Below, one piece after another: positions 1 to 52,479 of a stretch of DNA of 52,479 nt. Position 1 is the stretch's first letter, and each line of letters opens with the position of its first letter. Both the position numbers and the translations under genes were made by a program. The notes under the pieces were generated by a model. That model saw only the letters and a program-made list of their open reading frames with translations. It was not told where the DNA came from and made no database searches. The DNA is taken from positions 1 to 52,479 of the forward strand of contig JASFHL010000009.1 in the NCBI GenBank assembly GCA_050123235.1, written 5' to 3'. This stretch comes from Candidatus Woesebacteria bacterium. GTDB taxonomy: Bacteria > Patescibacteriota > Microgenomatia > UBA1400 > PJMF01.

Positions 1-2
1 AA

Positions 3-551
3 AGTTTCCTCAGGATGTAGGATTCCTAAAGTATCTGGTAGCATAAAACGTTTTATTTTTTCATTTTTTAGCCCATTTACTAAAAAAAATAGATAATCAG
101 GAGAATTTTTAATTCCATTGGACCAATCTTCTAAGTAAAGGTTAACTTTCATTTGAAATTGTTTAGCTTTATTAATTGTTTTTTTAATATCATCTAAATG
201 CCGCTGTGGAGTTTTTCTAAGTTGTACAGAAACATGTTTGAGTGAACCTTTACAAAGAAGATTCACAACTCTTCCTCCAGCCTGTTTGATCCATTGAAGT
301 GATTTACCGTCATCAATAAAAGCTAAAATTTCTATTTTTTCTAAATGATTATTTTTTTTAGCCCAATTAGTAATTTTTTTAACAGCTTCAAATTCTCCTT
401 TAGATACTCTGGCAGAAGCCACTTCAATTCGATCGACTAAAACTTCCTCTATTAGCATTTTAGCAATTAATAGTTTGTCTTCATGGTTAAAAGTAACTCC
501 AGCTGTTTGTTCACCATCTCTGAGAGTGGTATCCATAATGCTAATTTTCAT
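3..551 (-). CDS. cimA: (R)-citramalate synthase-like DRE-TIM enzyme (LeuA/CimA family); runs off the left window edge
   Basis: Not in the ORF track; translated by hand from ATG at 551: MKISIMDTTLRDGEQTAGVTF...DRIEVASARVSKGE...YLEDWSNG...MLPDTLGIL. DTTLRDGEQ is the LeuA/CimA motif. EVASARVS and YLEDWSNG resemble Leptospira/Bacteroidetes-type CimA. SD AAAGGA upstream. Confidence 0.75.
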   Translation of the reverse strand, partial: MKISIMDTTLRDGEQTAGVTFNHEDKLLIAKMLIEEVLVDRIEVASARVSKGEFEAVKKITNWAKKNNHLEKIEILAFIDDGKSLQWIKQAGGRVVNLLCKGSLKHVSVQLRKTPQRHLDDIKKTINKAKQFQMKVNLYLEDWSNGIKNSPDYLFFLVNGLKNEKIKRFMLPDTLGILHPEET

Positions 552-567
552 TTTTTCCTTTCTAAAT

Positions 568-595
568 AAAAAAATCTCCCTTAAGGGAGATTTTT
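568..595 (-). terminator. Attenuator terminator upstream of cimA
   Basis: Minus strand AAAAATCTCCC-TTAA-GGGAGATTTTTTT: perfect hairpin ending in a U7 tract, 16 nt before the cimA ATG. Confidence 0.85.
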
Positions 596-616
596 AAACT
601 ACAATATTAAATCCCC

Positions 617-670
617 CTATGTAGAGAGAGTAATAATAATGCTATTGAAAGTTTTTAAACTTTTGTTCAT
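617..670 (-). CDS. Ile-rich attenuation leader peptide MNKSLKTFNSIIITLST
   Basis: ATG(670)..TAG(617) with three tandem ATT codons. Lies between a consensus promoter and an antiterminator/terminator pair. Confidence 0.8.
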   Translation of the reverse strand: MNKSLKTFNSIIITLST

Positions 671-698
671 TTTTGATTTTTATTTTAGATGAGTAGTA

Positions 699-727
699 AT
701 TATATAACTTAAGAGAAATGCTGTCAA
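699..727 (-). promoter_or_regulatory. sigma70 promoter for the leader-cimA transcript
   Basis: Perfect TTGACA-17 nt-TATAAT on the minus strand. Confidence 0.85.
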
Positions 728-745
728 AGAAAATTTTTCTATAAG

Positions 746-1489
746 TTAAACTATCAGTTCATAATTCTGACATTTTTTTACTAATTCCTTAAATACTTGG
801 CTAGTAATTGTTTGATCTTTATCAACCAATTCTTCTTCCGGATTATAGTGAGTCTCCACTACTAAACCATCTGCTCCTGCTGCAATGGCTGACAAAGCTA
901 AATGAGGAACCATATCTCTTCTGCCAGCAGTGTGCGAAGGATCAACAATGACTGGCATTTTGTGATCATGTTTAACTACTAACATAGCATTTAAATCTAA
1001 AGTAAAACGCATTGCATCTGCTCCAGTTCTAATACCTCTTTCACATAAAATAACTTTATCTTTACCGATGTATTCCGCAGCTCCTAACCATTCTTTAACT
1101 GTAGCTATTAAGCCTCGTTTTAAAATGACAGGCCTTGGATCATCTTTCATCCTTTTGAGTAGTTCATAATTTTGCATGTTTCTAGCTCCTACCCATAAAA
1201 TATCAGCAACATCCTCTACAATTCCTATTTGATCTGGAGCTACCATTTCCATTACAACAGGCAAGCCAGTTTTTTCTTTTAATTCTTTGATCCAAGGAAT
1301 GCCTTTTTTTCCAACTCCCTGAAACGAATCAGGTTTGGTTCTTGGTTTCCAAAGTTGAGCACGAATAGCATGAGCTCCTGCTTTTTTAACTTCTTTAGCA
1401 ATACGTAAAATTTGTTCTCTTGAGGCAACAGAGCAAGGCCCACCAATAATTAAAGGTTTATTTTTTAATAGTCTTTTTCTGCTTAGCAT
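746..1489 (-). CDS. aroF: DAHP synthase type I-beta, catalytic barrel only
   Basis: GPCSV, KPRT, GARNMQN, LKRG, CERGIRT, DPSH and GADGL motifs. KPRT rather than KANRS indicates DAH7PS, not KDO8PS. 247 aa, no ACT or chorismate mutase extension. Confidence 0.9.
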   Translation of the reverse strand: MLSRKRLLKNKPLIIGGPCSVASREQILRIAKEVKKAGAHAIRAQLWKPRTKPDSFQGVGKKGIPWIKELKEKTGLPVVMEMVAPDQIGIVEDVADILWVGARNMQNYELLKRMKDDPRPVILKRGLIATVKEWLGAAEYIGKDKVILCERGIRTGADAMRFTLDLNAMLVVKHDHKMPVIVDPSHTAGRRDMVPHLALSAIAAGADGLVVETHYNPEEELVDKDQTITSQVFKELVKKCQNYELIV

Positions 1490-1525
1490 AATGATTTCCT
1501 TTTTTGATTTAATTAATTGAAGTTT

Positions 1526-2452
1526 TTAATTTTTCAAATTTAAATCTTTTAAATTTATTTTTTTAGTACAAGCTTTTTTCATAAATTGATAAATTTCTTT
1601 TTTATAAGGAATAGCTGTACCATTACCTGTTTTTCTACATTGCATGGCAGCTACTAAATTAGCAAAGTTAATAATTTTTTCCTCATTCCATTTGTTCAAA
1701 ACACCAAATCCGTAAGCACCACGGAAAACATCTCCTGCTCCAAGAGTATCAACTACATCGACTTGGTAGGCTGGATAAAAATTAGTTTTTTTGCCGTTAT
1801 AACTCAAACTGCCTAATCCTCCAGCTGTGACAATAATTGTTTTTTGAGCGATTTGTTGTAATTGTTTTAGATTATCCAATTGACTAAGTTTGTTGTTGTA
1901 TTTTTTTAAACTTTCAATTGGAATGATAGGATGTTCTGCTTTTTGGAGCATACTTAATGTCTTGCTTGAAATTTCAGTAGAAGGATCGATTACAATTGGC
2001 GTTGTTATTTTTTTCTTTTTTAAAATTTCTTGAAAAGCGATTGGTTCATGTCTATCAATAATAATTAAATCAATAGTTCTAATTAATGATGAACTAAGGT
2101 TTTTAGTGGGTCTATGTTTAATTCGGTCTTTAATAATTGTGCGCGAACCTGTTTTGCGATTGACTAAGACAGTATTAGTTTTAGTTTTAGCTTGTTGATT
2201 AATAATTAATTTAATATTTTCTTTTTTTAATTTCTTCTTGATGACTTTAGCTGTGTCATCATTGCCTAAAGAACAGATTAAAGTACATTGCACACCTAGT
2301 CGCGCTAATAAAATTAAAGCTGCTGGTACAGGGCCACCAACTGAATAAGAAGTTTGTGAAGCTTGTGTTTTTTCTCCGTCTTTTGGATAGTGCTTGATGA
2401 TATTGCTTTTGTCTAAAACGACTTCACCAATACCAAGTACTTTCATTTTCAT
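1526..2452 (-). CDS. PfkB/ribokinase-family carbohydrate kinase
   Basis: GGPVPAALILLARLG and VVDTLGAGDVFRG signatures. Start moved to ATG 2452 (AGGAGG 10 nt upstream), because the track's 2488 start runs through the attenuator. Confidence 0.88.
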   Translation of the reverse strand: MKMKVLGIGEVVLDKSNIIKHYPKDGEKTQASQTSYSVGGPVPAALILLARLGVQCTLICSLGNDDTAKVIKKKLKKENIKLIINQQAKTKTNTVLVNRKTGSRTIIKDRIKHRPTKNLSSSLIRTIDLIIIDRHEPIAFQEILKKKKITTPIVIDPSTEISSKTLSMLQKAEHPIIPIESLKKYNNKLSQLDNLKQLQQIAQKTIIVTAGGLGSLSYNGKKTNFYPAYQVDVVDTLGAGDVFRGAYGFGVLNKWNEEKIINFANLVAAMQCRKTGNGTAIPYKKEIYQFMKKACTKKINLKDLNLKN

Positions 2453-2455
2453 AAT

Positions 2456-2480
2456 AAAAAAACCTCCTAGTAGGAGGTTT
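2456..2480 (-). terminator. Attenuator terminator that also sequesters the PfkB Shine-Dalgarno
   Basis: Minus strand AAACCTCCT-ACT-AGGAGGTTTTTTT. The 3' arm is the AGGAGG SD. Confidence 0.85.
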
Positions 2481-2506
2481 GTCTGCATTCTGGTTTTATT
2501 TTCTTA

Positions 2507-2581
2507 TTACAACAAAGACCTCCTTTTATTTAGGAAGTAAAAGTAAAAGAAATACCAGTTACTTGTTTTGTATGTATTCAT
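2507..2581 (-). CDS. Aromatic-rich leader peptide MNTYKTSNWYFFYFYFLNKRRSLL
   Basis: ATG(2581)..TAA(2507) with eight consecutive aromatic codons (TGG TAT TTC TTT TAC TTT TAC TTC). Confidence 0.88.
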   Translation of the reverse strand: MNTYKTSNWYFFYFYFLNKRRSLL

Positions 2582-2590
2582 TAAGTATAG

Positions 2591-2619
2591 ATTATAAATA
2601 TGCAATTATACTTTTGCAA
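2591..2619 (-). promoter_or_regulatory. Putative sigma70 promoter for the aromatic leader
   Basis: TTGCAA-17 nt-TATAAT, overlapping the ridA 3' end, 9 nt before the leader ATG. Confidence 0.65.
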
Positions 2620-2980
2620 TAGCCACTGCCTCAATTTCGATCTTAGCTCCTTTTGGTAATTCTGCTACCGCAACAGTAGATCGAGCTGGTTTATGTCCTT
2701 GCAAAAATTTTCCATAAATTTCATTAACAATAGCATAATCATTAACGTTAATTAAAAAAATCGTTGTCTTAATCACATCTTTGACAGTTACTCCAGCAGC
2801 CTTTAAAACATTGGCTAAGTTTTCCAGAGCCTTTTGGCACTGTGCTTCTACTGCTTCATCAACGAGATCCCCATTTGTATCAATGCCAATCTGGCCAGAA
2901 GTAAAAATAAATTTATCTACTTTAATAGCCGGTGAATAAGGACCAACAGCTTTACTATTTTTGGGATTAATAATTTGCAT
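2606..2980 (-). CDS. ridA: RidA-family enamine/imine deaminase
   Basis: GPYSPA, FTSGQI, PARSTV and LPKGAKIEIEA motifs. Confidence 0.9.
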   Translation of the reverse strand: MQIINPKNSKAVGPYSPAIKVDKFIFTSGQIGIDTNGDLVDEAVEAQCQKALENLANVLKAAGVTVKDVIKTTIFLINVNDYAIVNEIYGKFLQGHKPARSTVAVAELPKGAKIEIEAVAIAKV

Positions 2981-2986
2981 ATTTAA

Positions 2987-3340
2987 TTACTTACTGACTT
3001 TATCAACGATTTTCTTGAAAGTCGCCTCATCACTGACAGCTAATTCTGCAAGCATTTTTCTGTTAAGCATGATTTTAGCTTTTTTGAGTTGATTGATAAA
3101 TCTTGAATATTGAAGTTTTTCATCAATTGTTTTTAAAGCAGCATTAATTCTAATAATCCAGAGTTTTCTCATATCTCTTTTTCTCAGTTTTCTACCAATA
3201 TAAGCATATTGCCCAGCATGTAGTACTGCTTCATGGGCTCTCTTAAATAATCTACTATTAGTCCCACGATAACCTTTAGCTAGTTTTAAAATTTTTTTGT
3301 GTTTACGTCGTCTGACGACTCCAGTTTTTGCTCTAGACAT
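2987..3340 (-). CDS. rplT: 50S ribosomal protein L20
   Basis: MSRAKTG..AKGYRG, RKLWIIRINAA, LNRKMLAELA; operon context. Confidence 0.97.
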   Translation of the reverse strand: MSRAKTGVVRRRKHKKILKLAKGYRGTNSRLFKRAHEAVLHAGQYAYIGRKLRKRDMRKLWIIRINAALKTIDEKLQYSRFINQLKKAKIMLNRKMLAELAVSDEATFKKIVDKVSK

Positions 3341-3361
3341 ATTAACCTTCCTTCAGATTTT

Positions 3362-3565
3362 TTAGGCTAAACCCAACATCTTTTTGATTTTTTTAGCCCA
3401 TTTGCCTTTAACTTCAACAGGAATTTTATAATTCCTAATTGCTTTTTTACTTTTCTTTCTTCTAAGGTGTCTCATGTTTTGTTTTCTTCTGAGAACTTTA
3501 CCAGTAGCTGTGATTTTGAATCTCTTAGCTACGCCTTTTCTAGTTTTTTGTTTAAGTTTCTTCAT
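3362..3565 (-). CDS. rpmI: 50S ribosomal protein L35
   Basis: KQKTRKGVAKRFKITATGK; lies between infC and rplT. Confidence 0.95.
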   Translation of the reverse strand: MKKLKQKTRKGVAKRFKITATGKVLRRKQNMRHLRRKKSKKAIRNYKIPVEVKGKWAKKIKKMLGLA

Positions 3566-3569
3566 AGTT

Positions 3570-4112
3570 CTATTTCTTAGGTGCTAGTTGTGAAATTAGC
3601 TTTTTACCAATAATCTTTGCTTCTATTTCAATTTCCGCTATTTCTTGAACAGCTTCAAAAATTCTAGCAAAAACGTCATACGCTAGATTCTTTTTTGTAA
3701 TTTGCCTACCTTTGAGTTCTATACTGATTTTAACTTTATTGCCTTTTTTCAAAAAAGTCTCGATTTTTTTAATTTTAGAATTAAAATCTTGTTCACCAAT
3801 AAAAATTTTAAATCTTAATTCCTTAACTTTTATTTGTTTGCTAGTCTTTCTATTTTTTGCTTGTTTCTGCTTGAGTTGATATTTATATTTTGATAACTCA
3901 ATAATTTTCGCAATGGGTGGTTTAGCTTTAGCAGTAATTAAAACCAAATCTTTTTCACTTGCTTGAGCTTTTTGGATAGCTTCCCTGGTGGGCATAATAC
4001 CCAACATTTCACCCCGCTCATCTAAAACTCTAACTTTTGGGTAACGAATATAAAAATTCGCTACAATTCTTTGTTTTTGATATTTTATGTGTTTTCTTCG
4101 TTTTCTTATCAC
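3570..4112 (-). CDS. infC: Translation initiation factor IF-3
   Basis: VRVLDERGEMLG, DLVLI, PPIAKII, KELRF, FLKKGNKVK. Start uncertain (GTG 4112 or the following ATA). Confidence 0.93.
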   Translation of the reverse strand: MIRKRRKHIKYQKQRIVANFYIRYPKVRVLDERGEMLGIMPTREAIQKAQASEKDLVLITAKAKPPIAKIIELSKYKYQLKQKQAKNRKTSKQIKVKELRFKIFIGEQDFNSKIKKIETFLKKGNKVKISIELKGRQITKKNLAYDVFARIFEAVQEIAEIEIEAKIIGKKLISQLAPKK

Positions 4113-4217
4113 TCAAGTTAATAATTAATAATAGTTTTATCTTCAGAAGAAGAATTATAACATTGATTAATCAATTGTGTAATGGGTATTAGTCAGGTAT
4201 AATGATCGTTTGTTAAA

Positions 4218-4291
4218 GAATCCTTAGCTCAGTTGGCTAGAGCGCTTCGTTGACATCGAAGAGGTCGCTGGTTCAAGTCCAGCAGGGTTCA
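4218..4291 (+). tRNA. tRNA-Val(GAC), CCA not encoded
   Basis: Cloverleaf: acceptor GAATCCT/AGGGTTC, anticodon arm CTTCG-TTGACAT-CGAAG, T loop TTCAAGT. Confidence 0.95.
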
Positions 4292-4308
4292 CAAATAAGA
4301 ACTTTATT

Positions 4309-4965
4309 CTATCCTCCACTATAAGCATTATATCTCTCATGATGTAGAGCGTCATGAGCAGCTTTAGCTTCATTTCCTGCAAAATCTAAACCAATACGTC
4401 TGCCTTTTTTCTTTTTCTTCTTTTTACTTTTTGCATGCATTTGTGTAGCCCAGGTTCGAGCACTTCTAATTTTCTGTCTTAAAAACATGATAAAAGCTCG
4501 TAGTTTCTGGAAGAAGTTAATGTAATATTGTCCATCTTGTCCTGGATCAACAACTTCGGTCATGAGGGTAAGTTCTACTTCTTTGTTAAATTTAGCTACA
4601 TCTTGGGCTAGGAATTTTAATTCATCGCTGAGTTTATTAATTTCATCTTTGACTCGTTTTTGTCTAGCATTATAAATTTCTGTTTGTTCAACAGGATTAA
4701 CTTTTTCATGGAGTTTTTTTCTGAGAGCTTCTTTTTTAGCTTTTTTTTCCGCTTCTTGCTCTTCGTATTTATCTGGTTGACGTGGAGAGAAATTATTATC
4801 TAGAAAGGATGATCCACCTTTTGCTAAGGTTTCTCCTAATAGATCATTAGATTTTTGTTTTTGAGAATATGCAGATTTTTCCCGTTCTGCTAAAGCTTTA
4901 GCAAAAGGATTAGCTTTTGTTTTCTTTTTAGAACTTGTATTTAATTTTTGTCCTAATTGATTCAT
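4309..4965 (-). CDS. DUF5660-like CPR hypothetical protein
   Basis: Coiled coil, then GQYYINFFQKL..IRSARTW and a poly-Lys tract. Family recalled from memory. TTGACA-16-TATAAT upstream (5014-5041). Confidence 0.6.
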   Translation of the reverse strand: MNQLGQKLNTSSKKKTKANPFAKALAEREKSAYSQKQKSNDLLGETLAKGGSSFLDNNFSPRQPDKYEEQEAEKKAKKEALRKKLHEKVNPVEQTEIYNARQKRVKDEINKLSDELKFLAQDVAKFNKEVELTLMTEVVDPGQDGQYYINFFQKLRAFIMFLRQKIRSARTWATQMHAKSKKKKKKKGRRIGLDFAGNEAKAAHDALHHERYNAYSGG

Positions 4966-5044
4966 ACTTATTGCTTAGGGTTTTTTATGTAATGATTATA
5001 TATCTTTTAAGATATTATAGGATGCAAAATGAATTTGTCAATGA

Positions 5045-6004
5045 TTATAATTTAAATAAATGATCCATTGTTTTTTGTCTTTTAACAATATATTTCAAAT
5101 AAGACTGATATGAGGCATTTTTTTTCATTTTCTCCCTCAAGATTTTATCCTGAATTTTTTCTAAATATTTTTTAATATCTTCTTTAGTAGCGCTTATTTT
5201 TTCTTCTAAAGTAATTTTATTTAAAATAAAATCAAGTTGTAATTTGCCTAAAGAACTAGCTGTGAGTTGTTGTGATAGTTGTTCAAAGCTTAATTTTTGT
5301 GATTTAAGATAATCTTCCAGTCTCAATTTCATTCTTGAGAGATTATTAACTAGTTTCTCTAGTTCTCTTTGAGTTTCTTCTTCAACTAATAATTGAGGAA
5401 TGCTAGGCTTAATTTCAGTAATTAGTTCTTTGAAAATGAATTGCAAAATACTGTCTTTTTTTTGAGTGTCAGTCAGTTTTTGAGCTGTTTTAAATTGAGC
5501 TTTACTATCTGTTTTCTTATTGGCTTTCTTGCTTTGTTTTTTTATCTGTGCTTCTGCTTCTTTGATATGCTTTTCTGCCTGTTTTTTAGCTGTTTTGATG
5601 ATTTTTTTAAAATTTTTAAGATCTATCTCAGGTGCTTCAGCGAAATGTGCTTCTATTTTCCAGTCTTCACCAATTTTGATTTGAATTGGCCTAAATTTTG
5701 GCTGGCTCAATGGCTTTTTCTTATCTTTTTTAATAGCGTTGGTATATAAATCAGGTAATAAACTTTGTAGAGTTTTATTGATAAGTTTAGATTGACCAAT
5801 GATTTCTTCAGCAATTTTTTTGGGAACGCGTCCTTTTCTAAAGCCAGCTGTTTTAACATTTTTGGATAATCTTTTCAAAACTCTGTGATATTCCTCGCTT
5901 GCTTTTTTAGCAGGAATAGTAAGAGTGATGATGCTATTTGGAGCAATCAAAGCTTTTTCCTGTTTTTTATCTGCTTTTGTTTTAGTGTTTGTTTTTTTGC
6001 TCAT
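5045..6004 (-). CDS. tig: Trigger factor lacking the central PPIase domain
   Basis: GFRKGRVP ribosome-binding motif and C-terminal helical domain, joined by a Lys-rich linker in place of FKBP. ATG 6004 chosen (TATAAT 7 nt upstream). Confidence 0.85.
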   Translation of the reverse strand: MSKKTNTKTKADKKQEKALIAPNSIITLTIPAKKASEEYHRVLKRLSKNVKTAGFRKGRVPKKIAEEIIGQSKLINKTLQSLLPDLYTNAIKKDKKKPLSQPKFRPIQIKIGEDWKIEAHFAEAPEIDLKNFKKIIKTAKKQAEKHIKEAEAQIKKQSKKANKKTDSKAQFKTAQKLTDTQKKDSILQFIFKELITEIKPSIPQLLVEEETQRELEKLVNNLSRMKLRLEDYLKSQKLSFEQLSQQLTASSLGKLQLDFILNKITLEEKISATKEDIKKYLEKIQDKILREKMKKNASYQSYLKYIVKRQKTMDHLFKL

Positions 6005-6019
6005 CACCAAGATTATAAC

Positions 6020-7063
6020 CTATAAGACAAGGATTTGTTCTATTAATCGATTACAATACCCCCATTCATTATCATACCAACTAATTACTTTAACTAAGTC
6101 GCCAGCAATTACTTGAGTAAGAGAGAGGTCAACAATTGATGATTCATCTCTTCCAATAATGTCAGAAGAGACAATAGCATCATTAGTGACTGCCACGATA
6201 TTTTTAAATTCTTCTGACTTGGCTGCTGCCTCAAAAATTTTATTTACTTCTTCTTTGTTAGTTATTTTTTCAGTGATGAAAACCATATCAGATAAGGAAC
6301 CAACTGGAGTGGGTACTCTTACTGCCATACCATCAAACAGTCCATTTACTTCAGGTATGATTTTGCTAGTAGCAAGAGCAGCCCCAGTAGTAGTGGGAAT
6401 TATATTTTCTGCCGCAGTTCTTGCCCTCCTAAGATCTTTATGAGAATTATCTTGGGTGTTTTGATCATCAGTATATGAATGAATAGTGGTCATGATAGCT
6501 TTCTTAATGCCAAAATTTTTGAGCATAATTTTGACCACAGGAGCAACGCAATTGGTAGTACAAGAAGCACTGGAGTAAATATTGATACTTTTATCTATCT
6601 CATTGACCCCGATTACAGCTGTACTTACATTGCCGCCTTTGGCAGGAGCAGAGATAAGTACATTTTTGGCTCCTCCTTGAAGATGTAATGAGGCTTGCTC
6701 CTCTGTTCTAAAAACTCCGGTAGCTTCAATTACGGTTTCAACTCCCAATTGTCCCCATGGGATTTTTTCCGGATTTCTTTGAGCAGTAAAAGTAATTTCT
6801 TGATCAGCGATTTTAATCGTACCAAGAATAGGATTTTCATCTGTAGCATGTTTTTTTGATTGAATTCTACTAATTTCAATTTTTTCTGTGAATAAACCAT
6901 AGTTACTGTCATATTTAAGAAGATGTATCCAATCCTCTATTTCCATTGAACCGGAAGTGTTTACTACTTTTAAATCTAATTTATCTCGTTGTTTTTGCCA
7001 CCAGACTCTAAAGCTAGTCCTACCAATGCGGCCGAAACCGTTGATACCAAAATTTTTTGACAT
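6020..7063 (-). CDS. gap: Glyceraldehyde-3-phosphate dehydrogenase type I
   Basis: GINGFGRIGR, ASCTTNC, WYDNEWGY. Confidence 0.97.
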   Translation of the reverse strand: MSKNFGINGFGRIGRTSFRVWWQKQRDKLDLKVVNTSGSMEIEDWIHLLKYDSNYGLFTEKIEISRIQSKKHATDENPILGTIKIADQEITFTAQRNPEKIPWGQLGVETVIEATGVFRTEEQASLHLQGGAKNVLISAPAKGGNVSTAVIGVNEIDKSINIYSSASCTTNCVAPVVKIMLKNFGIKKAIMTTIHSYTDDQNTQDNSHKDLRRARTAAENIIPTTTGAALATSKIIPEVNGLFDGMAVRVPTPVGSLSDMVFITEKITNKEEVNKIFEAAAKSEEFKNIVAVTNDAIVSSDIIGRDESSIVDLSLTQVIAGDLVKVISWYDNEWGYCNRLIEQILVL

Positions 7064-7090
7064 AATTTTCTCCTTAATAAATACTGTAAA

Positions 7091-7834
7091 TTATTCTGCA
7101 AATTGGGTTTTAACTTGATTACTGACGTAAGTGCCTATATTTTCACCAACAATAGCTTTTTCCAAATTATTTTTTTCAAAAAGCTCAAACACCATTAAAG
7201 GCATATTGTTTTCTTTACACATGGCTAGAGCTGCAGTATCCATTACTCGTATTCCTTCCATTTCGATTGCATCTTTGAAACTCAAGTTTTGAAAGCGTCT
7301 TGCTTCTGGGTATTGTTTTGGGTCTTTATTATAAATGCCGTTTACTTTGGTGGCTTTCATCAAAACATTACAATGTAACTCTAAAGCATGTAATGCCGCT
7401 CCTGTATCTGTAGTCACATAGGGAACTCCTGTGCCAGCTGATAAAATTACCACTCTACCCTTTTCTAGGTAACGGATGGCTTTACGTCTAATAAAATTTT
7501 CTGCTACAGCTGGCATATCAAGGGCAGATTGAATTCTAGCTGGTACTCCTAGTTTTTCTAAAGAATCATGTAGAGCTAAACCATTCATAACAGTGGCCAG
7601 CATCCCGATGTAATCAGCGGTTGCTCTGTCAAGACCATTTTTAGATCCAGCTACTCCTCGGAAGATATTACCTCCTCCAATTACAATCGCTATCTGAGCA
7701 TGCATTTTATAAATATTTTTAATTTTTTCAGCCACTGTCATTACTGCTTGAGGATCAATCCCATAAGGCCTGTTGCCCATCATAGACTCTCCTCCTATTT
7801 TAAGCATGATTCGATTGAATCTGATATTAGGCAT
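7091..7834 (-). CDS. pyrH: UMP kinase
   Basis: LKIGGE, GGGNIFRG, DYIGMLATVMN, TTDT, KATKVNGIY. Confidence 0.96.
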   Translation of the reverse strand: MPNIRFNRIMLKIGGESMMGNRPYGIDPQAVMTVAEKIKNIYKMHAQIAIVIGGGNIFRGVAGSKNGLDRATADYIGMLATVMNGLALHDSLEKLGVPARIQSALDMPAVAENFIRRKAIRYLEKGRVVILSAGTGVPYVTTDTGAALHALELHCNVLMKATKVNGIYNKDPKQYPEARRFQNLSFKDAIEMEGIRVMDTAALAMCKENNMPLMVFELFEKNNLEKAIVGENIGTYVSNQVKTQFAE

Positions 7835-7909
7835 AAATTCCTTTCTATAAATTTTTTCTTTTGAAGAAATACTTAAATCTTCATTTGATTCTATTTTAAT
7901 TATGCTTGT

Positions 7910-8941
7910 TTATCTTCTAAATTTAGCTTTGAGCCGTAGATATTTCCATCTTAGATCATCTGTAATTCTAAATATTTTATAAAATGGATAATTATGAATT
8001 AAATCATAGGTCCCTAAAAACTCCATCAGTTGTCCTCCATAACCTTTTTTGAAACGATGAAAACCATACCAAGGATGTTTTTTATCAGGATTGGGACCCA
8101 AAGAACCCCACATATCAAATTTATAGCAGTTTTGTTGTTGGCCAAATTTTATCATTTCCCACATCATTAAGTTACTAGCCATTACCTCTCGATGAATAGA
8201 GCGTGAAGCTCCATAAGGATAATACAGAATATTATTAAAGATGAACATAATCCACGAAACCAGAATTTGCTCTTGATAGACTGCATTAAAAATTCTCATT
8301 ATGCCGTTATTTCCCAACGTATCCCACATTTTATAAAAGTAATCAGGTTGGTGAGCATAAAATTCTTGTCTGTGAGTTGTTTCTCCAAGAATCTCTAGAT
8401 ATTGCTCTAGGCCTTCCAAACTGGTATTTTCATAAATCTTGACTCCTTTTTTGTGAGCCAAGCGAGTATTGTAGCGAGTTTTACTACTCAAATCAGCAAA
8501 AATATCCTCTTCTGGCTGGGTGAGATCAATTTGAAAAGTGTGTTTAGTAAACAAAGGTCTGCCTGCTTCAGAATTATGATTTTCAAGGAATTTTTTAATT
8601 TTGCTATGAGCAGAATTCTGACCTACTCTTTGACAGACATTAGGCTCCATTTTAATAAAAACAGCATCATTTTCTTTTGCCAATTGTTTCAAAGCTGAAA
8701 TTTGACTCTCGTTGGGCATATTTCCTTTGGGAAAGTAGCCAACATTTTTATTGAAAAAAGGAAGAGAATGAAAACTGACCTGAATTGAGTCTTGAATTTG
8801 ACCGTTTATAAAAAATCCTATTCTTTGTACATTAAGGCCTGTATTTTTTCTAAATTCACCCCATTGCCATGATTGCAAAGGATGAGTAACGACGCTATTA
8901 TGAAGGTCTTTCTCCTCTTCTCGAAGTGGCCGGATAAGCAT
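7910..8941 (-). CDS. FemAB/FemX-family peptidoglycan bridge peptidyltransferase
   Basis: LQSWQWGEFR, KTRYNTRLA, YYPYGAS, FDMWG, RFKKGYGG. Confidence 0.88.
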   Translation of the reverse strand: MLIRPLREEEKDLHNSVVTHPLQSWQWGEFRKNTGLNVQRIGFFINGQIQDSIQVSFHSLPFFNKNVGYFPKGNMPNESQISALKQLAKENDAVFIKMEPNVCQRVGQNSAHSKIKKFLENHNSEAGRPLFTKHTFQIDLTQPEEDIFADLSSKTRYNTRLAHKKGVKIYENTSLEGLEQYLEILGETTHRQEFYAHQPDYFYKMWDTLGNNGIMRIFNAVYQEQILVSWIMFIFNNILYYPYGASRSIHREVMASNLMMWEMIKFGQQQNCYKFDMWGSLGPNPDKKHPWYGFHRFKKGYGGQLMEFLGTYDLIHNYPFYKIFRITDDLRWKYLRLKAKFRR

Positions 8942-8975
8942 ATAGCTATTATTATATTTATAAAGAATTGACTTG

Positions 8976-10991
8976 TCAGCTGTCTAAAAATTTTTTAATG
9001 TCTATTTCATCCTTGATGACTGCATCAATTAGATCTTCGTCAATGACGATCCTTCTTTTTTTTGATTTATTTTTAGCTTGTGAGTATTTATTCTTAAAAG
9101 AGAAATGATTCTTCTGGTAGTAAAAATTATTCCAGTTGTTTTTAGATTGATCTTGAAGATCATGATGATAAAGATAATTTCGACTTTGACGATGAGTTAA
9201 AAGTTCTTCAGGAATATCATTTAAAAATCTGCTAGCACTAGAATAGTTTTGTTGGCCATTAAGGAATCTTTTTTGAGCCCAAGATAAAAATAATCTTTCT
9301 TTAGCTCTAGTGACGCCAACATAACAAAGTCTTCTTTCTTCTTCTAATTTTTCACTATCTAGCAAAGAACGAGCATGAGGTAGCAAACCTTCTTCCATGC
9401 CTGCTATAAAAATAACAGGAAATTCTAATCCTTTGGCTGAATGCAGACTCATCAACGTGATACTATTTCTAATTTGGGACAAATCTAGATCATGGAATTG
9501 ATTGTCTTGGATCAAAGCAACATTTTCTAAAAATTGGACGCTATTATCAAATTGACTAGCCACATTAAGTAATTCCTGAATATTATCAAGTCTGTTAGCA
9601 TCATCAGGATCTTTGATATCATATTTTTCTAAGTACTTAGTTTTTTTGATGATTTTATTTAGTAGTTCATAAGGATTAATAGTGAGTGTTTTATTTTCTT
9701 CTTGATTGAGTTCATTGATAAGTTTTTGGAAAGCTTGGTATCGTCTTTTACCTATTTTAATTACCCTATCTAAACTCACTTGGTCTAAGGGGTTAATAAG
9801 TAGTTTTAAATATGCTAGTAAGTCTTTGATTTCTTTTCTTTCATAGAATTTAAGCCCGCCGATGATTTGATAAGGGATGCCAGCTTGAATGAAAGCCTCT
9901 TCAAAAGCTCTAGATTGTGCATTAGTGCGATAAAGAATAGCAATATCTTTATGTTGATACCCACTTAGTTTGTTGTTTATAGTTTGAGCAATTTCTTTGG
10001 CTTCTTCTTCTGCATTATGACTAGCAATGACTGTAATTTTATTGCTTGGCTTATGTTCATTTTTATTTTTTGTCCATAGTTTCAAGATTGGATGGGATTT
10101 ATTTTGAGCAATGATCTGGCTGGCTGCATCCAAAATTATCTGAGTTGAGCGATAATTTTGTTCTAATTTATATTTAGTAATTCCGCTGAAATCTTGATTA
10201 AGAAAAAAAAGATTTCTATAATCAGCACCCCGCCAGGCATAGATACTCTGAGAAAAATCACCTACTACGTAAAGATTGTTTTGAGGATGTGCAAAATATT
10301 TAGTGAGTTGATATTGAGCTTTATTGGTATCTTGATATTCATCTACTAAAACGTGACTAAATTGTTGTTGATATTTATTTAGGATAGTTTGATTATTTTG
10401 TAATAAGTTTACGGTTAATAATAACAAATCATCAAAATCAACAGCATTTTGTTTGAGTAGTTCGGCTTGGTAGAGATGATATGCCTTACTGACAAATTCT
10501 TGAAAACTATTGTTAGTAATTTCTTGATACTGCTGCGGACTAAGCATTTCATTTTTAGCTTGAGAAATAATAGCTTTAATTTTTTTAATTTGATAGCGAT
10601 TTTTATCAAAATTATGCTTTTTATAAATTTGCTTTAGTAAGCTGAGTTGATCATTGCTATCAAAAATAACAAAGTTATTTTCCAATCCAATTATTTCTCC
10701 ATTTTGCCTCAATATTTTGCAGCACAGACTATGAAAGGTACCAGAGTATGGAGGTTTGAAAGCTGTGAGTCTAAGAATGCGATTATTCATTTCGTTGGCT
10801 GCTTTATTGGTGAAAGTAACTAGCAAAATTTCTTCTGGTTTAATTTTTTTTTCTTTAATGAGCCAAGCAAGCCTGGTGGTTAAAACTCTAGTTTTACCAC
10901 TACCAGCTCCAGCTAAAACAACAGCTGGTCCTTGCTGATGGATAACAGCTTTCTTTTGTTGAGGATTGAGTTGCTCGATTACGCTTTGCAC
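8976..10991 (-). CDS. pcrA: UvrD/PcrA DNA helicase
   Basis: AGAGSGKT, VDEYQDTN, QSIYAWRGA, HSAKGLEF, EERRLCYV. Confidence 0.95.
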   Translation of the reverse strand: MQSVIEQLNPQQKKAVIHQQGPAVVLAGAGSGKTRVLTTRLAWLIKEKKIKPEEILLVTFTNKAANEMNNRILRLTAFKPPYSGTFHSLCCKILRQNGEIIGLENNFVIFDSNDQLSLLKQIYKKHNFDKNRYQIKKIKAIISQAKNEMLSPQQYQEITNNSFQEFVSKAYHLYQAELLKQNAVDFDDLLLLTVNLLQNNQTILNKYQQQFSHVLVDEYQDTNKAQYQLTKYFAHPQNNLYVVGDFSQSIYAWRGADYRNLFFLNQDFSGITKYKLEQNYRSTQIILDAASQIIAQNKSHPILKLWTKNKNEHKPSNKITVIASHNAEEEAKEIAQTINNKLSGYQHKDIAILYRTNAQSRAFEEAFIQAGIPYQIIGGLKFYERKEIKDLLAYLKLLINPLDQVSLDRVIKIGKRRYQAFQKLINELNQEENKTLTINPYELLNKIIKKTKYLEKYDIKDPDDANRLDNIQELLNVASQFDNSVQFLENVALIQDNQFHDLDLSQIRNSITLMSLHSAKGLEFPVIFIAGMEEGLLPHARSLLDSEKLEEERRLCYVGVTRAKERLFLSWAQKRFLNGQQNYSSASRFLNDIPEELLTHRQSRNYLYHHDLQDQSKNNWNNFYYQKNHFSFKNKYSQAKNKSKKRRIVIDEDLIDAVIKDEIDIKKFLDS

Positions 10992-11056
10992 ATTGCTTAT
11001 ACTAGCATGTCTTTATCATCTTTATGCATGCTCTTTTTTGAGGTTATAATAAGGTT

Positions 11057-11773
11057 ATGAAAAAATTTCTTGTTGCTAATTGGAAATCAAATAAGAACTA
11101 TCAGGGAGTAGAACAATGGTTGACTGATTTTATTGCTTTTTTTAATAAGGCTGATCAGACAGCAGAATATCAAAAAAAGTTAGCTAAAACGGAATTTATT
11201 TTAGCTGTACCATATCCTTTTTTAATTTTAGTTAAAGAAGCCATTAAAGCATCAAATTTAGCTTTCAAATTGTCATTGCAAGATATCAGTCCTTTTCCAG
11301 CTGGTTCTTATACTGGAGCAGTATCTGTAGCAAATCTAGAAGGTTTAAATATTAGTTATACAATTGTTGGTCATAGTGAAAGAAGAAAATACTTTAAGGA
11401 AAGTCACCAAGATGTTGCTAAAAAGATCGAATTGGCTTTAGAAAATAAGATAACACCTATTCTTTGTTTAGATGAGGCTTATATTGAAGAGCAAGCTAGT
11501 GCTTTAAAAGAGAAATTGTGGAAAAACTGCCTTTTTGCTTATGAACCTTTATCAGCAATCGGTTCAGGTAATAATGCTGATCTTGCTAAAGTGGAGGAAG
11601 TTAGTTCTCAAATTAAAAAGGTATATGGTGATGTTAAGGTCATTTATGGTGGTAGTGTTGATCAATTTAATGTTGCTGAATATTTATTAATCACAGACGG
11701 GGTTTTGGTAGGTGGGGCTTCTTTAGAAGCCAAAAGTTTTTTTGAGATTTTTAATAAAGGGATTCAAGCTTGA
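11057..11773 (+). CDS. tpiA: Triosephosphate isomerase
   Basis: ANWK, GHSERR, AYEP, YGGSV, LVGGASL. Confidence 0.95.
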   Translation: MKKFLVANWKSNKNYQGVEQWLTDFIAFFNKADQTAEYQKKLAKTEFILAVPYPFLILVKEAIKASNLAFKLSLQDISPFPAGSYTGAVSVANLEGLNISYTIVGHSERRKYFKESHQDVAKKIELALENKITPILCLDEAYIEEQASALKEKLWKNCLFAYEPLSAIGSGNNADLAKVEEVSSQIKKVYGDVKVIYGGSVDQFNVAEYLLITDGVLVGGASLEAKSFFEIFNKGIQA

Positions 11774-13029
11774 TGAAATCCATACTTTTTATTTTTAAAG
11801 AGAATTTTTTTTTATTTTTAATTCTTGCTTTTTCATTTTTTTTTCGATTTTGGCGACTTAATTCCCCTCCGAGCTATGTTTTTGATGAAATTTATCATGT
11901 CCCAGCAGCTAAATTGAGTTTAAGTAATGATTTTCGCTTTTATGAATGGTGGCATGGTCCAATAGAAAAAAATTATTATTTTGATTGGTTGCATCCAGCT
12001 TTATCTAAATATTTATTGGCTATATCAATGAATTTTTTAGGGATTAATGCCTTTGCTTGGCGTTTTCCTAGTGCTATTTGTGGAGTTTTACTTATTTTGG
12101 CCACCTATTTTTTAGGTCAAATGATTTTTGCTAGAAAATCAATTTCTTTATTAGCCAGTTTTTTGCTCAGTTTAGATGGACTTAGTTTTGTGCAATCTAG
12201 AATAGCCATGAATGATATTTTTTTAAGTTTTTCTTTAGTCTTAGCTTTAATTGTTTATTTTAAATCTTTAAAAGTTGATAGGAAAAAATCTTATTTTTTA
12301 TTATTAATTCTTGGACTAATTCTCGGTCTAGCTTTATCAATTAAATGGTCAGCAATTTTTATTCTATCTTTACTTTTATTAATTGAATCATGGAAGATTT
12401 TAAAACAGAACCGATGGAAAAAATTACCATGGTTACTTTTTACTTTAATTCTATTTCCTGCAACAATTTATTTACTATCTTTTACTCAAGTTTTTATGCA
12501 AGGGAAGAATTTAAATTTTATTTTTGAGTTACATAAACAGATTCTTTGGTATCAGCAAAATAGAGATGCTAATCATCCAGCTGCTTCTGGACCTTTTGAT
12601 TGGATAATAGGGCAAAAAAGGATTGAATATTGGGGAAATTTTTCAATAAGCTCAAATTATCAGAGTGTTGCTTTGTCTGCTAATTTTGCATTGACCCTCT
12701 TAAGCCTATTTTCTTTGTTTTTTATAATTGTTTATTTATTTCGTAATGCTAAATCTATTCAAGTTGCTAAAAACAAGCTTAATAGCAATTTATTCATTTT
12801 ATTATTGGCTTATTTCTTTAGTTTTTTACCATGGTTTCTCTCACCAAGGATTATGTTTTTATACCACTACACTCCAGCTATGCCATTATTAGTAATAATA
12901 GTTGCTTTTTCTCTAAATTATTTTTGGCAAAAACAGGTTTTGAGACCTTTGATATTTTTATCTGTTTTATTTGTTTTCTACTTCTTTTTCTTGATGTATC
13001 CTCAATGGGTGGCTTTTCCTATTTCTTAA
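11773..13029 (+). CDS. PMT-family (GT39) lipid-carrier protein O-mannosyltransferase
   Basis: VFDEIYH, HPALSK, WRFPSA, QSRIAMND, MFLYHYTPA; multi-TM. Coupled to tpiA by TGATG. Confidence 0.85.
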   Translation: MKSILFIFKENFFLFLILAFSFFFRFWRLNSPPSYVFDEIYHVPAAKLSLSNDFRFYEWWHGPIEKNYYFDWLHPALSKYLLAISMNFLGINAFAWRFPSAICGVLLILATYFLGQMIFARKSISLLASFLLSLDGLSFVQSRIAMNDIFLSFSLVLALIVYFKSLKVDRKKSYFLLLILGLILGLALSIKWSAIFILSLLLLIESWKILKQNRWKKLPWLLFTLILFPATIYLLSFTQVFMQGKNLNFIFELHKQILWYQQNRDANHPAASGPFDWIIGQKRIEYWGNFSISSNYQSVALSANFALTLLSLFSLFFIIVYLFRNAKSIQVAKNKLNSNLFILLLAYFFSFLPWFLSPRIMFLYHYTPAMPLLVIIVAFSLNYFWQKQVLRPLIFLSVLFVFYFFFLMYPQWVAFPIS

Positions 13030-13065
13030 ACAGTATAATCAAAGGTATACTTGTTAGCTACAATT

Positions 13066-14376
13066 ATGTCTAAAACTAAAATTGCTATCATTGGTGCTGG
13101 TTTTGCTGGTTTAGCAGCTGCTTGGGAATTAAGTAAATATGACTTTGAGGTAACTGTTTTGGAAAGCCAGACTAAGCCTGGAGGGCTAGCTGGTGGTTTT
13201 AAAGAGAAAGCTTGGCAGTGGAGTTTAGAAAAACACTATCATCATGTTTTTACTACTGATAAAGATATTCAAGAGATTTTACAAGAGATGGGTTTAGCAG
13301 ATTTGCTTTTTTTTAAAAATACTCGAACAGCCACTCTTTATCAAGGTAATTCATATCAATTAGATTCAGCAATGTCTTTGTTGGCTTTTCCTAAAATTTC
13401 TTTTTTTTCTCGTTTTAGAATGGGTTTGGTTTTAGCAGCTTTGAAATTTAACCCTTATGGAAAATTTTTGGAAAGATATACTGCTAGTCATTTTATTAAA
13501 AAGACAATGGGTAATGAAGCTTGGGAGGTAGTTTGGGGTCCTTTATTCGTCGCTAAATTCGGCCAATATAAGGATAAAGTTAATGCAGCTTGGTTTTGGG
13601 CTAGACTGTTTGCTAGATCAAAGCAATTGGGTTATTTCAGAGGTGGATTTTTGAATTTAGCTGAAAGAATGGTTGATAAGTTAAAACAAAAAAAAGTTGT
13701 TTTTAAATTTGATAAGAAAGTAGAAAAAATTGATAGTAGAAACGGAAAAGTTATACTATCAGTTAAGTCAAAACAAGGTCATTTAAAAAAATTAAAGTTT
13801 GATAAATTACTTGTTACTGTTGATTCATCATTGCTTCCGAGATTATTAAAGCAGTTAGCACAGAAAAATAAGAATGATTTATCCTCTCTTCCATATTTAG
13901 GAGTTCAAACTTTGGTGATTCAATTAAATAAAGCATTTTTTAAAGATAAAACCTATTGGTTAAATATTAATGAAAAAAATTGGCCTTTCATGGCTGTAGT
14001 TGAGCATACTAATTTAATTAAAAAAAAGTTTTATGCAAATTCTACTCTTTTGTATATTGGTAAATATCTTGATATTAATGATCGAGATTTTAAATTAAAT
14101 AAAAAAGAATTGTTTAATAAATATAAATCATATTTAAATAAACTTTCACCTGATTTTCAAAAAAATTTAAAAGATCTTTGGCTTTTTAAAGAGAATTTTG
14201 CACAGCCAGTTGTTGGGATAAATCATAGTCGCCTTGTACCAAGTTTCAAACTAGCTATAGAAAACTGTTACTGGGTTAGTATGCAGCATATTTATCCTTG
14301 GGATAGAGGTGTTAACTATGCTATCAAGCTTGCTAGAAAAGCAGCTCAATTTATCGTAGCAGATTTAGAAAGATGA
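13066..14376 (+). CDS. FAD-dependent oxidoreductase (amine oxidase/HemY-like)
   Basis: IIGAGFAGLAAA Rossmann motif, GGLAG, YHHVF, YPWDRGVNYA. Confidence 0.8.
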   Translation: MSKTKIAIIGAGFAGLAAAWELSKYDFEVTVLESQTKPGGLAGGFKEKAWQWSLEKHYHHVFTTDKDIQEILQEMGLADLLFFKNTRTATLYQGNSYQLDSAMSLLAFPKISFFSRFRMGLVLAALKFNPYGKFLERYTASHFIKKTMGNEAWEVVWGPLFVAKFGQYKDKVNAAWFWARLFARSKQLGYFRGGFLNLAERMVDKLKQKKVVFKFDKKVEKIDSRNGKVILSVKSKQGHLKKLKFDKLLVTVDSSLLPRLLKQLAQKNKNDLSSLPYLGVQTLVIQLNKAFFKDKTYWLNINEKNWPFMAVVEHTNLIKKKFYANSTLLYIGKYLDINDRDFKLNKKELFNKYKSYLNKLSPDFQKNLKDLWLFKENFAQPVVGINHSRLVPSFKLAIENCYWVSMQHIYPWDRGVNYAIKLARKAAQFIVADLER

Positions 14377-16038
14377 ATGAAAAATTTTAAACAAACTAAT
14401 ACTATTGATAAATTAAGAAATTTTTTTTTGGCTAATTATTTTGAATTATTGTTGTTACTGTTGATAACGGTTTTTAGTTATTATTTAATGAGTCATACTT
14501 TTAAGTATAAAAACAATCAGTTTGTACTTGCTGCCAAGGTTTGGAGTGACTTTGCTGCACATATTCCTTTAATTAGATCTTTTTCCTTGGGTAATAATTT
14601 ACCACCTGAGTATCCAACCTTTCCAGGAGAAGCAATTCGCTATCACTTTTTATTTTATTATTTAGTAGCTTTATTAGAAAAATTAGGTCTTAATATTGCC
14701 CTTGCCCTTAATCTTTTAAGTGCTTTGGGTATGACTTTCTTGTTGTGGATGATTTATAAAACTACAGTTTTATTTTTTAAAACAAAAAAGGCAGGTCTTT
14801 TGTCAATTATTTTGTTTATTTTCAATGGCTCTTTATCTTTTTTATTTTTTATAAAAAATAAAAAAATGAATCTTAGTTTAATTAAACAAATTATTAATCT
14901 GGAAAATTTTATTAGTTTTGGTCCTTGGGATGATAAAATTATCGCAGCTTTTTGGAATCTTAATATATATACTAATCAGAGACACTTAGCATTGAGTTTT
15001 GCTTTAGCATTAATTCTCATTTGGCCTTTATTAAAAATAGTTTTTGAGAAAAAAAACATTTTAAATAAATGGTGGCTTTTATTTATTTGGATTAGTTTAA
15101 GTTTTTTTCCATTATTGCATCAAGCTGTTTATTCAATGCTAGTTATTTTTATTTTTGCTTGGTTTTTATTTCATCCAAAATTAGTTAAAACAATGGGGGT
15201 AGCTTATGGCGCAGCTATTGTTTACTCTTTACCTGCTTTTTTTGCTTTCCCTAATGCTTCTCAGATTTCTTTTCATCTTGGTTTTTTGTCAGTTAAGAAA
15301 GATTTAATTTCTATCTTAAATTATTGGTGGTATAACATTGGTTTATATTTGCTTTTGATACCTATTATTTTGATTTGGGCCAAAAAAGAACTTAGAAAAT
15401 TTTTACTGATTTTTTTATTTTTCTTTTTTTTGGCAAATAGTCTTAAGTTTTCACCAGATATTATTAATAACCATAAATTAGTCAATTTTTTTATGATTGC
15501 TTTGGAGATGGCGGTGGCAGGTTTTTTAGTTGAAACATTAAATAAAGGATTGCTAAAAAAAGCGATAGTTGTTTTTATAATCCCATGCTTGATTTTTTCT
15601 GGGGTTCTTGATTTTTTTCCAATACTGAATGATCGATATTTTTATGTTAATGATTATATGAAATCAAAATTATCATCTTGGATTAAGGATCACACAGAAA
15701 AAGATACTGTGTTTTTGACTACACATTACCTTTATCATCAAGCTTCTCTGGTAGGAAGAAAAATTTTTTTGGATTATGGTTACTTTAATTGGTCATTGGC
15801 TTATCAAGACAGTGAGAGAAGAGAGCTTTTGTCGGTATTTTTTGCTGCTAATATCAATAAAAGAAATCTTTGTTCTGCCTTGAATTCTTCAGCAATTGAT
15901 TATATAGTAATTTCCCCTGGAGAAGGAGATTTAGCTAATCTAAATATTAGAAAGAGTTTTTTGTATAGGAATTTTGAGTCAATCTCCTACTCTGATAATG
16001 GCTATATAATATATGATGTTAAAAAGGAGTGCTTATGA
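14377..16038 (+). CDS. GT-C-like multi-pass membrane protein
   Basis: VWSDFAAH, YHFLFY, many TM segments and a soluble C-terminal domain; glycosylation-cluster context. Confidence 0.6.
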   Translation: MKNFKQTNTIDKLRNFFLANYFELLLLLLITVFSYYLMSHTFKYKNNQFVLAAKVWSDFAAHIPLIRSFSLGNNLPPEYPTFPGEAIRYHFLFYYLVALLEKLGLNIALALNLLSALGMTFLLWMIYKTTVLFFKTKKAGLLSIILFIFNGSLSFLFFIKNKKMNLSLIKQIINLENFISFGPWDDKIIAAFWNLNIYTNQRHLALSFALALILIWPLLKIVFEKKNILNKWWLLFIWISLSFFPLLHQAVYSMLVIFIFAWFLFHPKLVKTMGVAYGAAIVYSLPAFFAFPNASQISFHLGFLSVKKDLISILNYWWYNIGLYLLLIPIILIWAKKELRKFLLIFLFFFFLANSLKFSPDIINNHKLVNFFMIALEMAVAGFLVETLNKGLLKKAIVVFIIPCLIFSGVLDFFPILNDRYFYVNDYMKSKLSSWIKDHTEKDTVFLTTHYLYHQASLVGRKIFLDYGYFNWSLAYQDSERRELLSVFFAANINKRNLCSALNSSAIDYIVISPGEGDLANLNIRKSFLYRNFESISYSDNGYIIYDVKKECL

Positions 16039-16625
16039 AAAAGAAAAAGGTGCTTAAAGTTGGTTTTGATTTAGATGGAGTATTGCTCTATAACCCAGCT
16101 AGGATTATTAGGCCTATTATTTCTCTGTTAAAGAAAAGAAAAGTTGTTAAAAGAAAAGGCCTTCAGTTCTATGTACCTAAGAATAAATTTGAGGAATTCA
16201 TCTGGTATTTATTCCATAAGTCAAGCATTTTTCTTGCTCCTGGATTTAAATCCATTAAAAAATTGTCAGAAAAAGGACTAATTGAACCCTATATTATTAC
16301 TGCTCGCTTCAAGCATTTGAAAGAAGACTTTATTAAATGGCAGAAGAAAATGGGAGCAGAAAAGATTTTTAAAAATGCTTTTATAAATGAGGCAGATGAA
16401 CAACCCCATCTTTTTAAAGAGAAAATGATAAAGGAATTAGATTTAGATATCTTTGTTGAGGATAATTGGGATATTGTTAATTATTTAAACAGAAAATTTC
16501 GTAAATCTAAAGCAAAAACTAAGATTTTTTGGATTAATAATTTGTTTGATAGGAAAATTGAACATCAGCATAAGTTTCCTAGTTTATCTCAAGTAGTCAA
16601 GAAAATAAAAAAAATAGTTAGTTAA
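16035..16625 (+). CDS. HAD-superfamily phosphatase (nucleotidase-like)
   Basis: GFDLDGVL motif I, ITAR, FVEDN. Confidence 0.7.
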   Translation: MKKKKVLKVGFDLDGVLLYNPARIIRPIISLLKKRKVVKRKGLQFYVPKNKFEEFIWYLFHKSSIFLAPGFKSIKKLSEKGLIEPYIITARFKHLKEDFIKWQKKMGAEKIFKNAFINEADEQPHLFKEKMIKELDLDIFVEDNWDIVNYLNRKFRKSKAKTKIFWINNLFDRKIEHQHKFPSLSQVVKKIKKIVS

Positions 16626-16626
16626 T

Positions 16627-17643
16627 ATGAAAATATTAATCACAGGTGGAGTTGGCTTCATAGGTACTAATGCTAGTATTTATTTTGCTAGCAAGAAACA
16701 TGATCTACTGCTAGTAGATGATTTTTCTAGGCCTGGAGTCAGAAAAAATGCCTTTTATCTTCAATCAAAATATCCAGCAATCAAAATTATTAAATCCAAT
16801 GTTAAAGAAATTAAAAATTATGATCATTTTTTAAAAAAAGCAGATGCTATTATTCATTTAGCTGGACAAACAGCTGTTACTCGTTCTATTGAAGATCCAA
16901 AATTCGATTTCGAAAACAATTTAGCCGCAAGTTTTTATTTACTAGAGTTTATTCGACAGCATAATCCTCAAGCAATTGTTTTATATTCTTCTACAAATAA
17001 AGTTTATGGAGATTTGGCCCATCATCGTTTGCGTTTGGAAAGGAAAAAAAAGCAGTATCACAACTTGACTGCGCCTAATGGTATTAAGGAGAATGAATCT
17101 CTTAATTTTATTTCTCCTTATGGTTGTTCCAAAGGGGCTGTAGATCAGTATTTTCATGATTATGCCAGAATTTATGCTTTAAATACGGTGGTTTTAAGAC
17201 AATCCTGTATTTATGGAAAATTTCAAATGGGAGTTGAAGATCAGGGTTGGGTAGCTCATTTTGCTAAACAGATCCTAACTGATCAAAAAATTACAATTTT
17301 TGGAGATGGCTATCAGCTTAGAGATTTATTATTTGTTGATGATCTGATCGAAGCCTATGATAAGCTATTAAATAAAATCACTACTGTAAGAGGTGAAGTA
17401 TTTAATATTGGCGGTGGTATAAAAAACGCTTATTCTTTAATTAATGTGATTGCTTTGTTAGAAAAAGTTCTGAATAAACAAGCCAAGCTTAAGTTTGAAA
17501 AGGCTCGTTCAGGTGATCAGAAATACTTTGTATCAGATAATGCTAAAATTAATCAGGCAATAACTTGGAAAGCAAAAACTACTTTGAGGCAAGGATTAAA
17601 ATTATTGATTGATTGGCAAAAGCAGTTTTTGTTAAAGAATTAA
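16627..17643 (+). CDS. NAD-dependent epimerase, CDP-paratose 2-epimerase-like
   Basis: ITGGVGFIG, HLAGQTAV, SSTNKVYG, SPYGCSK, RQSCIYG, EDQGWVAHF. Confidence 0.85.
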   Translation: MKILITGGVGFIGTNASIYFASKKHDLLLVDDFSRPGVRKNAFYLQSKYPAIKIIKSNVKEIKNYDHFLKKADAIIHLAGQTAVTRSIEDPKFDFENNLAASFYLLEFIRQHNPQAIVLYSSTNKVYGDLAHHRLRLERKKKQYHNLTAPNGIKENESLNFISPYGCSKGAVDQYFHDYARIYALNTVVLRQSCIYGKFQMGVEDQGWVAHFAKQILTDQKITIFGDGYQLRDLLFVDDLIEAYDKLLNKITTVRGEVFNIGGGIKNAYSLINVIALLEKVLNKQAKLKFEKARSGDQKYFVSDNAKINQAITWKAKTTLRQGLKLLIDWQKQFLLKN

Positions 17644-17644
17644 T

Positions 17645-18784
17645 ATGAATATTTTATTTTTCTCTTCTTATTTTCATCCCTATATTTCTGGAATTACCAC
17701 TTATCCTTTGAAATTGTTTTCTCATTTAGTAAATAAATATCAAATTACTGTTTTAACTTTCAAACATGATCAAAACTTAGAAAGTAAAGAAAAAATAAAA
17801 GATTTAAAAATTATAAGAATGCCTTTTCTATTTAAGCTTTCAAAAGGTTTTATTTCTTTGCGTTCTGTATTATATTTTTCTCAGTATGCGAGAAAAAATG
17901 ATTTAATCATTTTGAACATTCCTAATGCTGAAGGATTTTTGTTAGTCTTGATTGCTAAATTATTTAAGAAAAAAGTATTACTAATTTATCATTGTCAAGT
18001 TTTTTTAGATGGTTCTTTATTTAATCAAATTATTAATAAGATTTTAAATTTGTCTGTTAGCTGTCAATTGAAGATGAGTGATCAAATTATTTTTTACACA
18101 AAGGATTACTTTAATAGTTTAAAGAGTCTTAAAAAATATAGATATAAAACAAAGTTTGTTTTTCCTCCAGTATCAAAATTAGCAGTAGATAAAAACTATT
18201 TATCTGATTTAATTGCTAAAAAGAATAAAAAAACTTGGATAGGTTTTGCAGGAAGAGTTGCTAGAGAAAAAGGGATTGAATATCTAATTAAAGCCTTATC
18301 ACGCTTGGATAAAAAGAATTTTGCTTTGATTTTTGCTGGGCCTTTTGCTAAACAAGTAGTTGGCGAAGAAGCTTATTATCAGTCAATTGTCAGACAATTA
18401 GAGAGAAGTAAAATAGAATATTATTTTTTAGGACTTTTAAAAGGAAAAAAATTAGGAGCTTTTTATAAAGCAATTGATGTTTTAGTTTTACCTTCGATTA
18501 ATCAAACTGAAGCTTTTGGTATGGTCCAAGTAGAGAGCGTATTTTCCGGCACTCCAGTTATTGCAAGTAATTTAGCAGGTGTAAGACAAGTTATTAAAAG
18601 AACAAAAATGGGCTTATTAGTAAGCAAAGCTAATGAAGAAGAACTTGCAAAGGCAGTTCAAAGAGTTTTGAAAAATAAAGAACGCTATGCTAACAACCGC
18701 TTAATTAGAAATGCGGAAAAGATTTTTGATGAAAATAAAAACTATCGATTTTATGAAAACTTGATTGAAAAAATGATGAAATGA
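17645..18784 (+). CDS. GT4 glycosyltransferase
   Basis: FAGRVAREKG, LVLPS..TEAFGMVQVES, PVIAS. Confidence 0.9.
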   Translation: MNILFFSSYFHPYISGITTYPLKLFSHLVNKYQITVLTFKHDQNLESKEKIKDLKIIRMPFLFKLSKGFISLRSVLYFSQYARKNDLIILNIPNAEGFLLVLIAKLFKKKVLLIYHCQVFLDGSLFNQIINKILNLSVSCQLKMSDQIIFYTKDYFNSLKSLKKYRYKTKFVFPPVSKLAVDKNYLSDLIAKKNKKTWIGFAGRVAREKGIEYLIKALSRLDKKNFALIFAGPFAKQVVGEEAYYQSIVRQLERSKIEYYFLGLLKGKKLGAFYKAIDVLVLPSINQTEAFGMVQVESVFSGTPVIASNLAGVRQVIKRTKMGLLVSKANEEELAKAVQRVLKNKERYANNRLIRNAEKIFDENKNYRFYENLIEKMMK

Positions 18785-19569
18785 TGAAGAAAGATTTGTT
18801 GTTTTTTATTAAAAAATATTTAGCAAAGAGACCTCTTTTCTTTTCTTTGATCAGGCCTTTTGAAGCTTTATTACTTTATCAACATAAAAAATATTTAAAA
18901 ACGCCAATTATGGATTTTGGTTGTGGAGATGGTTTTTTTGCGGAACTTGTTTTTGATGAAAAAAAAATAGCTGTGGGCTTAGATCTTGAAACTAGCCGAA
19001 CTAAAGAAGCAAAAAAAAGAAGAACTTATAAAAAGCTTGTTTTTTATGATAGTAAGAGAATTCCTTTTGGAAATGCCTATTTTAAAAGCATATTTGCTAA
19101 TAGTGTACTTGAGCATTTATCTGAATTAGAAAGCAATTTGCAAGAAATAAATAGAGTTTTACAGAAAAATGGATTTTTATTAGTAACTGTAATGACTGAC
19201 AAATGGCAAGAATATTTATTAGGTTCAAAAATTTTTGGTGATTTATATCGTAGAAAAATGAAAACTAAACAAGAGCATCACAATCTTTTGTCTTATAAAG
19301 GATGGCGCAGTATATTTATAAAGGCAGGTTTTGAAATTGTAGATGAGAGAGGCTATTTAGATAAGTTTCAATCAGCTTTGATGGATTTAGCTCATTATTT
19401 GTCTTTCCCGTCTTTGCTTAGCTACTTGCTTGTAGGTAAATGGGTTTTGTGGCCTAAATGGTACAAATTATTTTTTTTAGATAAGATTGTTTTGGCTTTG
19501 GACAATCAAATCCAAACTGATATAAAAGAAGCAGCTGCAGTTTTTTATTTATTGAAAAAAATTAAATAG
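18781..19569 (+). CDS. Class I SAM-dependent methyltransferase
   Basis: DFGCGDG, VGLD, NSVLEH, EINRVL. Confidence 0.88.
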   Translation: MMKKDLLFFIKKYLAKRPLFFSLIRPFEALLLYQHKKYLKTPIMDFGCGDGFFAELVFDEKKIAVGLDLETSRTKEAKKRRTYKKLVFYDSKRIPFGNAYFKSIFANSVLEHLSELESNLQEINRVLQKNGFLLVTVMTDKWQEYLLGSKIFGDLYRRKMKTKQEHHNLLSYKGWRSIFIKAGFEIVDERGYLDKFQSALMDLAHYLSFPSLLSYLLVGKWVLWPKWYKLFFLDKIVLALDNQIQTDIKEAAAVFYLLKKIK

Positions 19570-19601
19570 TCTCCTCTAAAGAGCTTAAAAAGATTAGAGA
19601 A

Positions 19602-21383
19602 CTAATCTTTTTTTCTTATATTTTTAAAAATCATGACCTTAGGATGATCATACACAGTAAAGGTTTCATCAACTTTGTCGTCATTGAACTCAATAGGAAT
19701 CCCAAGGTATTTTAGCGAAGGATAAGAGCTGAATTCTGCAATTTTTTTATAGCCTAATTTTTCTTCAAAAAGTTGTTGATAAAATTTACTTGTTTGATGA
19801 TATTTCTCTGGAACGGTAGGAATGCTACCCCAAGCGCGATTTGAAGAAAGAATATAATAATCTGCTTTTTCTAAAAGTGGCTTAATTTTTTGCCATTTTT
19901 CTTCTGAGTCAGGATCAAAAACGGCTAACATCTCTCCTCGGAATTTTTTTCCTTCTTGATTAGTGATTAATAGAGGCAAAGCATCATCCCAGAGTTCATT
20001 GAGAATAAGACTTTGATTGTCTAAATTTTTATAAATCCATTCTGAAGCCTTGATTCTAGGATGCTGCTTAATATAAATAGACATAAACATCAGTGGCCAA
20101 ATCATTAAAACAAGACTTAAAAAGAGAGTCTTTTTCTCTTTTTGGATTTTTGGAAAATTACGGTTGATTAGCCAATTAGCTCCAATTGCTGCTAAGAAGC
20201 TCATAAAAGGATAAAGGATTATGAAATAACGCAATGCTTTGATAAATTGAATTGATTGATATAGAAAAAATATAAAAATCCAATTAATAATTATAAAAAA
20301 GATACGAGCTCCACTTTTTTTATTTTGAATTAGTTTAATTAAATAAACCAATCCAGACAATAATAATAAAAATTGAGGTAAACCAAAACCGATAAACACA
20401 AGGTTAGTAAGGGCAAAGAGAACTATTTTTTTATTAATCCATTGAATAGCTGGTGGAAAAAAAACATCTTTTCCTTCCCATGATTTAAGAGCTTTGATAT
20501 TGTTAATGAATTCAGGACTAATTTTTGGATTTAAAAGATTCTTATCAGCAAATAAATAAGGATCTACTAATCTTAATATTAAATAGCTAATTACTAGATA
20601 AAGAATTATTTTGACTAATAATTTACTTAAATTTTGACTCATTGTTTTAATAATTCTTTTTTTATTGCTATTTTTAGTAATTTCTTTCAATTGCTGTTTA
20701 ATTAGAATTAAACTTAATGATTTTTTATCTAAAGCTGCTAATAAGATTAGTGCTAAATTTAACGGCAAAATAAAAATAGCTGTGATTTTAGAAGCTAATC
20801 CTAAAGAGAGAAAAACAGCTGATAAAATAAAAGACTTTCTTTTTTTCTGCAGATAAAATTGCAAGGCAAAATAGAAACTGGCAAAGACAAATAAATTTAA
20901 AAAAGTATCAGTAGCAAAGAAATGAGAGAGTTGGATGGGTAAAACAGTAATAGCGTAGATAAATGCTGCCCAACTTTTGATAGTTTGATCTAGTTTATAT
21001 TTTTTTTCCAATAATGCTACAGTTTTATAAATTAACAATACAATCAAAAGATCAGCGATTGCAGAAAGAAATCTACCTTGGATAGTCAATTGATGATAAT
21101 TATCATTGTTTAATTTAACAGCTACGATTTTATTAATAATCAGCGGAAAGTTTCCATAAACAAAGAAATCATAACCCATGTTTCTAGGATTTAGAGTCGA
21201 AGTTTGGGGATCGAAATAAACAGCAAGAGATTTTGGGATTTTGGTTTCATTGCTGACCATGGTCAGAAAACGCTCATCAGGATGGAGATGCTGATTTTCA
21301 TCCCAATTAAGCTTGTATAACCTAAAACTTGCTGCTAAACAAAAAATGAGAATAAAAATAATTCTTCTTTTCCAATCATTCAT
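19602..21383 (-). CDS. GT-C (PMT_2/ArnT-like) glycosyltransferase
   Basis: LHPDERFL, YGNFP, QLSHFFATD, DETFTVYDHPKV; multi-TM. Confidence 0.8.
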   Translation of the reverse strand: MNDWKRRIIFILIFCLAASFRLYKLNWDENQHLHPDERFLTMVSNETKIPKSLAVYFDPQTSTLNPRNMGYDFFVYGNFPLIINKIVAVKLNNDNYHQLTIQGRFLSAIADLLIVLLIYKTVALLEKKYKLDQTIKSWAAFIYAITVLPIQLSHFFATDTFLNLFVFASFYFALQFYLQKKRKSFILSAVFLSLGLASKITAIFILPLNLALILLAALDKKSLSLILIKQQLKEITKNSNKKRIIKTMSQNLSKLLVKIILYLVISYLILRLVDPYLFADKNLLNPKISPEFINNIKALKSWEGKDVFFPPAIQWINKKIVLFALTNLVFIGFGLPQFLLLLSGLVYLIKLIQNKKSGARIFFIIINWIFIFFLYQSIQFIKALRYFIILYPFMSFLAAIGANWLINRNFPKIQKEKKTLFLSLVLMIWPLMFMSIYIKQHPRIKASEWIYKNLDNQSLILNELWDDALPLLITNQEGKKFRGEMLAVFDPDSEEKWQKIKPLLEKADYYILSSNRAWGSIPTVPEKYHQTSKFYQQLFEEKLGYKKIAEFSSYPSLKYLGIPIEFNDDKVDETFTVYDHPKVMIFKNIRKKD

Positions 21384-21452
21384 GATCTCATTATAATCTG
21401 TTTTATCTTCCTGAGTATAGCTGACTATGATATATTGCTATAGTCATTAATT

Positions 21453-23663
21453 ATGCTTGAGCATTTAAATTTAATTTTCTATTCTTGGATTCTAATTTTT
21501 TTTTGGCAGGTACTAGCCGCACCTTTTCTGATAGTAACTTTTCGTAAGAAGTTTGTAGATGCTGCTTGGGGTTTTGGCAGAATAGTTAGCTGGCTAGTAC
21601 TGGCTTCAGTTATTTGGTTTCTAGCTCACTTAACTCTAGCTGTTAACACACGATTATTTTTATGGATTCTTTTTGCAGTTTTATCTGTTTTAAGCTATTA
21701 CTTTTTTCGACGACATCGTAGGGAAATTATTGATTTTCTTAAAAAAAGGAAAAAACTTCTAATAATTGAAGAAATAATTTTTCTTTTTGGCTTTTTATTT
21801 TTGACTACTATCAGAAGTTTTAAACCAGATATTCTAGACCTTGAAAAATTCATGGATTTTGGTTTTATCATGTCCTATTTAAAATCATCAACCCTCCCCG
21901 CGATGGATATGTGGTTAGCTGGAGAAAAAATAAATTACTATACTTTTGGTCACTTTTTAGGAGCGATTGCTAGTAATTTTTGGGGTATAGAACCTAGTGT
22001 TTCCTACAATCTACTATTAGCTCTATTGATGGGACTTACCTTGATTGAAAGTTTTAGTCTAATAGTAAATCTAATAGGGCCTTTTTTAGCTAGAAAAAAA
22101 AATCTTAAATTATTAGTTGTTCCTGCTTTAGTAGCAACATTTCTAATTGGTTTTGGAGCCAATACTCATACAATTTGGTATTTTTTGGAACATCACTCTT
22201 TTAAAGCTTATTGGTATCCTGATGCCACTCGCTTTATTGAACGCACCATTCATGAGTTTCCTACTTATAGTTTTGTCGTCAGTGATTTACATGCTCACGT
22301 TTGGAGTTTGCCAATAGTTTTTTTCTTACTGCTAAATATTTATTTCTGGTTGATTAATTTATTAGCTGAATATAAAAAGGAAATTAATTTTAAAGTTAAA
22401 TATTTTTTACCTTCGATAGTTGTTGGTTTTATTTTAGGTTTGATAGTGGCTACTAGTGCCTGGGATACAGCTATTTATTCAATGGTTTTAGGGTTAATAG
22501 GCATTATTTTATTGTTTTTTAATTACAGATTTTTTCTACCTTTAGTTTTTTCAGCTCTTACTATGATCGCTATGCTCTTACTTGCTTCTAGTCCTTGGTG
22601 GTTAAACTTTGTCTCTATTTCAGAAGGGATTAAAATCGCCAAAGAACAGTCACCTCTTTGGCAATTAATTGTTTTATGGATTGGGCATGTGACTATGAGT
22701 GCTGTGGCAGCAATTTTTATTAGCAAGAGATTATTTAAAGGCAAACAGCTTAGAAATAAAGCCAACCATTTATTAGTTTTAGCATTGATTATCACAGCAT
22801 GGTTTTTATTGATAATTCCAGAATTAATCTATGTGAAAGACATCTATCCCAATCATCCTAGGGCCAATACAATGTTTAAACTAACTTTTCAGAGCATTAC
22901 TTTAATGAATTTGAGTATTGCCTATTTAATAGCTTTGTTTAGTCCTGATTTTTTTGCAGAAAAGCGTTCAGTACTGATGAAACTCCTGATGAAAAAGAGA
23001 CGACTCAGCAGAAAAAAAAGGCAAATAGTTATTTCAAGAGCTTTACTAAAAACTTGTTTTTTAATTTTTATTTTTGCTGTAGGAATTTATCCATTTTTTG
23101 CTTATAGAGACTATTATGGTATTAGATTAAAGATTAGTAGAAGTTTGGATCAAAGAACTTGGATTTTAAAAAAGCAGACAAAAGGTGAATATCTTTTCGG
23201 AGATAAAGATCATCTAGTAATTAATATTAAGGCTGATTATAAAGGACTAGATGGTGCTCAATGGTTGAAAGAGCAATACCCTGATGATTATGCAGCAATT
23301 AAATGGATGAATGAAAATGTTAAAGGTCGTCCGGTGATTATAGAAGCAGTTGGAGAAAGTTACACAAGTTTTGATAGAGTTTCTACTTTTACTGGCTTAC
23401 CAACTGTTTTAGGATGGAGAGTACATGAATGGTTATGGCGAGGTGGTTTTGACATTCCTTCCCAAAGGACTGAAGAAGTTAGAAAGGTTTATGAAGTCCC
23501 ATTGTCGCTAGAGTCTAGAAAGATTTTAAATAAATATAAGGTAGAATATATTTTCGTAGGTGATAAAGAAAAAGAAGCATATAAAAACATTGATTTAATA
23601 GGCTTAAAAGAATTAGGAAATATAGTTTTTAGAAAAGGAAACACTTTAATTATTAAGAGATAA
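21453..23663 (+). CDS. DUF2298 / YYY-type membrane protein (GT-C-like)
   Basis: EKFMDFGF, INYYTFGH, IHEFPTYSF..SDLHAH, RANTMFK, TGLPTVLGW..HEWLWR. Confidence 0.8.
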   Translation: MLEHLNLIFYSWILIFFWQVLAAPFLIVTFRKKFVDAAWGFGRIVSWLVLASVIWFLAHLTLAVNTRLFLWILFAVLSVLSYYFFRRHRREIIDFLKKRKKLLIIEEIIFLFGFLFLTTIRSFKPDILDLEKFMDFGFIMSYLKSSTLPAMDMWLAGEKINYYTFGHFLGAIASNFWGIEPSVSYNLLLALLMGLTLIESFSLIVNLIGPFLARKKNLKLLVVPALVATFLIGFGANTHTIWYFLEHHSFKAYWYPDATRFIERTIHEFPTYSFVVSDLHAHVWSLPIVFFLLLNIYFWLINLLAEYKKEINFKVKYFLPSIVVGFILGLIVATSAWDTAIYSMVLGLIGIILLFFNYRFFLPLVFSALTMIAMLLLASSPWWLNFVSISEGIKIAKEQSPLWQLIVLWIGHVTMSAVAAIFISKRLFKGKQLRNKANHLLVLALIITAWFLLIIPELIYVKDIYPNHPRANTMFKLTFQSITLMNLSIAYLIALFSPDFFAEKRSVLMKLLMKKRRLSRKKRQIVISRALLKTCFLIFIFAVGIYPFFAYRDYYGIRLKISRSLDQRTWILKKQTKGEYLFGDKDHLVINIKADYKGLDGAQWLKEQYPDDYAAIKWMNENVKGRPVIIEAVGESYTSFDRVSTFTGLPTVLGWRVHEWLWRGGFDIPSQRTEEVRKVYEVPLSLESRKILNKYKVEYIFVGDKEKEAYKNIDLIGLKELGNIVFRKGNTLIIKR

Positions 23664-23685
23664 TCTAATTAAATAGATTTTATTT

Positions 23686-24483
23686 ATGATTAATGTTTTA
23701 TTTTTAATTCCAGTTCTAGCGGCCATCGGTGCTCTTTTACTCAATAGACATAATTGTAAAAAAGAGATTTTAAAATTTGACCTTGTGCAATTTATTTATG
23801 CTTTTATTTTATCCCCATTATTTTTTATTTGGTTTAAAAGTTTTTTATTTTATTTATTAAAACAAGACTTGGGGCTTAATCTCTCACTGACAGAATTATT
23901 TGTATTTGATACTTTCTATGCTGTTATTTTTTTATTTGTTTATGCCTTCATTGTCATCCATGCTTTGACCAAGAGTTTTGAGAATAAACGTTTTGTTGAT
24001 CCTCTGGTAGATATTTTTAAACATTCTGAAGTCATCCACCTATGGATTTCTCATTTAATTATGTTTGTAGGGATGATGATTTTACTTACTTTCTTATCCG
24101 TGATCAATGTTTATTTTCCATTAAAGATAGAAGCCGAACAAGGCTCTTTTTATTTTCTTCTTTTCTTAAGTTTGCCTGCAGGAGTGGTAACTTTTGCTAC
24201 AATCTGGATAGCAAATTTTACAGAATATAAATTTATGAAATTAATGAAACTGTTTTTTGCTATATTTTTTGTTATCCATGTAGTCTTGTATTTTGTTTTT
24301 GATCCAGCATTTAATATCGCTTATTTGATGTACTGGTTTGTGTTTATAATATTTGTCATCTGTGTAATGTTTTCATTTTTCTTTGAAAAATCTGAGAAAA
24401 CAATGAGTCTATTTGATCGTTTTAGTAATAAATATAAAAAAGGATGGCGCGGTAGCAAAAAGAAATTTCTGCTTACAAAATAA
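23686..24483 (+). CDS. Hypothetical multi-pass membrane protein
   Basis: 265 aa ORF with about 7 hydrophobic segments; no recognised motif. Confidence 0.7.
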   Translation: MINVLFLIPVLAAIGALLLNRHNCKKEILKFDLVQFIYAFILSPLFFIWFKSFLFYLLKQDLGLNLSLTELFVFDTFYAVIFLFVYAFIVIHALTKSFENKRFVDPLVDIFKHSEVIHLWISHLIMFVGMMILLTFLSVINVYFPLKIEAEQGSFYFLLFLSLPAGVVTFATIWIANFTEYKFMKLMKLFFAIFFVIHVVLYFVFDPAFNIAYLMYWFVFIIFVICVMFSFFFEKSEKTMSLFDRFSNKYKKGWRGSKKKFLLTK

Positions 24484-24489
24484 AATTAT

Positions 24490-25437
24490 TTAATCAATAA
24501 GTTGAGCATATTTACTACTTACCCAGCCTATTTCACCATTAAAATCAATCTTATACCAAGCGTTTTTTTCTTCATCAAGATAATCATATTCAGTCCCTAC
24601 TTTTGCAAAACCAAGTTCTTTGCCAGTCGCAGCAGGAAAATCTCTAACTCGCAAAACTTCTTCGCCATCTTGATAAAAGTTAGTGCTTTTTATTTTCACT
24701 TTGGGGCTTAGTATTTGACTGTCAGCATTGGATGTAGAAATCTGCGCCTCTCGATTTGATTGATCTGCTACCTCTGTTTCTTCTGTGTCACCTTCATCCT
24801 TGCTTCCCTCGTCTAGTTCTGCTGAAGGAGAAGCTTGTCTTTTTTTATTTTGTTCATCACTGTTTTGCAGATTGTCGTTCATCTTAGCCAATTTAATAGA
24901 AATATTTAGACGATGACCTTTGATCAAATTGATGGTATGCTTTTGGGTTTCAAAAGATGGCAAGTTGGCTTCAAATTCATGGTGTCCTGGTTCTAAATCA
25001 CTTAAGATTAAGGGAGAAAACTGTTTTTCTTGATCATCAAATTGAATTATTACATTATCAGGGATACTTACAAAGGAAACTTCAGATTTGTTACTTTTGA
25101 TAGGTTCTAATTCATAACTCACTCCACCACTAGTCTCAGCACTTTTACCAGGTTTCCAAGTAACAACAGTTAATAAACCTTTTCTTAAATTAATCACAAT
25201 TTCGTGAGCAGTTAAGTTAGGATCATCTGGCTCGATTCTTAAATTGTATTGTCCTGGTTTGATATTTTTATCAATGAAAGGAGTTTTTTCCAGATATTGT
25301 CCATTTAAAAAAAGTGAAGCAGGTACATCATTGGTAATTACTTGTAAACCTGATTTAATTTTACTTTCTAATGGATTACAGGCAGTGAGGAAAACAGTGC
25401 TTCCTAACAGCATTAGGAAAATGAAAAGTTTTTTCAT
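24490..25437 (-). CDS. PEGA-domain / SH3b lipoprotein
   Basis: LTAC lipobox, two PEGA-like repeats, acidic linker, C-terminal LRVRD..WYKI..GWVSSKY SH3b. Confidence 0.8.
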   Translation of the reverse strand: MKKLFIFLMLLGSTVFLTACNPLESKIKSGLQVITNDVPASLFLNGQYLEKTPFIDKNIKPGQYNLRIEPDDPNLTAHEIVINLRKGLLTVVTWKPGKSAETSGGVSYELEPIKSNKSEVSFVSIPDNVIIQFDDQEKQFSPLILSDLEPGHHEFEANLPSFETQKHTINLIKGHRLNISIKLAKMNDNLQNSDEQNKKRQASPSAELDEGSKDEGDTEETEVADQSNREAQISTSNADSQILSPKVKIKSTNFYQDGEEVLRVRDFPAATGKELGFAKVGTEYDYLDEEKNAWYKIDFNGEIGWVSSKYAQLID

Positions 25438-25498
25438 GTTTGTAGTTTATCAAAGTTGTTAATTCTGAGCTACTGTAGGGGTTTCTTAGTTAAATAGT

Positions 25499-27973
25499 TC
25501 ATTTACTTAAAGCAATTTCCAAAACTTCATTCATTTCTTCCACTGCTTTAAAGGTAATATCTTTTTTGGCACTGTCTGGAATATCAACAATATCTCTTTC
25601 ATTACTTTTAGGGATAATCACAGTTTTAATACCAGCTCTGTGAGCAGCAATTACCTTTTCTTTTAAGCCACCAATTCTTAAAACCCTACCCCTTAAAGTA
25701 ATTTCTCCAGTCATGGCTACATTTTTTCTAACAGTTTTTTTGCTAAATGCAGAAACCATGGCAGTAGTAATGGTAATACCAGCTGATGGGCCATCTTTTG
25801 GGATAGCACCTTCTGGTACGTGAACATGAATATCGTGACTAGTGATGCTTTTGCTGGCAATCCCGAGTTTTTTTGCATTTGACTTAACATAAGTTAGAGC
25901 TGCTTGAGCTGATTCTTTCATCACCTCACCTAGTTTACCAGTGAGTTTAATGTTACCTTTACCTGGAGTGAGTGCTACTTCAACAAAAAGCACATCTCCC
26001 CCAACTTGAGTCCAAGCTAGACCAGTTGCTAAACCAACCTTATTTTTTTCTTCAGCTAAAGTGATATCAAATTTTTCTGGACCCAAAAATTCAGTGATGG
26101 TATTTTTATCAATAGTCAATGATCGTTTACCCTTTCTCTCTCTTTCTGATTCAATAATTTTTTTAGCTGTCTTACGAGCAATTTTACTTAAGTTTCTTTC
26201 TAATTCTCTAACTCCAGCTTCCCTAGTGTAACGTTGGGCAATATAGTTGATCATCTGGTCAGAGATTTTGAGTTGATTTGCCTTGAGACCATTATCAGCT
26301 AATACTTTTTTCAGCAAATATTTTTTGGCTATGTTAAATTTTTCTTCAAAGGTATAGCCAGGATAACGGATAATCTCTAATCTGTCTCTCAGAGCTGGCG
26401 GAATGGTCGATAAAGTATTGGCAGTAGTAATAAACATTACTTGTGATAAATCAAAAGGAATATCCAAATAGTGATCTTCAAAATTTTGGTTTTGTTCAGG
26501 ATCTAAAACCTCTAATAAGGCTGCAGAAGGATCACCTCTAAAATCTTTGCCAATTTTGTCTACTTCATCAAGCATAAAGACTGGATTCATAGTTTTAGCT
26601 TGCATTATTCCTTTAATGATCCTACCTGTCATTGCTCCCACATAGGTTTTACGATGTCCTCGAATTTCAGCCTCATCTCTGATTCCTCCAAGAGAAATTT
26701 TAGTAAATTTCCTTTTCAGTGCCTCAGCAATGGATTTTCCGATACTAGTTTTACCCACACCGGGAGGTCCAACAAAACAAAGAATAGTGGGACTAGTGAT
26801 CTTCTGACTTTTACTTTGTTTCTGTTTGAGTTGCAAAACAGCCATATATTCAAGAATCCTATCTTTGACTTTACTCAAACCATAGTGATTTTTTTCAAGA
26901 GTCTTTTCGGCTTTTTCTAAATCAATATTAGTTTTACTACTTTTCCCCCAGGGTAGATCAAAAACTACATCCAGCCAAGTTTTAACATATCCCCTCTCTG
27001 GGTTATTGACTGACATTTGTTTTAGTCGCTTGATCTCTTTGTTTACTTTACTCTTAATTTCCTCACTAAATTTAGCTTTTTTCAGTTTTTTATCATAATC
27101 TTCGCTGATTGCTTCATCATCTTCAATTTCTCCTAATTCTTTTTGAATGGTTTTTAATCTTTCTCTGAGAATATTTTCTCTCATGTGTTTGTCAAACTTA
27201 GCTTGAGTTTTATGTACCACATCTTTTTCAATCTCTAGTACCTTCATTTCTTGTGTTAAATAAGAGATGATTTTTTTAATGCGCTCCTTAACATTAGTTG
27301 TTTCCAAAAGCTTTTGTTTTTCTTTGGTTTTAATATTCAAAGTACTAGCTATTTGATCTGCTAATTCACCTTCATTAACACCGCTCATTAATCTCATAAA
27401 ATTAAGGAATTCCACAGGCTTACCCATTTGTACTATTTTTTTGAAAAGTTTTTGTAGGTGAGTAACTAAAGCTTGAGTTTCATCATCCTTAATAAGTTGG
27501 TCATAGAGTTTGCTAACATTAGCAGTCATTACTGGTCTCAAACTAGTAAAGTTATTAACTTGGATTCTACCAATACCTCTAATTAGAGCACTGACACTAT
27601 TTTCTGTTTTCAAGGTACGTTCAATAATAGCAATACTTCCAACTTGATATAAATCTTTTTTCTTGGGATCTTTAGTAGAAGGTTTTTTTTGAGTTAGCAA
27701 AACTACTAGCTTCTGTCTTTTAGCTGATTCTTTAATAGCAGCTAAAGATAATTTGCGGCCAAAAGTTAAAATTGATTCAGTATTGGGAAACAGAACACCT
27801 TCTCTGATTGGTATTACTGGCAAATTAAGTTGACTAACAGGAAGATTGATTTTTTCTTTTGATTCATCTCCTGTTAATTCAGCTTTAACCTTTTTTTCTT
27901 TGATTTGTTTAAGAATGGAGCTTAATTTTTTTTTTGGTTTTTTAGAGTTGTTTTTCTGATTATTATCTGACAT
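25499..27973 (-). CDS. lon: Lon protease
   Basis: [27 protein letters not shown] 27973 preferred over TTG 27991. Confidence 0.96.
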
Positions 27974-27992
27974 AAAATTTTTCCTTATCAAA

Positions 27993-28019
27993 TTAGCATT
28001 CTAATGCTTTGACTGCTAA
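27993..28019. promoter_or_regulatory. CIRCE (HrcA operator) upstream of lon
   Basis: TTAGCATTC-N9-GACTGCTAA vs consensus TTAGCACTC-N9-GAGTGCTAA (2 mismatches). Confidence 0.8.
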
Positions 28020-28081
28020 AAATCAAGAGAAAATTGTTTTTTTGGTAGAGATAAAATATTACATTCTTGAAGTTTTTTCTG

Positions 28082-28155
28082 TGGGTGATCATGGAGTCGA
28101 ACCATGGACCTCAGTCTTATCAGGACTGCGCTCTAACCATCTGAGCTAATCACCC
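28082..28155 (-). tRNA. tRNA-Ile(GAT), CCA not encoded
   Basis: GGGTGAT/ATCACCC acceptor, CAGTC-CTGATAA-GACTG anticodon arm. Confidence 0.95.
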
Positions 28156-28218
28156 TTTTTTATTAAATTTAAGTTTAACTTATTGCGAGATACTTCAATT
28201 TTAACGCTAATTATTCTA

Positions 28219-30777
28219 TCACAGAATTACGATTTTTTTCTTATCATAATCCACTTTTACTTTATCTCCCTCTTTCACTTTACCTTGAATAATCAACATT
28301 GATAGTTCATCAAGTAAGCTTTTCTGGATAAGTCTCTTTAAGGGTCTAGCTCCAAAGACTGGATCATAGGCAGTTTTAGCAAAATACTCAATTGCTTTGT
28401 CAGTGATAGTGATAGTGATATTTTTAGCTTTAAGTCTATCAGCTACTTTTTCTACCTGAAGTTTAACAATAGCTACAATTTCTTCTTTAGTTAACGGTTG
28501 GAAAATAATGCTTTCATCAATTCTATTTAAGAATTCTGGTCTAAATTTTTGTTTAAGTAATTGTTGAACTGTTTTTTCTTGTTTTTTGCTATCTGCCTGA
28601 TATTCTGCAATTAAATCACTCCCAAGGTTGGAAGTCATAATAATGATAGTGTTTTTAAAATCTACAGTTTTGCCTTTACTATCAGTTAATCTACCTTCAT
28701 CTAGTATTTGTAACAAAATATTAAATACTTCTGAATGAGCTTTTTCAATTTCATCAAAAAGAACAACACTGTATGGATGGCGACGCACAGCTTCTGTGAG
28801 TTGGCCACCTTCTTCATAACCAACATATCCTGGAGGCGAACCAATTAACCTTGCTACAGCATGTTTTTCCATATATTCACTCATATCAATTCTAATAATC
28901 ATTCTTTCATCATTAAATAAAAATTCTGCTAAAGTTTTAGCCAGTTCAGTTTTACCAACTCCAGTTGGTCCCAAAAAGATAAATGAAGCAATCGGCCGAT
29001 TTGCTTCGGAAATATCTGCTTTATTACGCCTAACAGCATTGGCTACTGCTTCAATAGCTTGTTTTTGCCCAACTACTCTTTTAGCTAATTCATCTTCAAG
29101 AGCAATTAATTTTTCAGTCTCTTCTTTAAGCATTTTAGTGACAGGTATCTTAGTCCAACGCGAGACTACGGCTGCAATATCTTCTTCAGTGACCTCTTCT
29201 TTTAGAATTTGGCGGTCTTTTTGAAATTTATCTAAAACTTTTTTCTGAGCTTCGGCACGCTTTTTTAATTCAGGGATTTTGCCATATCTAATTGCCGCAA
29301 CTTTTTCTAATTCATAGTTGCGTTCGAGTTGTTTAGCTTCTTCTTCTAGTTTGTCTATTTCTTTACTAATAGCTTTTAATTCATCAATGATTTCTTTTTC
29401 ACGCTTCCAATGTAATTCAAGTTCTCTTAGTTCTTCTTTGATCTCTGAAGCCTGTTTTTCAATTTCAGTTAGCCTTTTTTTGCTTTGTTCATCTTTTTCT
29501 TTTTTAAGTGCTTGTTTTTCGATTTCTAATTGTCTTAATTTTCTTTCTAATTGATCAATGGCACTAGGTTTGCTGTCAATCTCAATCCTAATAGCACTGG
29601 CAGCTTCATCCATCAGATCAATTGCTTTGTCAGGCAAAAAGCGGTCAGAGATATAACGATCAGAAAGCTTAACTGCGGCGATAATAGCATTGTCTCTAAT
29701 CCTGACTCCGTGATGAGCTTCATACTTGTCTTTAATGCCTCTTAAAATAGAAATGGCATCATCTACTGATGGTTCATCTACCATCACTGGTTGAAAACGT
29801 CTTTCCAAAGCAGCGTCTTTTTCAATATATTTACGATATTCTTTAAGAGTGGTAGCGCCGATAGTGCGTAAAGTTCCTCTAGCTAAGGCTGGTTTAAGCA
29901 GATTGCCTGCATCGGTACTCCCTTCCTGCGCACCAGCTCCAACAATGGTATGGAGTTCATCAATAAAAAGGATAATTTGACCTTCAGTTCCTTCAATTTC
30001 TTTAATCACAGCTTTGAGTCGATCTTCAAATTCACCTCTATACTTAGCACCAGCAATCAATGAGCCCATATCTAAGGCCAGTATTTTTTTATTTTTTAGA
30101 GCATCAGGGACGTCATTGTCTATGATTTTTTTAGCCAAACCCTCCACGATAGCAGTTTTACCAGTGCCTGGTTCTCCAACTAAAACAGGATTATTCTTAG
30201 TACGTCTAGAGAGAATTTGAGTGATTCTGCGAATTTCAGCATCTCTGCCAATCACAGGATCAATTTTACCTTGTTTGGCTAGTTCAGTAAAATTTTGAGT
30301 ATACTTTTCTAAAGCCTGGTATTTACCTTCTGGATCACGATCAGTTACTTTTTGATTGCCACGAATTTTTTTAAGGGCATTTAAAATTTGCTTTTTATCA
30401 AGATCTAATAATTGATTTACCTGTTTATCAGTTAATAAGGCTAAAAATAAATGTTCGGTACTAATGTAATCATCTTGGAGTTTAGAAGCTTCAGTTTCAG
30501 CTTGATTAAATACCTTTTGTAGCTCTGATGATAAATAAGCCTGAGTAGGTCCAGAAATAGTTGCTAATTTACTAAGCTCATCTTTGACTTTTTGACTGAT
30601 TGTTTTTGGATTTTTTTCTAATTTTTGTAAAAGAGTAGGTACTAGTCCTCCGCTTTGTTCTAATAGTACTAATAACAAATGGAAAGGCATCAAAGCTTGA
30701 TGAGATAATTTGCCTGCCAGTTGCATTGCCCCCTGTATTGCTTCAGCTGATTTGGTGGTGAAATTGTTTAAATTCAT
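28219..30777 (-). CDS. clpB: Chaperone ClpB
   Basis: Two AAA+ modules ([16 protein letters not shown]), long coiled-coil M domain, GYVGYEEGG. Confidence 0.96.
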
Positions 30778-30848
30778 AAGACTGTTAAATTTTTTTTATA
30801 AATTTAAGTTAATTTTATTAATAATTTGATTTTTTGGGAAGGGTCAAA

Positions 30849-30875
30849 TTAGCAGAGTTGAATAAGGAGTGCTAA
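30849..30875. promoter_or_regulatory. CIRCE (HrcA operator) upstream of clpB
   Basis: Minus strand TTAGCACTC-N9-CTCTGCTAA: one perfect arm. Confidence 0.8.
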
Positions 30876-30890
30876 TATGAAAGCAAAAAA

Positions 30891-30922
30891 AAATCTGACT
30901 CAAACACGATGATAGAAATTTG
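30891..30922 (-). other. 3' arm of the 16S pre-rRNA processing stem
   Basis: Pairs with 32569-32600 over 32 nt with a 3x3 internal loop. Confidence 0.8.
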
Positions 30923-31014
30923 ACCTGGATATGATGGTCACAGGATTTTAGTTTTTCGTCCTAATTACTCAAGACGGGAGAAGGAGGTCGTGATAACTCC
31001 TACCCATTCTCCTT

Positions 31015-32543
<1,529 letters not shown>

Positions 32544-32568
32544 ATTAATTTTCAAATTTAATCGTTAA

Positions 32569-32600
32569 CAAATTTCTATCATCATGTTTATTTCAGATTT
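32569..32600 (-). other. 5' arm of the 16S pre-rRNA processing stem
   Basis: Inverted repeat of 30891-30922. Confidence 0.8.
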
Positions 32601-32617
32601 ATGCTGTCATATTTATT

Positions 32618-32629
32618 TGTTAAAGTGCT
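32618..32629 (-). promoter_or_regulatory. boxA-like rRNA antitermination element
   Basis: AGCACTTTAACA vs TGCTCTTTAACA, between the promoter and the processing stem. Confidence 0.6.
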
Positions 32630-32731
32630 GCAAACAATAAAATCATAGATACTTTTCAATTTGTATCTTGTTTCATTGTTTTTTTTAATTAAATTCCTCA
32701 AGAAAAGGTTGAGATGATTTAAAGCTTATAT

Positions 32732-32760
32732 ATCATATATAAAGTGTTTTGAAATGTCAA
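32732..32760 (-). promoter_or_regulatory. rRNA promoter
   Basis: TTGACA-17 nt-TATGAT. Confidence 0.8.
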
Positions 32761-32799
32761 AAGCAATTGAGTGGCTTTTTATCTGGTGGAAAAGCTTTT

Positions 32800-33528
32800 T
32801 TAATCTACTCTTTTTGCAAAAACTAGTAGTCTTTTTTTAGTGGTACCTGGAGGCCAACAAGTTTGTAAAACTATAGTTTCTGTTTCATAGAATTGATCAA
32901 GAAAAGATACTTCATCAGCCTGAGTAACTTTAGTTTCGGAGACAGAATATTGATACTGTTTTTGTTCATGCCAAATATAAATTTTATCTCCTGTTTTTAA
33001 TTTACCTAGTAAATAAAAAACTGCATTGTATTGAGTACGTAGTTCACTACTGGAAGAATGGGCAAAATAATAGCCAATGCCAGCATTATCAGGGAAGGCT
33101 GTGCTTGAGGCATGAGCAATGCCTTTTTTAAGAGCTTCTTTATATGCTTGTTTATCATTAGGGTCAACATTAAAAACTACTGGTTCATCTAAAAAAATGA
33201 CTGGAATTTTAATACCGTAATCTTTGTATTTGCTCCTGCCGCTATAATTAAGAGCTTTAAATTCTGGCAGGAATAAACCCCTGATATCAGAAACGTGAAA
33301 AACATTAATGAGAATTTTTTGATATTGATATTTACTTTCAACTATTAGGACTGGTAGGAAAGTAGTTAGTATCCAATGGAGAAAAACTACGGCTAGTAAG
33401 AGAACAAGAACAGTGGGAATTTTAAGTAATTTTATTTTTTTTAAAAGAGCTTCAAAAAAAGACTTAAATTTTCGTTTTTTAAGAAAAGAGAAAATAAAAT
33501 GAGCTTTATTTTTTTTTAAATTAGGCAT
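32800..33528 (-). CDS. Sortase
   Basis: N-terminal TM, GIAH, FAHSS, LQTCWPPGTTKKRLLV (His/Cys/Arg triad). Confidence 0.9.
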   Translation of the reverse strand: MPNLKKNKAHFIFSFLKKRKFKSFFEALLKKIKLLKIPTVLVLLLAVVFLHWILTTFLPVLIVESKYQYQKILINVFHVSDIRGLFLPEFKALNYSGRSKYKDYGIKIPVIFLDEPVVFNVDPNDKQAYKEALKKGIAHASSTAFPDNAGIGYYFAHSSSSELRTQYNAVFYLLGKLKTGDKIYIWHEQKQYQYSVSETKVTQADEVSFLDQFYETETIVLQTCWPPGTTKKRLLVFAKRVD

Positions 33529-33670
33529 AGTTAAGCATATTGCAGAAGGTTTTGGTAAAAGATACAGATAGATTATTAATTAGTTTTTGCTAAATATCAA
33601 TAAAAGTTTAAAAATTGTTTTTTTGTGATATAGTATTAGTTATATTATAATTAAGTAAGAAAGCTTAATT

Positions 33671-33928
33671 ATGCCAAGAGGGATAAACTTTGTTGAAGGA
33701 AGAGAATTCAGGTCTGATCAACCGAGTGGTTGGTATTTTGGGACTTGGTCAACTAGGGATGGGAGTGAGAGCAAAGGCAATTGCTTTAAACCAAATGTGC
33801 CAGTGAGAAAAGTTGCTGGCCCTGAAGCTAAGAGACCCTCTCCACCTTGGGGACAAGCAGTTGCCTATTGGTGCGCTTTATGCAATGTGCTTTTACCAGA
33901 TCGTTGTCTAGCTGATCATGGGCTGTAA
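33671..33928 (+). CDS. Small orphan Cys/Trp-rich protein
   Basis: 85 aa ATG ORF with mostly A/T third positions, TATAAT upstream and a terminator right after the stop. Confidence 0.55.
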   Translation: MPRGINFVEGREFRSDQPSGWYFGTWSTRDGSESKGNCFKPNVPVRKVAGPEAKRPSPPWGQAVAYWCALCNVLLPDRCLADHGL

Positions 33929-33951
33929 ACTAGGTGGTAAACTTAGTTTTT
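33927..33951 (+). terminator. Putative intrinsic terminator
   Basis: AAACTAGGT-GGTAA-ACTTAGTTT followed by further Ts. Confidence 0.55.
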
Positions 33952-33972
33952 AGCTAAAAATTTTTGCCAAAC

Positions 33973-35241
33973 TTATTTTCTTTTTTTCAAAATCTGTAAA
34001 ACAATTCCCATGCCTCCACTGAAAATACCACTAATAGAAAGCATGGTATTAGTACCAGTTTCTGGTTGAGTAGTTAGGGGTTTTGTTTTGATATATAAAG
34101 TTTTTTTACAACCATTACTTCCGCCTTTCCAATTACCTGTTGAATCTTTGATATAAGCCCTAACCGTATAAGTGCCAGCTTGATGATATTTTTTTTGAAA
34201 AAAATTATTGTTTTTTTCTTCTGAACTATTGTCGCCATAGTCTACTTTAAAAGCCTGAAGTGACCCCTTATTATCATAGCCACTGACTTGGAAAGTAACT
34301 GAGGAAGGAGCATAAGCTCCATTACCAGCCGTAATGAAGATATCACTACAGCTAGATTTATGAGATTCTATTTGAGATGATTTAACTTTCACTTCAGTAG
34401 TACAAGCTGTACTGGTCTTCCAGTTACCTACGCTATCTTTGACTTCTACTCTAGCCTGAAAAGTCCCTGATACTTCATATTTATGAGTGATTTCAGAGTC
34501 ACTTGTTTCAATTTCTTGACCATCACCAAAATAAAATCGATATTTTTTAATTTCTCCTTTATTATCACTGCCTCTAGCTCTAAACTTCACTTTGGCAGGA
34601 ACTAAAGCATTATTGCCACTGACAATATCCAAATCATCACAAGAACTGCTGTGAGGAATTCCAGTTGGAGTGGGAGTGGCAGTAGGGCTGGGAGTAGTTG
34701 TAGGTGTTGGAGTACTAGTGACTGTGGGGGTAGCACTAGGTTTAGTAGTTGGGGTGGCTGTAGCAGTAGATTTGGGAGTCGCAGTAGGAGTAGTGGTGGC
34801 AGATGGTACAGAACAGCTGCTTAGAGGTGGATCATCCATAATCCAACCAACAGTTTGTCCTCCACTTTGCCAATCAATTTGATAAGCAAGACATTCACAA
34901 GCTTTACCATTTGGTAAATAGTGATAACCACCTTCTCCCACAGGGAAGATATTACATTGTGCTTGATCTTGAACTTTATAATTTTTGTATTCAATGTGAA
35001 TGGCATTACTGTTGTCACATCGTAGGGCATAAACCCCTTGGTCCCAAGTACAAGATAATTGATTACAATAAAAAATATAAGTACCTTCAATTTGATTACT
35101 TCCAGGATTATGATATCTTTCCTCAATACATTGTTGAGCAATTACTTTTCTAGCTGAAATAAAAAAACTGATTAAGGTAATATTTACCAAAAATAGAATT
35201 AATAGTGGAGCTTGTTTTAACTTATTAATAATTTTTTTCAT
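33973..35241 (-). CDS. Secreted PKD-repeat surface protein with QPETG sorting signal
   Basis: Signal peptide from ATG 35241, Cys-rich N domain, Thr/Pro linker, two PKD-like repeats (FYFGDG, VDYGDN), then QPETG, a hydrophobic stretch and KKRK. Confidence 0.8.
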   Translation of the reverse strand: MKKIINKLKQAPLLILFLVNITLISFFISARKVIAQQCIEERYHNPGSNQIEGTYIFYCNQLSCTWDQGVYALRCDNSNAIHIEYKNYKVQDQAQCNIFPVGEGGYHYLPNGKACECLAYQIDWQSGGQTVGWIMDDPPLSSCSVPSATTTPTATPKSTATATPTTKPSATPTVTSTPTPTTTPSPTATPTPTGIPHSSSCDDLDIVSGNNALVPAKVKFRARGSDNKGEIKKYRFYFGDGQEIETSDSEITHKYEVSGTFQARVEVKDSVGNWKTSTACTTEVKVKSSQIESHKSSCSDIFITAGNGAYAPSSVTFQVSGYDNKGSLQAFKVDYGDNSSEEKNNNFFQKKYHQAGTYTVRAYIKDSTGNWKGGSNGCKKTLYIKTKPLTTQPETGTNTMLSISGIFSGGMGIVLQILKKRK

Positions 35242-35288
35242 TGATAATAAAAAGTGTTTTATATATTTTGATATATTATACACTGTTT

Positions 35289-36404
35289 TTAAATTATTAT
35301 CGCTCCACCAAGGCAAATATAATCTCTTGAATTATTTAATTTAGTATAAAAAACAGCATATTGACCCGGAGTAATAGCAAAGGCTTTTTGATCAAGTTTT
35401 ACTAAGTATTTGTTTTTATTTTTAGTTTTAGTTTTTAAATTACAACTTATAAAAGAAGCACTGTGTCTTATTTTGACAAATAAAGGATTGTTATTTAATA
35501 GTTTTGGAGAATCGTTGACCAAGGATAAGTTTTGAATCCAAAAATTATCTTGATAGGCATCTGACCTATTGCCAACGATTAATTGGTTTTCTTTTTTATT
35601 TTTAGCAATGATAAATAAAGAAGGAGGATTATGTTTATCTTTTACTAATTTAGTTTTATTAATTAAACTTTTAGTATTTATAGTAAAGCCATGTCTTTGA
35701 CCAATGGTGTATAGCCAGATACCATTATGTTGTCCAATTACATTTCCTTTTTTGTCAATTACTTGTCCTACTCTGCTTTTCAATTTTTCTTTTAAAAAAT
35801 CTACTACTTTCATTTCTTCAATAAAACAAATTCCAGCAGAATTTTTTTCTTGACTAAAGTGAATGTTTCTTTTTTTTGCTTTTTTTCTTACTTCATTTTT
35901 ACTTAAATGGCCGATTGGGAAAATGATTTTTTTTAATTGTTGCTCTTTTAATTGATGTAAAAAATAGCTTTGATCTTTGTTTTTATCATTGGCAGTTTGT
36001 AAATAAAAATTGCTATTCTTAGTAAGAATTTTGGCATAATGACCAGTGGCAATATAATCAAAATTGTTTTTCATAGCCCATTGATAAAAAAGGCCAAATT
36101 TAATTGATTGATTACAAATAACACAAGGATTAGGCGATAATCCCATTTGATATGATTTTAAGAAATAATTGAGAATCTTATTTTCAAATTTACGGTTAAA
36201 ATCCAAGAGACGAAATTTTATTCCTAGATCGTCAGCTATTTTTTTTGCTTTGCTTTCATTTTTTTCAATTTGTTTGGATGAAGTACTCCACAATGTAAAA
36301 TGAACAGCTGTGATTTGATAGTTCTGTTTTTTTAAAAGATAAGCAGCTAAAGCTGAATCAACACCTCCTGACAAAGCTAAGGCCACTTTTTTGGATTGTG
36401 ACAT
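35289..36404 (-). CDS. mnmA: tRNA 2-thiouridine synthase
   Basis: LSGGVDS, PNPCVICN, ATGHYA, KDQSYFL, GICF, TPGQ. Confidence 0.95.
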   Translation of the reverse strand: MSQSKKVALALSGGVDSALAAYLLKKQNYQITAVHFTLWSTSSKQIEKNESKAKKIADDLGIKFRLLDFNRKFENKILNYFLKSYQMGLSPNPCVICNQSIKFGLFYQWAMKNNFDYIATGHYAKILTKNSNFYLQTANDKNKDQSYFLHQLKEQQLKKIIFPIGHLSKNEVRKKAKKRNIHFSQEKNSAGICFIEEMKVVDFLKEKLKSRVGQVIDKKGNVIGQHNGIWLYTIGQRHGFTINTKSLINKTKLVKDKHNPPSLFIIAKNKKENQLIVGNRSDAYQDNFWIQNLSLVNDSPKLLNNNPLFVKIRHSASFISCNLKTKTKNKNKYLVKLDQKAFAITPGQYAVFYTKLNNSRDYICLGGAIII

Positions 36405-36436
36405 ATGGCAAACTAGATTTGTAGATTTTTTTCAAC

Positions 36437-37309
36437 TTATTTTTTTTTAAATTTTTTCGCGTAATCAACACAATAGTCAATCATTTTTCCAGGGATATTT
36501 GCTTTTGTACTTTGCATTAGACCAGTAAATTGAGGAGCTCTATTTACCTCCAATATTTTCATTTGTCCGTTTTCTTTAATCAGGTCTACTCCAGCAAAAG
36601 CATAGCCTAATGCTCGAGCTGCTTTAATAGCTAATTTTTCTTCTACTGCTTTTGGATTATAAATTTCAGCTTTACCACCTAAAGAGATATTATTACGAAA
36701 TTCATTCTGACTAGTAGCTACTCTTTTCATTGCGGCGATAACTTTGTTACCAATAACAAAAAAACGATAGTCACCATCATTTTTAATAAATTTTTGAATT
36801 AAAAGATGACTATGGTATTTATCAAAGAGTTTTTCAATTGAATTTTGATCTTTAATTAAATAAACTCCTCTCCCTTGTGATTGGTCAGTAGTTTTTACAA
36901 TACAAGGATATTGGATTTTTTCAGCAATCTTTTCAAAAGGTTGTTTACTTAAAAAAAGAGTATCAATGATCGGTAAATTATTTTCTGCCAGTTTTGTGTA
37001 TTCAAAACTTTTGCGATCTACCCATGGCAATTTGTTAACGAAAACTGGATCAAGTACTGGAATTTTTTTTTCTAAACAATAACTAGAGATAATGGTAGCT
37101 AATTCAGTATTCTTTTTAAGATGTCTAAAGTGAATCAAATCGTAGTCATCTATTGAATGATTATTTACCCTAATTTTGATTTTATTATCAGTAAAACTAA
37201 TTTTTAGTTCGTAGTAGTGATATAAATCAAGTTGTATTGACTTCTTTTTAGCTTCATGGACAAAGATTTTGTTGTTTTTGGTATGGGTCACTAAGAATAA
37301 TATTTTCAT
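36437..37309 (-). CDS. RimK-family ATP-grasp ligase
   Basis: SQGRGV, LIQKFI, DYRFFVIG, FRNNISLGG, GVDL, LEVN. Confidence 0.88.
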   Translation of the reverse strand: MKILFLVTHTKNNKIFVHEAKKKSIQLDLYHYYELKISFTDNKIKIRVNNHSIDDYDLIHFRHLKKNTELATIISSYCLEKKIPVLDPVFVNKLPWVDRKSFEYTKLAENNLPIIDTLFLSKQPFEKIAEKIQYPCIVKTTDQSQGRGVYLIKDQNSIEKLFDKYHSHLLIQKFIKNDGDYRFFVIGNKVIAAMKRVATSQNEFRNNISLGGKAEIYNPKAVEEKLAIKAARALGYAFAGVDLIKENGQMKILEVNRAPQFTGLMQSTKANIPGKMIDYCVDYAKKFKKK

Positions 37310-37326
37310 TGTGGGTATATTTAGAT

Positions 37327-38298
37327 TTAGTTCAAAGCTAACTGCTTTTCTACTAGATCTAATATTTTGGCAGCAATATTGATAGGTTTTCCTTTCATTG
37401 GATAATGATGCATTCTTAATCCTGGAGATTTATTTACTTCAATGATGCCAGCTTTGTTTTGCTGAGTGATATCTGTGTTTAGATTCTGGCACATCATATC
37501 TATGCCAATAACATTTAGATCACAGGCTTTAGCAATTTTTTCAAATAATTTTTTATTTTCTGGAGACACTTGATTTGTAACATTCCAAGCTTCACCACCA
37601 GTAGAGAGATTAGCGGTTTTACGAAGTATGACCTCTTTATTTTTTGATGGAATAGAGTCTAATGAGAGATTTTGTTCTTTTAGATATCCTTTTAAGAGAT
37701 TATCTATCTTGATTTTAGTTAAATTTCCTTCGTGCCCTTCTTTTCTCCATGGATGTTGATTTTTTTCATCGATCAATTGAGTAATGCTTTTTTTACCATC
37801 ACCAGTCACATAAGCTGCTTTTCTAAAAGCAGCTGCTACAAATTTGAAATCCACGCAAACAATTCTATATTCTGTACCTTCCAGCATCTCTTCAAATAAA
37901 ACTTTTTGTGGTTTTTCTTGATAGTATTTTTTAGCTTCTTCAATATCTTTGATGCCTACTATTACATCTCTGCCATGGGCACCAGCAATAGGTTTCATTA
38001 CTAATGGGAATTGTAATTTATCTATATTTTGAATTTCCTCTGAATTTTTTACGACCACATATTTAGCTGTTGGTAAGTCAAAATGAGTTAGAATTTTTTT
38101 TGTTAATTCTTTAAGATTAGCAATTACACAGCCAATGGCAGATTGAAATGAGGTTCTAGATCCTCTGGTATACCAATGCTTTCCATTCTTTTGCATCAGG
38201 ATAGTATTGTTATCACCAAAGGTAGTGCATTTAATTCCTCGTTTTTGAGCCTCTTGATACATAATTCTAGCACTAGCATCGAGTTTTATTTGTTTCAT
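37327..38298 (-). CDS. Stand-alone ATP-grasp ligase of the cyanophycin synthetase/GshF type
   Basis: VMKP..GAHGRDV, VTGDGKKSITQLI..KN, LRKTANLSTGG, IIEVNKSPGLRMHHYP. No Mur-ligase or GshA domain. Confidence 0.82.
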   Translation of the reverse strand: MKQIKLDASARIMYQEAQKRGIKCTTFGDNNTILMQKNGKHWYTRGSRTSFQSAIGCVIANLKELTKKILTHFDLPTAKYVVVKNSEEIQNIDKLQFPLVMKPIAGAHGRDVIVGIKDIEEAKKYYQEKPQKVLFEEMLEGTEYRIVCVDFKFVAAAFRKAAYVTGDGKKSITQLIDEKNQHPWRKEGHEGNLTKIKIDNLLKGYLKEQNLSLDSIPSKNKEVILRKTANLSTGGEAWNVTNQVSPENKKLFEKIAKACDLNVIGIDMMCQNLNTDITQQNKAGIIEVNKSPGLRMHHYPMKGKPINIAAKILDLVEKQLALN

Positions 38299-38313
38299 AA
38301 TAGTTATTATAAT

Positions 38314-39258
38314 TTAATTAATTAAATTATTAAATTGATTTAGATTTCCAATCTGTTTAATTTCTTGAAGATATTTTTTTATATCCTTAAAGAAAGTAGG
38401 ATAAATTATTTTTTTATCTTTAATCTGAATTTCATTTTTAATTTGATTAATTTGCTTTAAACTCAACCTACCAAGATAGAGTAAATGAGGATCATTAGCT
38501 TTGTTGATTAGCCAATCCCAGACTAAGACTGCTCCTTCTAAATAAGTAATATCTTTAGTAAAACCTCCAGCTTGTGATGTATCTTTTAATCCTCTTTTCT
38601 TTTTAACTACTATATTCCAGATAAAGTTTTCATTTAAATTAAATTTTTTTAGAGCAGCAAAAATTCGACTAAATGATTGAGTTCTAGCTAAATAACTAGC
38701 GTAATAATGATAATAACTTTTGTGCATGATTTTTTCTTTACGAAAAAGATAATTGTGAAGAGTAGCAATACCTTCTTCTGTTTTCCTGAAGCTAGGAGTT
38801 TCAGCCATTTTACCCAGTTTTTGTTTGTCGTGATTGTATCTACGTAAATAGTGAGTTTCTATTTCGTGATTAATTTTGCCAATGATTTTTTCTTTACTTA
38901 ATAAAATTGGAGTCTGAAAATAGAGTCCTTTTGAACCTAATTTAGCCTGACCAATATATTTTGGAGAATAATAAATAGGTATTTGCTTAAGACCTAATTG
39001 ATAAAAGACAGTTTTAATTAACTTATTCACTTCTTCAGTTGATGTTTCTACTTGTTTGCTTTTTAAGGGAACAGGATATTGTTGAAGCATTTTTTTACTA
39101 TGTAAAAAAATATGCTTTTTTGGTAAACCATAATAAGTTAATATTTTGCGATCAATTGCTTTTTTATATTTAAATTGAGGATTATAAGAAAAATCAGAGA
39201 AAAACTTTTTTCTTTCTTCTTGTATATTAACTGGTGTTAAATCACTGATAAAGCCCAT
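38314..39258 (-). CDS. DUF1704 / MATCAP-like metallocarboxypeptidase
   Basis: YNPQFKY, HEIETH (HExxxH), TEEGIA, KKRGLKDTS..GGFTKDITYLEG, LYLGRLS. Confidence 0.8.
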   Translation of the reverse strand: MGFISDLTPVNIQEERKKFFSDFSYNPQFKYKKAIDRKILTYYGLPKKHIFLHSKKMLQQYPVPLKSKQVETSTEEVNKLIKTVFYQLGLKQIPIYYSPKYIGQAKLGSKGLYFQTPILLSKEKIIGKINHEIETHYLRRYNHDKQKLGKMAETPSFRKTEEGIATLHNYLFRKEKIMHKSYYHYYASYLARTQSFSRIFAALKKFNLNENFIWNIVVKKKRGLKDTSQAGGFTKDITYLEGAVLVWDWLINKANDPHLLYLGRLSLKQINQIKNEIQIKDKKIIYPTFFKDIKKYLQEIKQIGNLNQFNNLIN

Positions 39259-40541
39259 TATTCACCTACTCCCACTAGAAAACCAGCTAGGTCTTTACGT
39301 CCTATTTCTATACGATGTTTACCTTTGTTAAGTTTTTTAGAGACAATCATAGCTGTTTTTAATCTTTTTTCTTTTAGTTTTACTTTAATTTCAACTACTG
39401 GCACTTTTCCCTCGCCGGCTTCTTGTTGAAACCAGAGTAAATCATCAACATCAATTAAACCCAATTGACTTGATAATTGTCCACTAATAGCACTTCTGTA
39501 TCTACCAGTATTAATAAGAGCAGTAACGGTTTGTTTTACCTTATTCTCACCTTGTACAATTACTTCTTCTCTTGGTTGAACAATAGTTAAACCTTCTTTA
39601 GCTTTAATCTTATCAGCAAAACTTTCAGCAAATAGCGCTTGGCTAATTCTCACACCATGGTCAGGATTTAAAACATTAAGGTCTTCTACTCTTTCTAATC
39701 TACGTCGCAAACCAGCTTTATTGGCTACTTGGATGGAAAGACCGGGATTAGCATTCAATTCTACCACCATGGGTCCTTGTTCCTTATGAAGAAATATATC
39801 TACTCCACTAAACATCAATTTTGCAGCATTGCTAGCTTCAATGGCTGTTTTTAAAACTTTAGTCCAGAAAGGAATGATGATACCGTTAAGTTTTTTTTTT
39901 GTTCCTGGTAAATATTTAATTAACTGATTTTTGTGTGCGGCAGCATAAGTAGTAATTCCAGTTGCCATATCAATGCCTACTCCGATAGCCCCTTGACTTT
40001 GATTAGCCCTTCCCTCTGATTCCTCAGTTGGTAATCTGAGTAGGGCCATGATTGGGACACTATTAAAAACAATTACTCGAATATCTGGGGTTCCTTTATA
40101 GGTGTATCTAAGTAGCTTTGGATGGATGGGAACTCTTTCTTCAATAATAATATGGTTTTTATCACCATAGGTACTGTATTGACCTTCTAAAATATCAAAA
40201 CAATGTAATTTAATATCTTCTAAATCCCAGATTTCACCTAATCTATCTTTCCACTCAAGTTTATTTTTATGTTTAGTTGAGAAGGCGACTACACCTTTCC
40301 CTGCATTGCCATTAGTAGGTTTGATCACAAAATCTTTTTCTAGTTTTTTCCAGTCGTAATCATTGATATCTTCAATTGTTCCCAAAATGCCATAAAGCTT
40401 AGCTGTGGGGATATTATTATTTCCCAGAAGAATCTTAGTGGCATACTTGGATGAACAGATAGCTTTTGCCGTATTAGAATTAAATGAAGTATAAAGCTGG
40501 TTACGGGCATTCATACCCAGAATTTCATTAGCTTTAATCAT
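39258..40541 (-). CDS. Alpha-L-glutamate-ligase-like ATP-grasp fused to a degenerate RimB/retropepsin-like domain
   Basis: ILGMNARN, FVIKP..GNAGKG, PDIRVIV, LRLPT..SEGRAN, ELNANPGLSIQVAN; C-terminal ALINTGRYRSAI...IGRKDLAGFLV. Confidence 0.82.
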   Translation of the reverse strand: MIKANEILGMNARNQLYTSFNSNTAKAICSSKYATKILLGNNNIPTAKLYGILGTIEDINDYDWKKLEKDFVIKPTNGNAGKGVVAFSTKHKNKLEWKDRLGEIWDLEDIKLHCFDILEGQYSTYGDKNHIIIEERVPIHPKLLRYTYKGTPDIRVIVFNSVPIMALLRLPTEESEGRANQSQGAIGVGIDMATGITTYAAAHKNQLIKYLPGTKKKLNGIIIPFWTKVLKTAIEASNAAKLMFSGVDIFLHKEQGPMVVELNANPGLSIQVANKAGLRRRLERVEDLNVLNPDHGVRISQALFAESFADKIKAKEGLTIVQPREEVIVQGENKVKQTVTALINTGRYRSAISGQLSSQLGLIDVDDLLWFQQEAGEGKVPVVEIKVKLKEKRLKTAMIVSKKLNKGKHRIEIGRKDLAGFLVGVGE

Positions 40542-41514
40542 ATTTTTTGTTTAAGAGGGAACCAAATCTAATATATTCTAAGAGACGTAGCCCAGTGTAT
40601 TTACTGATGATATAGTTGATGACTGCGACTCCAATCAGGGTAAGCTCTGGTTTCAGAATCACAAATTGTCTAATTTCTTCCATTCCAATAATCAAAGAAC
40701 AAAGTATAGCAATCAGTAAAGTTTCTAAAGTTAATGTGAAAGCTTCTCTTTGACTAGTAAATAATTGGGTTTCCATGAAATTTTCAGTTAAGAGCATAAT
40801 AATTAATAAAGGGAAAATGTTAAGCGTGAGTAGTGAGAATTTGTCAAAGTTGGAAGATATAATTAAAATGGCAAGGATGATAATTGATACACCCCAAAGT
40901 AACATGGCAGTTCTAGGTAAATAGGGCATTTTAAATTTCTTGATAATTTTTCTACTTAGAGTTGCAGCCAATAAAACTGCTAGAAAAATACTGGTGCCAG
41001 TGATGATGCCAGTAGATACAAAGGCGACTGATAAAACAGCCGGAATATAAATACCAAATCCTCTTAAACCTATGATATGTCTAGAAGCAGCAATAATTGA
41101 GGCAATTGTTGGGAACAAAATAAGCAAGACAATAATATTGGCAGGTAGTCCTTTTTCAATAGAGTTTCTGATAGCGTGTTGAAGAAAGTTATGCCAAGTT
41201 AATTTTCCAATCGGGTGTTGTTCTAGATATTGAACAAGATTGCTTTGTTGTTGGCTACTAGGATCTGTAATATCTTCATCTTTTTTCTTTTGAATCTTTT
41301 CTACTACTTCAGCTGATGGGGAGGAAAGTTTACTTGATTCAGTAGCTTCAGCAGAAGGAGTAGATCCTTCTGCTGCTGAGACACTCAGATCTTCTGCGGC
41401 TCTGATTACTTCAATATCTGTGATTTGAGCTTGTATTTTACTTGAATTAATCAAGGCTATAGAAGCTATGATAAAGTTAATAAAAAGGATGGTGAATTTA
41501 TTCTTAATTGGCAT
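40534..41514 (-). CDS. 7TM protein (7TM_transglut-like) with a short low-complexity ectodomain
   Basis: RHIIGLRGFGIYIP, YLPRTA, IFPLLII..TENF, KYTGLRLLEYIRF; signal peptide. Confidence 0.8.
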   Translation of the reverse strand: MPIKNKFTILFINFIIASIALINSSKIQAQITDIEVIRAAEDLSVSAAEGSTPSAEATESSKLSSPSAEVVEKIQKKKDEDITDPSSQQQSNLVQYLEQHPIGKLTWHNFLQHAIRNSIEKGLPANIIVLLILFPTIASIIAASRHIIGLRGFGIYIPAVLSVAFVSTGIITGTSIFLAVLLAATLSRKIIKKFKMPYLPRTAMLLWGVSIIILAILIISSNFDKFSLLTLNIFPLLIIMLLTENFMETQLFTSQREAFTLTLETLLIAILCSLIIGMEEIRQFVILKPELTLIGVAVINYIISKYTGLRLLEYIRFGSLLNKKYD

Positions 41515-41606
41515 AACAAACTATTATAGCAAGAAGCTTGGATATAAGGCGAGATTATTTTTATCATTACAAGATAGTTCTTGAGAAGAAAGGGGTAATG
41601 TTAAAG

Positions 41607-41969
41607 TTAAAGAAAAACCCCAATCAGGGATTGTAAGAAGCTAATAGCAAAGGAAATAACGACTAAAGTTCCGATAAAACCCAATTTGATACCTAGTATG
41701 CTCATTGCTTGGATTTGAAAGCCAGGTACTAAAAAGGTAGCTAACCATAACAGAGCAACATTGATGACTATAGAAAAAAGTCCTAAAGTCACAATATTGA
41801 TCGGTAAAAAAAGAATTTTAAGCACAGGTTTAGCGATTTTTTGTAAAAGAGTTAAGACAACCCCAGCCAAAATTAAAGTAGTCCAGTTAAGATAAGAGAC
41901 TGTAGGTATAGCCCAAGCTAGAATTAGGATTGTTAGAATAGTGATGATAATTGGTTTAAGAAGTTTCAT
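41607..41969 (-). CDS. YvlD-like 4TM 'phage holin family' membrane protein
   Basis: KPVLKILFLPINIVTLGLFSIVINVALL motif. Confidence 0.85.
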   Translation of the reverse strand: MKLLKPIIITILTILILAWAIPTVSYLNWTTLILAGVVLTLLQKIAKPVLKILFLPINIVTLGLFSIVINVALLWLATFLVPGFQIQAMSILGIKLGFIGTLVVISFAISFLQSLIGVFL

Positions 41970-42015
41970 ATATTATTTAGAATAGCAGCATTGATACTAT
42001 TTTAGCAATGATTTC

Positions 42016-43392
42016 TTATTTCAACATTTCTTTAATTCTCAATCTGCTATGTTGTTTTTTAGCAAAACGATGCGATTCATCTCTAATTTGTTGAATTAAT
42101 TGTAAACTAGGATGATCAGGTTGTAATCTGAGGATTTGATATGAAAGTTCTAATCGCTCTTTTTTTTCTTGTTTTTTAATGGGAATGATTATTCTATCAG
42201 GATTTTTTGCAATGCCAATGACAGGAATATTCCATTTTAGGCTAGATAAAACTGCTCTAATTTGACCTTTTCCACCATCAATGACAATAAGCTTGGGCAT
42301 TCCCCATTCAGGATGATTCTGTCTTCTGATAATAGCTTCTTTAAACATTTGATAATCATTGGGAGTATTAATAGTTCTGATATTAAATAAACGATAGTGT
42401 TTTTTAGCTGCCTGCCCTTGTTGAAATACAACCATAGAGACTGCAGGATTTGTTCCTTGAATATTGCTCACATCAAAACCTTCGATACGATCCAGTTTAT
42501 ATTTTTTGGGCAATGATAAATAGAAATGAAGAATTTTATTTAAATGATCAAGAGCATGTTTTATTTGTCCTTGTTTTAGTTTTGGTAAAATTAATTCCGG
42601 TTGAAGCTTGTATTTTTTTTCGGTTACTTCTTTGATTAATTGAATTTTATTTTTATAACTAGCTGCTTTTTCAAAAAGTTCTTTACTGGCAGCAATTTTC
42701 ATTTTTTTTTCTAATTGTTTAATTATTTTTTTCTTTTTACCTCTTAAAAATAAAATAAGTTCTTTAATATTAGCTTGATAGTCTGTGGCAGAAATTTGTC
42801 CAATACAAGCCCCAGGGCAAAGATCTAGCTGGTAATAAAAGCAAGCTTTATTCCTTCCTTTAGCAGCTTCATTACACCAAGGAAAAATTCTTCTGGCAAT
42901 TTTTAAAACTTCATTGAGTTTATATGAACTAGGAAAAGGTCCCAGGACTGTACCTTTGATTTTACCTTTATATAATTGTTTTTTTCTAATCTTCAATATT
43001 CTAGGAAATTTTTCATTAGTAAGATGGAGATAAATTGGACTTTTATCATCTTTTAATAGAATATTATAGACTGGTTGATGCAACCTAATTAATTCTGCTT
43101 CTATTAGTAGGGCCTCTAAATCACTTTCCAAAACTTGATACTCTAATTTTTTGGCAGTAGTGACTAATTTTTTAATTCTATCTGTAAGTTGGAAGTATCT
43201 TTTATAAGAATTAATTCTATTCCTAAGATTTTTAGCTTTACCGACATAAAGAATCTTATTTTTTTCTCCTAAAAATGAATAAACTCCCGGTTGCGAGGGT
43301 AATGATAATAATGATGGCAGCCATGGCAGTAAGGACGATGGGGTTATAGAAGAACTCAAATTTTTTGGAGATGCTGCTGATGACGAATTCAT
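42016..43392 (-). CDS. uvrC: Excinuclease UvrC (short form, no C-terminal HhH)
   Basis: PGVY..YVGKAKNL GIY-YIG, Cys cluster, UVR helix, RIEGFDVSNIQG, IDGGKGQ, RDESHRFA. Confidence 0.9.
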   Translation of the reverse strand: MNSSSAASPKNLSSSITPSSLLPWLPSLLSLPSQPGVYSFLGEKNKILYVGKAKNLRNRINSYKRYFQLTDRIKKLVTTAKKLEYQVLESDLEALLIEAELIRLHQPVYNILLKDDKSPIYLHLTNEKFPRILKIRKKQLYKGKIKGTVLGPFPSSYKLNEVLKIARRIFPWCNEAAKGRNKACFYYQLDLCPGACIGQISATDYQANIKELILFLRGKKKKIIKQLEKKMKIAASKELFEKAASYKNKIQLIKEVTEKKYKLQPELILPKLKQGQIKHALDHLNKILHFYLSLPKKYKLDRIEGFDVSNIQGTNPAVSMVVFQQGQAAKKHYRLFNIRTINTPNDYQMFKEAIIRRQNHPEWGMPKLIVIDGGKGQIRAVLSSLKWNIPVIGIAKNPDRIIIPIKKQEKKERLELSYQILRLQPDHPSLQLIQQIRDESHRFAKKQHSRLRIKEMLK

Positions 43393-45100
43393 AGCTGTTA
43401 CTGTATGATTGATTATTGATAATAATTTTAATTTTTTCCTGACTAATTAATCCTTTCTTATTATAAATAGTAATTGGAATTGAACTAGATTGAAATGGCA
43501 ATAGTTTAATTTCATCAATTTTTTTATTAAACTCAAATTCAAGTTTTGAATTTAGACCTTCAAAATTTAATTGGTTTTGATACCAAGCTCTACCAGTTTT
43601 ATTATGAAAATTAATTTGATAAAGACCTGGAATTGAAAAAAAGAAAAATTTCTTGGGCTGCAATTGGATTTCAATATCAGGGTTTATTTGAGGGAAATTT
43701 TCAGTAAATTCAATCTCTAGGTCCTTGCTTTCTTTTTGATCATTCTTATAAGAACCTGCAGGGTATGGTAATTCACTAGATTTACTATTAATAGCAAAAA
43801 CAAGATGATTTAAATCAAATTGGTTAAAATAATCAACCCCATTAGTAGTATCCCCCCAGGTGGGATCTACAGCAACCCAGCGTTTTTGTTCTTGATCATA
43901 ATATTCTGGCCAAGCGTGCAAAACATCAATCAGACCAAGTGGCCTGAGTTCTTCATTTTGACTATAAGCATAGCCAGTAATTCTTCTCGCAGGGATTTTT
44001 TGAGCACGAGCTAAAGTAATAAAAAGATCTGTAAATTCCTGACAAGTTGCTTGTCCTGATTGAATCAAAACTTTACTTGCTCCCAATCTTTCGAAATCTT
44101 GATTAATGTCTTCTTTAGTATAATCTAATTTATTGATCACAAAATCATAAATTGCTTCAGGACCTTGATGATCTTGGCTTAGAGCTTGGATATTATTGTC
44201 ATTTATTTCCCAATATTTATTAGCTTTAAGATCTTTATTAGAAAAGGAGCTTCCTAAGCTAGGATTTTGAATTTTAAGACTGATTAGAGCTTGGGCATCT
44301 AGCTTCACCACGGTTTGGCTATTAGCAGCTAACTTATAAGTAGCAATCCAATTACCATCTTCATCAATTTTAATATCTTCTGGTGATGGCTCAAGACTAT
44401 GATAGTGCATTGTCTGAAAAGCTGTGTCTGGTGGTAGAGCTATTTGTGTAATAGCAGTCTGATCATTAGGATTTTCTAAATGAAAGTTTAATTTTAGATT
44501 AAAAATTTGTTCTTCTCCAAAGATAATGGAAATACCTTTGCCAGCAGTATTTTCAAAAGTAGTAATGATATCATCATTGGTAACTTGAGTACGATGATCT
44601 AGATTAACTCTACTAGGTGCTCCAAATTTTTTTGGCGTGATAATAGTAGTTTTTAGATTTTGATAAGTATTAGTATTAGCTAATTGAGGAATTGTGACTT
44701 CCAAGACTTTACCATTGACAAGCGATATATTTGGATCTTTATAACTAATAGTAATGGTTCTAATTTTATCTTTTCCAACTACTTCATCAGGGAAAGTTAC
44801 TCCAATACTACTATATTTGTCTCCATTAACAACTTCTGCAGGGATTTCTTTTGAGCCATCAAAAACTTTAACATTTCGAATATCCTTTGAGCTAAGTTTG
44901 AGACCATAGCTATTAATATAAAAAGTAGGACTTAGATTTTTAATCTGAAGTGTATGTTCCACATAAGTATCAGCATTTTGGTTGACACTATAAATACTGT
45001 GAAGTGAAAATTCAAAATTCTCATTGGCAGAGACCTGTTTTACTATAGCCAAAAAAAGAAAAATTACGATGGAGAAGCTGTAAAAAATTTTTTTAATCAT
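43256..45100 (-). CDS. Membrane-anchored extracytoplasmic transglutaminase-like protein
   Basis: Signal peptide, TCQEFTDLF, IPARRITG, HAWPEY, VDPTW (Cys-His-Asp triad intact), C-terminal TM plus RRKK. Confidence 0.87.
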   Translation of the reverse strand: MIKKIFYSFSIVIFLFLAIVKQVSANENFEFSLHSIYSVNQNADTYVEHTLQIKNLSPTFYINSYGLKLSSKDIRNVKVFDGSKEIPAEVVNGDKYSSIGVTFPDEVVGKDKIRTITISYKDPNISLVNGKVLEVTIPQLANTNTYQNLKTTIITPKKFGAPSRVNLDHRTQVTNDDIITTFENTAGKGISIIFGEEQIFNLKLNFHLENPNDQTAITQIALPPDTAFQTMHYHSLEPSPEDIKIDEDGNWIATYKLAANSQTVVKLDAQALISLKIQNPSLGSSFSNKDLKANKYWEINDNNIQALSQDHQGPEAIYDFVINKLDYTKEDINQDFERLGASKVLIQSGQATCQEFTDLFITLARAQKIPARRITGYAYSQNEELRPLGLIDVLHAWPEYYDQEQKRWVAVDPTWGDTTNGVDYFNQFDLNHLVFAINSKSSELPYPAGSYKNDQKESKDLEIEFTENFPQINPDIEIQLQPKKFFFFSIPGLYQINFHNKTGRAWYQNQLNFEGLNSKLEFEFNKKIDEIKLLPFQSSSIPITIYNKKGLISQEKIKIIINNQSYSNSYEFVISSISKKFEFFYNPIVLTAMAAIIIIITLATGSLFIFRRKK

Positions 45101-45161
45101 GATTGGATATTTTACTGTCTTTACTATTGGTTAGGCAAGGAATTAGTTTATAATTCTAGTT

Positions 45162-46133
45162 ATGCTTATTCTAACCGAAAAACAATGTAAAACATTTTTG
45201 GATTTAGCAGTCAAAAGAACAGCTAATTATCTTAGAGAAAATCAATTGAGAGGTGTTAGTTTGGGAATTTCTGGCGGGGTAGATTCAGCTGTAGTGTCTT
45301 TAATTGGCTTAAAGGCAATAGAGAATTTAAAAAAATCAAATTATGAAGCCAATTATGAATATTTTTTTCTTGATTGTGATAGTGATGATTTTGATTATCA
45401 ACGTGCCCAAGCTTTGGCAAAAAAATTCGATTTTAGACTTAAATATTTAGATTTAACTACTTGGTATCAATGCTCTCCTCTTCTAAAAATGATTCCTAAG
45501 CATCATCCCAGACGAAAAATTGCAAAAGGAAATATTAAAGCGAGATTAAGAATGATTGCTCTTTATCATTCCACTCAATTGAATAATCATATTTATTTGG
45601 ATACTGATGATTTGTCAGAAGAATTAATGGGTTTTTGGACTAAACATGGTGATGAAGGTGATTTGAAAATTATTCAAAATTTAACTAAGACGGAAGTCTA
45701 TGATTTAGCTAAATTTTTGGGAGTACCAGAAATAATTTTAAACTCCAAACCAAGTGATGGTTTAAAGGTAACAGAGAAAAATTTAGCTAGTGAGCAACTT
45801 GGTCTAGACTATATTGTGATTGAATATTTATTGAGCAGTTTTATTGAACAAGGTTTTGATTGTAATGGTTCAATGGAACAATTAAAGGAAAAGAGATTTT
45901 TATTTTTAGTCCAAAAATTGGCCAAACAAATAAAGCAAAAGGAAGAAAAAATCTTACAAGTCTTGAGTCAGGCTCTAAAGACTGCTTTTAAAAGAAAGTA
46001 CGGTGACAATGTAGCTAATTTGTTGCCTGAGAGGTCTGAGTTAGCTTTAGCAGAACTTGGATCTAGAGAATTTAATCAACTTTATTTGCAGGCCCTACAA
46101 GCTTCAACTCTTCTTTCAGATACTGCCCAGTAA
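45162..46133 (+). CDS. nadE: NH3-dependent NAD synthetase
   Basis: LGISGGVDSAVV, GNIKARLRM, SEELMGFWTKHGD, KTEVY, PSDGL. Confidence 0.85.
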   Translation: MLILTEKQCKTFLDLAVKRTANYLRENQLRGVSLGISGGVDSAVVSLIGLKAIENLKKSNYEANYEYFFLDCDSDDFDYQRAQALAKKFDFRLKYLDLTTWYQCSPLLKMIPKHHPRRKIAKGNIKARLRMIALYHSTQLNNHIYLDTDDLSEELMGFWTKHGDEGDLKIIQNLTKTEVYDLAKFLGVPEIILNSKPSDGLKVTEKNLASEQLGLDYIVIEYLLSSFIEQGFDCNGSMEQLKEKRFLFLVQKLAKQIKQKEEKILQVLSQALKTAFKRKYGDNVANLLPERSELALAELGSREFNQLYLQALQASTLLSDTAQ

Positions 46134-49032
46134 AAGAATTTTTATTTTCTGCAATTTGTGCTGGAGTTCCAACTGCAACTACTTCTCCTCCATATTCCCC
46201 ACCCTCTGGACCAAGGTCAATAATCCAATCAGCATTTTTGATAATATCTAAGTTATGTTCAATAACAACGACTGTGTTATTTTGAGCAACTAGCTGATGT
46301 AGAACATCAAGCAGTTTTTGCACATCAGCGAAATGAAGTCCGGTAGTTGGTTCATCTAAGAGATATAAAATATGATCATTGCTTCTAATTGAAAGTTCTT
46401 TGGCTAATTTTACTCTTTGCGCTTCTCCTCCACTTAAGGTAGGAGCAGGCTGTCCTAACTCTAGATAGCCCAAACCTACATCAATTAGAGTTTTAAGTTT
46501 TTTTCTAATAGTGCTGTGCGCAGAAAAAAATTGATAAGCTTCATCAATGCTCATTTTGAGAATTTCAAAAATATTTTTACCTTTGTAAGTGACTTGAAGA
46601 GTTTCTTGATTGTAACGTTTGCCTTCACAGACATCACAGGTAACATAAACATCAGGTAAGAATTGCATTTCTATTTTAATCTGGCCATCTCCTCGACAGC
46701 TTTCGCAACGTCCTCCTTTTACATTGAAACTAAATCTGCCTATTTTATAACCTCTAATTCTAGCCTCTTTAGTATTGGCAAAAATTTTTCGAATATAGTC
46801 AAAAACCTTAGTATAAGTAGCTGGGTTAGATCTTGGAGTTTTACCAATCGGACTTTGATCAATTAAACTAAGACGTTTTAATTCTGGTGGACTGGAAATA
46901 CTAACTATATGACCAGCTTTTTCTTTGATTTTTTTACCCAATCTTTCTGCTAGATTTAAATATAAAGTATCGTAAAGTAAAGTTGATTTTCCAGAACCAG
47001 AGATACCAGTAATGCAAGTTAATTGATTAATGGGAAAATCCACATCAATGGATTTTAGATTATGATGAGAAGCAGCATTAATAGCAATATTCCCGATACT
47101 TTTTTGATTCAATAAACTGGCAGTAGTTCTCTGTGTTCTAATTACATCTTTTTTTCTTGCCAGAAATTTACCAGTTAATGATTTTTTATTTTTAATAATT
47201 TCTTTGGCAGTGCCAGTAGCCACAATTTCCCCACCCTCTTTGCCAGCTTTAGGACCGAAGTCAATAATATAGTCTGATGCCAGCATGAGATCTCGATCGT
47301 GTTCAACTACAATCACAGTATTACCTTTATCTCTCAAGTTTTTTAAAGTTTCGATCAATTGATGATTGTCTCTTTGGTGAAGTCCAATAGTAGGTTCATC
47401 TAGAATATAAAGAACTCCAGTCAATCCCGTCCCAATTTGAGAAGCTAAACGAATTCGTTGTGCCTCGCCACCGGCTAAGGTTGAAGCTTCTCTAGAAAGT
47501 GTTAAATAATTTAAACCCACAGAAGACAAAAATGACAGACGACTGATAATTTCTTTAAAAATAGGCTGACTAATAGTTTGTTCTTTTTTGTTAAGAATAT
47601 TAGCTGTTTTTAATTTTCTACTCCATTCCAGTGCTTGGTAAATAGTAAGATCAGTCACATCAGCAATATTATGTTTATCAATAATCACAGATAAAGCTTC
47701 TTTTTTTAATCTTTTACCAAAACAGCTAGAACAAGTTTCTTTGACCATAAACTGGCCAATTTCTCTGCGAATAAAATCACTTTCAGTTTGCTCATATCTT
47801 CTTTCTAAATTTTTAATGAAACCTTCAAATTTTTCAGAAAAACTAGTCATTTTGCCATAACGATTCTCACCTGTGATTTGATAAATTTTATTTGAACCAT
47901 AGAGTAAAGTTTTTTGAAACTGCTCATCCATTTCGTTAAATGGAGTTTTACGAAAATCATAACCAGCCTCTTCAGTGACCACCTTAATGATTCTGGCTGT
48001 CCAAGAATCATTACTTAAAACACGGGCAAAAGGAATAATCGCTCCCTCACTGAGAGTCAATTCCGGAGCAATAATCTTGTCGTGATCAATTTTGAGAATT
48101 GAACCTAAACCATTACAGAGTTCACAAGCGCCTTCTGGTGAATTAAAAGAAAATAATCTAGGTTCTAGTTCATTGATAGAAATAGCACAATCACTACAAG
48201 CTAGATTTTCACTAAATAGTTTATCTTCGAAATCTTTAGGATTTTCAGGAAAGTTAAAATTTTGATCATTAATAAAGGAAGCAATAATTAAACCATCAGC
48301 TAACTTGAGTGATTCTTCAATTGATTGATTGAGGCGACTGTTGATAGTTCTTAATTCTTGATTGTCTTGTAATTGCTTTTTGGAGACAGTTAGACGATCA
48401 ACCACTACTTCAATATTATGTTTATTGGTTTTGATTAAAGTTAGATCATCAGCCACGTTATAAAAACTATTATCAATTCTGATACGTGAATAACCTTTTT
48501 TGCCTAAAGATGCCAGCAAAGAACTAAATTCTCCTTTACGATTCCTAACTACGGGAGATAAAAGCATTAGTCTAGTTGGGGCTGATCCAGCTTTAAGTTC
48601 TAGCTCTTTAATAATTTGTCGCACAATCTGATCTACACTTTGAGTAGAAATTTCTTGGCCACATTCTGGGCAATGCGGATGACCGATTCTAGCAAAAAGC
48701 AATCTTAGGTAGTCATAAATTTCAGTGATAGTGCCCACAGTTGAGCGTGGATTATGAGAAGTGGTTTTTTGGTCAATGGAAATAGCTGGTGACAAACCAT
48801 CAATTTGATCAACATCAGGTTTTTTCATACCTCCCAAAAACTGTCTAGCATAAGAGCTAAGTGATTCTACATAGCGACGTTGACCTTCTGCATAAAGAGT
48901 GTCAAAGGCTAAAGAGCTTTTGCCACTACCAGAAAGGCCAGTAAAAACTACTAATTGGTTTTTAGGGATTGAGAGATTAATATTTTTGAGGTTATGTTCT
49001 CTGGCTCCAGTGACTTTAATCTGATTCTGCAT
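46072..49032 (-). CDS. uvrA: Excinuclease UvrA
   Basis: GAREHNLKN, GLSGSGKSS, zinc fingers, LAGGEAQR and LSGGEAQR. ATG 49032 preferred. Confidence 0.97.
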   Translation of the reverse strand: MQNQIKVTGAREHNLKNINLSIPKNQLVVFTGLSGSGKSSLAFDTLYAEGQRRYVESLSSYARQFLGGMKKPDVDQIDGLSPAISIDQKTTSHNPRSTVGTITEIYDYLRLLFARIGHPHCPECGQEISTQSVDQIVRQIIKELELKAGSAPTRLMLLSPVVRNRKGEFSSLLASLGKKGYSRIRIDNSFYNVADDLTLIKTNKHNIEVVVDRLTVSKKQLQDNQELRTINSRLNQSIEESLKLADGLIIASFINDQNFNFPENPKDFEDKLFSENLACSDCAISINELEPRLFSFNSPEGACELCNGLGSILKIDHDKIIAPELTLSEGAIIPFARVLSNDSWTARIIKVVTEEAGYDFRKTPFNEMDEQFQKTLLYGSNKIYQITGENRYGKMTSFSEKFEGFIKNLERRYEQTESDFIRREIGQFMVKETCSSCFGKRLKKEALSVIIDKHNIADVTDLTIYQALEWSRKLKTANILNKKEQTISQPIFKEIISRLSFLSSVGLNYLTLSREASTLAGGEAQRIRLASQIGTGLTGVLYILDEPTIGLHQRDNHQLIETLKNLRDKGNTVIVVEHDRDLMLASDYIIDFGPKAGKEGGEIVATGTAKEIIKNKKSLTGKFLARKKDVIRTQRTTASLLNQKSIGNIAINAASHHNLKSIDVDFPINQLTCITGISGSGKSTLLYDTLYLNLAERLGKKIKEKAGHIVSISSPPELKRLSLIDQSPIGKTPRSNPATYTKVFDYIRKIFANTKEARIRGYKIGRFSFNVKGGRCESCRGDGQIKIEMQFLPDVYVTCDVCEGKRYNQETLQVTYKGKNIFEILKMSIDEAYQFFSAHSTIRKKLKTLIDVGLGYLELGQPAPTLSGGEAQRVKLAKELSIRSNDHILYLLDEPTTGLHFADVQKLLDVLHQLVAQNNTVVVIEHNLDIIKNADWIIDLGPEGGEYGGEVVAVGTPAQIAENKNSFTGQYLKEELKLVGPANKVD

Positions 49033-49093
49033 AAAGAGTATATTATATCGCAAAAGTATAGGAGAGGGAAAAAGTGATATATAGCTTAAATTA

Positions 49094-49214
49094 TTTGCTA
49101 ATCAAGATCAGCAAAGTGCAAGTGGGCGTTCTGTAAAAGGGACGCCCGCTTGGTCTAAAAAGGAGATTTTCTATATACCAGTGGAGCGAAAGCTACACAT
49201 TTCTGAGTGGAAAT
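49094..49214 (+). other. GC-rich multi-hairpin intergenic element (candidate ncRNA)
   Basis: Stems at 49119-49152, 49181-49198 (GAAA tetraloop) and 49199-49214; G-U pairs favour the + strand. Confidence 0.4.
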
Positions 49215-49224
49215 TTACAATTTA

Positions 49225-49482
49225 CTAAATTTTTTTATATATTTCCTTACGATGGCCGACGTCTAAAATTATAATAATTAGTTGTTTATTTTTAATGAGA
49301 TAAATAATGCGATATCGTGAGAAACGTAATTTCCAGAGAGCTTTTAATTTTCCAGTTAACGGTGTTCCAATATTTGGATTAACTGATAAGCGATCTATGG
49401 CTTTAGCAAATGTAGAATGATATTTTTTGTCAATGTGTTTAATTGATTTTTGGGCTGTAGGAGTAAATTTAATTTGGTACAT
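49225..49482 (-). CDS. RelE/ParE-family toxin
   Basis: MYQIKFTPTAQK..NPNIG.PL.GKL..LWKLRFSRYRIIY..VGHRKEIY. ATG 49482. Confidence 0.9.
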   Translation of the reverse strand: MYQIKFTPTAQKSIKHIDKKYHSTFAKAIDRLSVNPNIGTPLTGKLKALWKLRFSRYRIIYLIKNKQLIIIILDVGHRKEIYKKI

Positions 49483-49504
49483 ATAGTGATTCAATCTAAG
49501 AAAA

Positions 49505-49771
49505 TTAGTCTAAAGTTAACTTTTTTTTAAGATCTTCCCAGTCAGTTAACTCACCTTTTTTAAATTCTTTGATACTTTTTTCTAAGTTTCTCATAAGTTT
49601 TTGGTCACTTAAGACTTCAATAGTTTCTTTGAGACGTTCATATTCTGTAGCATCTATCAATACAGCTTTGACTTTGCTTTTTACAGAAATATATATATCT
49701 TTGAGATTAATTTGCTTTATTAATGAAGGTAGCTGAGCTCTGGCTTGGGTAATAGATATAATTTTTTGCAT
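49505..49771 (-). CDS. Phd/YefM-family antitoxin
   Basis: ISITQARAQLPSLI, KAVLI..EYERLKETIEVLSD. ATG 49771. Confidence 0.9.
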   Translation of the reverse strand: MQKIISITQARAQLPSLIKQINLKDIYISVKSKVKAVLIDATEYERLKETIEVLSDQKLMRNLEKSIKEFKKGELTDWEDLKKKLTLD

Positions 49772-49777
49772 AATTTT

Positions 49778-49805
49778 ATTGTACATTTTTATGTACACTT
49801 GTCAA
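49778..49805 (-). promoter_or_regulatory. TA promoter with tandem TGTACA operator palindromes
   Basis: TTGACA-16-TACAAT, then 6 nt to ATG. TGTACA at 49780-49785 and 49792-49797. Confidence 0.8.
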
Positions 49806-49825
49806 TATTAAGAAGTTCTGCTTGT

Positions 49826-51973
49826 TTAAATTCCTAAACTCCGTATCACATCCCTAATCACTGTTGCCAGTTCAAAATCTAAATCTTTGGCTGCTTGGTT
49901 CATCTTTCTTCTAAGTTGCTGAGCTAATTTTTTTCTATCTGCTGGGGTAAGTGCATCAGCATCCACTTGATTCAAATCAATTGTTTCTTTTTTATTAAGT
50001 TGAATGAAGATCGGTTTTTTACTGCCAACTGCTTTTTTGCCTTTCTTCCCTAGTCTACAATTGGAATCTTCATCTTTTTTTTCAATCATTCTTTTTTTAA
50101 TTGGTTTATCAATAGTTGTAGGAGTAATGCCATGTTTTCTGTTATATTTTTGCTGAATAGCTCGACGACGCTTTGTTTCATCAATGGCCGCTTTCATTGA
50201 TTTGGTAATTTTGTCAGCATATAAAATGACAGTCCCATTTTCATGTCTAGCTGCTCTACCCATGGTTTGAATTAGTGAAGTAGTTGATCTTAAGAATCCT
50301 TCTTTGTCAGCATCCAAAATAGCGACTAATGATACTTCTGGTAAATCTAAACCTTCTCGCAATAAATTAATACCCACTAAAACATCATATTTGCCTTTTC
50401 TAAGATCAGCCAAAATGTCTGATCTTTCTAAAGTTTCGACATCGGAGTGTAAATAAGCTACTTTTGGTAGGACTAAATCTGTATTAACTAGTTTTTTAAT
50501 TTTTTTAGTATCATTTAAATAATCAGTAAGAGCTTCAGCCATTTTTTTAGTTAAAGTGGTGACCAGCACTCTTTGCTGTTTTTCAACGCGTTTAATAATT
50601 TCTTTAATTAAATTTTCAATTTGTCCTTTACTAGATCTAATATCAATTGCTGGATCAAGCAGACCAGTTGGTCTGACTAGTTGCTCTACTACTTTTCCAT
50701 TTGACTGTTTAATTTCCCAATCATTGGGAGTAGCTGAAACAGCTAAACTTTGACTTGTTTTAGATAAAAATTCATTAAATTGAAGTGGGCGGTTATCCAT
50801 GGCACTAGGCAGTCTAAAACCATATTCAATGAGGGTTTTTTTACGAGCTTGATCACCGTTATACATGCCTCTAATTTGAGGAATAGTCATGTGGCTTTCA
50901 TCAATAATAGTTAAAAAGGAATCTTGTTTAAATCTTTTTTGATTTTCTTTGAAATAATCAAGCAAGGTAAAGGGAGGATCACCGGCTTGGCGTCCATCAA
51001 AATATCGAGAGTAGTTTTCAATGCCATTAACAAAGCCAAATTCTTGAATCATTTCTAAATCATAATTTACTTTTTGTTCTAAGCGATAAGCCTCAATGAT
51101 TTTATTTGCTGCTTTCAATTCTTTTAATCTTTTTTTCAGATCTTGTCTAATTTCCTCAATGGCTGCAATCTGGGTTTGAGGATTAACAATATAGTGTTTA
51201 GCAGGATAAATGATGGCTCGTTTTGGCTTGGATGATTTTTGGGGAGTAATGATTTGAGCTTTATTTTGTAAATATTTAGTTTTTGTACCAGAAATTGGAT
51301 CGATTTCTTCAATTGAAACGATTTGGTTTTCTAGAGTGTCAATTTTTAGAGCAGTACTGCTATATGCTGGCCAGATTTGGATGATATCGCCTCTTAATCT
51401 GTAAGTACCTCTTCTAAGGTCAGTAGTACTTCTTTCATATTGTAATTCAGTTAAATGAAGTAGTAATGAATTGCGAGCAATAATCTCCCCTTCTATAATT
51501 TCTAGAATATAAGAGCCATATTCTATAGGTGAGCCTAAGTTATAAATACAAGATACAGAAGCAATAATGATAACATCAGGTCTAGTCAATAAATTAGTAG
51601 TACTAGCTAGCCTTAATTTATCAATTTCATCATTAATTTGAGCTTCTTTTTCAATATACGTATCAGAGGCTGGCAAGTATGCCTCAGGCTGATAGTAGTC
51701 ATAATAAGAAACAAAATAGTTAACAGCATTATTGGGAAAAAAATCTCTAAATTCTTGATAAAGCTGAGCAGCTAAGGTTTTGTTATGAGCAATCACTAAA
51801 GTGGGTTTTTGTAAATTTTGAATCAGATTAGCCATGGTGAAAGTTTTACCTGAGCCAGTCACTCCCAAGAGAGTTTGGTATTCTTTACCAGCTTCAAAGG
51901 CAGCTGTTAGTTGAGCAATAGCTTCGGGTTGATCTCCAGTGGGTTTAAATGCTGATTGTAATTGAAAAGACAT
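49826..51973 (-). CDS. uvrB: Excinuclease UvrB
   Basis: GDQPEAI, GVTGSGKT, YYDYYQPEAY, GINLLREGLD, GRAARH, UVR tail. Confidence 0.97.
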   Translation of the reverse strand: MSFQLQSAFKPTGDQPEAIAQLTAAFEAGKEYQTLLGVTGSGKTFTMANLIQNLQKPTLVIAHNKTLAAQLYQEFRDFFPNNAVNYFVSYYDYYQPEAYLPASDTYIEKEAQINDEIDKLRLASTTNLLTRPDVIIIASVSCIYNLGSPIEYGSYILEIIEGEIIARNSLLLHLTELQYERSTTDLRRGTYRLRGDIIQIWPAYSSTALKIDTLENQIVSIEEIDPISGTKTKYLQNKAQIITPQKSSKPKRAIIYPAKHYIVNPQTQIAAIEEIRQDLKKRLKELKAANKIIEAYRLEQKVNYDLEMIQEFGFVNGIENYSRYFDGRQAGDPPFTLLDYFKENQKRFKQDSFLTIIDESHMTIPQIRGMYNGDQARKKTLIEYGFRLPSAMDNRPLQFNEFLSKTSQSLAVSATPNDWEIKQSNGKVVEQLVRPTGLLDPAIDIRSSKGQIENLIKEIIKRVEKQQRVLVTTLTKKMAEALTDYLNDTKKIKKLVNTDLVLPKVAYLHSDVETLERSDILADLRKGKYDVLVGINLLREGLDLPEVSLVAILDADKEGFLRSTTSLIQTMGRAARHENGTVILYADKITKSMKAAIDETKRRRAIQQKYNRKHGITPTTIDKPIKKRMIEKKDEDSNCRLGKKGKKAVGSKKPIFIQLNKKETIDLNQVDADALTPADRKKLAQQLRRKMNQAAKDLDFELATVIRDVIRSLGI

Positions 51974-52056
51974 AAAACTCTATTATATATCTTTATATCA
52001 TGATTTTAGCTCTGGACTGGTCAAATTGCATATTTTTTGAGAAAATATAAACTCGA

Positions 52057-52130
52057 GCGCCCATAGCTCAGCTGGATAGAGCGACTGTCTTCTAAACAGT
52101 AGGTCACAGGTTCGAGTCCTGTTGGGCGCA
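52057..52130 (+). tRNA. tRNA-Arg(TCT), CCA not encoded
   Basis: GCGCCCA/TGGGCGC acceptor, ACTGT-CTTCTAA-ACAGT anticodon arm. Confidence 0.95.
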
Positions 52131-52158
52131 CAATTTTTAAACTAAAATCATTTTTTAT

Positions 52159-52233
<75 letters not shown>

Positions 52234-52479
52234 CATTACGGGATTTATAGATATCCTAAGGATAGAATTAGATTAGAAGTTGATGTTTAGTTTGGACGAG
52301 AAGTAGGGAAAAAAATATTAGAAATACTTGACGAAAGGTAATTATGTTACCTGATAAAGCAGTTGAAGATTTTCAAAACGAATTTAAAGATAGATGGGAT
52401 TTACTTATGCTGGAATAACCTAGTTTCTTTGGATAGGAAAAAAGATTATATATCAAAATAGTACTTGACAAGCGTATGA

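Follow-up and report, generated by a model that had tools for sequence, protein, structure and literature searches.

A putative isoleucine-codon leader-peptide attenuator upstream of a citramalate synthase gene in a Patescibacteria genome

Organisation of the locus upstream of cimA

The window, which is the whole stretch of 52,479 nucleotides analysed here, comes from a Candidatus Woesebacteria genome of 1.13 Mb which is 98.5% complete and was read with translation table 11. The nearest ESM Atlas clusters of its trigger factor belong mostly to CPR phyla, namely those ranked 1 and 3 by features, with rank 2 commonest in Pseudomonadota; this weakly supports the placement in the CPR. The 16S rRNA gene in the window is 84-86% identical to its four best full-length matches in the same family, 79-82% identical to those of other family members and 76-81% identical to those of genomes from the same order, and contamination as the source of this contig was ruled out by this gene together with the housekeeping genes. 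The left-hand end of the window carries, on the minus strand, a promoter, a small open reading frame (ORF), a hairpin with a T-run and the first part of a gene assigned below to citramalate synthase (cimA). The features are listed here in the direction of transcription.

722..727, minus strand: -35 hexamer TTGACA, consensus match
699..704, minus strand: -10 hexamer TATAAT, consensus match, with a spacer of 17 nt to the -35 hexamer
617..670, minus strand: leader ORF MNKSLKTFNSIIITLST followed by a TAG stop codon (ATG at 670-668, TAG at 619-617, 17 codons)
632..640, minus strand: ATT ATT ATT (three Ile codons in the ORF reading), the proposed sensing codons
623..629, minus strand: segment 1, TCTCTCT, the last sense codons of the leader, pairing with segment 2
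609..618, minus strand: segment 2, AGGGGGATTT, G-rich, the 5' arm of the antiterminator, which begins within the stop codon
584..593, minus strand: segment 3, AAATCTCCCT, common to the antiterminator and the 5' arm of the terminator (595-585)
595-570, minus strand: terminator with an 11-bp stem, a TTAA loop and -13.6 kcal/mol, about 15 nt beyond segment 2
568..580, minus strand: 3' arm of the terminator, which is segment 4 (580-570), and U-run U7 (574-568)
1..551, minus strand: N-terminal 183 codons of cimA, with ATG at 551 and Shine-Dalgarno motif AAGGA at 560-556

All 12 consensus positions are matched in the promoter (727-699, minus strand), and no second 12/12 match occurs within the first 3 kb. 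Genome-wide there are eight such perfect promoters with a spacer of 16-18 nt in 1.134 Mb, where about three are expected from the base composition, and one of the seven other sites heads the leader of the ilvB operon discussed below. Judged from the position of the promoter, the transcript probably starts near 692, which would place the leader ATG (670) about 22 nt past the transcript start and gives a leader RNA of about 120 nt. From the sequence reading, the region before this ATG is A-rich and unstructured and contains no Shine-Dalgarno motif; such a motif is also absent from all the sister leaders of the same genome, and its lack is the main structural oddity of the cimA leader. The three isoleucine codons are all ATT, a codon that makes up 64.5% of the isoleucine codons in the long ORFs of this genome, and a tRNA-Ile(GAU) gene is located in the window at 28081-28155. 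The leader has only these three regulatory codons.

Small ORFs with three consecutive isoleucines are rare in this genome, as a scan of the 1008 ORFs that start with ATG, span 8-40 codons and are fully intergenic gave only four, among which the cimA leader alone combines a terminator, a promoter and an amino-acid gene behind it. The other three, on contigs C1, C3 and C7, were rejected as leaders, as they are followed neither by a terminator nor by a relevant gene. The complete cimA leader folds with a z-score of -3.3, and none of 200 shuffled sequences folded equally well. The leader ORF ends 66 nt before cimA and the terminator 17 nt before its start codon; with the terminator placed past the promoter and so close to the gene that there is no space for a second promoter, cimA should be expressible only by read-through. 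The original prediction had read the perfect TTGACA-17-TATAAT promoter, the leader with three ATT codons and the U7 terminator from this stretch, and all three are found, the 3' arm of the 11-bp stem merging into the T-run.

The gene behind the leader and the isoleucine pathway

Because the window begins at a contig end (position 1 of contig C9 of genome G000), it contains only 183 codons of cimA. The remainder was located at positions 1-645 of the plus strand of contig C15 (214 codons), giving a CimA protein of about 397 aa over the two contigs. On the Leptospira-type CimA model NF042433 of NCBIfam, the half on C9 covers positions 7-188 and the half on C15 positions 193-388 of 514, residue 1 of the latter falling on position 189; as the model positions of the two halves adjoin, the two contig ends abut in frame. 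A search of sequencing runs for this DNA listed no RNA run and a single DNA run, which is perhaps the source of the assembly; the contig obtained from the latter ends where the window ends and thus gives no bridge between C9 and C15.

The N-terminal 183 aa score 240.8 bits with NF042433 versus at most 87 bits with any LeuA model, and the same model is also the best one for the C15 half (235.9 bits). The curated cut-off of this model (950 bits) is out of reach here, since each half was scored by itself and approximately 126 positions at the end of the model have no counterpart. In agreement with these scores, comparison with the structure of the Leptospira citramalate synthase (LiCMS, 3BLE) gave 207 bits, versus 45-48 bits for LeuA or homocitrate synthase. 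In the 3BLE alignment, with the chain numbering taken as offset by 12, the residues aligned to Leu81, Leu104 and Tyr144 of LiCMS are all three identical; we take these residues to shape the pyruvate pocket, a role that was reportedly described by Ma et al. in 2008. Judged by its sequence, the downstream gene is CimA-like, of the Leptospira/Bacteroidota type, and not LeuA-like. The preference for CimA over LeuA in the original prediction is borne out by both sets of scores, and also by the presence of a separate leuA elsewhere in the genome.

The similarity to LiCMS (PDB 3BLE/3BLF/3BLI) is confined to the catalytic domain, as LiCMS has a C-terminal regulatory region whereas the present CimA ends at about residue 397 without one. 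In the C-terminal half, Pfam gives only HMGL-like and HCS_D2 and no LeuA_dimer domain, and the ORF stops at position 645 of C15. In contrast, all 77 complete homologues among the best 80 public-genome loci, which are mostly labelled Bacteroidota with few from other phyla, are 503-569 aa long and have the isoleucine-binding regulatory domain (the remaining three loci are cut at the locus end and were left out of the count). PMC7826400 states that isoleucine feedback in LiCMS is mediated by the C-terminal regulatory region, and that related enzymes are no longer feedback-inhibited once this region is lost. The sequences nearest to this CimA share 60-69% identity with it and are mostly labelled Bacteroidota, with few labelled otherwise, which points to acquisition of cimA by gene transfer. 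The best 80 loci from metagenome contigs likewise reach at most 69% identity, and hence contain no near relative of this CimA.

On contig C15, cimA is followed by a gene for prephenate dehydratase, and since cimA is thus located between aro and phe genes, a role in aromatic metabolism was considered; this was ruled out by the active-site residues, the HMM scores and the isoleucine leader. The original prediction had suggested inspecting the genes to the left of the window for leuBCD and ilv. They are not located there, position 1 of the window being a contig end, but on contig C5, which contains leuC, leuD, leuB, ilvB, ilvN, ilvD, ilvC and an aminotransferase gene. Contig C5 also encodes a true LeuA (392 aa, 610 bits, above the cut-off of its model), and the last gene of its cluster encodes a ThrC-like PLP enzyme that carries a fused LeuA_dimer domain. 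Together with cimA, the genes on C5 encode a complete route from pyruvate to isoleucine. A regulated isoleucine pathway, as put forward in the original prediction, is supported.

Such a pathway is rare in this part of the bacterial tree. Of the 60 relatives searched (genomes of 0.7-1.5 Mb), just one gave a CimA/LeuA-type gene, and among 400 sampled members of the phylum, one has CimA and 24 have an ilvB homologue. The view of the lineage as auxotrophic holds with these counts, and PMC13707452 likewise describes Patescibacteria as typically without amino-acid biosynthesis.

Alternative RNA pairings and sister leaders

Segment 2 can pair either with segment 1 upstream or with segment 3 downstream. 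When folded alone, the 1:2 helix (629-623 with 618-612) has 7 bp and -6.7 kcal/mol, the 2:3 helix (618-609 with 593-584) has 10 bp including one G-U pair and -11.2 kcal/mol, and the 3:4 helix, which is the terminator, has -13.6 kcal/mol. In the fold of the full RNA the 1:2 helix is lengthened by pairing of the isoleucine codons with 608-601. As segment 3 lies within the 5' arm of the terminator, the 2:3 and 3:4 helices are mutually exclusive.

The effect of a ribosome on these pairings was predicted by masking a footprint that begins 15 nt on the 5' side of the A-site codon and extends to the 13th nt counted from that codon. With the A site at any of the isoleucine codons, and the nascent RNA extending to the terminator loop, the 2:3 helix is the predicted fold, whereas with the A site at the stop codon segment 2 is masked, the 2:3 helix is impossible and the complete RNA forms the terminator. 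At equilibrium the terminator remains the more stable structure even when a ribosome occupies the isoleucine codons, with a difference of about 2.5 kcal/mol (-15.3 versus -12.8 kcal/mol for the antiterminator), which means that the switch must be kinetic. When the whole leader is folded without the 5' UTR, the terminator is part of the minimum-energy structure at all three stall positions, and the antiterminator appears in the minimum-energy fold only with the 5' UTR included. The 2:3 helix is also the favoured fold of ribosome-free nascent RNA, so that termination without translation is not predicted by thermodynamics alone. The original prediction had described a segment able to pair upstream or with the 5' arm of the terminator (10 bp, one G-U pair), had recognised in this the 1:2/2:3/3:4 layout of attenuation, and had named folding of the leader as a check; both helices were recovered, the footprint-masked nascent folds agree with the layout, and the folding gave the z-score of -3.3 and the energies of -6.7, -11.2 and -13.6 kcal/mol for the alternative helices.

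The genome was also searched for other leaders of this kind, by scanning for small ORFs that contain an amino-acid run, have a hairpin and T-run behind them and are located no more than 150 nt from a long ORF, and by direct reading of the sequence. This gave the following sister leaders, listed with the gene or operon behind each.

Contig C5 of G000, ~84148-84330: MLKINSQNQFNNVLVIILSLST, VLVIIL run, ilvB operon
MQINKFKNNQLLLILTIP: ...LLLIL... run, leuA operon
MTNHKTNNNFFFFFFNSSLKEVVGI: ...FFFFFF... run, prephenate dehydratase gene (pheA), starting 11 nt past the cimA stop codon
MNTYKTSNWYFFYFYFLNKRRSLL: ...WYFFYFYF... run, sugar-kinase-like gene and DAHP synthase gene (aro operon), just upstream in the window
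MKIKTLSLLLLVS: ...LSLLLL... run, leuS
...ITTTTTSSK: TTTTT run, thrS
...NSWWSSLS: WW run, trpS

Each of these leaders has a promoter and/or a terminator, and in each the codon run matches the gene behind it. At some of the stall positions, masked folding replaces the terminator by the antiterminator in the ilvB, leuA, leuS and thrS leaders, and this simple test predicted no switch for the leaders of pheA and trpS. The pheA leader ORF begins about 2 nt past the inferred transcript start, and hence may be a leaderless mRNA. The scan also gave about 25 further hits without a match between run and gene, mostly with TTG or GTG start codons or overlapping real genes, which we regard as noise. The ileS gene of the same genome has a structured leader of about 290 nt in front of it, which includes a terminator and shows no sign of a leader peptide; this leader was rejected as a T-box, as there was no match to the Rfam T-box family.

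The leader most similar to that of cimA is the ilvB leader, which has the same type of perfect promoter and a mean column identity of 76%. In both leaders the ORF ends in ...LST, its stop codon leads into GGGGGATTT, and the terminators are of the same design. They differ in the codon run (VLVIIL in the ilvB leader versus III in the cimA leader), in a 4-nt insertion in the 2:3 region of the ilvB leader, and in the terminator stem, where one U-A pair is exchanged for G-C in a compensated manner, leaving the structure-forming parts intact. The ilvB leader precedes ilvB-ilvN-ilvD-aminotransferase-ilvC and the ThrC-like fusion gene. A profile made from the two leaders recovered both copies with E-values of 6e-23 and 5e-28, and its next matches, which are non-significant (E-values 0.03-2), are mainly the leuA, thrS, trpS, leuS, pheA and aro leaders. 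The same weak matches include the reverse strand of the cimA terminator and two unrelated sites. By this degree of sequence similarity the cimA and ilvB leaders are paralogues, and their codon runs appear to fit the respective enzymes, with valine, leucine and isoleucine for ilvB, which serves all three, and isoleucine only for cimA.

Proposed switch, alternative explanations and wider reading

We consider it very probable, with good though not complete confidence, that the element is a genuine isoleucine-specific leader-peptide transcription attenuator of the monocistronic cimA gene, as judged from its sequence and predicted folds. Translation of the leader, its coupling to transcription and its response to isoleucine are what we infer from this arrangement. 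Transcription would start from the consensus promoter, with a ribosome reading the 17-codon leader. With plentiful charged tRNA-Ile, this ribosome would reach the TAG codon and its footprint would hide segment 2 (618-609), leaving segment 3 free for segment 4, so that the U7 terminator would form and the transcript would stop 17 nt before cimA. With charged tRNA-Ile scarce, the ribosome would stall at 640-632 and cover segment 1 and the extended 1:2 helix, leaving segment 2 free; segment 2 would then take segment 3 on its emergence, before segment 4 exists, so that the terminator would be pre-empted and cimA would be read. As CimA has no C-terminal isoleucine-binding domain, the leader switch is probably the main end-product control of entry into the pyruvate route.

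The classical leader attenuators are those of the enterobacterial ilvL (ilvGMEDA), ivbL (ilvBN), leuL and thrL leaders, where ilvL and ivbL are multivalent and thrL contains codons for both threonine and isoleucine; the choice made by the trp attenuator is likewise a kinetic one. The cimA leader resembles the enterobacterial ilvL, ivbL, leuL and thrL leaders in having a promoter, a short ORF with codons for the end product, the 1:2/2:3/3:4 helices and a terminator before the first gene, and also in having a terminator that is more stable than the antiterminator, making the choice kinetic. It differs from them in having isoleucine codons only, three regulatory codons and no Shine-Dalgarno motif, in its target, which is citramalate synthase and not ilv, leu or thr genes, and in its host, a member of the CPR/Patescibacteria. 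Attenuation of branched-chain amino acid genes outside the Proteobacteria is described, in the available parts of the respective papers, for the ilvBNC leader peptide of Corynebacterium glutamicum (PMC11857589) and for the leucine-rich attenuator peptide of Staphylococcus aureus ilv-leu (PMC5794164). As far as these parts of the two papers go, both leaders share with the switch proposed for the cimA leader the attenuation of branched-chain amino acid genes by a leader peptide and three hairpins, and they differ in controlling other genes, in not being isoleucine-specific and in having no sequence similarity to the cimA leader. A literature search on attenuation of cimA or citramalate synthase found no attenuator before cimA, and the main text of PMC3223726 contains no such statement; likewise, among the matches listed, as far as their available text goes, none links Patescibacteria with leader-peptide attenuation. 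The cimA leader is, in these terms, a classical mechanism with a new target gene, isoleucine-only specificity and a new phylum.

In one alternative explanation, the hairpin separates the upstream kinase/DAHP-synthase operon from cimA as an insulator or a leaky, constitutive terminator, and the isoleucine ORF is fortuitous. In its favour, the genome is AT-rich with ATT as the commonest isoleucine codon, the ORF has no Shine-Dalgarno motif, the palindromic hairpin is flanked by A and T runs on either side as in a two-way terminator, and no orthologous leader that would show conservation was found in the 60 relatives or the 400 phylum members. However, a plain terminator of the upstream operon would precede the next promoter, whereas this hairpin is located downstream of the 12/12 promoter, and chance would also have to account for a run of three isoleucines found in just 4 of the 1008 intergenic small ORFs and accompanied by a terminator only here, for a segment 2 which pairs with both of its neighbours where the ribosome geometry demands it, and for a 76%-identical paralogue before ilvB in which the codon run is altered to suit the gene. 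We therefore judge this explanation to be highly unlikely.

Another explanation accepts the switch as real, with its setting determined by a small ligand, an RNA-binding protein or an uncharged tRNA in place of a translating ribosome. Each of these effectors could make use of the alternative helices, the missing Shine-Dalgarno motif of the leader ORF again fits such a view, and the ileS leader (about 290 nt, without a peptide signature) suggests that other RNA mechanisms may exist in this genome. An Rfam search of positions 1-3000 of the window, however, gave nothing at the gathering threshold (the best match was Phe_leader RF01859 with 31.6 versus 55 bits, E-value 0.013), the T-box covariance model had no match in the same region at E-values up to 10, and generic look-alikes aside, neither a riboswitch nor a protein-binding Rfam family was found up to that E-value. 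With a leader of merely about 120 nt, and with agreement between codon run and gene in at least eight leaders, as expected of sensing by a ribosome and not of sensing by a protein or ligand, an effector of this kind is very doubtful. The small ORF could also encode a functional peptide of 17 residues, or boost translation or mRNA stability, with the isoleucine run sensing nothing. The C-terminal half of the peptide is hydrophobic, and leader genes may act beyond attenuation according to the available part of PMC4833913, but a full terminator separates the ORF from cimA, which starts 66 nt beyond its end, and the peptides of the paralogous cimA and ilvB leaders agree in sequence only where the RNA structure is conserved, which makes this explanation extremely improbable.

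With the leader-peptide attenuator as the preferred explanation, the pathway as a whole allows a broader reading, which is a serious possibility that we put forward tentatively and short of conviction. An ultra-small CPR bacterium may have acquired the branched-chain amino acid pathway and moved its end-product control from protein to RNA, with the allosteric domains of CimA and LeuA lost and with cimA, leuA and ilvB each placed behind a related, codon-tuned attenuator. The isoleucine-only cimA leader would then derive from a duplicated and re-coded ilvB leader, and the device without a Shine-Dalgarno motif would be native to the lineage, where it would also gauge tRNA charging for leuS, thrS and trpS. 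If this reading is true, it implies tight coupling of transcription and translation in CPR bacteria, and a working switch would also imply that translation can begin with no Shine-Dalgarno motif in this lineage, which cannot yet be grown alone. CPR bacteria are usually portrayed as lacking the ability to make amino acids, whereas this genome encodes a complete and apparently regulated isoleucine route, in which feedback at the RNA level appears to replace a lost allosteric domain. The ilvB and cimA leaders represent one RNA scaffold with codon runs that differ as the target enzymes predict, and illustrate how the specificity of attenuators may evolve. An acquired and domain-trimmed pathway under codon-tuned leaders, a device also placed before aminoacyl-tRNA synthetase genes, would be surprising to specialists, and lends itself to direct testing.

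The occurrence of such leaders outside this genome differs between the genes. As cimA is nearly absent from the relatives, there is no orthologous cimA leader for comparison: a stand-alone orthologue was found in none of the 60 relatives, and in the single phylum member out of 400 which has cimA, the gene abuts leuC. In the sole relative with a LeuA-like gene, this gene abuts the gene upstream and has no leader. Likewise, for most of the best 80 public-genome loci, the majority of which carry the label Bacteroidota, the gene preceding cimA is on the same strand and has the size of leuD, with no leader between them, and no isoleucine leader was found before six stand-alone homologues with long upstream gaps that were inspected. 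Upstream peptides with MILII or TILII in these 80 loci were rejected, being out-of-frame readings of the conserved C-terminus of leuD.

The ilvB and leuS loci of other genomes were compared in the same manner. Upstream of ilvB, in 20 other loci from the phylum (one of which is cut at the locus end), an ORF rich in isoleucine, leucine and valine is combined with a terminator-like site in two to three, and present as an ORF only in two more. Upstream of leuS, a leucine-rich small ORF with a terminator-like site is present in 8/14 loci of the same family and in 0/4 loci of the same order, counted without 11 loci that had a partial match or no N-terminus. From the sequences of these leuS and ilvB loci, the attenuation device appears to be native to the lineage.

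Aromatic leaders in the window and behind cimA

Besides the probable isoleucine attenuator before the citramalate synthase gene (the cimA leader), the window contains a second attenuator-like leader, in which the ORF MNTYKTSNWYFFYFYFLNKRRSLL is followed by a terminator. It precedes a sugar-kinase-like gene of the pfkB family and a gene for DAHP synthase.

Aromatic leader in the window
2581-2453, minus strand: whole attenuator-like leader
2581-2507, minus strand: leader ORF MNTYKTSNWYFFYFYFLNKRRSLL
2480-2460, minus strand: terminator

The Rfam Phe_leader model scores 43.5 bits here (E 2.9e-5), which is below its gathering score of 55, and the fold of the leader has a z-score of -3.0. Since the ATG at 2488 chosen by the ORF finder falls within the attenuator, the sugar-kinase-like gene probably starts at the ATG at 2452. 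Immediately upstream of the leader lies a gene of the RidA / L-PSP family (window 2606-2980, minus strand; Pfam PF01042); enzymes of this family quench the reactive enamines made by threonine dehydratase.

A further aromatic leader was found on contig C15 of the same genome (G000), where cimA continues, and precedes genes for prephenate dehydratase, PheS and PheT.

Phe leader on G000:C15
619-799 (locus L170): leader region, immediately 3' of the cimA stop (C15:645)
656-733: leader ORF with six Phe codons in a row
757-777: terminator

Upstream of this leader a TATAAT shares bases with the stop codon of cimA, and the mRNA on which the Phe leader is translated may therefore be nearly leaderless.

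Branched-chain amino acid leaders

The leaders of the leuA and ilvB operons, both on contig C5 (locus L169), are leader-peptide attenuators. The promoter of the ilvB leader matches the consensus perfectly, and this leader is paralogous to that of cimA.

Leaders on G000:C5
78040-78269: codon run LLLIL, before leuA-leuC-leuD-leuB
84148-84408: codon run VLVIIL, before ilvB-ilvN-ilvD-aminotransferase-ilvC

According to Pfam, LeuA (392 aa, G000:C5:78269-79447) likewise has no LeuA_dimer regulatory domain, as is the case for CimA, and this domain is present in a ThrC-like PLP enzyme of 606 aa encoded by the last gene of the ilv cluster (C5:90651-92471).

Elsewhere in the phylum, small ORFs rich in ILV codons, such as MKIIVNNVLLLVNLVLTR and MHRSSIVAIVVVTSL, were found upstream of ilvB homologues (loci L211, L213, L208, L216 and L227 of other genomes), some of them accompanied by terminator-like sites, which suggests that branched-chain amino acid leader peptides occur sporadically across the Patescibacteria.

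Leaders before aminoacyl-tRNA synthetase genes and a possible leader before a cysteine synthase gene

Leader ORFs with matching codon runs and terminators also precede three aminoacyl-tRNA synthetase genes, identified by NCBIfam. The ileS gene has a leader of about 290 nt that includes a strong terminator.

Leaders on other contigs of G000
C1:13452-13582 (L171): Leu-run ORF and terminator, before leuS
C1:46720-46977 (L172): Thr-run ORF and terminator, before thrS
C7:33888-34128 (L173): Trp-run ORF and terminator, before trpS
C2:25660-25960, minus strand (L175, about 4014-4320): ileS leader
C2:146546-146698 (L174): small ORF MFNQQQLNLLSSLCCTSYIKGRFICHN and terminator-like hairpin, before a cysteine synthase gene

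A Leu-rich leader before leuS was found again in 8/14 same-family genomes examined, and together with the leuS, thrS and trpS leaders this suggests that aminoacyl-tRNA synthetase genes of this CPR family are under leader-peptide control. The ileS leader contains no Ile-run small ORF; part of it resembles a T-box core by eye, but at E up to 1 neither the T-box nor any other Rfam family matched it. With two neighbouring Cys codons and a third further along, MFNQQQLNLLSSLCCTSYIKGRFICHN may be a Cys-sensing leader.

Finally, the trigger factor encoded in the window (5045-6010, minus strand) is just 321 aa long, with N- and C-terminal domains and no FKBP/PPIase domain, and its closest Atlas clusters are comparably short CPR proteins.

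Follow-up and report, generated by a model that had tools for sequence, protein, structure and literature searches.

The window, a stretch of 52,479 nucleotides that covers positions 1 to 52,479 of contig JASFHL010000009.1 from a Candidatus Woesebacteria bacterium, carries a unit in which a gene for a kinase of the PfkB/ribokinase superfamily precedes aroF, encoding a DAHP synthase (DAHPS). All genes of the region are on the minus strand, and the features, in the order of transcription, are as follows.

2591-2619, minus: promoter-like site TTGCAA-17-TATAAT just 5' of the leader ORF, 10/12 matches
2507-2581, minus: leader ORF of 24 codons plus stop, MNTYKTSNWYFFYFYFLNKRRSLL
2534-2557, minus: eight consecutive Trp/Tyr/Phe control codons, WYFFYFYF
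2518-2538, minus: hairpin 1:2, ACUUCCU...AGGAGGU
2453-2480, minus: intrinsic terminator with a 9-bp stem, a 3-nt loop and U7
1526-2452, minus: YihV-like PfkB/ribokinase-superfamily kinase, 308 aa (PF00294, 107.3 bits)
1490-1525, minus: intergenic spacer, 36 nt, with AAGGA ahead of the aroF ATG
746-1489, minus: aroF, core-only type I-beta DAHP synthase, 247 aa (PF00793, 207.2 bits)
570-727, minus: boundary region of the unit, including hairpins
727-699, minus: sigma-70-like promoter 3' of aroF, 12/12 match
670-617, minus: Ile-codon leader ORF followed by a stop, MNKSLKTFNSIIITLST
595-570, minus: terminator ahead of the CimA-like gene
3-551, minus: CimA-like gene, cut by the contig end

The kinase stop codon occupies 1526-1528 and the aroF ATG lies at 1489, so that the gap amounts to 36 nt, and no further aro genes were found in the kinase-aroF unit. 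Our analysis bears out the earlier note, which had placed a PfkB kinase first behind an aromatic attenuator, 36 nt upstream of aroF as the sole aro gene.

The leader is a predicted leader-peptide transcription attenuator, consisting of an ORF with clustered control codons, a terminator with a U-tract and an alternative antiterminator. A six-frame scan of the genome, covering 2,267,938 codon positions, shows 4 runs of at least eight F/Y/W codons. The terminator hairpin spans 2480-2460 and its U-tract 2459-2453 (minus strand), with the Shine-Dalgarno sequence of the kinase, GGAGG (~2466-2462), sitting within the terminator 3' arm, and segment 2 can, as predicted, pair with the terminator 5' arm ACCUCCU (~2478-2472) to form antiterminator 2:3. 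The match of the Rfam Phe_leader model to 2453-2570 (minus strand) has an E-value of 5.8e-5 and, at 43.5 bits, falls short of the gathering score of 55, and the promoter-like site at 2591-2619 is a consensus match only, such sites being fewer in the region than in its shuffles. When charged aromatic tRNAs are short, a ribosome stalled at the WYFFYFYF codons would free segment 2, and its pairing with the terminator 5' arm would result in transcriptional read-through and expose the kinase Shine-Dalgarno sequence. The best explanation is that the kinase and DAHPS form a two-gene module turned on by a shortage of charged aromatic tRNAs.

A conserved kinase-DAHPS module

The pairing of kinase and DAHPS recurs as a conserved module governed by an attenuator. 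Among the 38 kinase loci of the ortholog set, drawn from many CPR lineages (36-59% identity), a DAHPS-family gene adjoins or is near the kinase in 32: 27 loci have it 3' of the kinase, at a distance of -53 to +143 nt; three have it after a class II aldolase gene that is inserted between the two, stop and start codons overlapping; one has it directly upstream of the kinase, and another one 2 kb downstream. For four loci, the contig ends within 277 nt of the kinase, and two have room but no DAHPS-family gene. The pfkB-aroF co-occurrence pointed out previously is not unique to this genome. Of 36 loci, 32 have an aromatic leader ORF upstream of the kinase, versus 13 of 306 control windows, and 30 have a terminator-like hairpin with a U-tract within 200 nt upstream of it, versus 19 of 315 controls. 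Such a conserved module under attenuator control makes a functional link of the kinase to DAHP synthesis very likely.

The module is patchy within the order: of 60 order-level relatives, a single one (G041, 59% identity) has a close kinase ortholog, and the three remaining matches are weak paralogs. The kinase is present in 3 of the 401 sampled CPR genomes and in only 3 of the 34 sampled CPR genomes with a DAHP_synth_1 match, the latter value counting against a role in the supply of erythrose-4-phosphate (E4P), the reading developed below. The genome counts given in this text were drawn from 29 + 31 genomes assembled by hand and from the sample of 401. No fused kinase forms (540-2000 aa) were found at E ≤ 1e-30, which is weak evidence, and our full-text literature search retrieved no report of a PfkB-DAHPS pairing or of E4P supply in CPR.

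The aroF product passes the type I-beta equivalog-domain model TIGR01361 (291.3 bits, cut-off 267.75), lacks a regulatory domain and contains the GPCSV, WKPRT, DPSH and ETH..D motifs, which are aligned in all 32 DAHPS rows. Three DAHPS types occur behind the kinase, and all keep the Cys/His/Glu/Asp residues, which we take to be metal ligands, and the K-x-R-T motif, presumably the aldose-phosphate binder. Unregulated core-only type I-beta DAHP synthases are known from Pyrococcus furiosus and Aeropyrum pernix.

None of the six middle shikimate enzymes, aroB, aroD/aroQ, aroE, SKI-family, aroA and aroC products included, was found in this genome. A DHQS-like gene (contig C16) was rejected as AroB, since its score of 250.9 is under the aroB cut-off (305) and it lies in a sugar/cyclitol-type cluster. 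Neither aroB nor aroC was found in this genome and in 14 others with the kinase and DAHPS, amounting to about half of the kinase-DAHPS genomes, and this absence is counted against the E4P-supply reading. Most of the aroB/aroC-less kinase-DAHPS genomes keep the terminal Phe/Tyr enzymes, namely, chorismate mutase, prephenate dehydratase/dehydrogenase and aminotransferase. The pathway might be split between episymbiont and host, or an unknown route might lead from DAHP to prephenate, with the kinase being part of a metabolic hand-off, but we consider this unlikely; under a split, the first, feedback-controlled intermediate would come from the symbiont, which would complete Phe and Tyr from imported chorismate or prephenate. 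Retention of the first and last steps without the middle ones bears on the host dependence of CPR bacteria.

Family, anion pocket and metabolic context of the kinase

The kinase matches PF00294 over residues 25-282 with 107.3 bits (gathering score 25.8). G39, D235, G238, A239, G240 and D241, which belong to the di-Gly and DTxGAGD motifs, are invariant in all 32 kinase sequences, and G40 of the di-Gly motif is kept in 31. The best NCBIfam model is that of ribokinase, TIGR02152, which aligns over the full length with 113.6 bits and misses its equivalog cut-off of 299.65. TIGR03168 and TIGR03828, our test for PfkB-type hexose-phosphate kinases (1-PFK, Pfk-2, tagatose-6-P kinase), cover the C-terminal third only and fail with 42.4 and 41.5 bits, respectively, against cut-offs of 216.4 and 292. 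With V/P/A at positions 42-44, the kinase does not match the Lys and Asn that come after the di-Gly motif of E. coli ribokinase. Three other PfkB paralogs in this genome have similar ribokinase scores.

The closest solved relative by sequence is the E. coli sulfofructose 1-kinase YihV (118.7 bits; PDB 7AG6/7AGH/7AGK), which is also the closest fold (Foldseek top match, 25% identity; kinase model pLDDT 94.6). In YihV, the sulfonate is held by the triad K27-R138-N109, with K27 acting in trans (PMC8006165). K27 aligns with K28 of the kinase, present in 21 of the 32 sequences, and R138 with R134, present in all 32, whereas the position of N109 (108 in the kinase) is occupied by Arg/Lys in 29 and by His in 2, so that the triad of sulfofructose kinases is incomplete, with Lys and Arg kept and Asn replaced. 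The sugar-binding D13 and catalytic D244 of YihV align with the invariant D14 and D241, and Arg104, Arg134, His135 and Glu136 are invariant as well. Judging from these alignments, the anion-binding pocket of YihV is kept in the kinase and is more basic. Neither the ORFs of the window nor the clustered gene neighbourhoods at the 38 loci included a neighbour assignable to sulfoglycolysis (SQ isomerase, SFP aldolase, SLA reductase). The kinase subfamily comprises 192 matches at E ≤ 1e-20, currently labelled 'carbohydrate kinase' or 'sulfofructose kinase', and a distant relative keeping the D-R-H-E motif sits between transaldolase and ribulose-phosphate epimerase genes.

Transketolase_N is present in 26 of the 29 kinase-bearing genomes, including this one, where the transketolase is split (C2:55015-56912). 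Transaldolase was found in 2 of the 29 kinase-bearing genomes; among 29 CPR genomes that have a DAHP_synth_1 match but no kinase, it was found in 19. This contrast is to be read as a trend rather than a statistic because related genomes are not independent. Two observations count against the E4P-supply reading: the other 10 of the 29 kinase-less genomes also lack a transaldolase match, and both sampled genomes with the distant kinase relative have transaldolase. The search of this genome for the genes that the earlier note had suggested checking, tkt, tal, aroK and aroB-aroC, recovered tkt alone, with no transaldolase (TAL_FSA), SKI-family aroK, aroB or aroC being found; presence of transketolase and absence of transaldolase is the gene pattern of the bypass via sedoheptulose-1,7-bisphosphate (SBP). 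In G064, G065, G083 and G087, PF01116 matches nothing but the aldolase that lies within or next to the kinase-DAHPS operon. This genome initially appeared to have no aldolase, a view overturned when a divergent 443-aa class II aldolase-like gene beside pgk (C7:5216-6547; PF01116, 53.3 bits), missed by the six-frame PF01116 search, was recovered through relatives; the search of this genome for a DeoC-type aldolase was negative. Across the 29 kinase-bearing genomes, PF01116 was found in 13, a DeoC-type aldolase in 8 and neither in 10; the last value speaks against the E4P-supply reading, within the limits of a search over two families that also missed the divergent copy of this genome. The search of this genome for a PfkA-type PFK was negative.

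Candidate functions and known counterparts

From the pocket and the gene context we infer a substrate, an aldolase partner and a physiological role for the kinase: with a probability of roughly 40%, it would be a sedoheptulose-7-phosphate (S7P)/fructose-6-phosphate (F6P) 1-kinase that, together with an aldolase, makes E4P for DAHPS. Transketolase would provide S7P, which the kinase, as an ATP-dependent ketose-phosphate 1-kinase acting on S7P and perhaps on F6P too, would convert to SBP; a class II aldolase would cleave SBP into DHAP and E4P, and DAHPS would condense PEP and E4P into DAHP, the outcome being an ATP-driven E4P supply in transaldolase-less genomes. The kinase is not strictly needed for this purpose, because transketolase can form E4P unaided, out of F6P and GAP. 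Of the variants floated in the earlier note, a heptose- or hexose-phosphate kinase acting with an aldolase fits the YihV-like pocket, the aldolase in three operons and the near-absence of transaldolase, with its substrate being a prediction from sequence, whereas a tetrose kinase appears not to be supported, because a free tetrose would bring no anion to the conserved basic pocket.

The ribokinase model, which is the best NCBIfam match of the kinase and covers its full length, would rather suggest a free-sugar kinase that salvages ribose to R5P or fructose to F6P, feeds the transketolase network and raises E4P indirectly; ribokinases, fructokinases and ketohexokinases rank close behind YihV, and the tal-kinase-rpe operon of the distant relative would also suit a ribokinase. 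However, the 113.6 bits are far under the ribokinase cut-off of 299.65, the genome has three more PfkB paralogs scoring similarly, the invariant Arg134, His135 and Arg104 and the basic position 108 would have no role on a neutral sugar, and pentoses cannot yield E4P without transaldolase or the SBP route, so that we regard this function as rather unlikely. The pocket evidence applies equally to a PfkB-type 6-phosphofructokinase, F6P being the phosphate analogue of sulfofructose; upon aromatic shortage, such an enzyme would channel hexose phosphate into trioses and PEP, which DAHPS uses as its second substrate, consistent with the aldolase gene within three operons and with the PfkA-type PFK not found in this genome. 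Yet a general glycolytic enzyme would be expected neither only in rare genomes with the aromatic module (3 of 401 sampled CPR) nor under an aromatic attenuator, and the hexose-kinase/1-PFK models reach ~42 bits against cut-offs of 216-292, making this assignment decidedly unlikely.

A basic pocket could also hold a carboxylate, and by analogy with KDG kinases, which are weak relatives, the kinase might phosphorylate a carboxylate sugar such as 3-deoxy-D-arabino-heptulosonate (DAH), which would give DAHP and re-capture dephosphorylated or imported DAH. This activity appears very improbable: K-x-R-T, presumably the aldose-phosphate binder, is kept in all three DAHPS types, so DAHP should be made already phosphorylated, and the inserted aldolase and the transaldolase pattern would be left unexplained. 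The idea that the kinase replaces a missing pathway kinase, also raised in the earlier note and in keeping with the SKI-family gene not found in this genome, is rejected as extremely implausible, given that full-pathway relatives have a canonical SKI-family AroK, free-standing or AroA-fused, in the operon of the PfkB kinase, and that in a genome without aroD/aroQ, aroE, aroA and aroC a shikimate kinase would have no pathway neighbours.

Aromatic biosynthesis is classically limited by its supply of E4P. The S7P/F6P 1-kinase reading, if true, would place a dedicated kinase under common regulation with DAHPS and mean that the SBP bypass was recruited a second time, independently, from a different kinase superfamily; it also gives this PfkB subfamily a testable function.

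The leader resembles that of E. coli pheL-pheA (Rfam RF01859, Phe_leader) in its short ORF with a control-codon run, its 1:2, 2:3 and 3:4 pairings and its U-tract terminator, but has mixed Trp/Tyr/Phe codons and a terminator 3' arm doubling as the Shine-Dalgarno sequence of the first gene, and occurs in the CPR lineage. The DAHPS, which passes TIGR01361, is akin to the Pyrococcus/Aeropyrum enzymes (~250 aa, without an N- or C-terminal regulatory domain), differing in the transcriptional control by attenuation and the coupling of its gene to a kinase gene. With RbsK (TIGR02152), the kinase shares the superfamily, the lid-plus-Rossmann architecture and the di-Gly and GAGD motifs; with YihV, it aligns at the Lys acting in trans, the Arg of the pocket and two Asp residues, the sugar-binding one and the catalytic one of GAGD, but is 25% identical, has Arg/Lys for Asn109 and the additional invariant His135 and Glu136, and is found without sulfoglycolysis neighbours. 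An S7P kinase and aldolase replace transaldolase in Entamoeba and cellulolytic clostridia (PMC7029132; PMC12203962). The bypass of Entamoeba histolytica and cellulolytic clostridia (PPi-PFK and FBP aldolase) shares with our proposal the C1 phosphorylation of S7P, the release of E4P and DHAP by aldolase and the absence of transaldolase; there, the kinase is a PfkA-superfamily member that works with pyrophosphate in general pentose metabolism, whereas here the putative enzyme would be one of the ribokinase superfamily, presumably using ATP and co-transcribed with DAHPS under an aromatic attenuator.

The attenuated kinase-DAHPS unit and its neighbours

The PfkB/ribokinase-superfamily kinase gene and aroF, which encodes the DAHP synthase (DAHPS), share one leader and are followed by two further leader-controlled units, the last of them on contig C15 of the same genome (G000):

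2987-3340, reverse strand: rplT, upstream of the unit
2606-2980, reverse strand: RidA-family gene, between rplT and the promoter-like site
2619-2591, reverse strand: promoter-like site predicted from sequence, upstream of the leader ORF
2581-2507, reverse strand: leader ORF MNTYKTSNWYFFYFYFLNKRRSLL, then stop (ORF translation)
2538-2518, reverse strand: hairpin (1:2), fold prediction
2480-2460, reverse strand: stem of a terminator (9-bp stem and U7), fold prediction
1526-2452, reverse strand: kinase gene, ATG at 2452
746-1489, reverse strand: DAHPS gene (aroF), 36 nt after the kinase gene
727-699, reverse strand: predicted sigma-70-like promoter behind aroF, 12/12 match, TTGACA-17-TATAAT
670-617, reverse strand: Ile leader ORF MNKSLKTFNSIIITLST, then stop, three Ile codons in a row (ORF translation)
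595-570, reverse strand: terminator ahead of the CimA-like gene, fold prediction
G000 C15:656-733, outside the window: Phe leader ORF MTNHKTNNNFFFFFFNSSLKEVVGI, then stop, six Phe codons (locus L090)

The segment 2585-2450 has a folding energy of -29.2 kcal/mol (z = -3.1 against shuffles). Segment 2 (AGGAGGU), at the end of the leader ORF, can pair either with segment 1 (ACUUCCU), located within the aromatic codons, or with the terminator 5' arm (ACCUCCU), so that the leader reads as a classical 1:2 / 2:3 / 3:4 arrangement. Because a GGAGG sits in the terminator 3' arm, ten bases ahead of the kinase ATG, the terminator would also mask the kinase ribosome-binding site. The Rfam Phe_leader model scored 43.5 bits on this leader, under its gathering score of 55. 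Since a new unit begins behind aroF, the aromatic-attenuator unit comprises exactly kinase and DAHPS, and both the 36-nt gap and the lack of further aro genes claimed in the earlier note hold.

The region 570-727 (reverse strand) contains two hairpins besides the promoter, Ile leader ORF and terminator, all preceding a CimA-like citramalate-synthase gene, and is probably an isoleucine attenuator; Rfam gave only weak Phe_leader matches there. The CimA-like protein, without a LeuA-type regulatory domain, is broken over two contig ends (window 1-551, 183 N-terminal aa; C15:19-645, 208 aa), and contigs C9 and C15 therefore abut. With the gene resuming at the C15 start, the joined order is aromatic attenuator, kinase, DAHPS; Ile attenuator, cimA; Phe attenuator, PDT-like gene, 69-aa ORF, pheS, pheT. 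The Phe leader is followed by the terminator AAACCTCC...GGAGGTTTTTTT ahead of the PDT-like gene, pheS and pheT, and C15:656-790 appears from its sequence to be a third attenuator, built like the aromatic and Ile ones.

Elsewhere in the window, 36437-45100 (reverse strand) carries RimK-like and sugar-transfer ATP-grasp genes and genes for a MATCAP-like peptidase, a 7TM-transglutaminase-associated protein and a transglutaminase-core protein, a run that resembles a system for modifying peptides or one of the cell surface. On the same strand, at 49225-49798, uvrB and uvrA flank a toxin-antitoxin pair of ParE and Phd/YefM.

Conservation of the pairing across CPR genomes

Kinase relatives at E <= 1e-20 numbered 192 among 2952 candidates, and a one-genome-per-species scan yielded 80 loci, comprising 38 orthologs (L010-L047, 36-59% identity) and 42 paralogs (24-30%). 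The ortholog records are labelled Dojkabacteria, Pacebacteria, Roizmanbacteria, Levyibacteriota, Saccharimonadales, Gracilibacteria and 'Patescibacteria group', some with other automatic labels. Neighbourhoods of the 38 loci were described by ORF calling, BLAST clustering and Pfam annotation of representatives. A DAHP_synth_1-like gene lies immediately 3' of the kinase in 27 of them, at a spacing of -53 to +143 nt and frequently overlapping it by 4 nt. In three (L015, L016, L045) a class II aldolase gene comes between the two; in L012 the DAHP_synth_1-like gene is immediately upstream, and in L039 it is 2 kb downstream, adjoining an aldolase gene. The co-occurrence that the earlier note proposed to look for thus extends beyond this genome, with DAHPS beside or near the kinase in 32/38 ortholog loci. 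Contigs end <=277 nt from the kinase in 4/38 loci; L024 and L032 (2/38) had enough flanking sequence and no DAHP_synth_1-like gene was found there. The kinase frame was absent or in two pieces in the ORF calls for L025 and L047.

The operons are repeatedly of two types. In type A, thrS-infC-rpmI-rplT precede kinase and DAHPS, and aroB, aroA, aroK, aroE, aroD and aroC follow; in type B, kinase and DAHPS lead into chorismate mutase, PDH/PDT and an aminotransferase, with pheS-pheT or tyrS after them. Because type A operons contain a canonical SKI-family kinase, free-standing or AroA-fused, the idea that the PfkB protein replaces a missing pathway kinase, namely shikimate kinase, is excluded. Aromatic short ORFs (>=5 aromatic residues in 8) precede the kinase in 32/36 loci, against 13/306 control windows, as do terminator-like hairpins with a U-tract (30/36 against 19/315 controls). 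In many of L010-L047 the terminator 3' arm GGGAGGT, lying 10-26 nt ahead of the kinase start codon, is also the kinase Shine-Dalgarno, which could let the attenuator control translation as well as transcription.

The window's DAHPS (247 aa) is a type I-beta enzyme reduced to the core, scoring 291.3 bits with TIGR01361 (cut-off 267.75). The DAHPS genes behind the kinase fall into three types: a canonical one, found in this genome, L034 and L039, an intermediate one, and a very divergent one with Pfam scores of 15-37 bits. The GPC, K-x-R-T, DPSH-type (DPSH, DPTH, variants) and E...D motifs are kept in 32/32 aligned rows. As the sole DAHP_synth_1 match in most kinase genomes, the paired DAHPS must be the working first enzyme in those with a full pathway.

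The kinase is rare. An even phylum sample of 401 genomes contained it (E <= 1e-40) in 3, all within the 34 with a DAHP_synth_1 match, and a close ortholog occurred in 1/60 order-level relatives. Among the 12 DAHP_synth_1 loci listed from genomes without a kinase match, none had a PfkB gene beside DAHPS, and 6 had aro genes in their short flanks; the kinase therefore implies DAHPS, not the reverse.

Pathway gene content of kinase genomes

The 29 kinase genomes surveyed (28 from the 38 loci, plus G000) were hand-picked before any result was seen, leaving out L012, L014, L020, L023, L028, L032, L036, L043, L044 and L046. Chorismate synthase was present in 14, DHQ synthase in those same 14 and as the C16 gene of G000, and Shikimate_dh_N in 13, namely G070 and 12 of the 14, with no match in G078 and G086. 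Neither aroB nor aroC was found in the other 15, nearly complete G000 among them; these retain attenuator, kinase and motif-intact DAHPS, and most also chorismate mutase, PDT/PDH and an aminotransferase. Both groups interleave on a quick kinase tree (5 changes, at least 2 forced by well-supported branches), so the pattern is no accident of a single lineage. The absence may reflect systematic binning loss of contigs, intermediate exchange with a host, or a novel route.

G000 itself (1.13 Mb, 18 contigs, 98.5% complete) has a gene content typical of CPR. Six-frame Pfam searches recovered one DAHP_synth_1 gene, one DHQ_synthase match (contig C16) and one EPSP_synthase-family gene, which is MurA rather than aroA; chorismate synthase, SKI, Shikimate_dh_N and DHquinases I and II were not found, nor were aroE, aroD and aroC with HMMs built from CPR orthologs. 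No CM_2 domain was found. The earlier note had named aroK, aroB-aroC and tkt/tal as genes to look for here: SKI and aroC were searched for and not found, the DHQS-like gene fell below the aroB cut-off, and transketolase was present, as a split enzyme, with transaldolase not found.

The DHQS-like gene, rejected as AroB, is a sugar-phosphate cyclase candidate on a 12-kb contig of 28.5% GC (C16:11-11298, L004), among kinase-like, SDR, nucleotidyltransferase, VOC/glyoxalase, GT4, methyltransferase, DegT-aminotransferase and GT2 genes, a cluster that we take to resemble C7-cyclitol clusters.

Transketolase_N occurs in 26/29 kinase genomes and TAL_FSA in 2/29, against 19/29 kinase-less DAHP_synth_1 genomes from the phylum sample (G316 and G279 dropped for weak or broken matches). 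Both genomes of the sample in which the kinase relative is more distant have transaldolase, and L117 (G135:C126, 5366-7693) unites transaldolase, a PfkB relative with the D-R-H-E motif and ribulose-phosphate 3-epimerase in one operon. A PF01116 aldolase was detected in 13/29 kinase genomes (the operon copy being the only one in G064, G065, G083 and G087) and a DeoC-type aldolase in 8/29. The six-frame search of G000 overlooked a class II aldolase-like protein of 443 aa, a divergent one (PF01116 53.3 bits), whose gene is next to pgk and stands in a row with RHH-nucleotidyltransferase and pgk (C7:5216-8635, L116). Three other CPR genomes encode close homologs of it, 418-469 aa long.

Kinase pocket and proposed role

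The kinase fell under every NCBIfam cut-off (top model ribokinase, 113.6 bits against 299.65). The top solved relative of a 32-ortholog profile is E. coli YihV, sulfofructose 1-kinase, also the top Foldseek match of the AlphaFold model (pLDDT 94.6), with ribokinases close behind. In YihV, according to passages of PMC8006165, D13 contacts the C3/C4 hydroxyls and S95 the C4 hydroxyl, D244 is catalytic, and K27, R138 and N109 form the sulfonate triad. By alignment these correspond to D14 (32/32 orthologs), T94 (24/32), D241 (32/32), K28 (21/32, in a gappy loop), R134 (32/32) and position 108, Arg or Lys in 29/32; R104, H135, E136 and a D-P-S-T-E stretch are invariant or almost so. Compared with YihV, the anion-binding Arg and Lys of the pocket are retained and a third basic residue takes the place of Asn. 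Such a pocket would suit phosphate better than sulfonate, and it suggests a ketose phosphate as substrate, with C1 as the site of phosphorylation.

We put at roughly 40% the probability that the kinase is a sedoheptulose-7-P (S7P), perhaps also fructose-6-P (F6P), 1-kinase that together with an aldolase yields erythrose-4-phosphate (E4P). It would phosphorylate S7P (perhaps F6P) at C1, the aldolase would then give E4P as substrate supply for DAHPS, and the aromatic attenuator would set the timing of the pair. The rival readings are action on a free sugar, action on an acid sugar, and a glycolytic PFK role; no PfkA-type PFK was found in G000. An S7P 1-kinase would be the simplest account because it joins five facts: the conserved DAHPS coupling, a pocket of the phosphate type, the aldolase insertion, the lack of transaldolase and the pentose-phosphate setting of a relative. 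A sedoheptulose-1,7-bisphosphate (SBP) bypass is known in Entamoeba and cellulolytic clostridia (PMC7029132, PMC12203962); the version proposed here would differ in using another kinase superfamily and in being timed by an aromatic attenuator.

Follow-up and report, generated by a model that had tools for sequence, protein, structure and literature searches.

A predicted leader-peptide attenuator rich in aromatic codons ahead of a pfkB and DAHP synthase operon in Candidatus Woesebacteria

In the trpL leader of Escherichia coli, a ribosome that stalls over segment 1 lets segment 2 enter an antiterminator (Yanofsky 1981, as cited in PMC11802643). The pheL leader of the same species (Rfam Phe_leader, RF01859) is Phe-rich, has alternative 1:2, 2:3 and 3:4 pairings and ends in a GC-rich terminator followed by a U-tract; its control codons are for Phe only, and it controls pheA, a Phe-specific step. 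Leaders with aromatic codons are also known before aroF. In Corynebacterium glutamicum, the available accounts describe an aroR leader (Phe-Tyr-Phe) upstream of aroF that acts through ribosome-stalling attenuation (PMC11802643, PMC4046766; Neshat et al. 2014 as cited therein), and which, according to the review, responds to Phe and not to Tyr (PMC11802643). The motif uORFC-13-1 (Brewer et al. 2021, PMC8632094) is described as a uORF carrying Phe codons, immediately followed by an intrinsic terminator and aroF and starting near promoter elements; its 24 representatives come from Acholeplasma and from environmental sequences of unknown organisms. Among the papers listed by our literature searches, none was found on attenuation or leader peptides in Patescibacteria or the Candidate Phyla Radiation (CPR); of two comparative papers on attenuation, one makes no mention of an aro or DAHP leader (PMC2965389) and the other does so only within its references (PMC1262725). 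An earlier note on the DNA analysed here had suggested that none was described in the CPR: this agrees with our searches, but aromatic uORF attenuators before aroF are already in print for Corynebacterium and Acholeplasma. Since the mechanism is textbook, a single locus of this type is no surprise.

The window, meaning the whole stretch of 52,479 nt that was analysed, is the start of contig C9 of a Candidatus Woesebacteria genome of 1.134 Mb. On its minus strand lie, in order, a promoter-like site, a leader ORF, a terminator, a pfkB gene and a DAHP synthase gene (Table 1). The ORF of 24 aa with eight consecutive aromatic codons (one Trp, three Tyr and four Phe) that had been noted earlier is present both in the sequence and in the ORF list, and the span singled out at that time, 2453-2619, runs exactly from the -35 hexamer through the end of the U-tract. 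Across the six frames of the genome, 12.45% of codon positions are aromatic, and runs of at least eight such codons were observed four times, against 0.11 expected under an iid model based on trinucleotide frequencies; two of the three other runs overlap stop-free frames of at least 120 aa, and the third is on contig C8. Conservation, described below, settles the question of chance: what counts is the joint occurrence of the run, the terminator, the antiterminator and the DAHP synthase gene.

Table 1. Features of the aromatic leader and its operon, and further leaders of the same genome (positions are those of the window)
Feature	Position	Strand	Basis
Promoter-like site: TTGCAA (2619-2614), 17 nt spacer, TATAAT (2596-2591)	2591..2619	(-)	10 of 12 consensus matches
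Leader ORF: 24 codons from ATG (2581-2579), plus TAA (2509-2507); peptide MNTYKTSNWYFFYFYFLNKRRSLL	2507..2581	(-)	sequence and ORF list
Control codons, eight consecutive aromatic, W Y F F Y F Y F (TGG TAT TTC TTT TAC TTT TAC TTC)	2534..2557	(-)	sequence
Segment 1: ACTTCCT, overlaps the last aromatic codons, pairs with segment 2	2532..2538	(-)	hairpin scan; -7.2 kcal/mol
Segment 2: AGGAGGT and CTTTGTTGTA, antiterminator 5' strand, inside the leader ORF just 5' of its stop	2508..2524	(-)	folding
Segment 3: antiterminator 3' strand; 2480-2472 also terminator 5' arm	2472..2487	(-)	folding
Intrinsic terminator: stem AAACCTCCT/AGGAGGTTT, loop ACT, U7 at 2462-2456	2453..2480	(-)	sequence, terminator scan, folding
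First controlled gene: pfkB/ribokinase-family sugar kinase, 308 aa	1526..2452	(-)	PF00294, 107 bits
Second controlled gene: type I-beta DAHP synthase, 247 aa, catalytic core, no regulatory domain	746..1489	(-)	TIGR01361
Ile leader MNKSLKTFNSIIITLST (III), before citramalate synthase CimA	670-617, terminator 595-570	(-)	
Phe leader MTNHKTNNNFFFFFFNSSLKEVVGI (F6) and terminator, before prephenate dehydratase			
Leu leader MQINKFKNNQLLLILTIP (LLLIL), two terminators, before leuA-leuC-leuD-leuB	contig C5		

The gap between the -10 hexamer and the leader ATG is 9 nt. Promoter-like sites are not enriched across the region (18 found, 22.1 expected); this one is made credible by its position, as a -10-like hexamer was seen by eye 6-13 nt 5' of the leader ATG in all six of the leaders that were printed. 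No SD belonging to the leader itself was visible by eye in these six. Given the absence of a visible SD and the closeness of the -10 hexamer to the ATG, the leader mRNA is probably leaderless, or nearly so, and translated as such.

Segment 2 has two possible partners, just as had been proposed. A hairpin scan detects its AGGAGGT paired with the ACTTCCT of the control codons (2538..2518, seven pairs), and folding pairs the same AGGAGGT (2524-2518) with ACCTCCT (2478-2472) of the terminator, an additional UUGU:ACAA stretch extending the antiterminator. The latter structure, formed between segment 2 with the bases following it and ACAAACCTCCT (2482-2472), has a predicted energy of -13.1 kcal/mol. 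The terminator hairpin (2480..2460) was found by the terminator scan as nine pairs enclosing a loop of three, with the tail TTTTATTATG, and has an energy of -11.4 kcal/mol (the value that enters the sum with the 1:2 hairpin, given below, is -11.6 kcal/mol). The terminator region separates the leader ORF from pfkB, the first structural gene, and stops 1 nt short of the ATG of the latter (2452). The claim that a terminator with a U7 tract contains the SD of the next gene also held up, as AGGAGG at 2468-2463 both forms part of the 3' arm and precedes this ATG by 10 nt. In RNA made before the 3' arm exists, all nine terminator-arm positions of segment 3 are paired. The whole leader fold has a z-score of -3.16 relative to shuffled sequences. 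With segment 1 masked and segment 2 free, the equilibrium fold slightly prefers the terminator state (-15.8 against -13.1 kcal/mol); hence the switch must rely on co-transcriptional kinetics, as in classical attenuators.

The highly probable explanation, in our view, is transcription attenuation mediated by a ribosome on a leader peptide, as in trpL and pheL. The locus combines a short ORF enriched in the relevant codons, an intrinsic terminator, an antiterminator that excludes it in silico and conservation of the design in relatives; against this reading stand the equilibrium fold just given, the weak covariation in the core stems described below, a promoter recognised solely by its match to the consensus, the lack of an SD for the leader itself, the failure of searches to find canonical shikimate enzymes beyond DAHP synthase in the genome and the reported lack of a Tyr effect on aroR (PMC11802643). 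In the scheme that we infer for the start site, the geometry of the ribosome footprint and the response to amino-acid supply, transcription would start within a few nucleotides 5' of the leader ATG. When tRNA-Phe and tRNA-Tyr are amply charged, and maybe tRNA-Trp as well, the ribosome would reach the TAA and, because segment 2 (AGGAGGUCUUUGU) is inside the leader ORF, would cover it; segment 3 would then pair with segment 4, the terminator 3' arm, and the transcript would end in the U-tract near 2456. Stalling within the aromatic run, above all at its last five codons (F12 to F16), would hold the ribosome on segment 1 and leave segment 2 free to pair with segment 3 once it is made, in which case no terminator would form and the SD in segment 4 would be single-stranded. 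The pfkB and DAHP synthase genes would thereby be transcribed, and pfkB would be translatable. Should RNA polymerase read through the terminator hairpin, this hairpin would still hide the SD, so providing a second lock.

Compared with the described systems, the locus resembles trpL in the logic by which a stalled ribosome selects between segments, but the leader stop is 3' of segment 2, so a terminating ribosome would cover that segment directly; furthermore, a leaderless mRNA is probable here, and the terminator's 3' arm also serves as an SD. Like pheL, the locus has a Phe-rich leader, can form the alternative pairings 1:2, 2:3 and 3:4 and carries a U-tract behind a GC-rich terminator stem. 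Leaving tRNAs aside, the Rfam family that matches best here is Phe_leader, at 43.5 bits (E = 5.8e-5) and thus below the gathering cut-off of 55; the locus differs from pheL in mixing three aromatic amino acids and in preceding an enzyme of the common first step. The aroR leader, too, is described as a mixed aromatic leader that acts on a DAHP synthase gene through ribosome stalling. By that description, aroR has three aromatic codons, against eight including Trp here, and belongs to another phylum; in the Woesebacteria locus pfkB comes first, the SD is within the terminator and the genome has no downstream shikimate enzymes that we could find. The layout of uORFC-13-1 is the same by description, except that pfkB intervenes here between terminator and aroF; that description specifies 'at least one phenylalanine' deriving from a U run and mentions no mixture with Tyr or Trp. 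The uORFC-13-1 family does not appear in the Rfam scan results at E values up to 10, and the T-box covariance model likewise gave no match at E up to 10 in either 1-6000 or 2400-2650.

A search with the DAHP synthase of the window returned 80 loci, the nearest of which with upstream sequence were L010, L011 and L012 (63-64% identity) and L014 (62%, with the record title Candidatus Daviesbacteria). All four have a homologous leader (e.g. MNTNQVNYFSFYFYFATRREVS), behind which come the segments GGGAGGT and CCTCC[CT] and a terminator with a U-tract; the start codon is found 9-10 nt past GGAGG in three of them, the first ATG in L012 being about 20 nt beyond the U-tract. Searching with the pfkB protein identified L110 (59% identity), in which the leader MLLQTNSFQAFFYFYYFSPSCGLGGKAYTEN and a terminator are upstream of pfkB. 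These five leaders from genome records all precede DAHP synthase or pfkB, and the genes 5' of them differ: transaldolase in L010, transketolase in L011, ORFs on the opposite strand in L012 and L014, and DUF5660 in L110. A motif scan of metagenomes yielded at least 120 stretches, and 80 of these loci were searched with the model R1 (E <= 0.001), giving seven matches of 54.7-78.8 bits (L184, L122, L119, L191, L141, L160 and L164). A DAHP_synth_1 ORF is present downstream of the leader in L119, L191, L141 and L160, and the downstream ORF of L184 begins with an IIAGPCS-type motif; no DAHP_synth_1 ORF was seen behind the leader of L122, and the sequence of L164 ends too soon. Among the matches listed, then, 12 homologous leaders share this design, of which genome records supplied five and metagenomes seven; together with the window they make up a near family of 13.

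The peptides of the homologues fit the pattern MN..Q.NYF[WSRTF]FYF, and conservation of the aromatic run, which had been set beforehand as a test, held in the 12 homologous leaders. In silico, an antiterminator exclusive of the terminator forms by 2:3 pairing, with its 5' strand before the leader stop, both here and in all 12 homologues. In 11 of 12 leaders folded together, RNA preceding the 3' arm paired 6-9 positions of the 9-10 nt terminator 5' arm with the GGAGG inside the ORF; the twelfth, L110, showed this pairing in a separate fold (seven of nine). Antiterminator energies in the 11 range from -12.4 to -24.4 kcal/mol, and those of the terminators across all 12 from -10.9 to -14.7 kcal/mol. 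Such folds of individual sequences were used because the alignments are badly registered: a MAFFT and RNAalifold alignment of five leaders is poor in the middle, and the model-based alignment A3 shifts the row of the window by one column. Of the suggestion that covarying stems would be found upstream of homologues, one part stood: the middle of the antiterminator varies in sequence between loci with the pairing kept in each, and the closing pair of the terminator may be T-A, C-G or T.G. In the core stems, covariation is weak, with double changes at two of 14 pairs in the five-leader alignment, because GGAGG and CCTCC are fixed by the role of the former as an SD. Taken with the folding energies, the 12 homologous leaders bear out the proposal of a leader-peptide attenuator with three alternative pairings.

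DAHP synthase had been expected downstream of the leader; it is present in the operon, but as the second gene, with the pfkB kinase lying directly downstream. The kinase scores 113.6 bits against the ribokinase model, under the cut-off of 299.65, and searches of NCBIfam and the PDB gave only generic ribokinase-family matches, the best solved relative being sulfofructose kinase (E = 2.6e-20). The DAHP synthase scores 291.3 bits against TIGR01361 (cut-off 267.75), covers positions 92-329 of PRK08673, a model of 338 positions, and aligns end to end with the solved DAHP synthase chains 1vs1 and 1zco (276 and 262 residues). It keeps the motifs GPCS, KPRT and DPSH, which we take to be functional motifs of the enzyme.

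The earlier note had envisaged an OR gate with three inputs, of which the Tyr and Phe part is the better founded: codons for both are found in all 13 near-family leaders, whereas Trp codons occur in five (the window, L010, L011, L184 and L164). The leader of L164 carries Trp, and its sequence ends before its terminator. An attenuator sensing Phe and Tyr only, with the lone Trp codon incidental, is a variant of the main explanation that concerns its inputs, and we judge it evenly balanced with a sensor that includes Trp. Beyond the codon counts, it is favoured by the position of Trp as the first codon of the run in the window. If the footprint extends some 12 nt beyond the A site on the 3' side, a ribosome with this codon in the A site would reach about 2545, and segment 1 (2538-2532) would stay free and able to trap segment 2; with a ribosome held at any of codons 12-16 (F Y F Y F), segment 1 would instead be covered and segment 2 freed. 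The outcome of a Trp stall is ambiguous from folding, as read-through (-20.5 kcal/mol) and the combination of 1:2 and 3:4 (about -18.8 kcal/mol, the sum of -7.2 and -11.6) are nearly equal. The report, in the review of C. glutamicum, that aroR responds to Phe and not to Tyr (PMC11802643) also speaks against a full OR gate. On the other side, Trp is frequent in the terminator-bearing leaders of small genomes (the window, L010, L011, L044, L094, L098, L099, L102 and L184), and in four of the five near-family leaders with Trp it is in mid-run (YFWF), where a stall would cover segment 1. Hence, on the basis of the codon counts, the position of Trp and the near-equal folds, sensing of Phe and Tyr is likely, and the chances of Trp sensing are about even.

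Leaders of this general form are not confined to the near family. A wider set of 98 DAHP synthase loci with at least 300 nt of upstream sequence was assembled from 80 loci on genome contigs and 21 from a sample of 401 genomes of the window's phylum, minus three that were too short. Within 1 kb upstream, 25 of the 98 have a small sense-strand ORF with at least six aromatic residues in eight, and in 22 a terminator follows within 160 nt. Control regions contained two such ORFs (upstream antisense), none (downstream sense) and one (downstream antisense), and none with a terminator in any of the three; a search upstream of homologues for aromatic-rich uORFs, which had been recommended as a check, thus found ORF and terminator together in 22 loci, against none in the controls. 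At a looser threshold of five in eight, applied to the whole flank, an ORF was found in 55 of 102 loci and an ORF with a terminator in 37 (window included). DAHP synthase was detected at E <= 1e-40 in 22 of the 401 phylum-sample genomes, that of the window included; 11 of the 21 other loci have an aromatic ORF upstream, seven of these with a terminator too. The record titles of the DAHP synthase loci include Clostridia, Anaerolineales, Calditrichia, Treponema and Patescibacteria/Parcubacteria, amongst others. A scan of 17 related loci against Rfam gave no leader family at the gathering threshold. Hence there is a widespread leader family before type I-beta DAHP synthase genes that, in these 17 loci, is unmatched by any Rfam family at threshold.

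The aromatic leader is one of at least four in its genome. Contig C15 opens with the rest of a cimA-like gene that is truncated at the edge of the window, giving the order RidA, aromatic leader, pfkB, DAHP synthase, Ile leader, CimA, Phe leader, prephenate dehydratase and pheS, and a Leu leader is found elsewhere (Table 1). The codon content of each of the four matches the product of the gene behind it, aromatic codons preceding DAHP synthase, Ile codons cimA, Phe codons prephenate dehydratase and Leu codons leuA; in particular, a pure F6 leader stands before the Phe-specific enzyme and a mixed aromatic leader before the common first enzyme. All four controlled enzymes are catalytic cores without the usual allosteric domains. 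The DAHP synthase is 247 aa long, whereas those of L010-L014, which carry an ACT domain, have 351-359 aa; LeuA, CimA and prephenate dehydratase match positions 3-383 of 516, 7-388 of 514 and 8-185 of 284 of their respective models.

The suggestion that the leader controls entry to the shikimate pathway found no support in a search of the genome. Although this is 98.5% complete, no match was found in it for chorismate synthase, shikimate dehydrogenase (Shikimate_dh_N), type I or II DHquinase, shikimate kinase or CM_2, and its sole EPSP-family gene is MurA; as the downstream enzymes are absent from these searches, a shikimate-entry role is not supported for the source organism. The only gene of the DHQ_synthase family is within a glycosylation-type cluster on contig C16 and scores 250.9 bits, under the aroB cut-off of 305. 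This AroB-like gene was considered as a general partner of the DAHP synthase and rejected on the grounds of its score, its setting and the lack of a DHQ_synthase match in the other two genomes with a pfkB-DAHP synthase pair, G457 (L110) and G458 (L009). These two, whose completeness is not given, also have no match for chorismate synthase or Shikimate_dh_N. In L110, the genes behind pfkB encode a divergent DAHP synthase-like protein, a chorismate mutase, an aminotransferase and a prephenate dehydratase in one operon, and in L160 and L191 the leader precedes a lone DAHP synthase-like gene followed by unrelated genes. The nearest leaders precede full operons encoding DAHP synthase with an ACT domain, aroB, aroA-aroK and aroE; amongst genomes with a leader before DAHP synthase-aroB-aroA/K-aroE, chorismate synthase was found in G459, G460 and G461, Shikimate_dh_N in G459 and G460 (the two tested) and DHQ synthase in G459.

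If the control is adaptive, it is possible, though we regard it as doubtful, that in a set of small-genome bacteria an attenuator sensing aromatic tRNAs governs pfkB and a bare DAHP synthase as the sole shikimate-type enzyme left, with aromatic amino acids being obtained via an undescribed route or through the exchange of an intermediate with a partner cell. Genes for later aromatic steps do persist in such bacteria, as shown by the prephenate dehydratase behind a Phe leader in the genome of the window and by the operon of L110. Alternatively, the attenuator might be a relic that came with the DAHP synthase gene from an ancestor whose aro operon was complete, and that still terminates or permits read-through although, with the pathway lost, this no longer has adaptive meaning. 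The missing shikimate enzymes and the full operons behind the nearest leaders would fit such a history, but it appears improbable when ORF, segments 1 to 4, U-tract and SD have all stayed intact, when L110, at 59% protein identity, retains the same order of leader and pfkB, and when the DAHP synthase core aligns fully with solved enzymes and retains its motifs; in addition, the prephenate dehydratase of the same genome has an intact Phe leader.

It is very improbable that the small ORF is a functional hydrophobic micropeptide, or that it acts mainly through translation by coupling or re-initiation. The N-terminal MN..Q.N and the aromatic core are indeed conserved as peptide, but the conserved C-terminal residues, PP.G and RREV, are encoded where the RNA has its pairing segments, ACCCCC and GGGAGG. 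The SD of the next gene is in the hairpin, which also speaks for this reading, yet a U7 tract lies 3' of the stem and the leader stop is 23-29 nt before the terminator in six leaders, too great a distance for coupling with a start past the hairpin. A hairpin that merely terminates the rplT-RidA genes upstream, next to an aromatic ORF arising by chance in AT-rich sequence, is scarcely credible, for even though the RidA gene ends at 2606 without a terminator of its own before the leader, and AT-rich DNA is rich in Phe and Tyr codons (p = 0.1245 for an aromatic codon, per codon position in any frame), homologous leaders and terminators sit behind unrelated genes in all five genome records, a run of eight is expected only 0.11 times per genome and the control regions had no ORF with a terminator.

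The leader family before DAHP synthase genes could improve the annotation of aro operons. An intact aromatic sensor with a DAHP synthase, and without a visible pathway, in three genomes constitutes a concrete gap in the picture of aromatic metabolism, and of all the parts this orphan pfkB-DAHP synthase module, its aromatic control intact, most deserves to be pursued. More broadly, a reduced and probably symbiotic bacterium runs at least four amino-acid gene sets by what appears to be classical attenuation, the enzymes concerned having lost their allosteric domains. If the proposed control by aromatic tRNAs is adaptive, attenuators would have replaced all of the feedback that DAHP synthase, LeuA, CimA and prephenate dehydratase once received through allosteric domains now lost.

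Besides the aromatic attenuator preceding the pfkB kinase and DAHP synthase genes, the window contains a second such structure (552-727, minus strand), in which the Ile codons of the leader peptide agree with the Ile-pathway enzyme encoded behind it. The remainder of this truncated (R)-citramalate synthase gene, cimA, forms the start of another contig of the same genome, C15, hence the window's contig, C9, and C15 abut. A third attenuator lies on C15 (L114, 656-798), upstream of a prephenate dehydratase gene, with pheS found farther along. The fourth, on contig C5 of this genome (L115, C5:77800-82000; 236-470), precedes leuA, leuC, leuD and leuB.

Attenuator components and other features of the window and retrieved loci
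Feature	Location	Strand	Detail
Second attenuator, promoter	window 727-699	minus	perfect TTGACA-17-TATAAT
Second attenuator, leader peptide	window 670-617	minus	MNKSLKTFNSIIITLST
Second attenuator, hairpin	window 629-612	minus	
Second attenuator, terminator	window 595-570	minus	with U-tract
(R)-citramalate synthase gene	window 551-3	minus	Leptospira-type; cut by contig end
Third attenuator, leader peptide	L114 656-733		MTNHKTNNNFFFFFFNSSLKEVVGI
Third attenuator, terminator	L114 about 757-781		
Prephenate dehydratase gene	L114 799-1536		ACT-less
Fourth attenuator, leader peptide	L115 291-347		MQINKFKNNQLLLILTIP
Tandem terminator-like hairpins	L115 about 368-391 and 401-423		two, after the leader
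Aromatic small ORF	L018 2388-2468; L019 2256-2336		records titled Woesearchaeota
tRNA gene	window 4218-4291	+	Rfam tRNA, 67.5 bits
Regions compared with family models	window 746-1489; L114 19-645, 799-1536; L115 470-1648		

The pairing of pfkB with DAHP synthase recurs in two other genomes, followed by an aminotransferase gene in one (L009, 39-2943) and by chorismate mutase, aminotransferase and prephenate dehydratase genes in the other (L110, 2995-6877); a search of both genomes for chorismate synthase found none. Two metagenome contigs (L160, 7503-8410; L191, 5435-6325) carry a homologous leader and terminator followed by a divergent member of the DAHP_synth_1 family (78-87 bits) that stands alone; unrelated genes (PolX-like, LemA) lie beyond it. 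The aromatic leader model, R1, also weakly matched window 21681-21785 (+; 25.3 bits, E 0.34). In L018 and L019, a small aromatic ORF (…AYSFYYFSY) is situated around 1.5 kb upstream of DAHP synthase; a scan found no terminator-like hairpin at either ORF.

A separate gene cluster on contig C16 of the window's genome (L008, 11-5346) encodes glycerate-kinase-like, SDR, sugar-phosphate nucleotidyltransferase, AroB-like, VOC/glyoxalase-fold and GT4 glycosyltransferase proteins. The AroB-like gene scored under the aroB cut-off and also matched the model for AroB-related sugar phosphate cyclases; we take the cluster to be similar to cyclitol-sugar pathways.

Judged by their matches to family models, all four attenuator-controlled enzymes lack the usual allosteric feedback domains, the 392 aa LeuA having no C-terminal regulatory domain; in DAHP synthase, CimA, prephenate dehydratase and LeuA alike, only the catalytic portions of the models were matched.

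Follow-up and report, generated by a model that had tools for sequence, protein, structure and literature searches.

Gene organization of the locus

The window analyzed here is the whole 52,479-nucleotide stretch from the tiny genome of a Candidatus Woesebacteria bacterium (GCA_050123235.1, JASFHL010000009.1:1-52479). Five co-oriented ORFs were found on the minus strand between positions 36437 and 41514, and they are listed below from 5' to 3' together with the features assigned to them.

41523..41531, minus strand: TGCTATAAT, an extended -10-like motif read from the sequence, ending 8 nt before the ATG of gene A
40534-41514, minus strand: gene A, RloB-like 7TM_transglut membrane protein, 326 aa
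39258-40541, minus strand: gene B, ligase with a retropepsin-like domain, 427 aa
39687..40541, minus strand: N-terminal part of B (approximately residues 1-285), RloC-like ATP-grasp, alpha-L-glutamate-ligase-like (PF14397, TIGR02291)
39258..39689, minus strand: C-terminal part of B (residues 285-427 and the stop codon), RloA/RimB-type retropepsin-like domain (AF2, Foldseek)
38314-39258, minus strand: gene C, MATCAP-family zinc metallopeptidase, 314 aa
37327-38298, minus strand: gene D, stand-alone ATP-grasp of the CphA-G-domain/GshF C-terminal type, 323 aa
36437-37309, minus strand: gene E, RimK-family ATP-grasp of the alpha-L-glutamate-ligase type, 290 aa

A and B overlapped by 8 nt and B and C by 1 nt, and gaps of 15 and 17 nt lay between C and D and between D and E, respectively. 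These coordinates reproduced exactly the gene order, overlaps, and gaps of a preliminary description of this DNA, and profile searches upheld the families that it had named for all five genes. The motif TGCTATAAT is a possible promoter of A's own, which would give a near-leaderless mRNA. It is a candidate and a weakly supported lead; a promoter consensus scan found 41 sites against a mean of 40.1 in shuffled sequence and so showed no excess.

Domains and predicted activities of the five proteins

Gene A matched PF14402 (7TM_transglut) over residues 126-320 (85.4 bits, cut-off 25, E = 5.8e-24), and Pfam gave this family alone, with no match to a transporter family. Against the RloB model NF052267, A covered only model positions 314-507 of 508, and its score of 53 bits fell short of the cut-off of 900; the transglutaminase-like domain was absent, and the N-terminal 125 residues consisted of a signal/anchor and low-complexity sequence. 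The signal/anchor was followed by a low-complexity outside segment of approximately 90 aa and seven TM helices, and the C-terminal tail was placed in the cytoplasm by hydropathy and the positive-inside rule.

The N-terminal part of B matched PF14397 (ATPgrasp_ST) over residues 13-286 (202.7 bits against a cut-off of 31.4, E = 8.7e-60) and, below the cut-off of 314, the alpha-L-glutamate ligase-like model TIGR02291 (238 bits, E = 1.2e-70). The Glu-x-Asn motif of ATP-grasp enzymes, which binds Mg/ATP, was intact in the translations of B, D, and E; in B (VVELN), E261 and N263 were invariant across 24 homologues. When the AF2 model of the C-terminal domain of B (pLDDT 80.6) was searched with Foldseek, the top matches were 9g59_A RloA2 (E = 3.0e-5), 9g58_A RloA, and the retroviral-protease-like domain of Ddi1, and Pfam gag-asp_proteas matched the retropepsin-like domain weakly in 17 of 27 members. 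This domain had escaped the preliminary description. In the B of the window, Asn-Thr-Gly replaced Asp-Thr-Gly, and because the catalytic Asp is changed to Asn, the domain is predicted to be catalytically inactive. D-T-G was kept in none of 24 order-level homologues (N in 21, H in 1, S in 1, and D-T-K in 1).

Complex prediction for A and B, run on custom-made alignments, gave a weak ipSAE of 0.39 (runs 0.39, 0.41, and 0.36; best of three controls, 0.00), with at least 93% of contacts common to the runs and a partner pLDDT of at least 72; 58 of 80 solved complexes reached the ipSAE mark, as did 2 of 110 mismatched pairs, and scores at or above it of 0.60 or less came from just 7 of the 80 solved complexes but from both passing mismatches. 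The prediction lends weak support to a physical A-B complex.

Gene C matched PF08014 (MATCAP) with 61.6 bits against a cut-off of 27 and contained the motifs HEIETH (residues 131-136) and TEEGIA (residues 160-165), of which H131, E132, H136, E161, E162, and G163 were invariant in 20 diverse homologues. These motifs correspond to the HExxxH zinc site of MATCAP and the EEG motif holding the third ligand (PMC10499314). The preliminary description had called the peptidase MATCAP-like and proposed a structure comparison; phmmer against human MATCAP 7z5g (E = 1.7e-28) and Foldseek with the AF2 model of C (pLDDT 92.6; TM 0.83/0.79 over 326 columns with 7z5g, next unrelated match TM 0.45) identified a true MATCAP fold. 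Neither a signal peptide nor a TM segment was predicted in C.

Gene D aligned with the G domain of cyanophycin synthetase (TIGR02068, model positions 154-470 of 862; E = 2.6e-93, 313.6 bits, cut-off 850) and also with GshF, in its C-terminal ligase half (NF002688, E = 5.1e-59), but it lacked the N-terminal primer-holding domain and the Mur-like M domain of CphA1 as well as the glutamate-cysteine ligase half of GshF. Cyanophycin synthetase was ruled out as its identity, since the 323 aa contain only the G domain of the N/G/M architecture. Gene E scored above the cut-off of the RimK family (TIGR00768, 156.5 bits against 143.4) and matched PF08443 (E = 1.5e-35), with 91 bits against a cut-off of 331 for the S6-glutamate ligase equivalog model. 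A weak match of E to Pfam TTL (26.0 bits, E = 6.7e-6) was the sole TTL match among the ligases.

Conservation across the family and the phylum

Of 20 loci retrieved from other genera of the family, 19 had A, B, and C side by side. MnmA lay downstream in 18 of the 20, and synteny was kept family-wide from the transglutaminase-like gene to MnmA; because this synteny is kept anyway, adjacency within the family proves little. Of the 301 genomes in the phylum sample, 59 encoded MATCAP and 100 encoded 7TM_transglut. Cross-reading of the two presence tables placed a 7TM gene in 56 of the 59 MATCAP-positive genomes and in 44 of the 242 MATCAP-negative ones, which contradicts the possibility, raised in the preliminary description, that the genes do not co-occur elsewhere. 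The 7TM and MATCAP genes lay within 10 kb of each other on one contig in 41 of the 56 genomes having both, and the ligase-retropepsin gene directly followed the 7TM gene in 38 of 40 phylum loci.

Fusions were also found. ATPgrasp_ST and MATCAP matched one protein of 784-794 aa at three loci in Pfam searches (L041, L043, and L051), and with purpose-built HMMs the ligase, retropepsin, and MATCAP domains were detected in a single ORF at 10 of 20 MATCAP-positive loci. A MATCAP match fell within a frame of 671-862 aa in 19 of the 59 MATCAP-positive genomes, so that MATCAP appears to be fused to the ligase-retropepsin protein in about 19 genomes, and ligase and MATCAP domains occurred together in 73 of 149 representative clusters. 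The adjacency of the triad, together with these fusions in other classes of the phylum, bore out a functional link between the genes, and the five genes very probably constitute a functional module.

The accessory ligases were more variable. D-like genes were found at 8 and E-like genes at 2 of the 20 family loci; from zero to four accessory ligases adjoined the core, being present at 19 of 40 phylum loci in unrelated families. The exact five-gene set was rare, and all five families occurred together at the phylum loci L077/L043, L082, L083, and L084. The three ligases of the preliminary description are therefore three ATP-grasp genes as stated, but only B is a core ligase, D and E being lineage-variable.

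The motif DTGA of the retropepsin domain was intact at all 19 MATCAP-negative loci but at only 6 of 19 MATCAP-positive loci, and among representatives D[TS]G was retained in 8 of 78 long proteins (at least 600 aa) against 26 of 42 short ones; when fusion and motif loss were compared on the tree, the independent-pairs test was powerless (median p = 1). This frequent erosion of DTGA in the presence of MATCAP suggests that MATCAP took the place of the retropepsin as the hydrolase.

The tail of A in the window ended in ...LLNKKYD, i.e., without a terminal E, whereas 95 of 120 close homologues ended in E and 62 of these in EE. In the phylum sample, -EE ends were found in 15 of 55 7TM proteins from MATCAP-positive genomes and in none of 43 from MATCAP-negative genomes, and no EE end occurred among 344 further ORFs of 200 aa or longer from the same loci. 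The ending was missing from 40 of the 55 MATCAP-positive tails, including those of fused lineages such as L073, L074, and L077. The raw Fisher p of 9e-5 overstates this link, because the -EE state changes just four times on the 7TM-domain tree and the independent-pairs test is powerless (median p = 1, range 0.25-1). The -EE tails of some MATCAP-bearing lineages make the C-terminus of the 7TM partner, on its cytoplasmic side, the best candidate acceptor, a tentative assignment that we regard as rather doubtful. Since the 7TM tails of MATCAP-less core systems are non-acidic, the tail cannot be a universal acceptor.

Proposed function and its alternatives

The pairing of a 7TM protein with this ATP-grasp family had been described as uncharacterized, which no longer wholly holds: it corresponds to RloB and RloC of Pseudomonas, whose rlo operon encodes the retropepsin RloA, the 7TM-inactive transglutaminase RloB, and the ATP-grasp RloC (PMC11957051). 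Both systems have a 7TM_transglut protein, an ATPgrasp_ST ligase, which here may be of the TIGR02291 type, and an RloA-like retropepsin fold, with adjoining 7TM and ligase genes. However, RloA is separate, secreted, and active, whereas the retropepsin here forms the C-terminal part of the cytoplasmic ligase and has Asn in place of Asp; RloB has a periplasm-facing inactive transglutaminase domain N-terminal to the 7TM region that A lacks; and a MATCAP-family peptidase and two further ligases are present here. The host is a Patescibacterium, whereas 96% of RloB matches are reported from Proteobacteria (PMC11957051).

RimK adds C-terminal Glu and the retropepsin RimB strips poly-Glu (PMC11957791). 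In RimK/RimB and RimBK, as here, an ATP-grasp alpha-L-glutamate ligase has a retropepsin as its partner or fused domain, and both are cytoplasmic; E is a RimK-family member, and the RimK acceptor S6 ends in acidic residues (PMC11957791). The protease domain of RimBK is active and N-terminal to RimK (PMC11957791), whereas here it is degenerate and C-terminal to an RloC-type ligase. Unlike in RimK/RimB, there is a membrane partner, and the hydrolase is presumably MATCAP. The S6 of this genome ended in ...VKEEEK, in Lys and not Glu.

C shares the MATCAP fold, HExxxH, and the EEG site with eukaryotic MATCAP/TMCP1-2, whose human member MATCAP trims tubulin, but lacks the long N-terminal part of human MATCAP, the 471-residue 7z6s_C aligning only from approximately residue 143. 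As in the tubulin code (TTL/TTLL), a putative carboxypeptidase of the MATCAP family accompanies ATP-grasp ligases that would act on C-termini, and the -EE of candidate acceptor tails here is also the end of detyrosinated alpha-tubulin. However, tubulin is presumably not involved (the examination of this genome covered FtsZ, whose C-terminus, ...IPAFLRQK, was non-acidic), the ligases are of the RimK/RloC/CphA type and not the TTL type, and the peptidase is often fused to a ligase. MATCAP/TMCP enzymes are reported to remove C-terminal Tyr and Glu and to deglutamylate (PMC10499314).

We propose a core consisting of the RloB-like 7TM protein A, the RloC-like ligase B with its dead retropepsin domain, and the MATCAP-family zinc carboxypeptidase C. 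B, with the accessory D and E, would add amino acids stepwise and at the expense of ATP to a C-terminal carboxylate, most likely Glu and other acidic residues. C would trim the same C-terminus and set or reset the tail length, carrying the hydrolytic role in place of the retropepsin, whose dead domain may grip the acidic tail; the cytoplasmic tail of A would be the candidate acceptor. Each enzyme belongs to a family acting on C-terminal carboxylates, in keeping with a writer/eraser scheme, and the set looks built for adding and removing short amino-acid tails at the inner membrane face. That the ligases write and MATCAP trims on an acidic C-terminus has, in our judgment, about an even chance of being correct, the activities, the added residue, and the acceptor all being deduced. 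Fusion of a ligase to a peptidase would suit a biosynthetic/processing pair just as well as a reversible switch.

It is possible, although not probable, that a free peptide or poly-amino acid is made (e.g., an acidic oligomer resembling poly-alpha-glutamate, or a small osmolytic peptide) and no protein is tagged; MATCAP, or the retropepsin in other lineages, would then degrade or size the product, and the 7TM protein would export it or sense the envelope/osmotic state. RimK also makes free poly-alpha-L-glutamate, stimulated by RimB (PMC11957791), and the secretion of RloA proteases in Pseudomonas (PMC11957051) points to an exported product and not a cytoplasmic tag in that founding system. Deletion of rloB or rloC rescues loss of the RloA proteases, which fits a toxic exported product, and the rlo phenotypes are hypo-osmotic (PMC11957051). 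In Photobacterium at low salinity, a QEGLA/MATCAP-family gene, which adjoins a gene annotated as glutathione synthase, was up 27-fold and rimK 52-fold (PMC10308900). The variable number of accessory ligases beside the core resembles that of biosynthetic clusters, and D resembles the polymer-forming G domain of CphA as well as those halves of GshF and NAGGN synthetase that form peptides, but it is without the N and M domains of CphA. Both hydrolase domains, moreover, are cytoplasmic and often on the ligase polypeptide, which would make for futile cycling if the product were purely for export; A has no transporter family match, and the -EE tails of the 7TM partner would be left without a role.

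It is unlikely that the acceptor is a cell-envelope precursor, namely the stem peptide of peptidoglycan carried by UDP-MurNAc or lipid II at the inner membrane face. The ligases would add extra residues, as known ATP-grasp enzymes add D-Asp to stem peptides, MATCAP would trim the stem as a carboxypeptidase in the cytoplasm, and coupling of the process to the wall would fall to the 7TM protein; D and related accessory ligases have D-Ala-D-Ala-ligase-type Pfam/NCBIfam matches, and 7TM proteins in other classes of the phylum carry outside PKD domains. Although rlo mutants are ampicillin-sensitive and misshapen and show hypo-osmotic lysis (PMC11957051), no Mur, Fem, or penicillin-binding genes were found in the conserved neighborhood of the family and phylum loci, the characterized proteins most closely related to B, E, and the retropepsin domain work on alpha-linked Glu tails and not on stem peptides, and the relatives of MATCAP are known to act on protein tails only. 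Finally, that only the A-B-C core cooperates and D and E are independent downstream enzymes (e.g., with ribosomal protein S6 as the substrate of E and a small thiol or a dipeptide as the product of D) fits their sparse distribution in the family, the synteny through MnmA kept regardless, and the RimK-family score of E, but is improbable in view of the recurrence of CphA-like/RimK-like ligases beside the 7TM/ligase core in unrelated families, the loci with all five families, the S6 C-terminus, and intergenic gaps compatible with one transcript.

The locus as a whole is best explained as a Patescibacterial version of the ligase-protease systems of the Rlo/Rim type, acting at the cytoplasmic face of the membrane, an explanation that we hold with middling confidence.

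Gene content and setting of the cluster

Five genes, referred to here as A to E, were identified in the cluster:
40534-41514, minus strand: gene A, 326 aa, 7TM_transglut (Pfam)
39258-40541, minus strand: gene B, 427 aa, ATPgrasp_ST and, below the cut-off, the alpha-L-glutamate-ligase-like TIGR02291
38314-39258, minus strand: gene C, 314 aa, MATCAP (formerly DUF1704, QEGLA family), with HEIETH at residues 131-136
37327-38298, minus strand: gene D, 323 aa, matching only the cyanophycin synthetase G domain (ATP-grasp) and the C-terminal half of GshF
36437-37309, minus strand: gene E, 290 aa, above the RimK family cut-off

Pfam and NCBIfam upheld the family identities that the preliminary description had assigned to all five proteins, and the ORF listing reproduced the claimed spacing of the co-oriented genes, with overlaps of 8 and 1 nt followed by gaps of 15 and 17 nt. 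According to their translations, all three ligases retained the ATP-grasp Glu-x-Asn motif, which is VVELN for B, IIEVN for D, and ILEVN for E. The source genome consists of 1.13 Mb in 18 contigs and is 98.5% complete, and close homologues came from organisms given as Patescibacteria or Pacebacteria. A further RimK-type ATP-grasp of this genome was found on contig C10 as a 284-aa ORF (L169:1111-1965, plus strand; PF08443, 57 bits).

Profile searches placed MnmA downstream of the cluster and, upstream of it, UvrC, a holin-like protein with 4 TM segments, and a protein with a transglutaminase core. Of these upstream neighbours, the transglutaminase-core (43256-45100) and holin-like (41607-41969) proteins were rejected as parts of the system because, although they were syntenic within the family, their own HMMs matched none of the 40 phylum loci. 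The former (614 aa, minus strand) had a signal/anchor and a C-terminal TM helix, its Cys, His, and Asp looked intact (ATCQEF, HAWPEYY, and VDPTWG), and its ORF overlapped that of UvrC by 137 nt; in locus L038, the transglutaminase-core gene was located directly before the holin-like and 7TM genes. A defence system was also rejected, with no PADLOC match among the five proteins and the two upstream ones. A scan for promoters and terminators found sites not in excess of those in shuffled sequence. A terminator-like hairpin (41616-41632, minus strand) was located at the 3' end of the holin-like gene, and a TGCTATAAT motif (41523-41531, minus strand) ended 8 nt ahead of the start codon of the 7TM gene; these two elements hint that the five genes may form a separate, nearly leaderless transcript. 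Downstream of MnmA, a 447-aa PKD-domain protein (33973-35316, minus strand) was kept in family synteny; further classes of the phylum instead have PKD domains joined to the 7TM protein, on its outside part. The window also contained a complete 16S rRNA gene (31017-32543, minus strand) with no adjacent 23S gene, followed downstream by an 852-aa ORF (28219-30777) and then tRNA-Ile (28081-28155, minus strand); the rRNA genes appear to be unlinked or interrupted.

Folds of C and of the C-terminal domain of B

The resemblance of C to MATCAP, proposed in the preliminary description, was borne out by both HMM and structure. C is a genuine MATCAP relative: a phmmer search of PDB sequences matched it to human MATCAP (7z5g) with an E-value of 1.7e-28, and its AlphaFold2 model (pLDDT 92.6) aligned with 7z5g over 326 columns at TM scores of 0.83/0.79, compared with 0.45 for the best unrelated structural match. 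H131, E132, and H136, together with the EEG motif (E161, E162, and G163), were invariant among 20 diverse homologues, and neither a signal peptide nor a TM segment was found in C. MATCAP was reportedly discovered in 2022 as a tubulin detyrosinase, and we know of no role for its bacterial relatives. The MATCAP/TMCP enzymes are described as cleaving C-terminal Tyr and Glu and trimming polyglutamate chains (PMC10499314).

Approximately 140 residues of B, C-terminal to the ligase domain, were left unassigned by every profile. Pfam gag-asp_proteas gave weak matches in 17 of 27 B homologues (best E-value 0.0027), and a profile search of PDB sequences with this domain returned nothing useful. Its fold was obtained from a model alone, which was built by AlphaFold2 from the 27 homologues (pLDDT 80.6). 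Foldseek against the PDB ranked the periplasmic aspartic peptidase RloA2 of Pseudomonas aeruginosa first (9g59, E-value 3.0e-5), followed by P. fluorescens RloA (9g58), Ddi1 retroviral-protease-like domains, retroviral proteases, and a Legionella DUF785 protein. Because of this ranking, the modeled domain is assigned as a retropepsin of the RloA/RimB kind. The position of the catalytic Asp-Thr-Gly was occupied by Asn-Thr-Gly in the B of the window, and the first motif residue in 24 homologues of the same order was N in 21 and H, S, and D in one each (the last as D-T-K), with no D-T-G. A retropepsin lacking an intact catalytic Asp-Thr-Gly is expected to be inactive, and the domain in B should accordingly be inactive, judging from these residues.

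Conservation, fusion, and motif states

By protein search, homologues of C were present in 42 of 61 genomes including the source genome; within its family they occurred in 33 of the 36 other genera, and elsewhere in the order in 8 of the 24 genomes. Twenty of these loci were fetched, and the window proteins were mapped onto them. A, B, and C were adjacent in 19 (the exception, L022, had a match to C only), but family synteny alone is weak evidence of a joint function because housekeeping neighbours were also conserved (MnmA was downstream in 18 of the 20). For the phylum, 301 evenly sampled genomes were searched with family profiles. MATCAP was found in 59 genomes and 7TM_transglut in 100; reading both tables, 7TM was present in 56 of the 59 MATCAP-positive genomes versus 44 of the 242 MATCAP-negative ones, and the MATCAP and 7TM genes were at most 10 kb apart on the same contig in 41 of the 56. 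The grouping seen in the window held elsewhere in the phylum, where 7TM, ligase, and MATCAP co-occurred and adjoined outside the window's family.

When 15 kb around the 7TM gene from 20 MATCAP-positive and 20 MATCAP-negative genomes was scanned with HMMs built for this analysis, the ligase-retropepsin gene came immediately after the 7TM gene in 38 of 40 loci (exceptions: L088, and L094, which is at a contig end), and its ORF ran on into a MATCAP domain in 10 of the 20 MATCAP-positive loci. Pfam detected ATPgrasp_ST and MATCAP in a single protein of 784-794 aa at three independently found loci (titled Peregrinibacteria, Saccharibacteria, and 'uncultured bacterium'), each preceded by a PKD-7TM_transglut gene, and the MATCAP match fell inside a frame of 671-862 aa in 19 of the 59 positive genomes. 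One fused protein, searched against 1.84 billion representative proteins, gave 3745 matches with E-values up to 0.001, and both the ligase and the MATCAP domains were present in 73 of the best 149. The 34 loci of a separate wide locus search are a biased sample because they were reached through a single strict peptide pattern. The fusion of genes in many lineages is the strongest evidence that the ligase and the peptidase act on the same thing.

MATCAP beside ATP-grasp is a theme wider than this cluster, yet not a universal one. A second, conserved MATCAP cluster in L053, L056, L064, and L067 (Omnitrophota or 'Planctomycetia' titles) had the order radical-SAM (SPL-like), nitroreductase, MATCAP, a 480-aa ATP-grasp_3 protein, an unassigned protein of approximately 523 aa, and a CstA peptide transporter. 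In L042, L044, L048, L049, L054, and others like them, with titles of Woesearchaeota or Methanosarcinales (DPANN-like archaea), MATCAP was surrounded by housekeeping genes and lacked an ATP-grasp neighbour. In some lineages, a divergent second MATCAP-like paralogue of 461-486 aa was convergent to the core genes:
L073:8540-9994, L074:8344-9804, and L087:7657-9042, minus strand: divergent MATCAP-like paralogue (HMM scan)

The retropepsin motif was aligned across 38 core proteins, 19 each from MATCAP-positive and MATCAP-negative genomes. All 19 from MATCAP-negative genomes had K-[IV]-D-T-G-A; among those from MATCAP-positive genomes, DTGA was kept in 6 and DTG in 12, and the motif was lost in most fused proteins (NPLL, SPDL, DLGA, DPHY, ETGS, and DLHA). 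Among 120 of the best 149 representative proteins (the remainder being without a usable ligase domain), D[TS]G occurred in 8 of 78 proteins of at least 600 aa versus 26 of 42 short ones. The simplest reading of these motif states would be that the hydrolytic role passed from the retropepsin to MATCAP, after which the retropepsin site decayed. On a FastTree ligase-domain tree, for which 100 of the 120 rows were used and 20 with incomplete domains dropped, fusion changed 13 times and motif loss 11 times, and an independent-pairs test of the two was not significant (median p 1, range 0.25-1); the raw counts for this correlation, and for that between MATCAP and the -EE ends described below, were treated as descriptive only.

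D-like genes were present in 8 of the 20 family loci, at times in 2 or 3 copies, and E-like genes in 2 (L028 and L031), with both together, as in the window, only in L031. Beside the core, CphA-like and RimK-like ligases numbered 0 to 4 per locus; 8 of the 20 MATCAP-positive loci had them, as did 11 of the 20 MATCAP-negative ones. All five families occurred jointly in other families of the phylum (L082, L083, L084, and L077, the same place as L043), and RimK-like and CphA-like ligases were joined in one 613-aa ORF (L092:4003-5844, minus strand). These observations indicated that D and E, though optional, recur with the core and are not chance neighbours. All 14 sampled genomes of family f43 had both MATCAP and 7TM. 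A 491-aa accessory ligase of mixed form was observed in L079:6443-7918 (plus strand), and L091:4659-6079 had only accessory-ligase fragments of 77-122 aa, by their look a decayed gene.

Candidate acceptor and possible function

A had a signal/anchor and seven hydrophobic segments, and the positive-inside rule placed its loop 187-201 (6 Lys/Arg) and its C-terminal tail (5 Lys/Arg) in the cytoplasm. The tails of A homologues in the family loci mostly ended in one to four Glu, and among the 120 closest database homologues 95 ended in E and 62 in EE, with variable preceding sequence. In the phylum sample of 98 7TM proteins, which did not include the weak match in genome G239, an -EE end was found in 15 of 55 proteins from MATCAP-positive versus 0 of 43 from MATCAP-negative genomes, and any E end in 16 of 55 versus 2 of 43; in 40 large loci, the 344 other ORFs with a length of 200 aa or more all lacked an EE end. 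All eight -EE loci in L069-L088 had a retropepsin motif other than DTGA, and none of the six MATCAP-positive loci keeping DTGA had an -EE end. Counting against the tail as an -EE acceptor, A of the window ends in ...KKYD, and -EE was absent from 40 of the 55 MATCAP-positive tails. The raw Fisher values for MATCAP and -EE (9e-5 by genome and 0.002 by family) overstate the link because -EE changed state only 4 times on the 7TM-domain tree (98 rows, with one short row dropped), on which the independent-pairs test had no power (median p 1). When B was modeled together with residues 95-326 of A, the ipSAE was 0.39, versus 0.00 for the best of three controls. This lends weak support to a contact between them: at scores of at most 0.60, only 7 of 80 solved complexes passed the mark, as did both mismatched pairs that passed at all. 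Ribosomal protein S6 and the tubulin-like FtsZ were rejected as acceptors, with C-termini of Lys and ...IPAFLRQK, respectively, in this genome. An -EE C-terminus, acidic and encoded beside a RimK-like ligase, is reminiscent of S6 and, as regards MATCAP, of detyrosinated alpha-tubulin.

The three ligase families (B, D, and E types) activate carboxylates and add amino acids, the MATCAP family removes residues at the C-terminus, and the retropepsin family recognizes Glu runs, so that a C-terminal tail is a coherent reading of the cluster. The gene content, folds, motif states, co-occurrence, and fusions were observed. In the mechanism that we infer from them, including its activities, added residues, acceptor, and any regulatory meaning, B, D, and E would lengthen such a tail at the inner membrane face and C would shorten it there, the tail being beside, or on, the 7TM protein.

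Iyer et al. (2009) reportedly gave what is likely the first description of the 7TM/ATP-grasp/protease module, and may mention DUF1704. The Rlo and Rim systems and a RimB-RimK hybrid are already known. The three parts of the Pseudomonas rlo operon, a 7TM_transglut protein, an ATPgrasp_ST ligase, and an RloA-like retropepsin (PMC11957051), are also present in the window. In the Rim system, the better understood of the two, RimK extends the S6 C-terminus with Glu, the retropepsin RimB takes off Glu runs, and the active RimB-RimK hybrid has its protease at the N-terminus (PMC11957791). The window cluster is a third arrangement beside these, in that the retropepsin is at the C-terminus of the RloC-type ligase and apparently dead, the RloB-type partner is without a transglutaminase-like domain, and MATCAP is added. 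Among the papers searched, we found none tying MATCAP relatives to ATP-grasp ligases, and none describing the ligase-retropepsin-MATCAP triple fusion, the decay of the retropepsin motif in the presence of MATCAP, or the -EE tails of 7TM proteins; an earlier mention elsewhere is possible.

The main rival to the protein-tail reading is a free acidic peptide or osmolyte that is made and turned over. In its favour, RimK also produces free poly-alpha-glutamate (PMC11957791), the Rlo proteases of Pseudomonas are secreted (PMC11957051), and Rlo phenotypes (PMC11957051), together with induction data from Photobacterium (PMC10308900), indicate low-osmolarity stress. Loss of all three Rlo proteases led to hypo-osmotic death, antibiotic sensitivity, and shape defects, which were suppressed by deletion of rloB or rloC (PMC11957051). 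A bolder form of the protein-tail reading, which we consider unlikely but worth stating, is a bacterial counterpart of the tubulin code, in which the cytoplasmic -EE tail of a 7TM envelope receptor would be lengthened by ATP-grasp ligases, held by the dead retropepsin as a 'reader', and trimmed by the MATCAP carboxypeptidase, with tail length setting the receptor state; eukaryotic MATCAP would then descend from such prokaryotic ligase-coupled trimmers. Writer, reader, and eraser would here be the domains that many lineages carry on a single polypeptide.

Gene fusion and co-occurrence bind MATCAP to ATP-grasp ligases, in a pattern that looks like displacement of a retropepsin, and on this basis the bacterial MATCAP family gains a concrete, testable function, the trimming of ligase-made C-terminal tails, and an enzyme that modifies the eukaryotic cytoskeleton a plausible prokaryotic root. 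The Rlo system, described only recently, which in Pseudomonas concerns antibiotic tolerance and osmotic survival, is widened, and the window offers a simpler, cytoplasmic version with a named candidate acceptor. The retention of five such genes, approximately 0.45% of the 1.13 Mb, in a reduced Patescibacteria genome suggests an important envelope or stress function.
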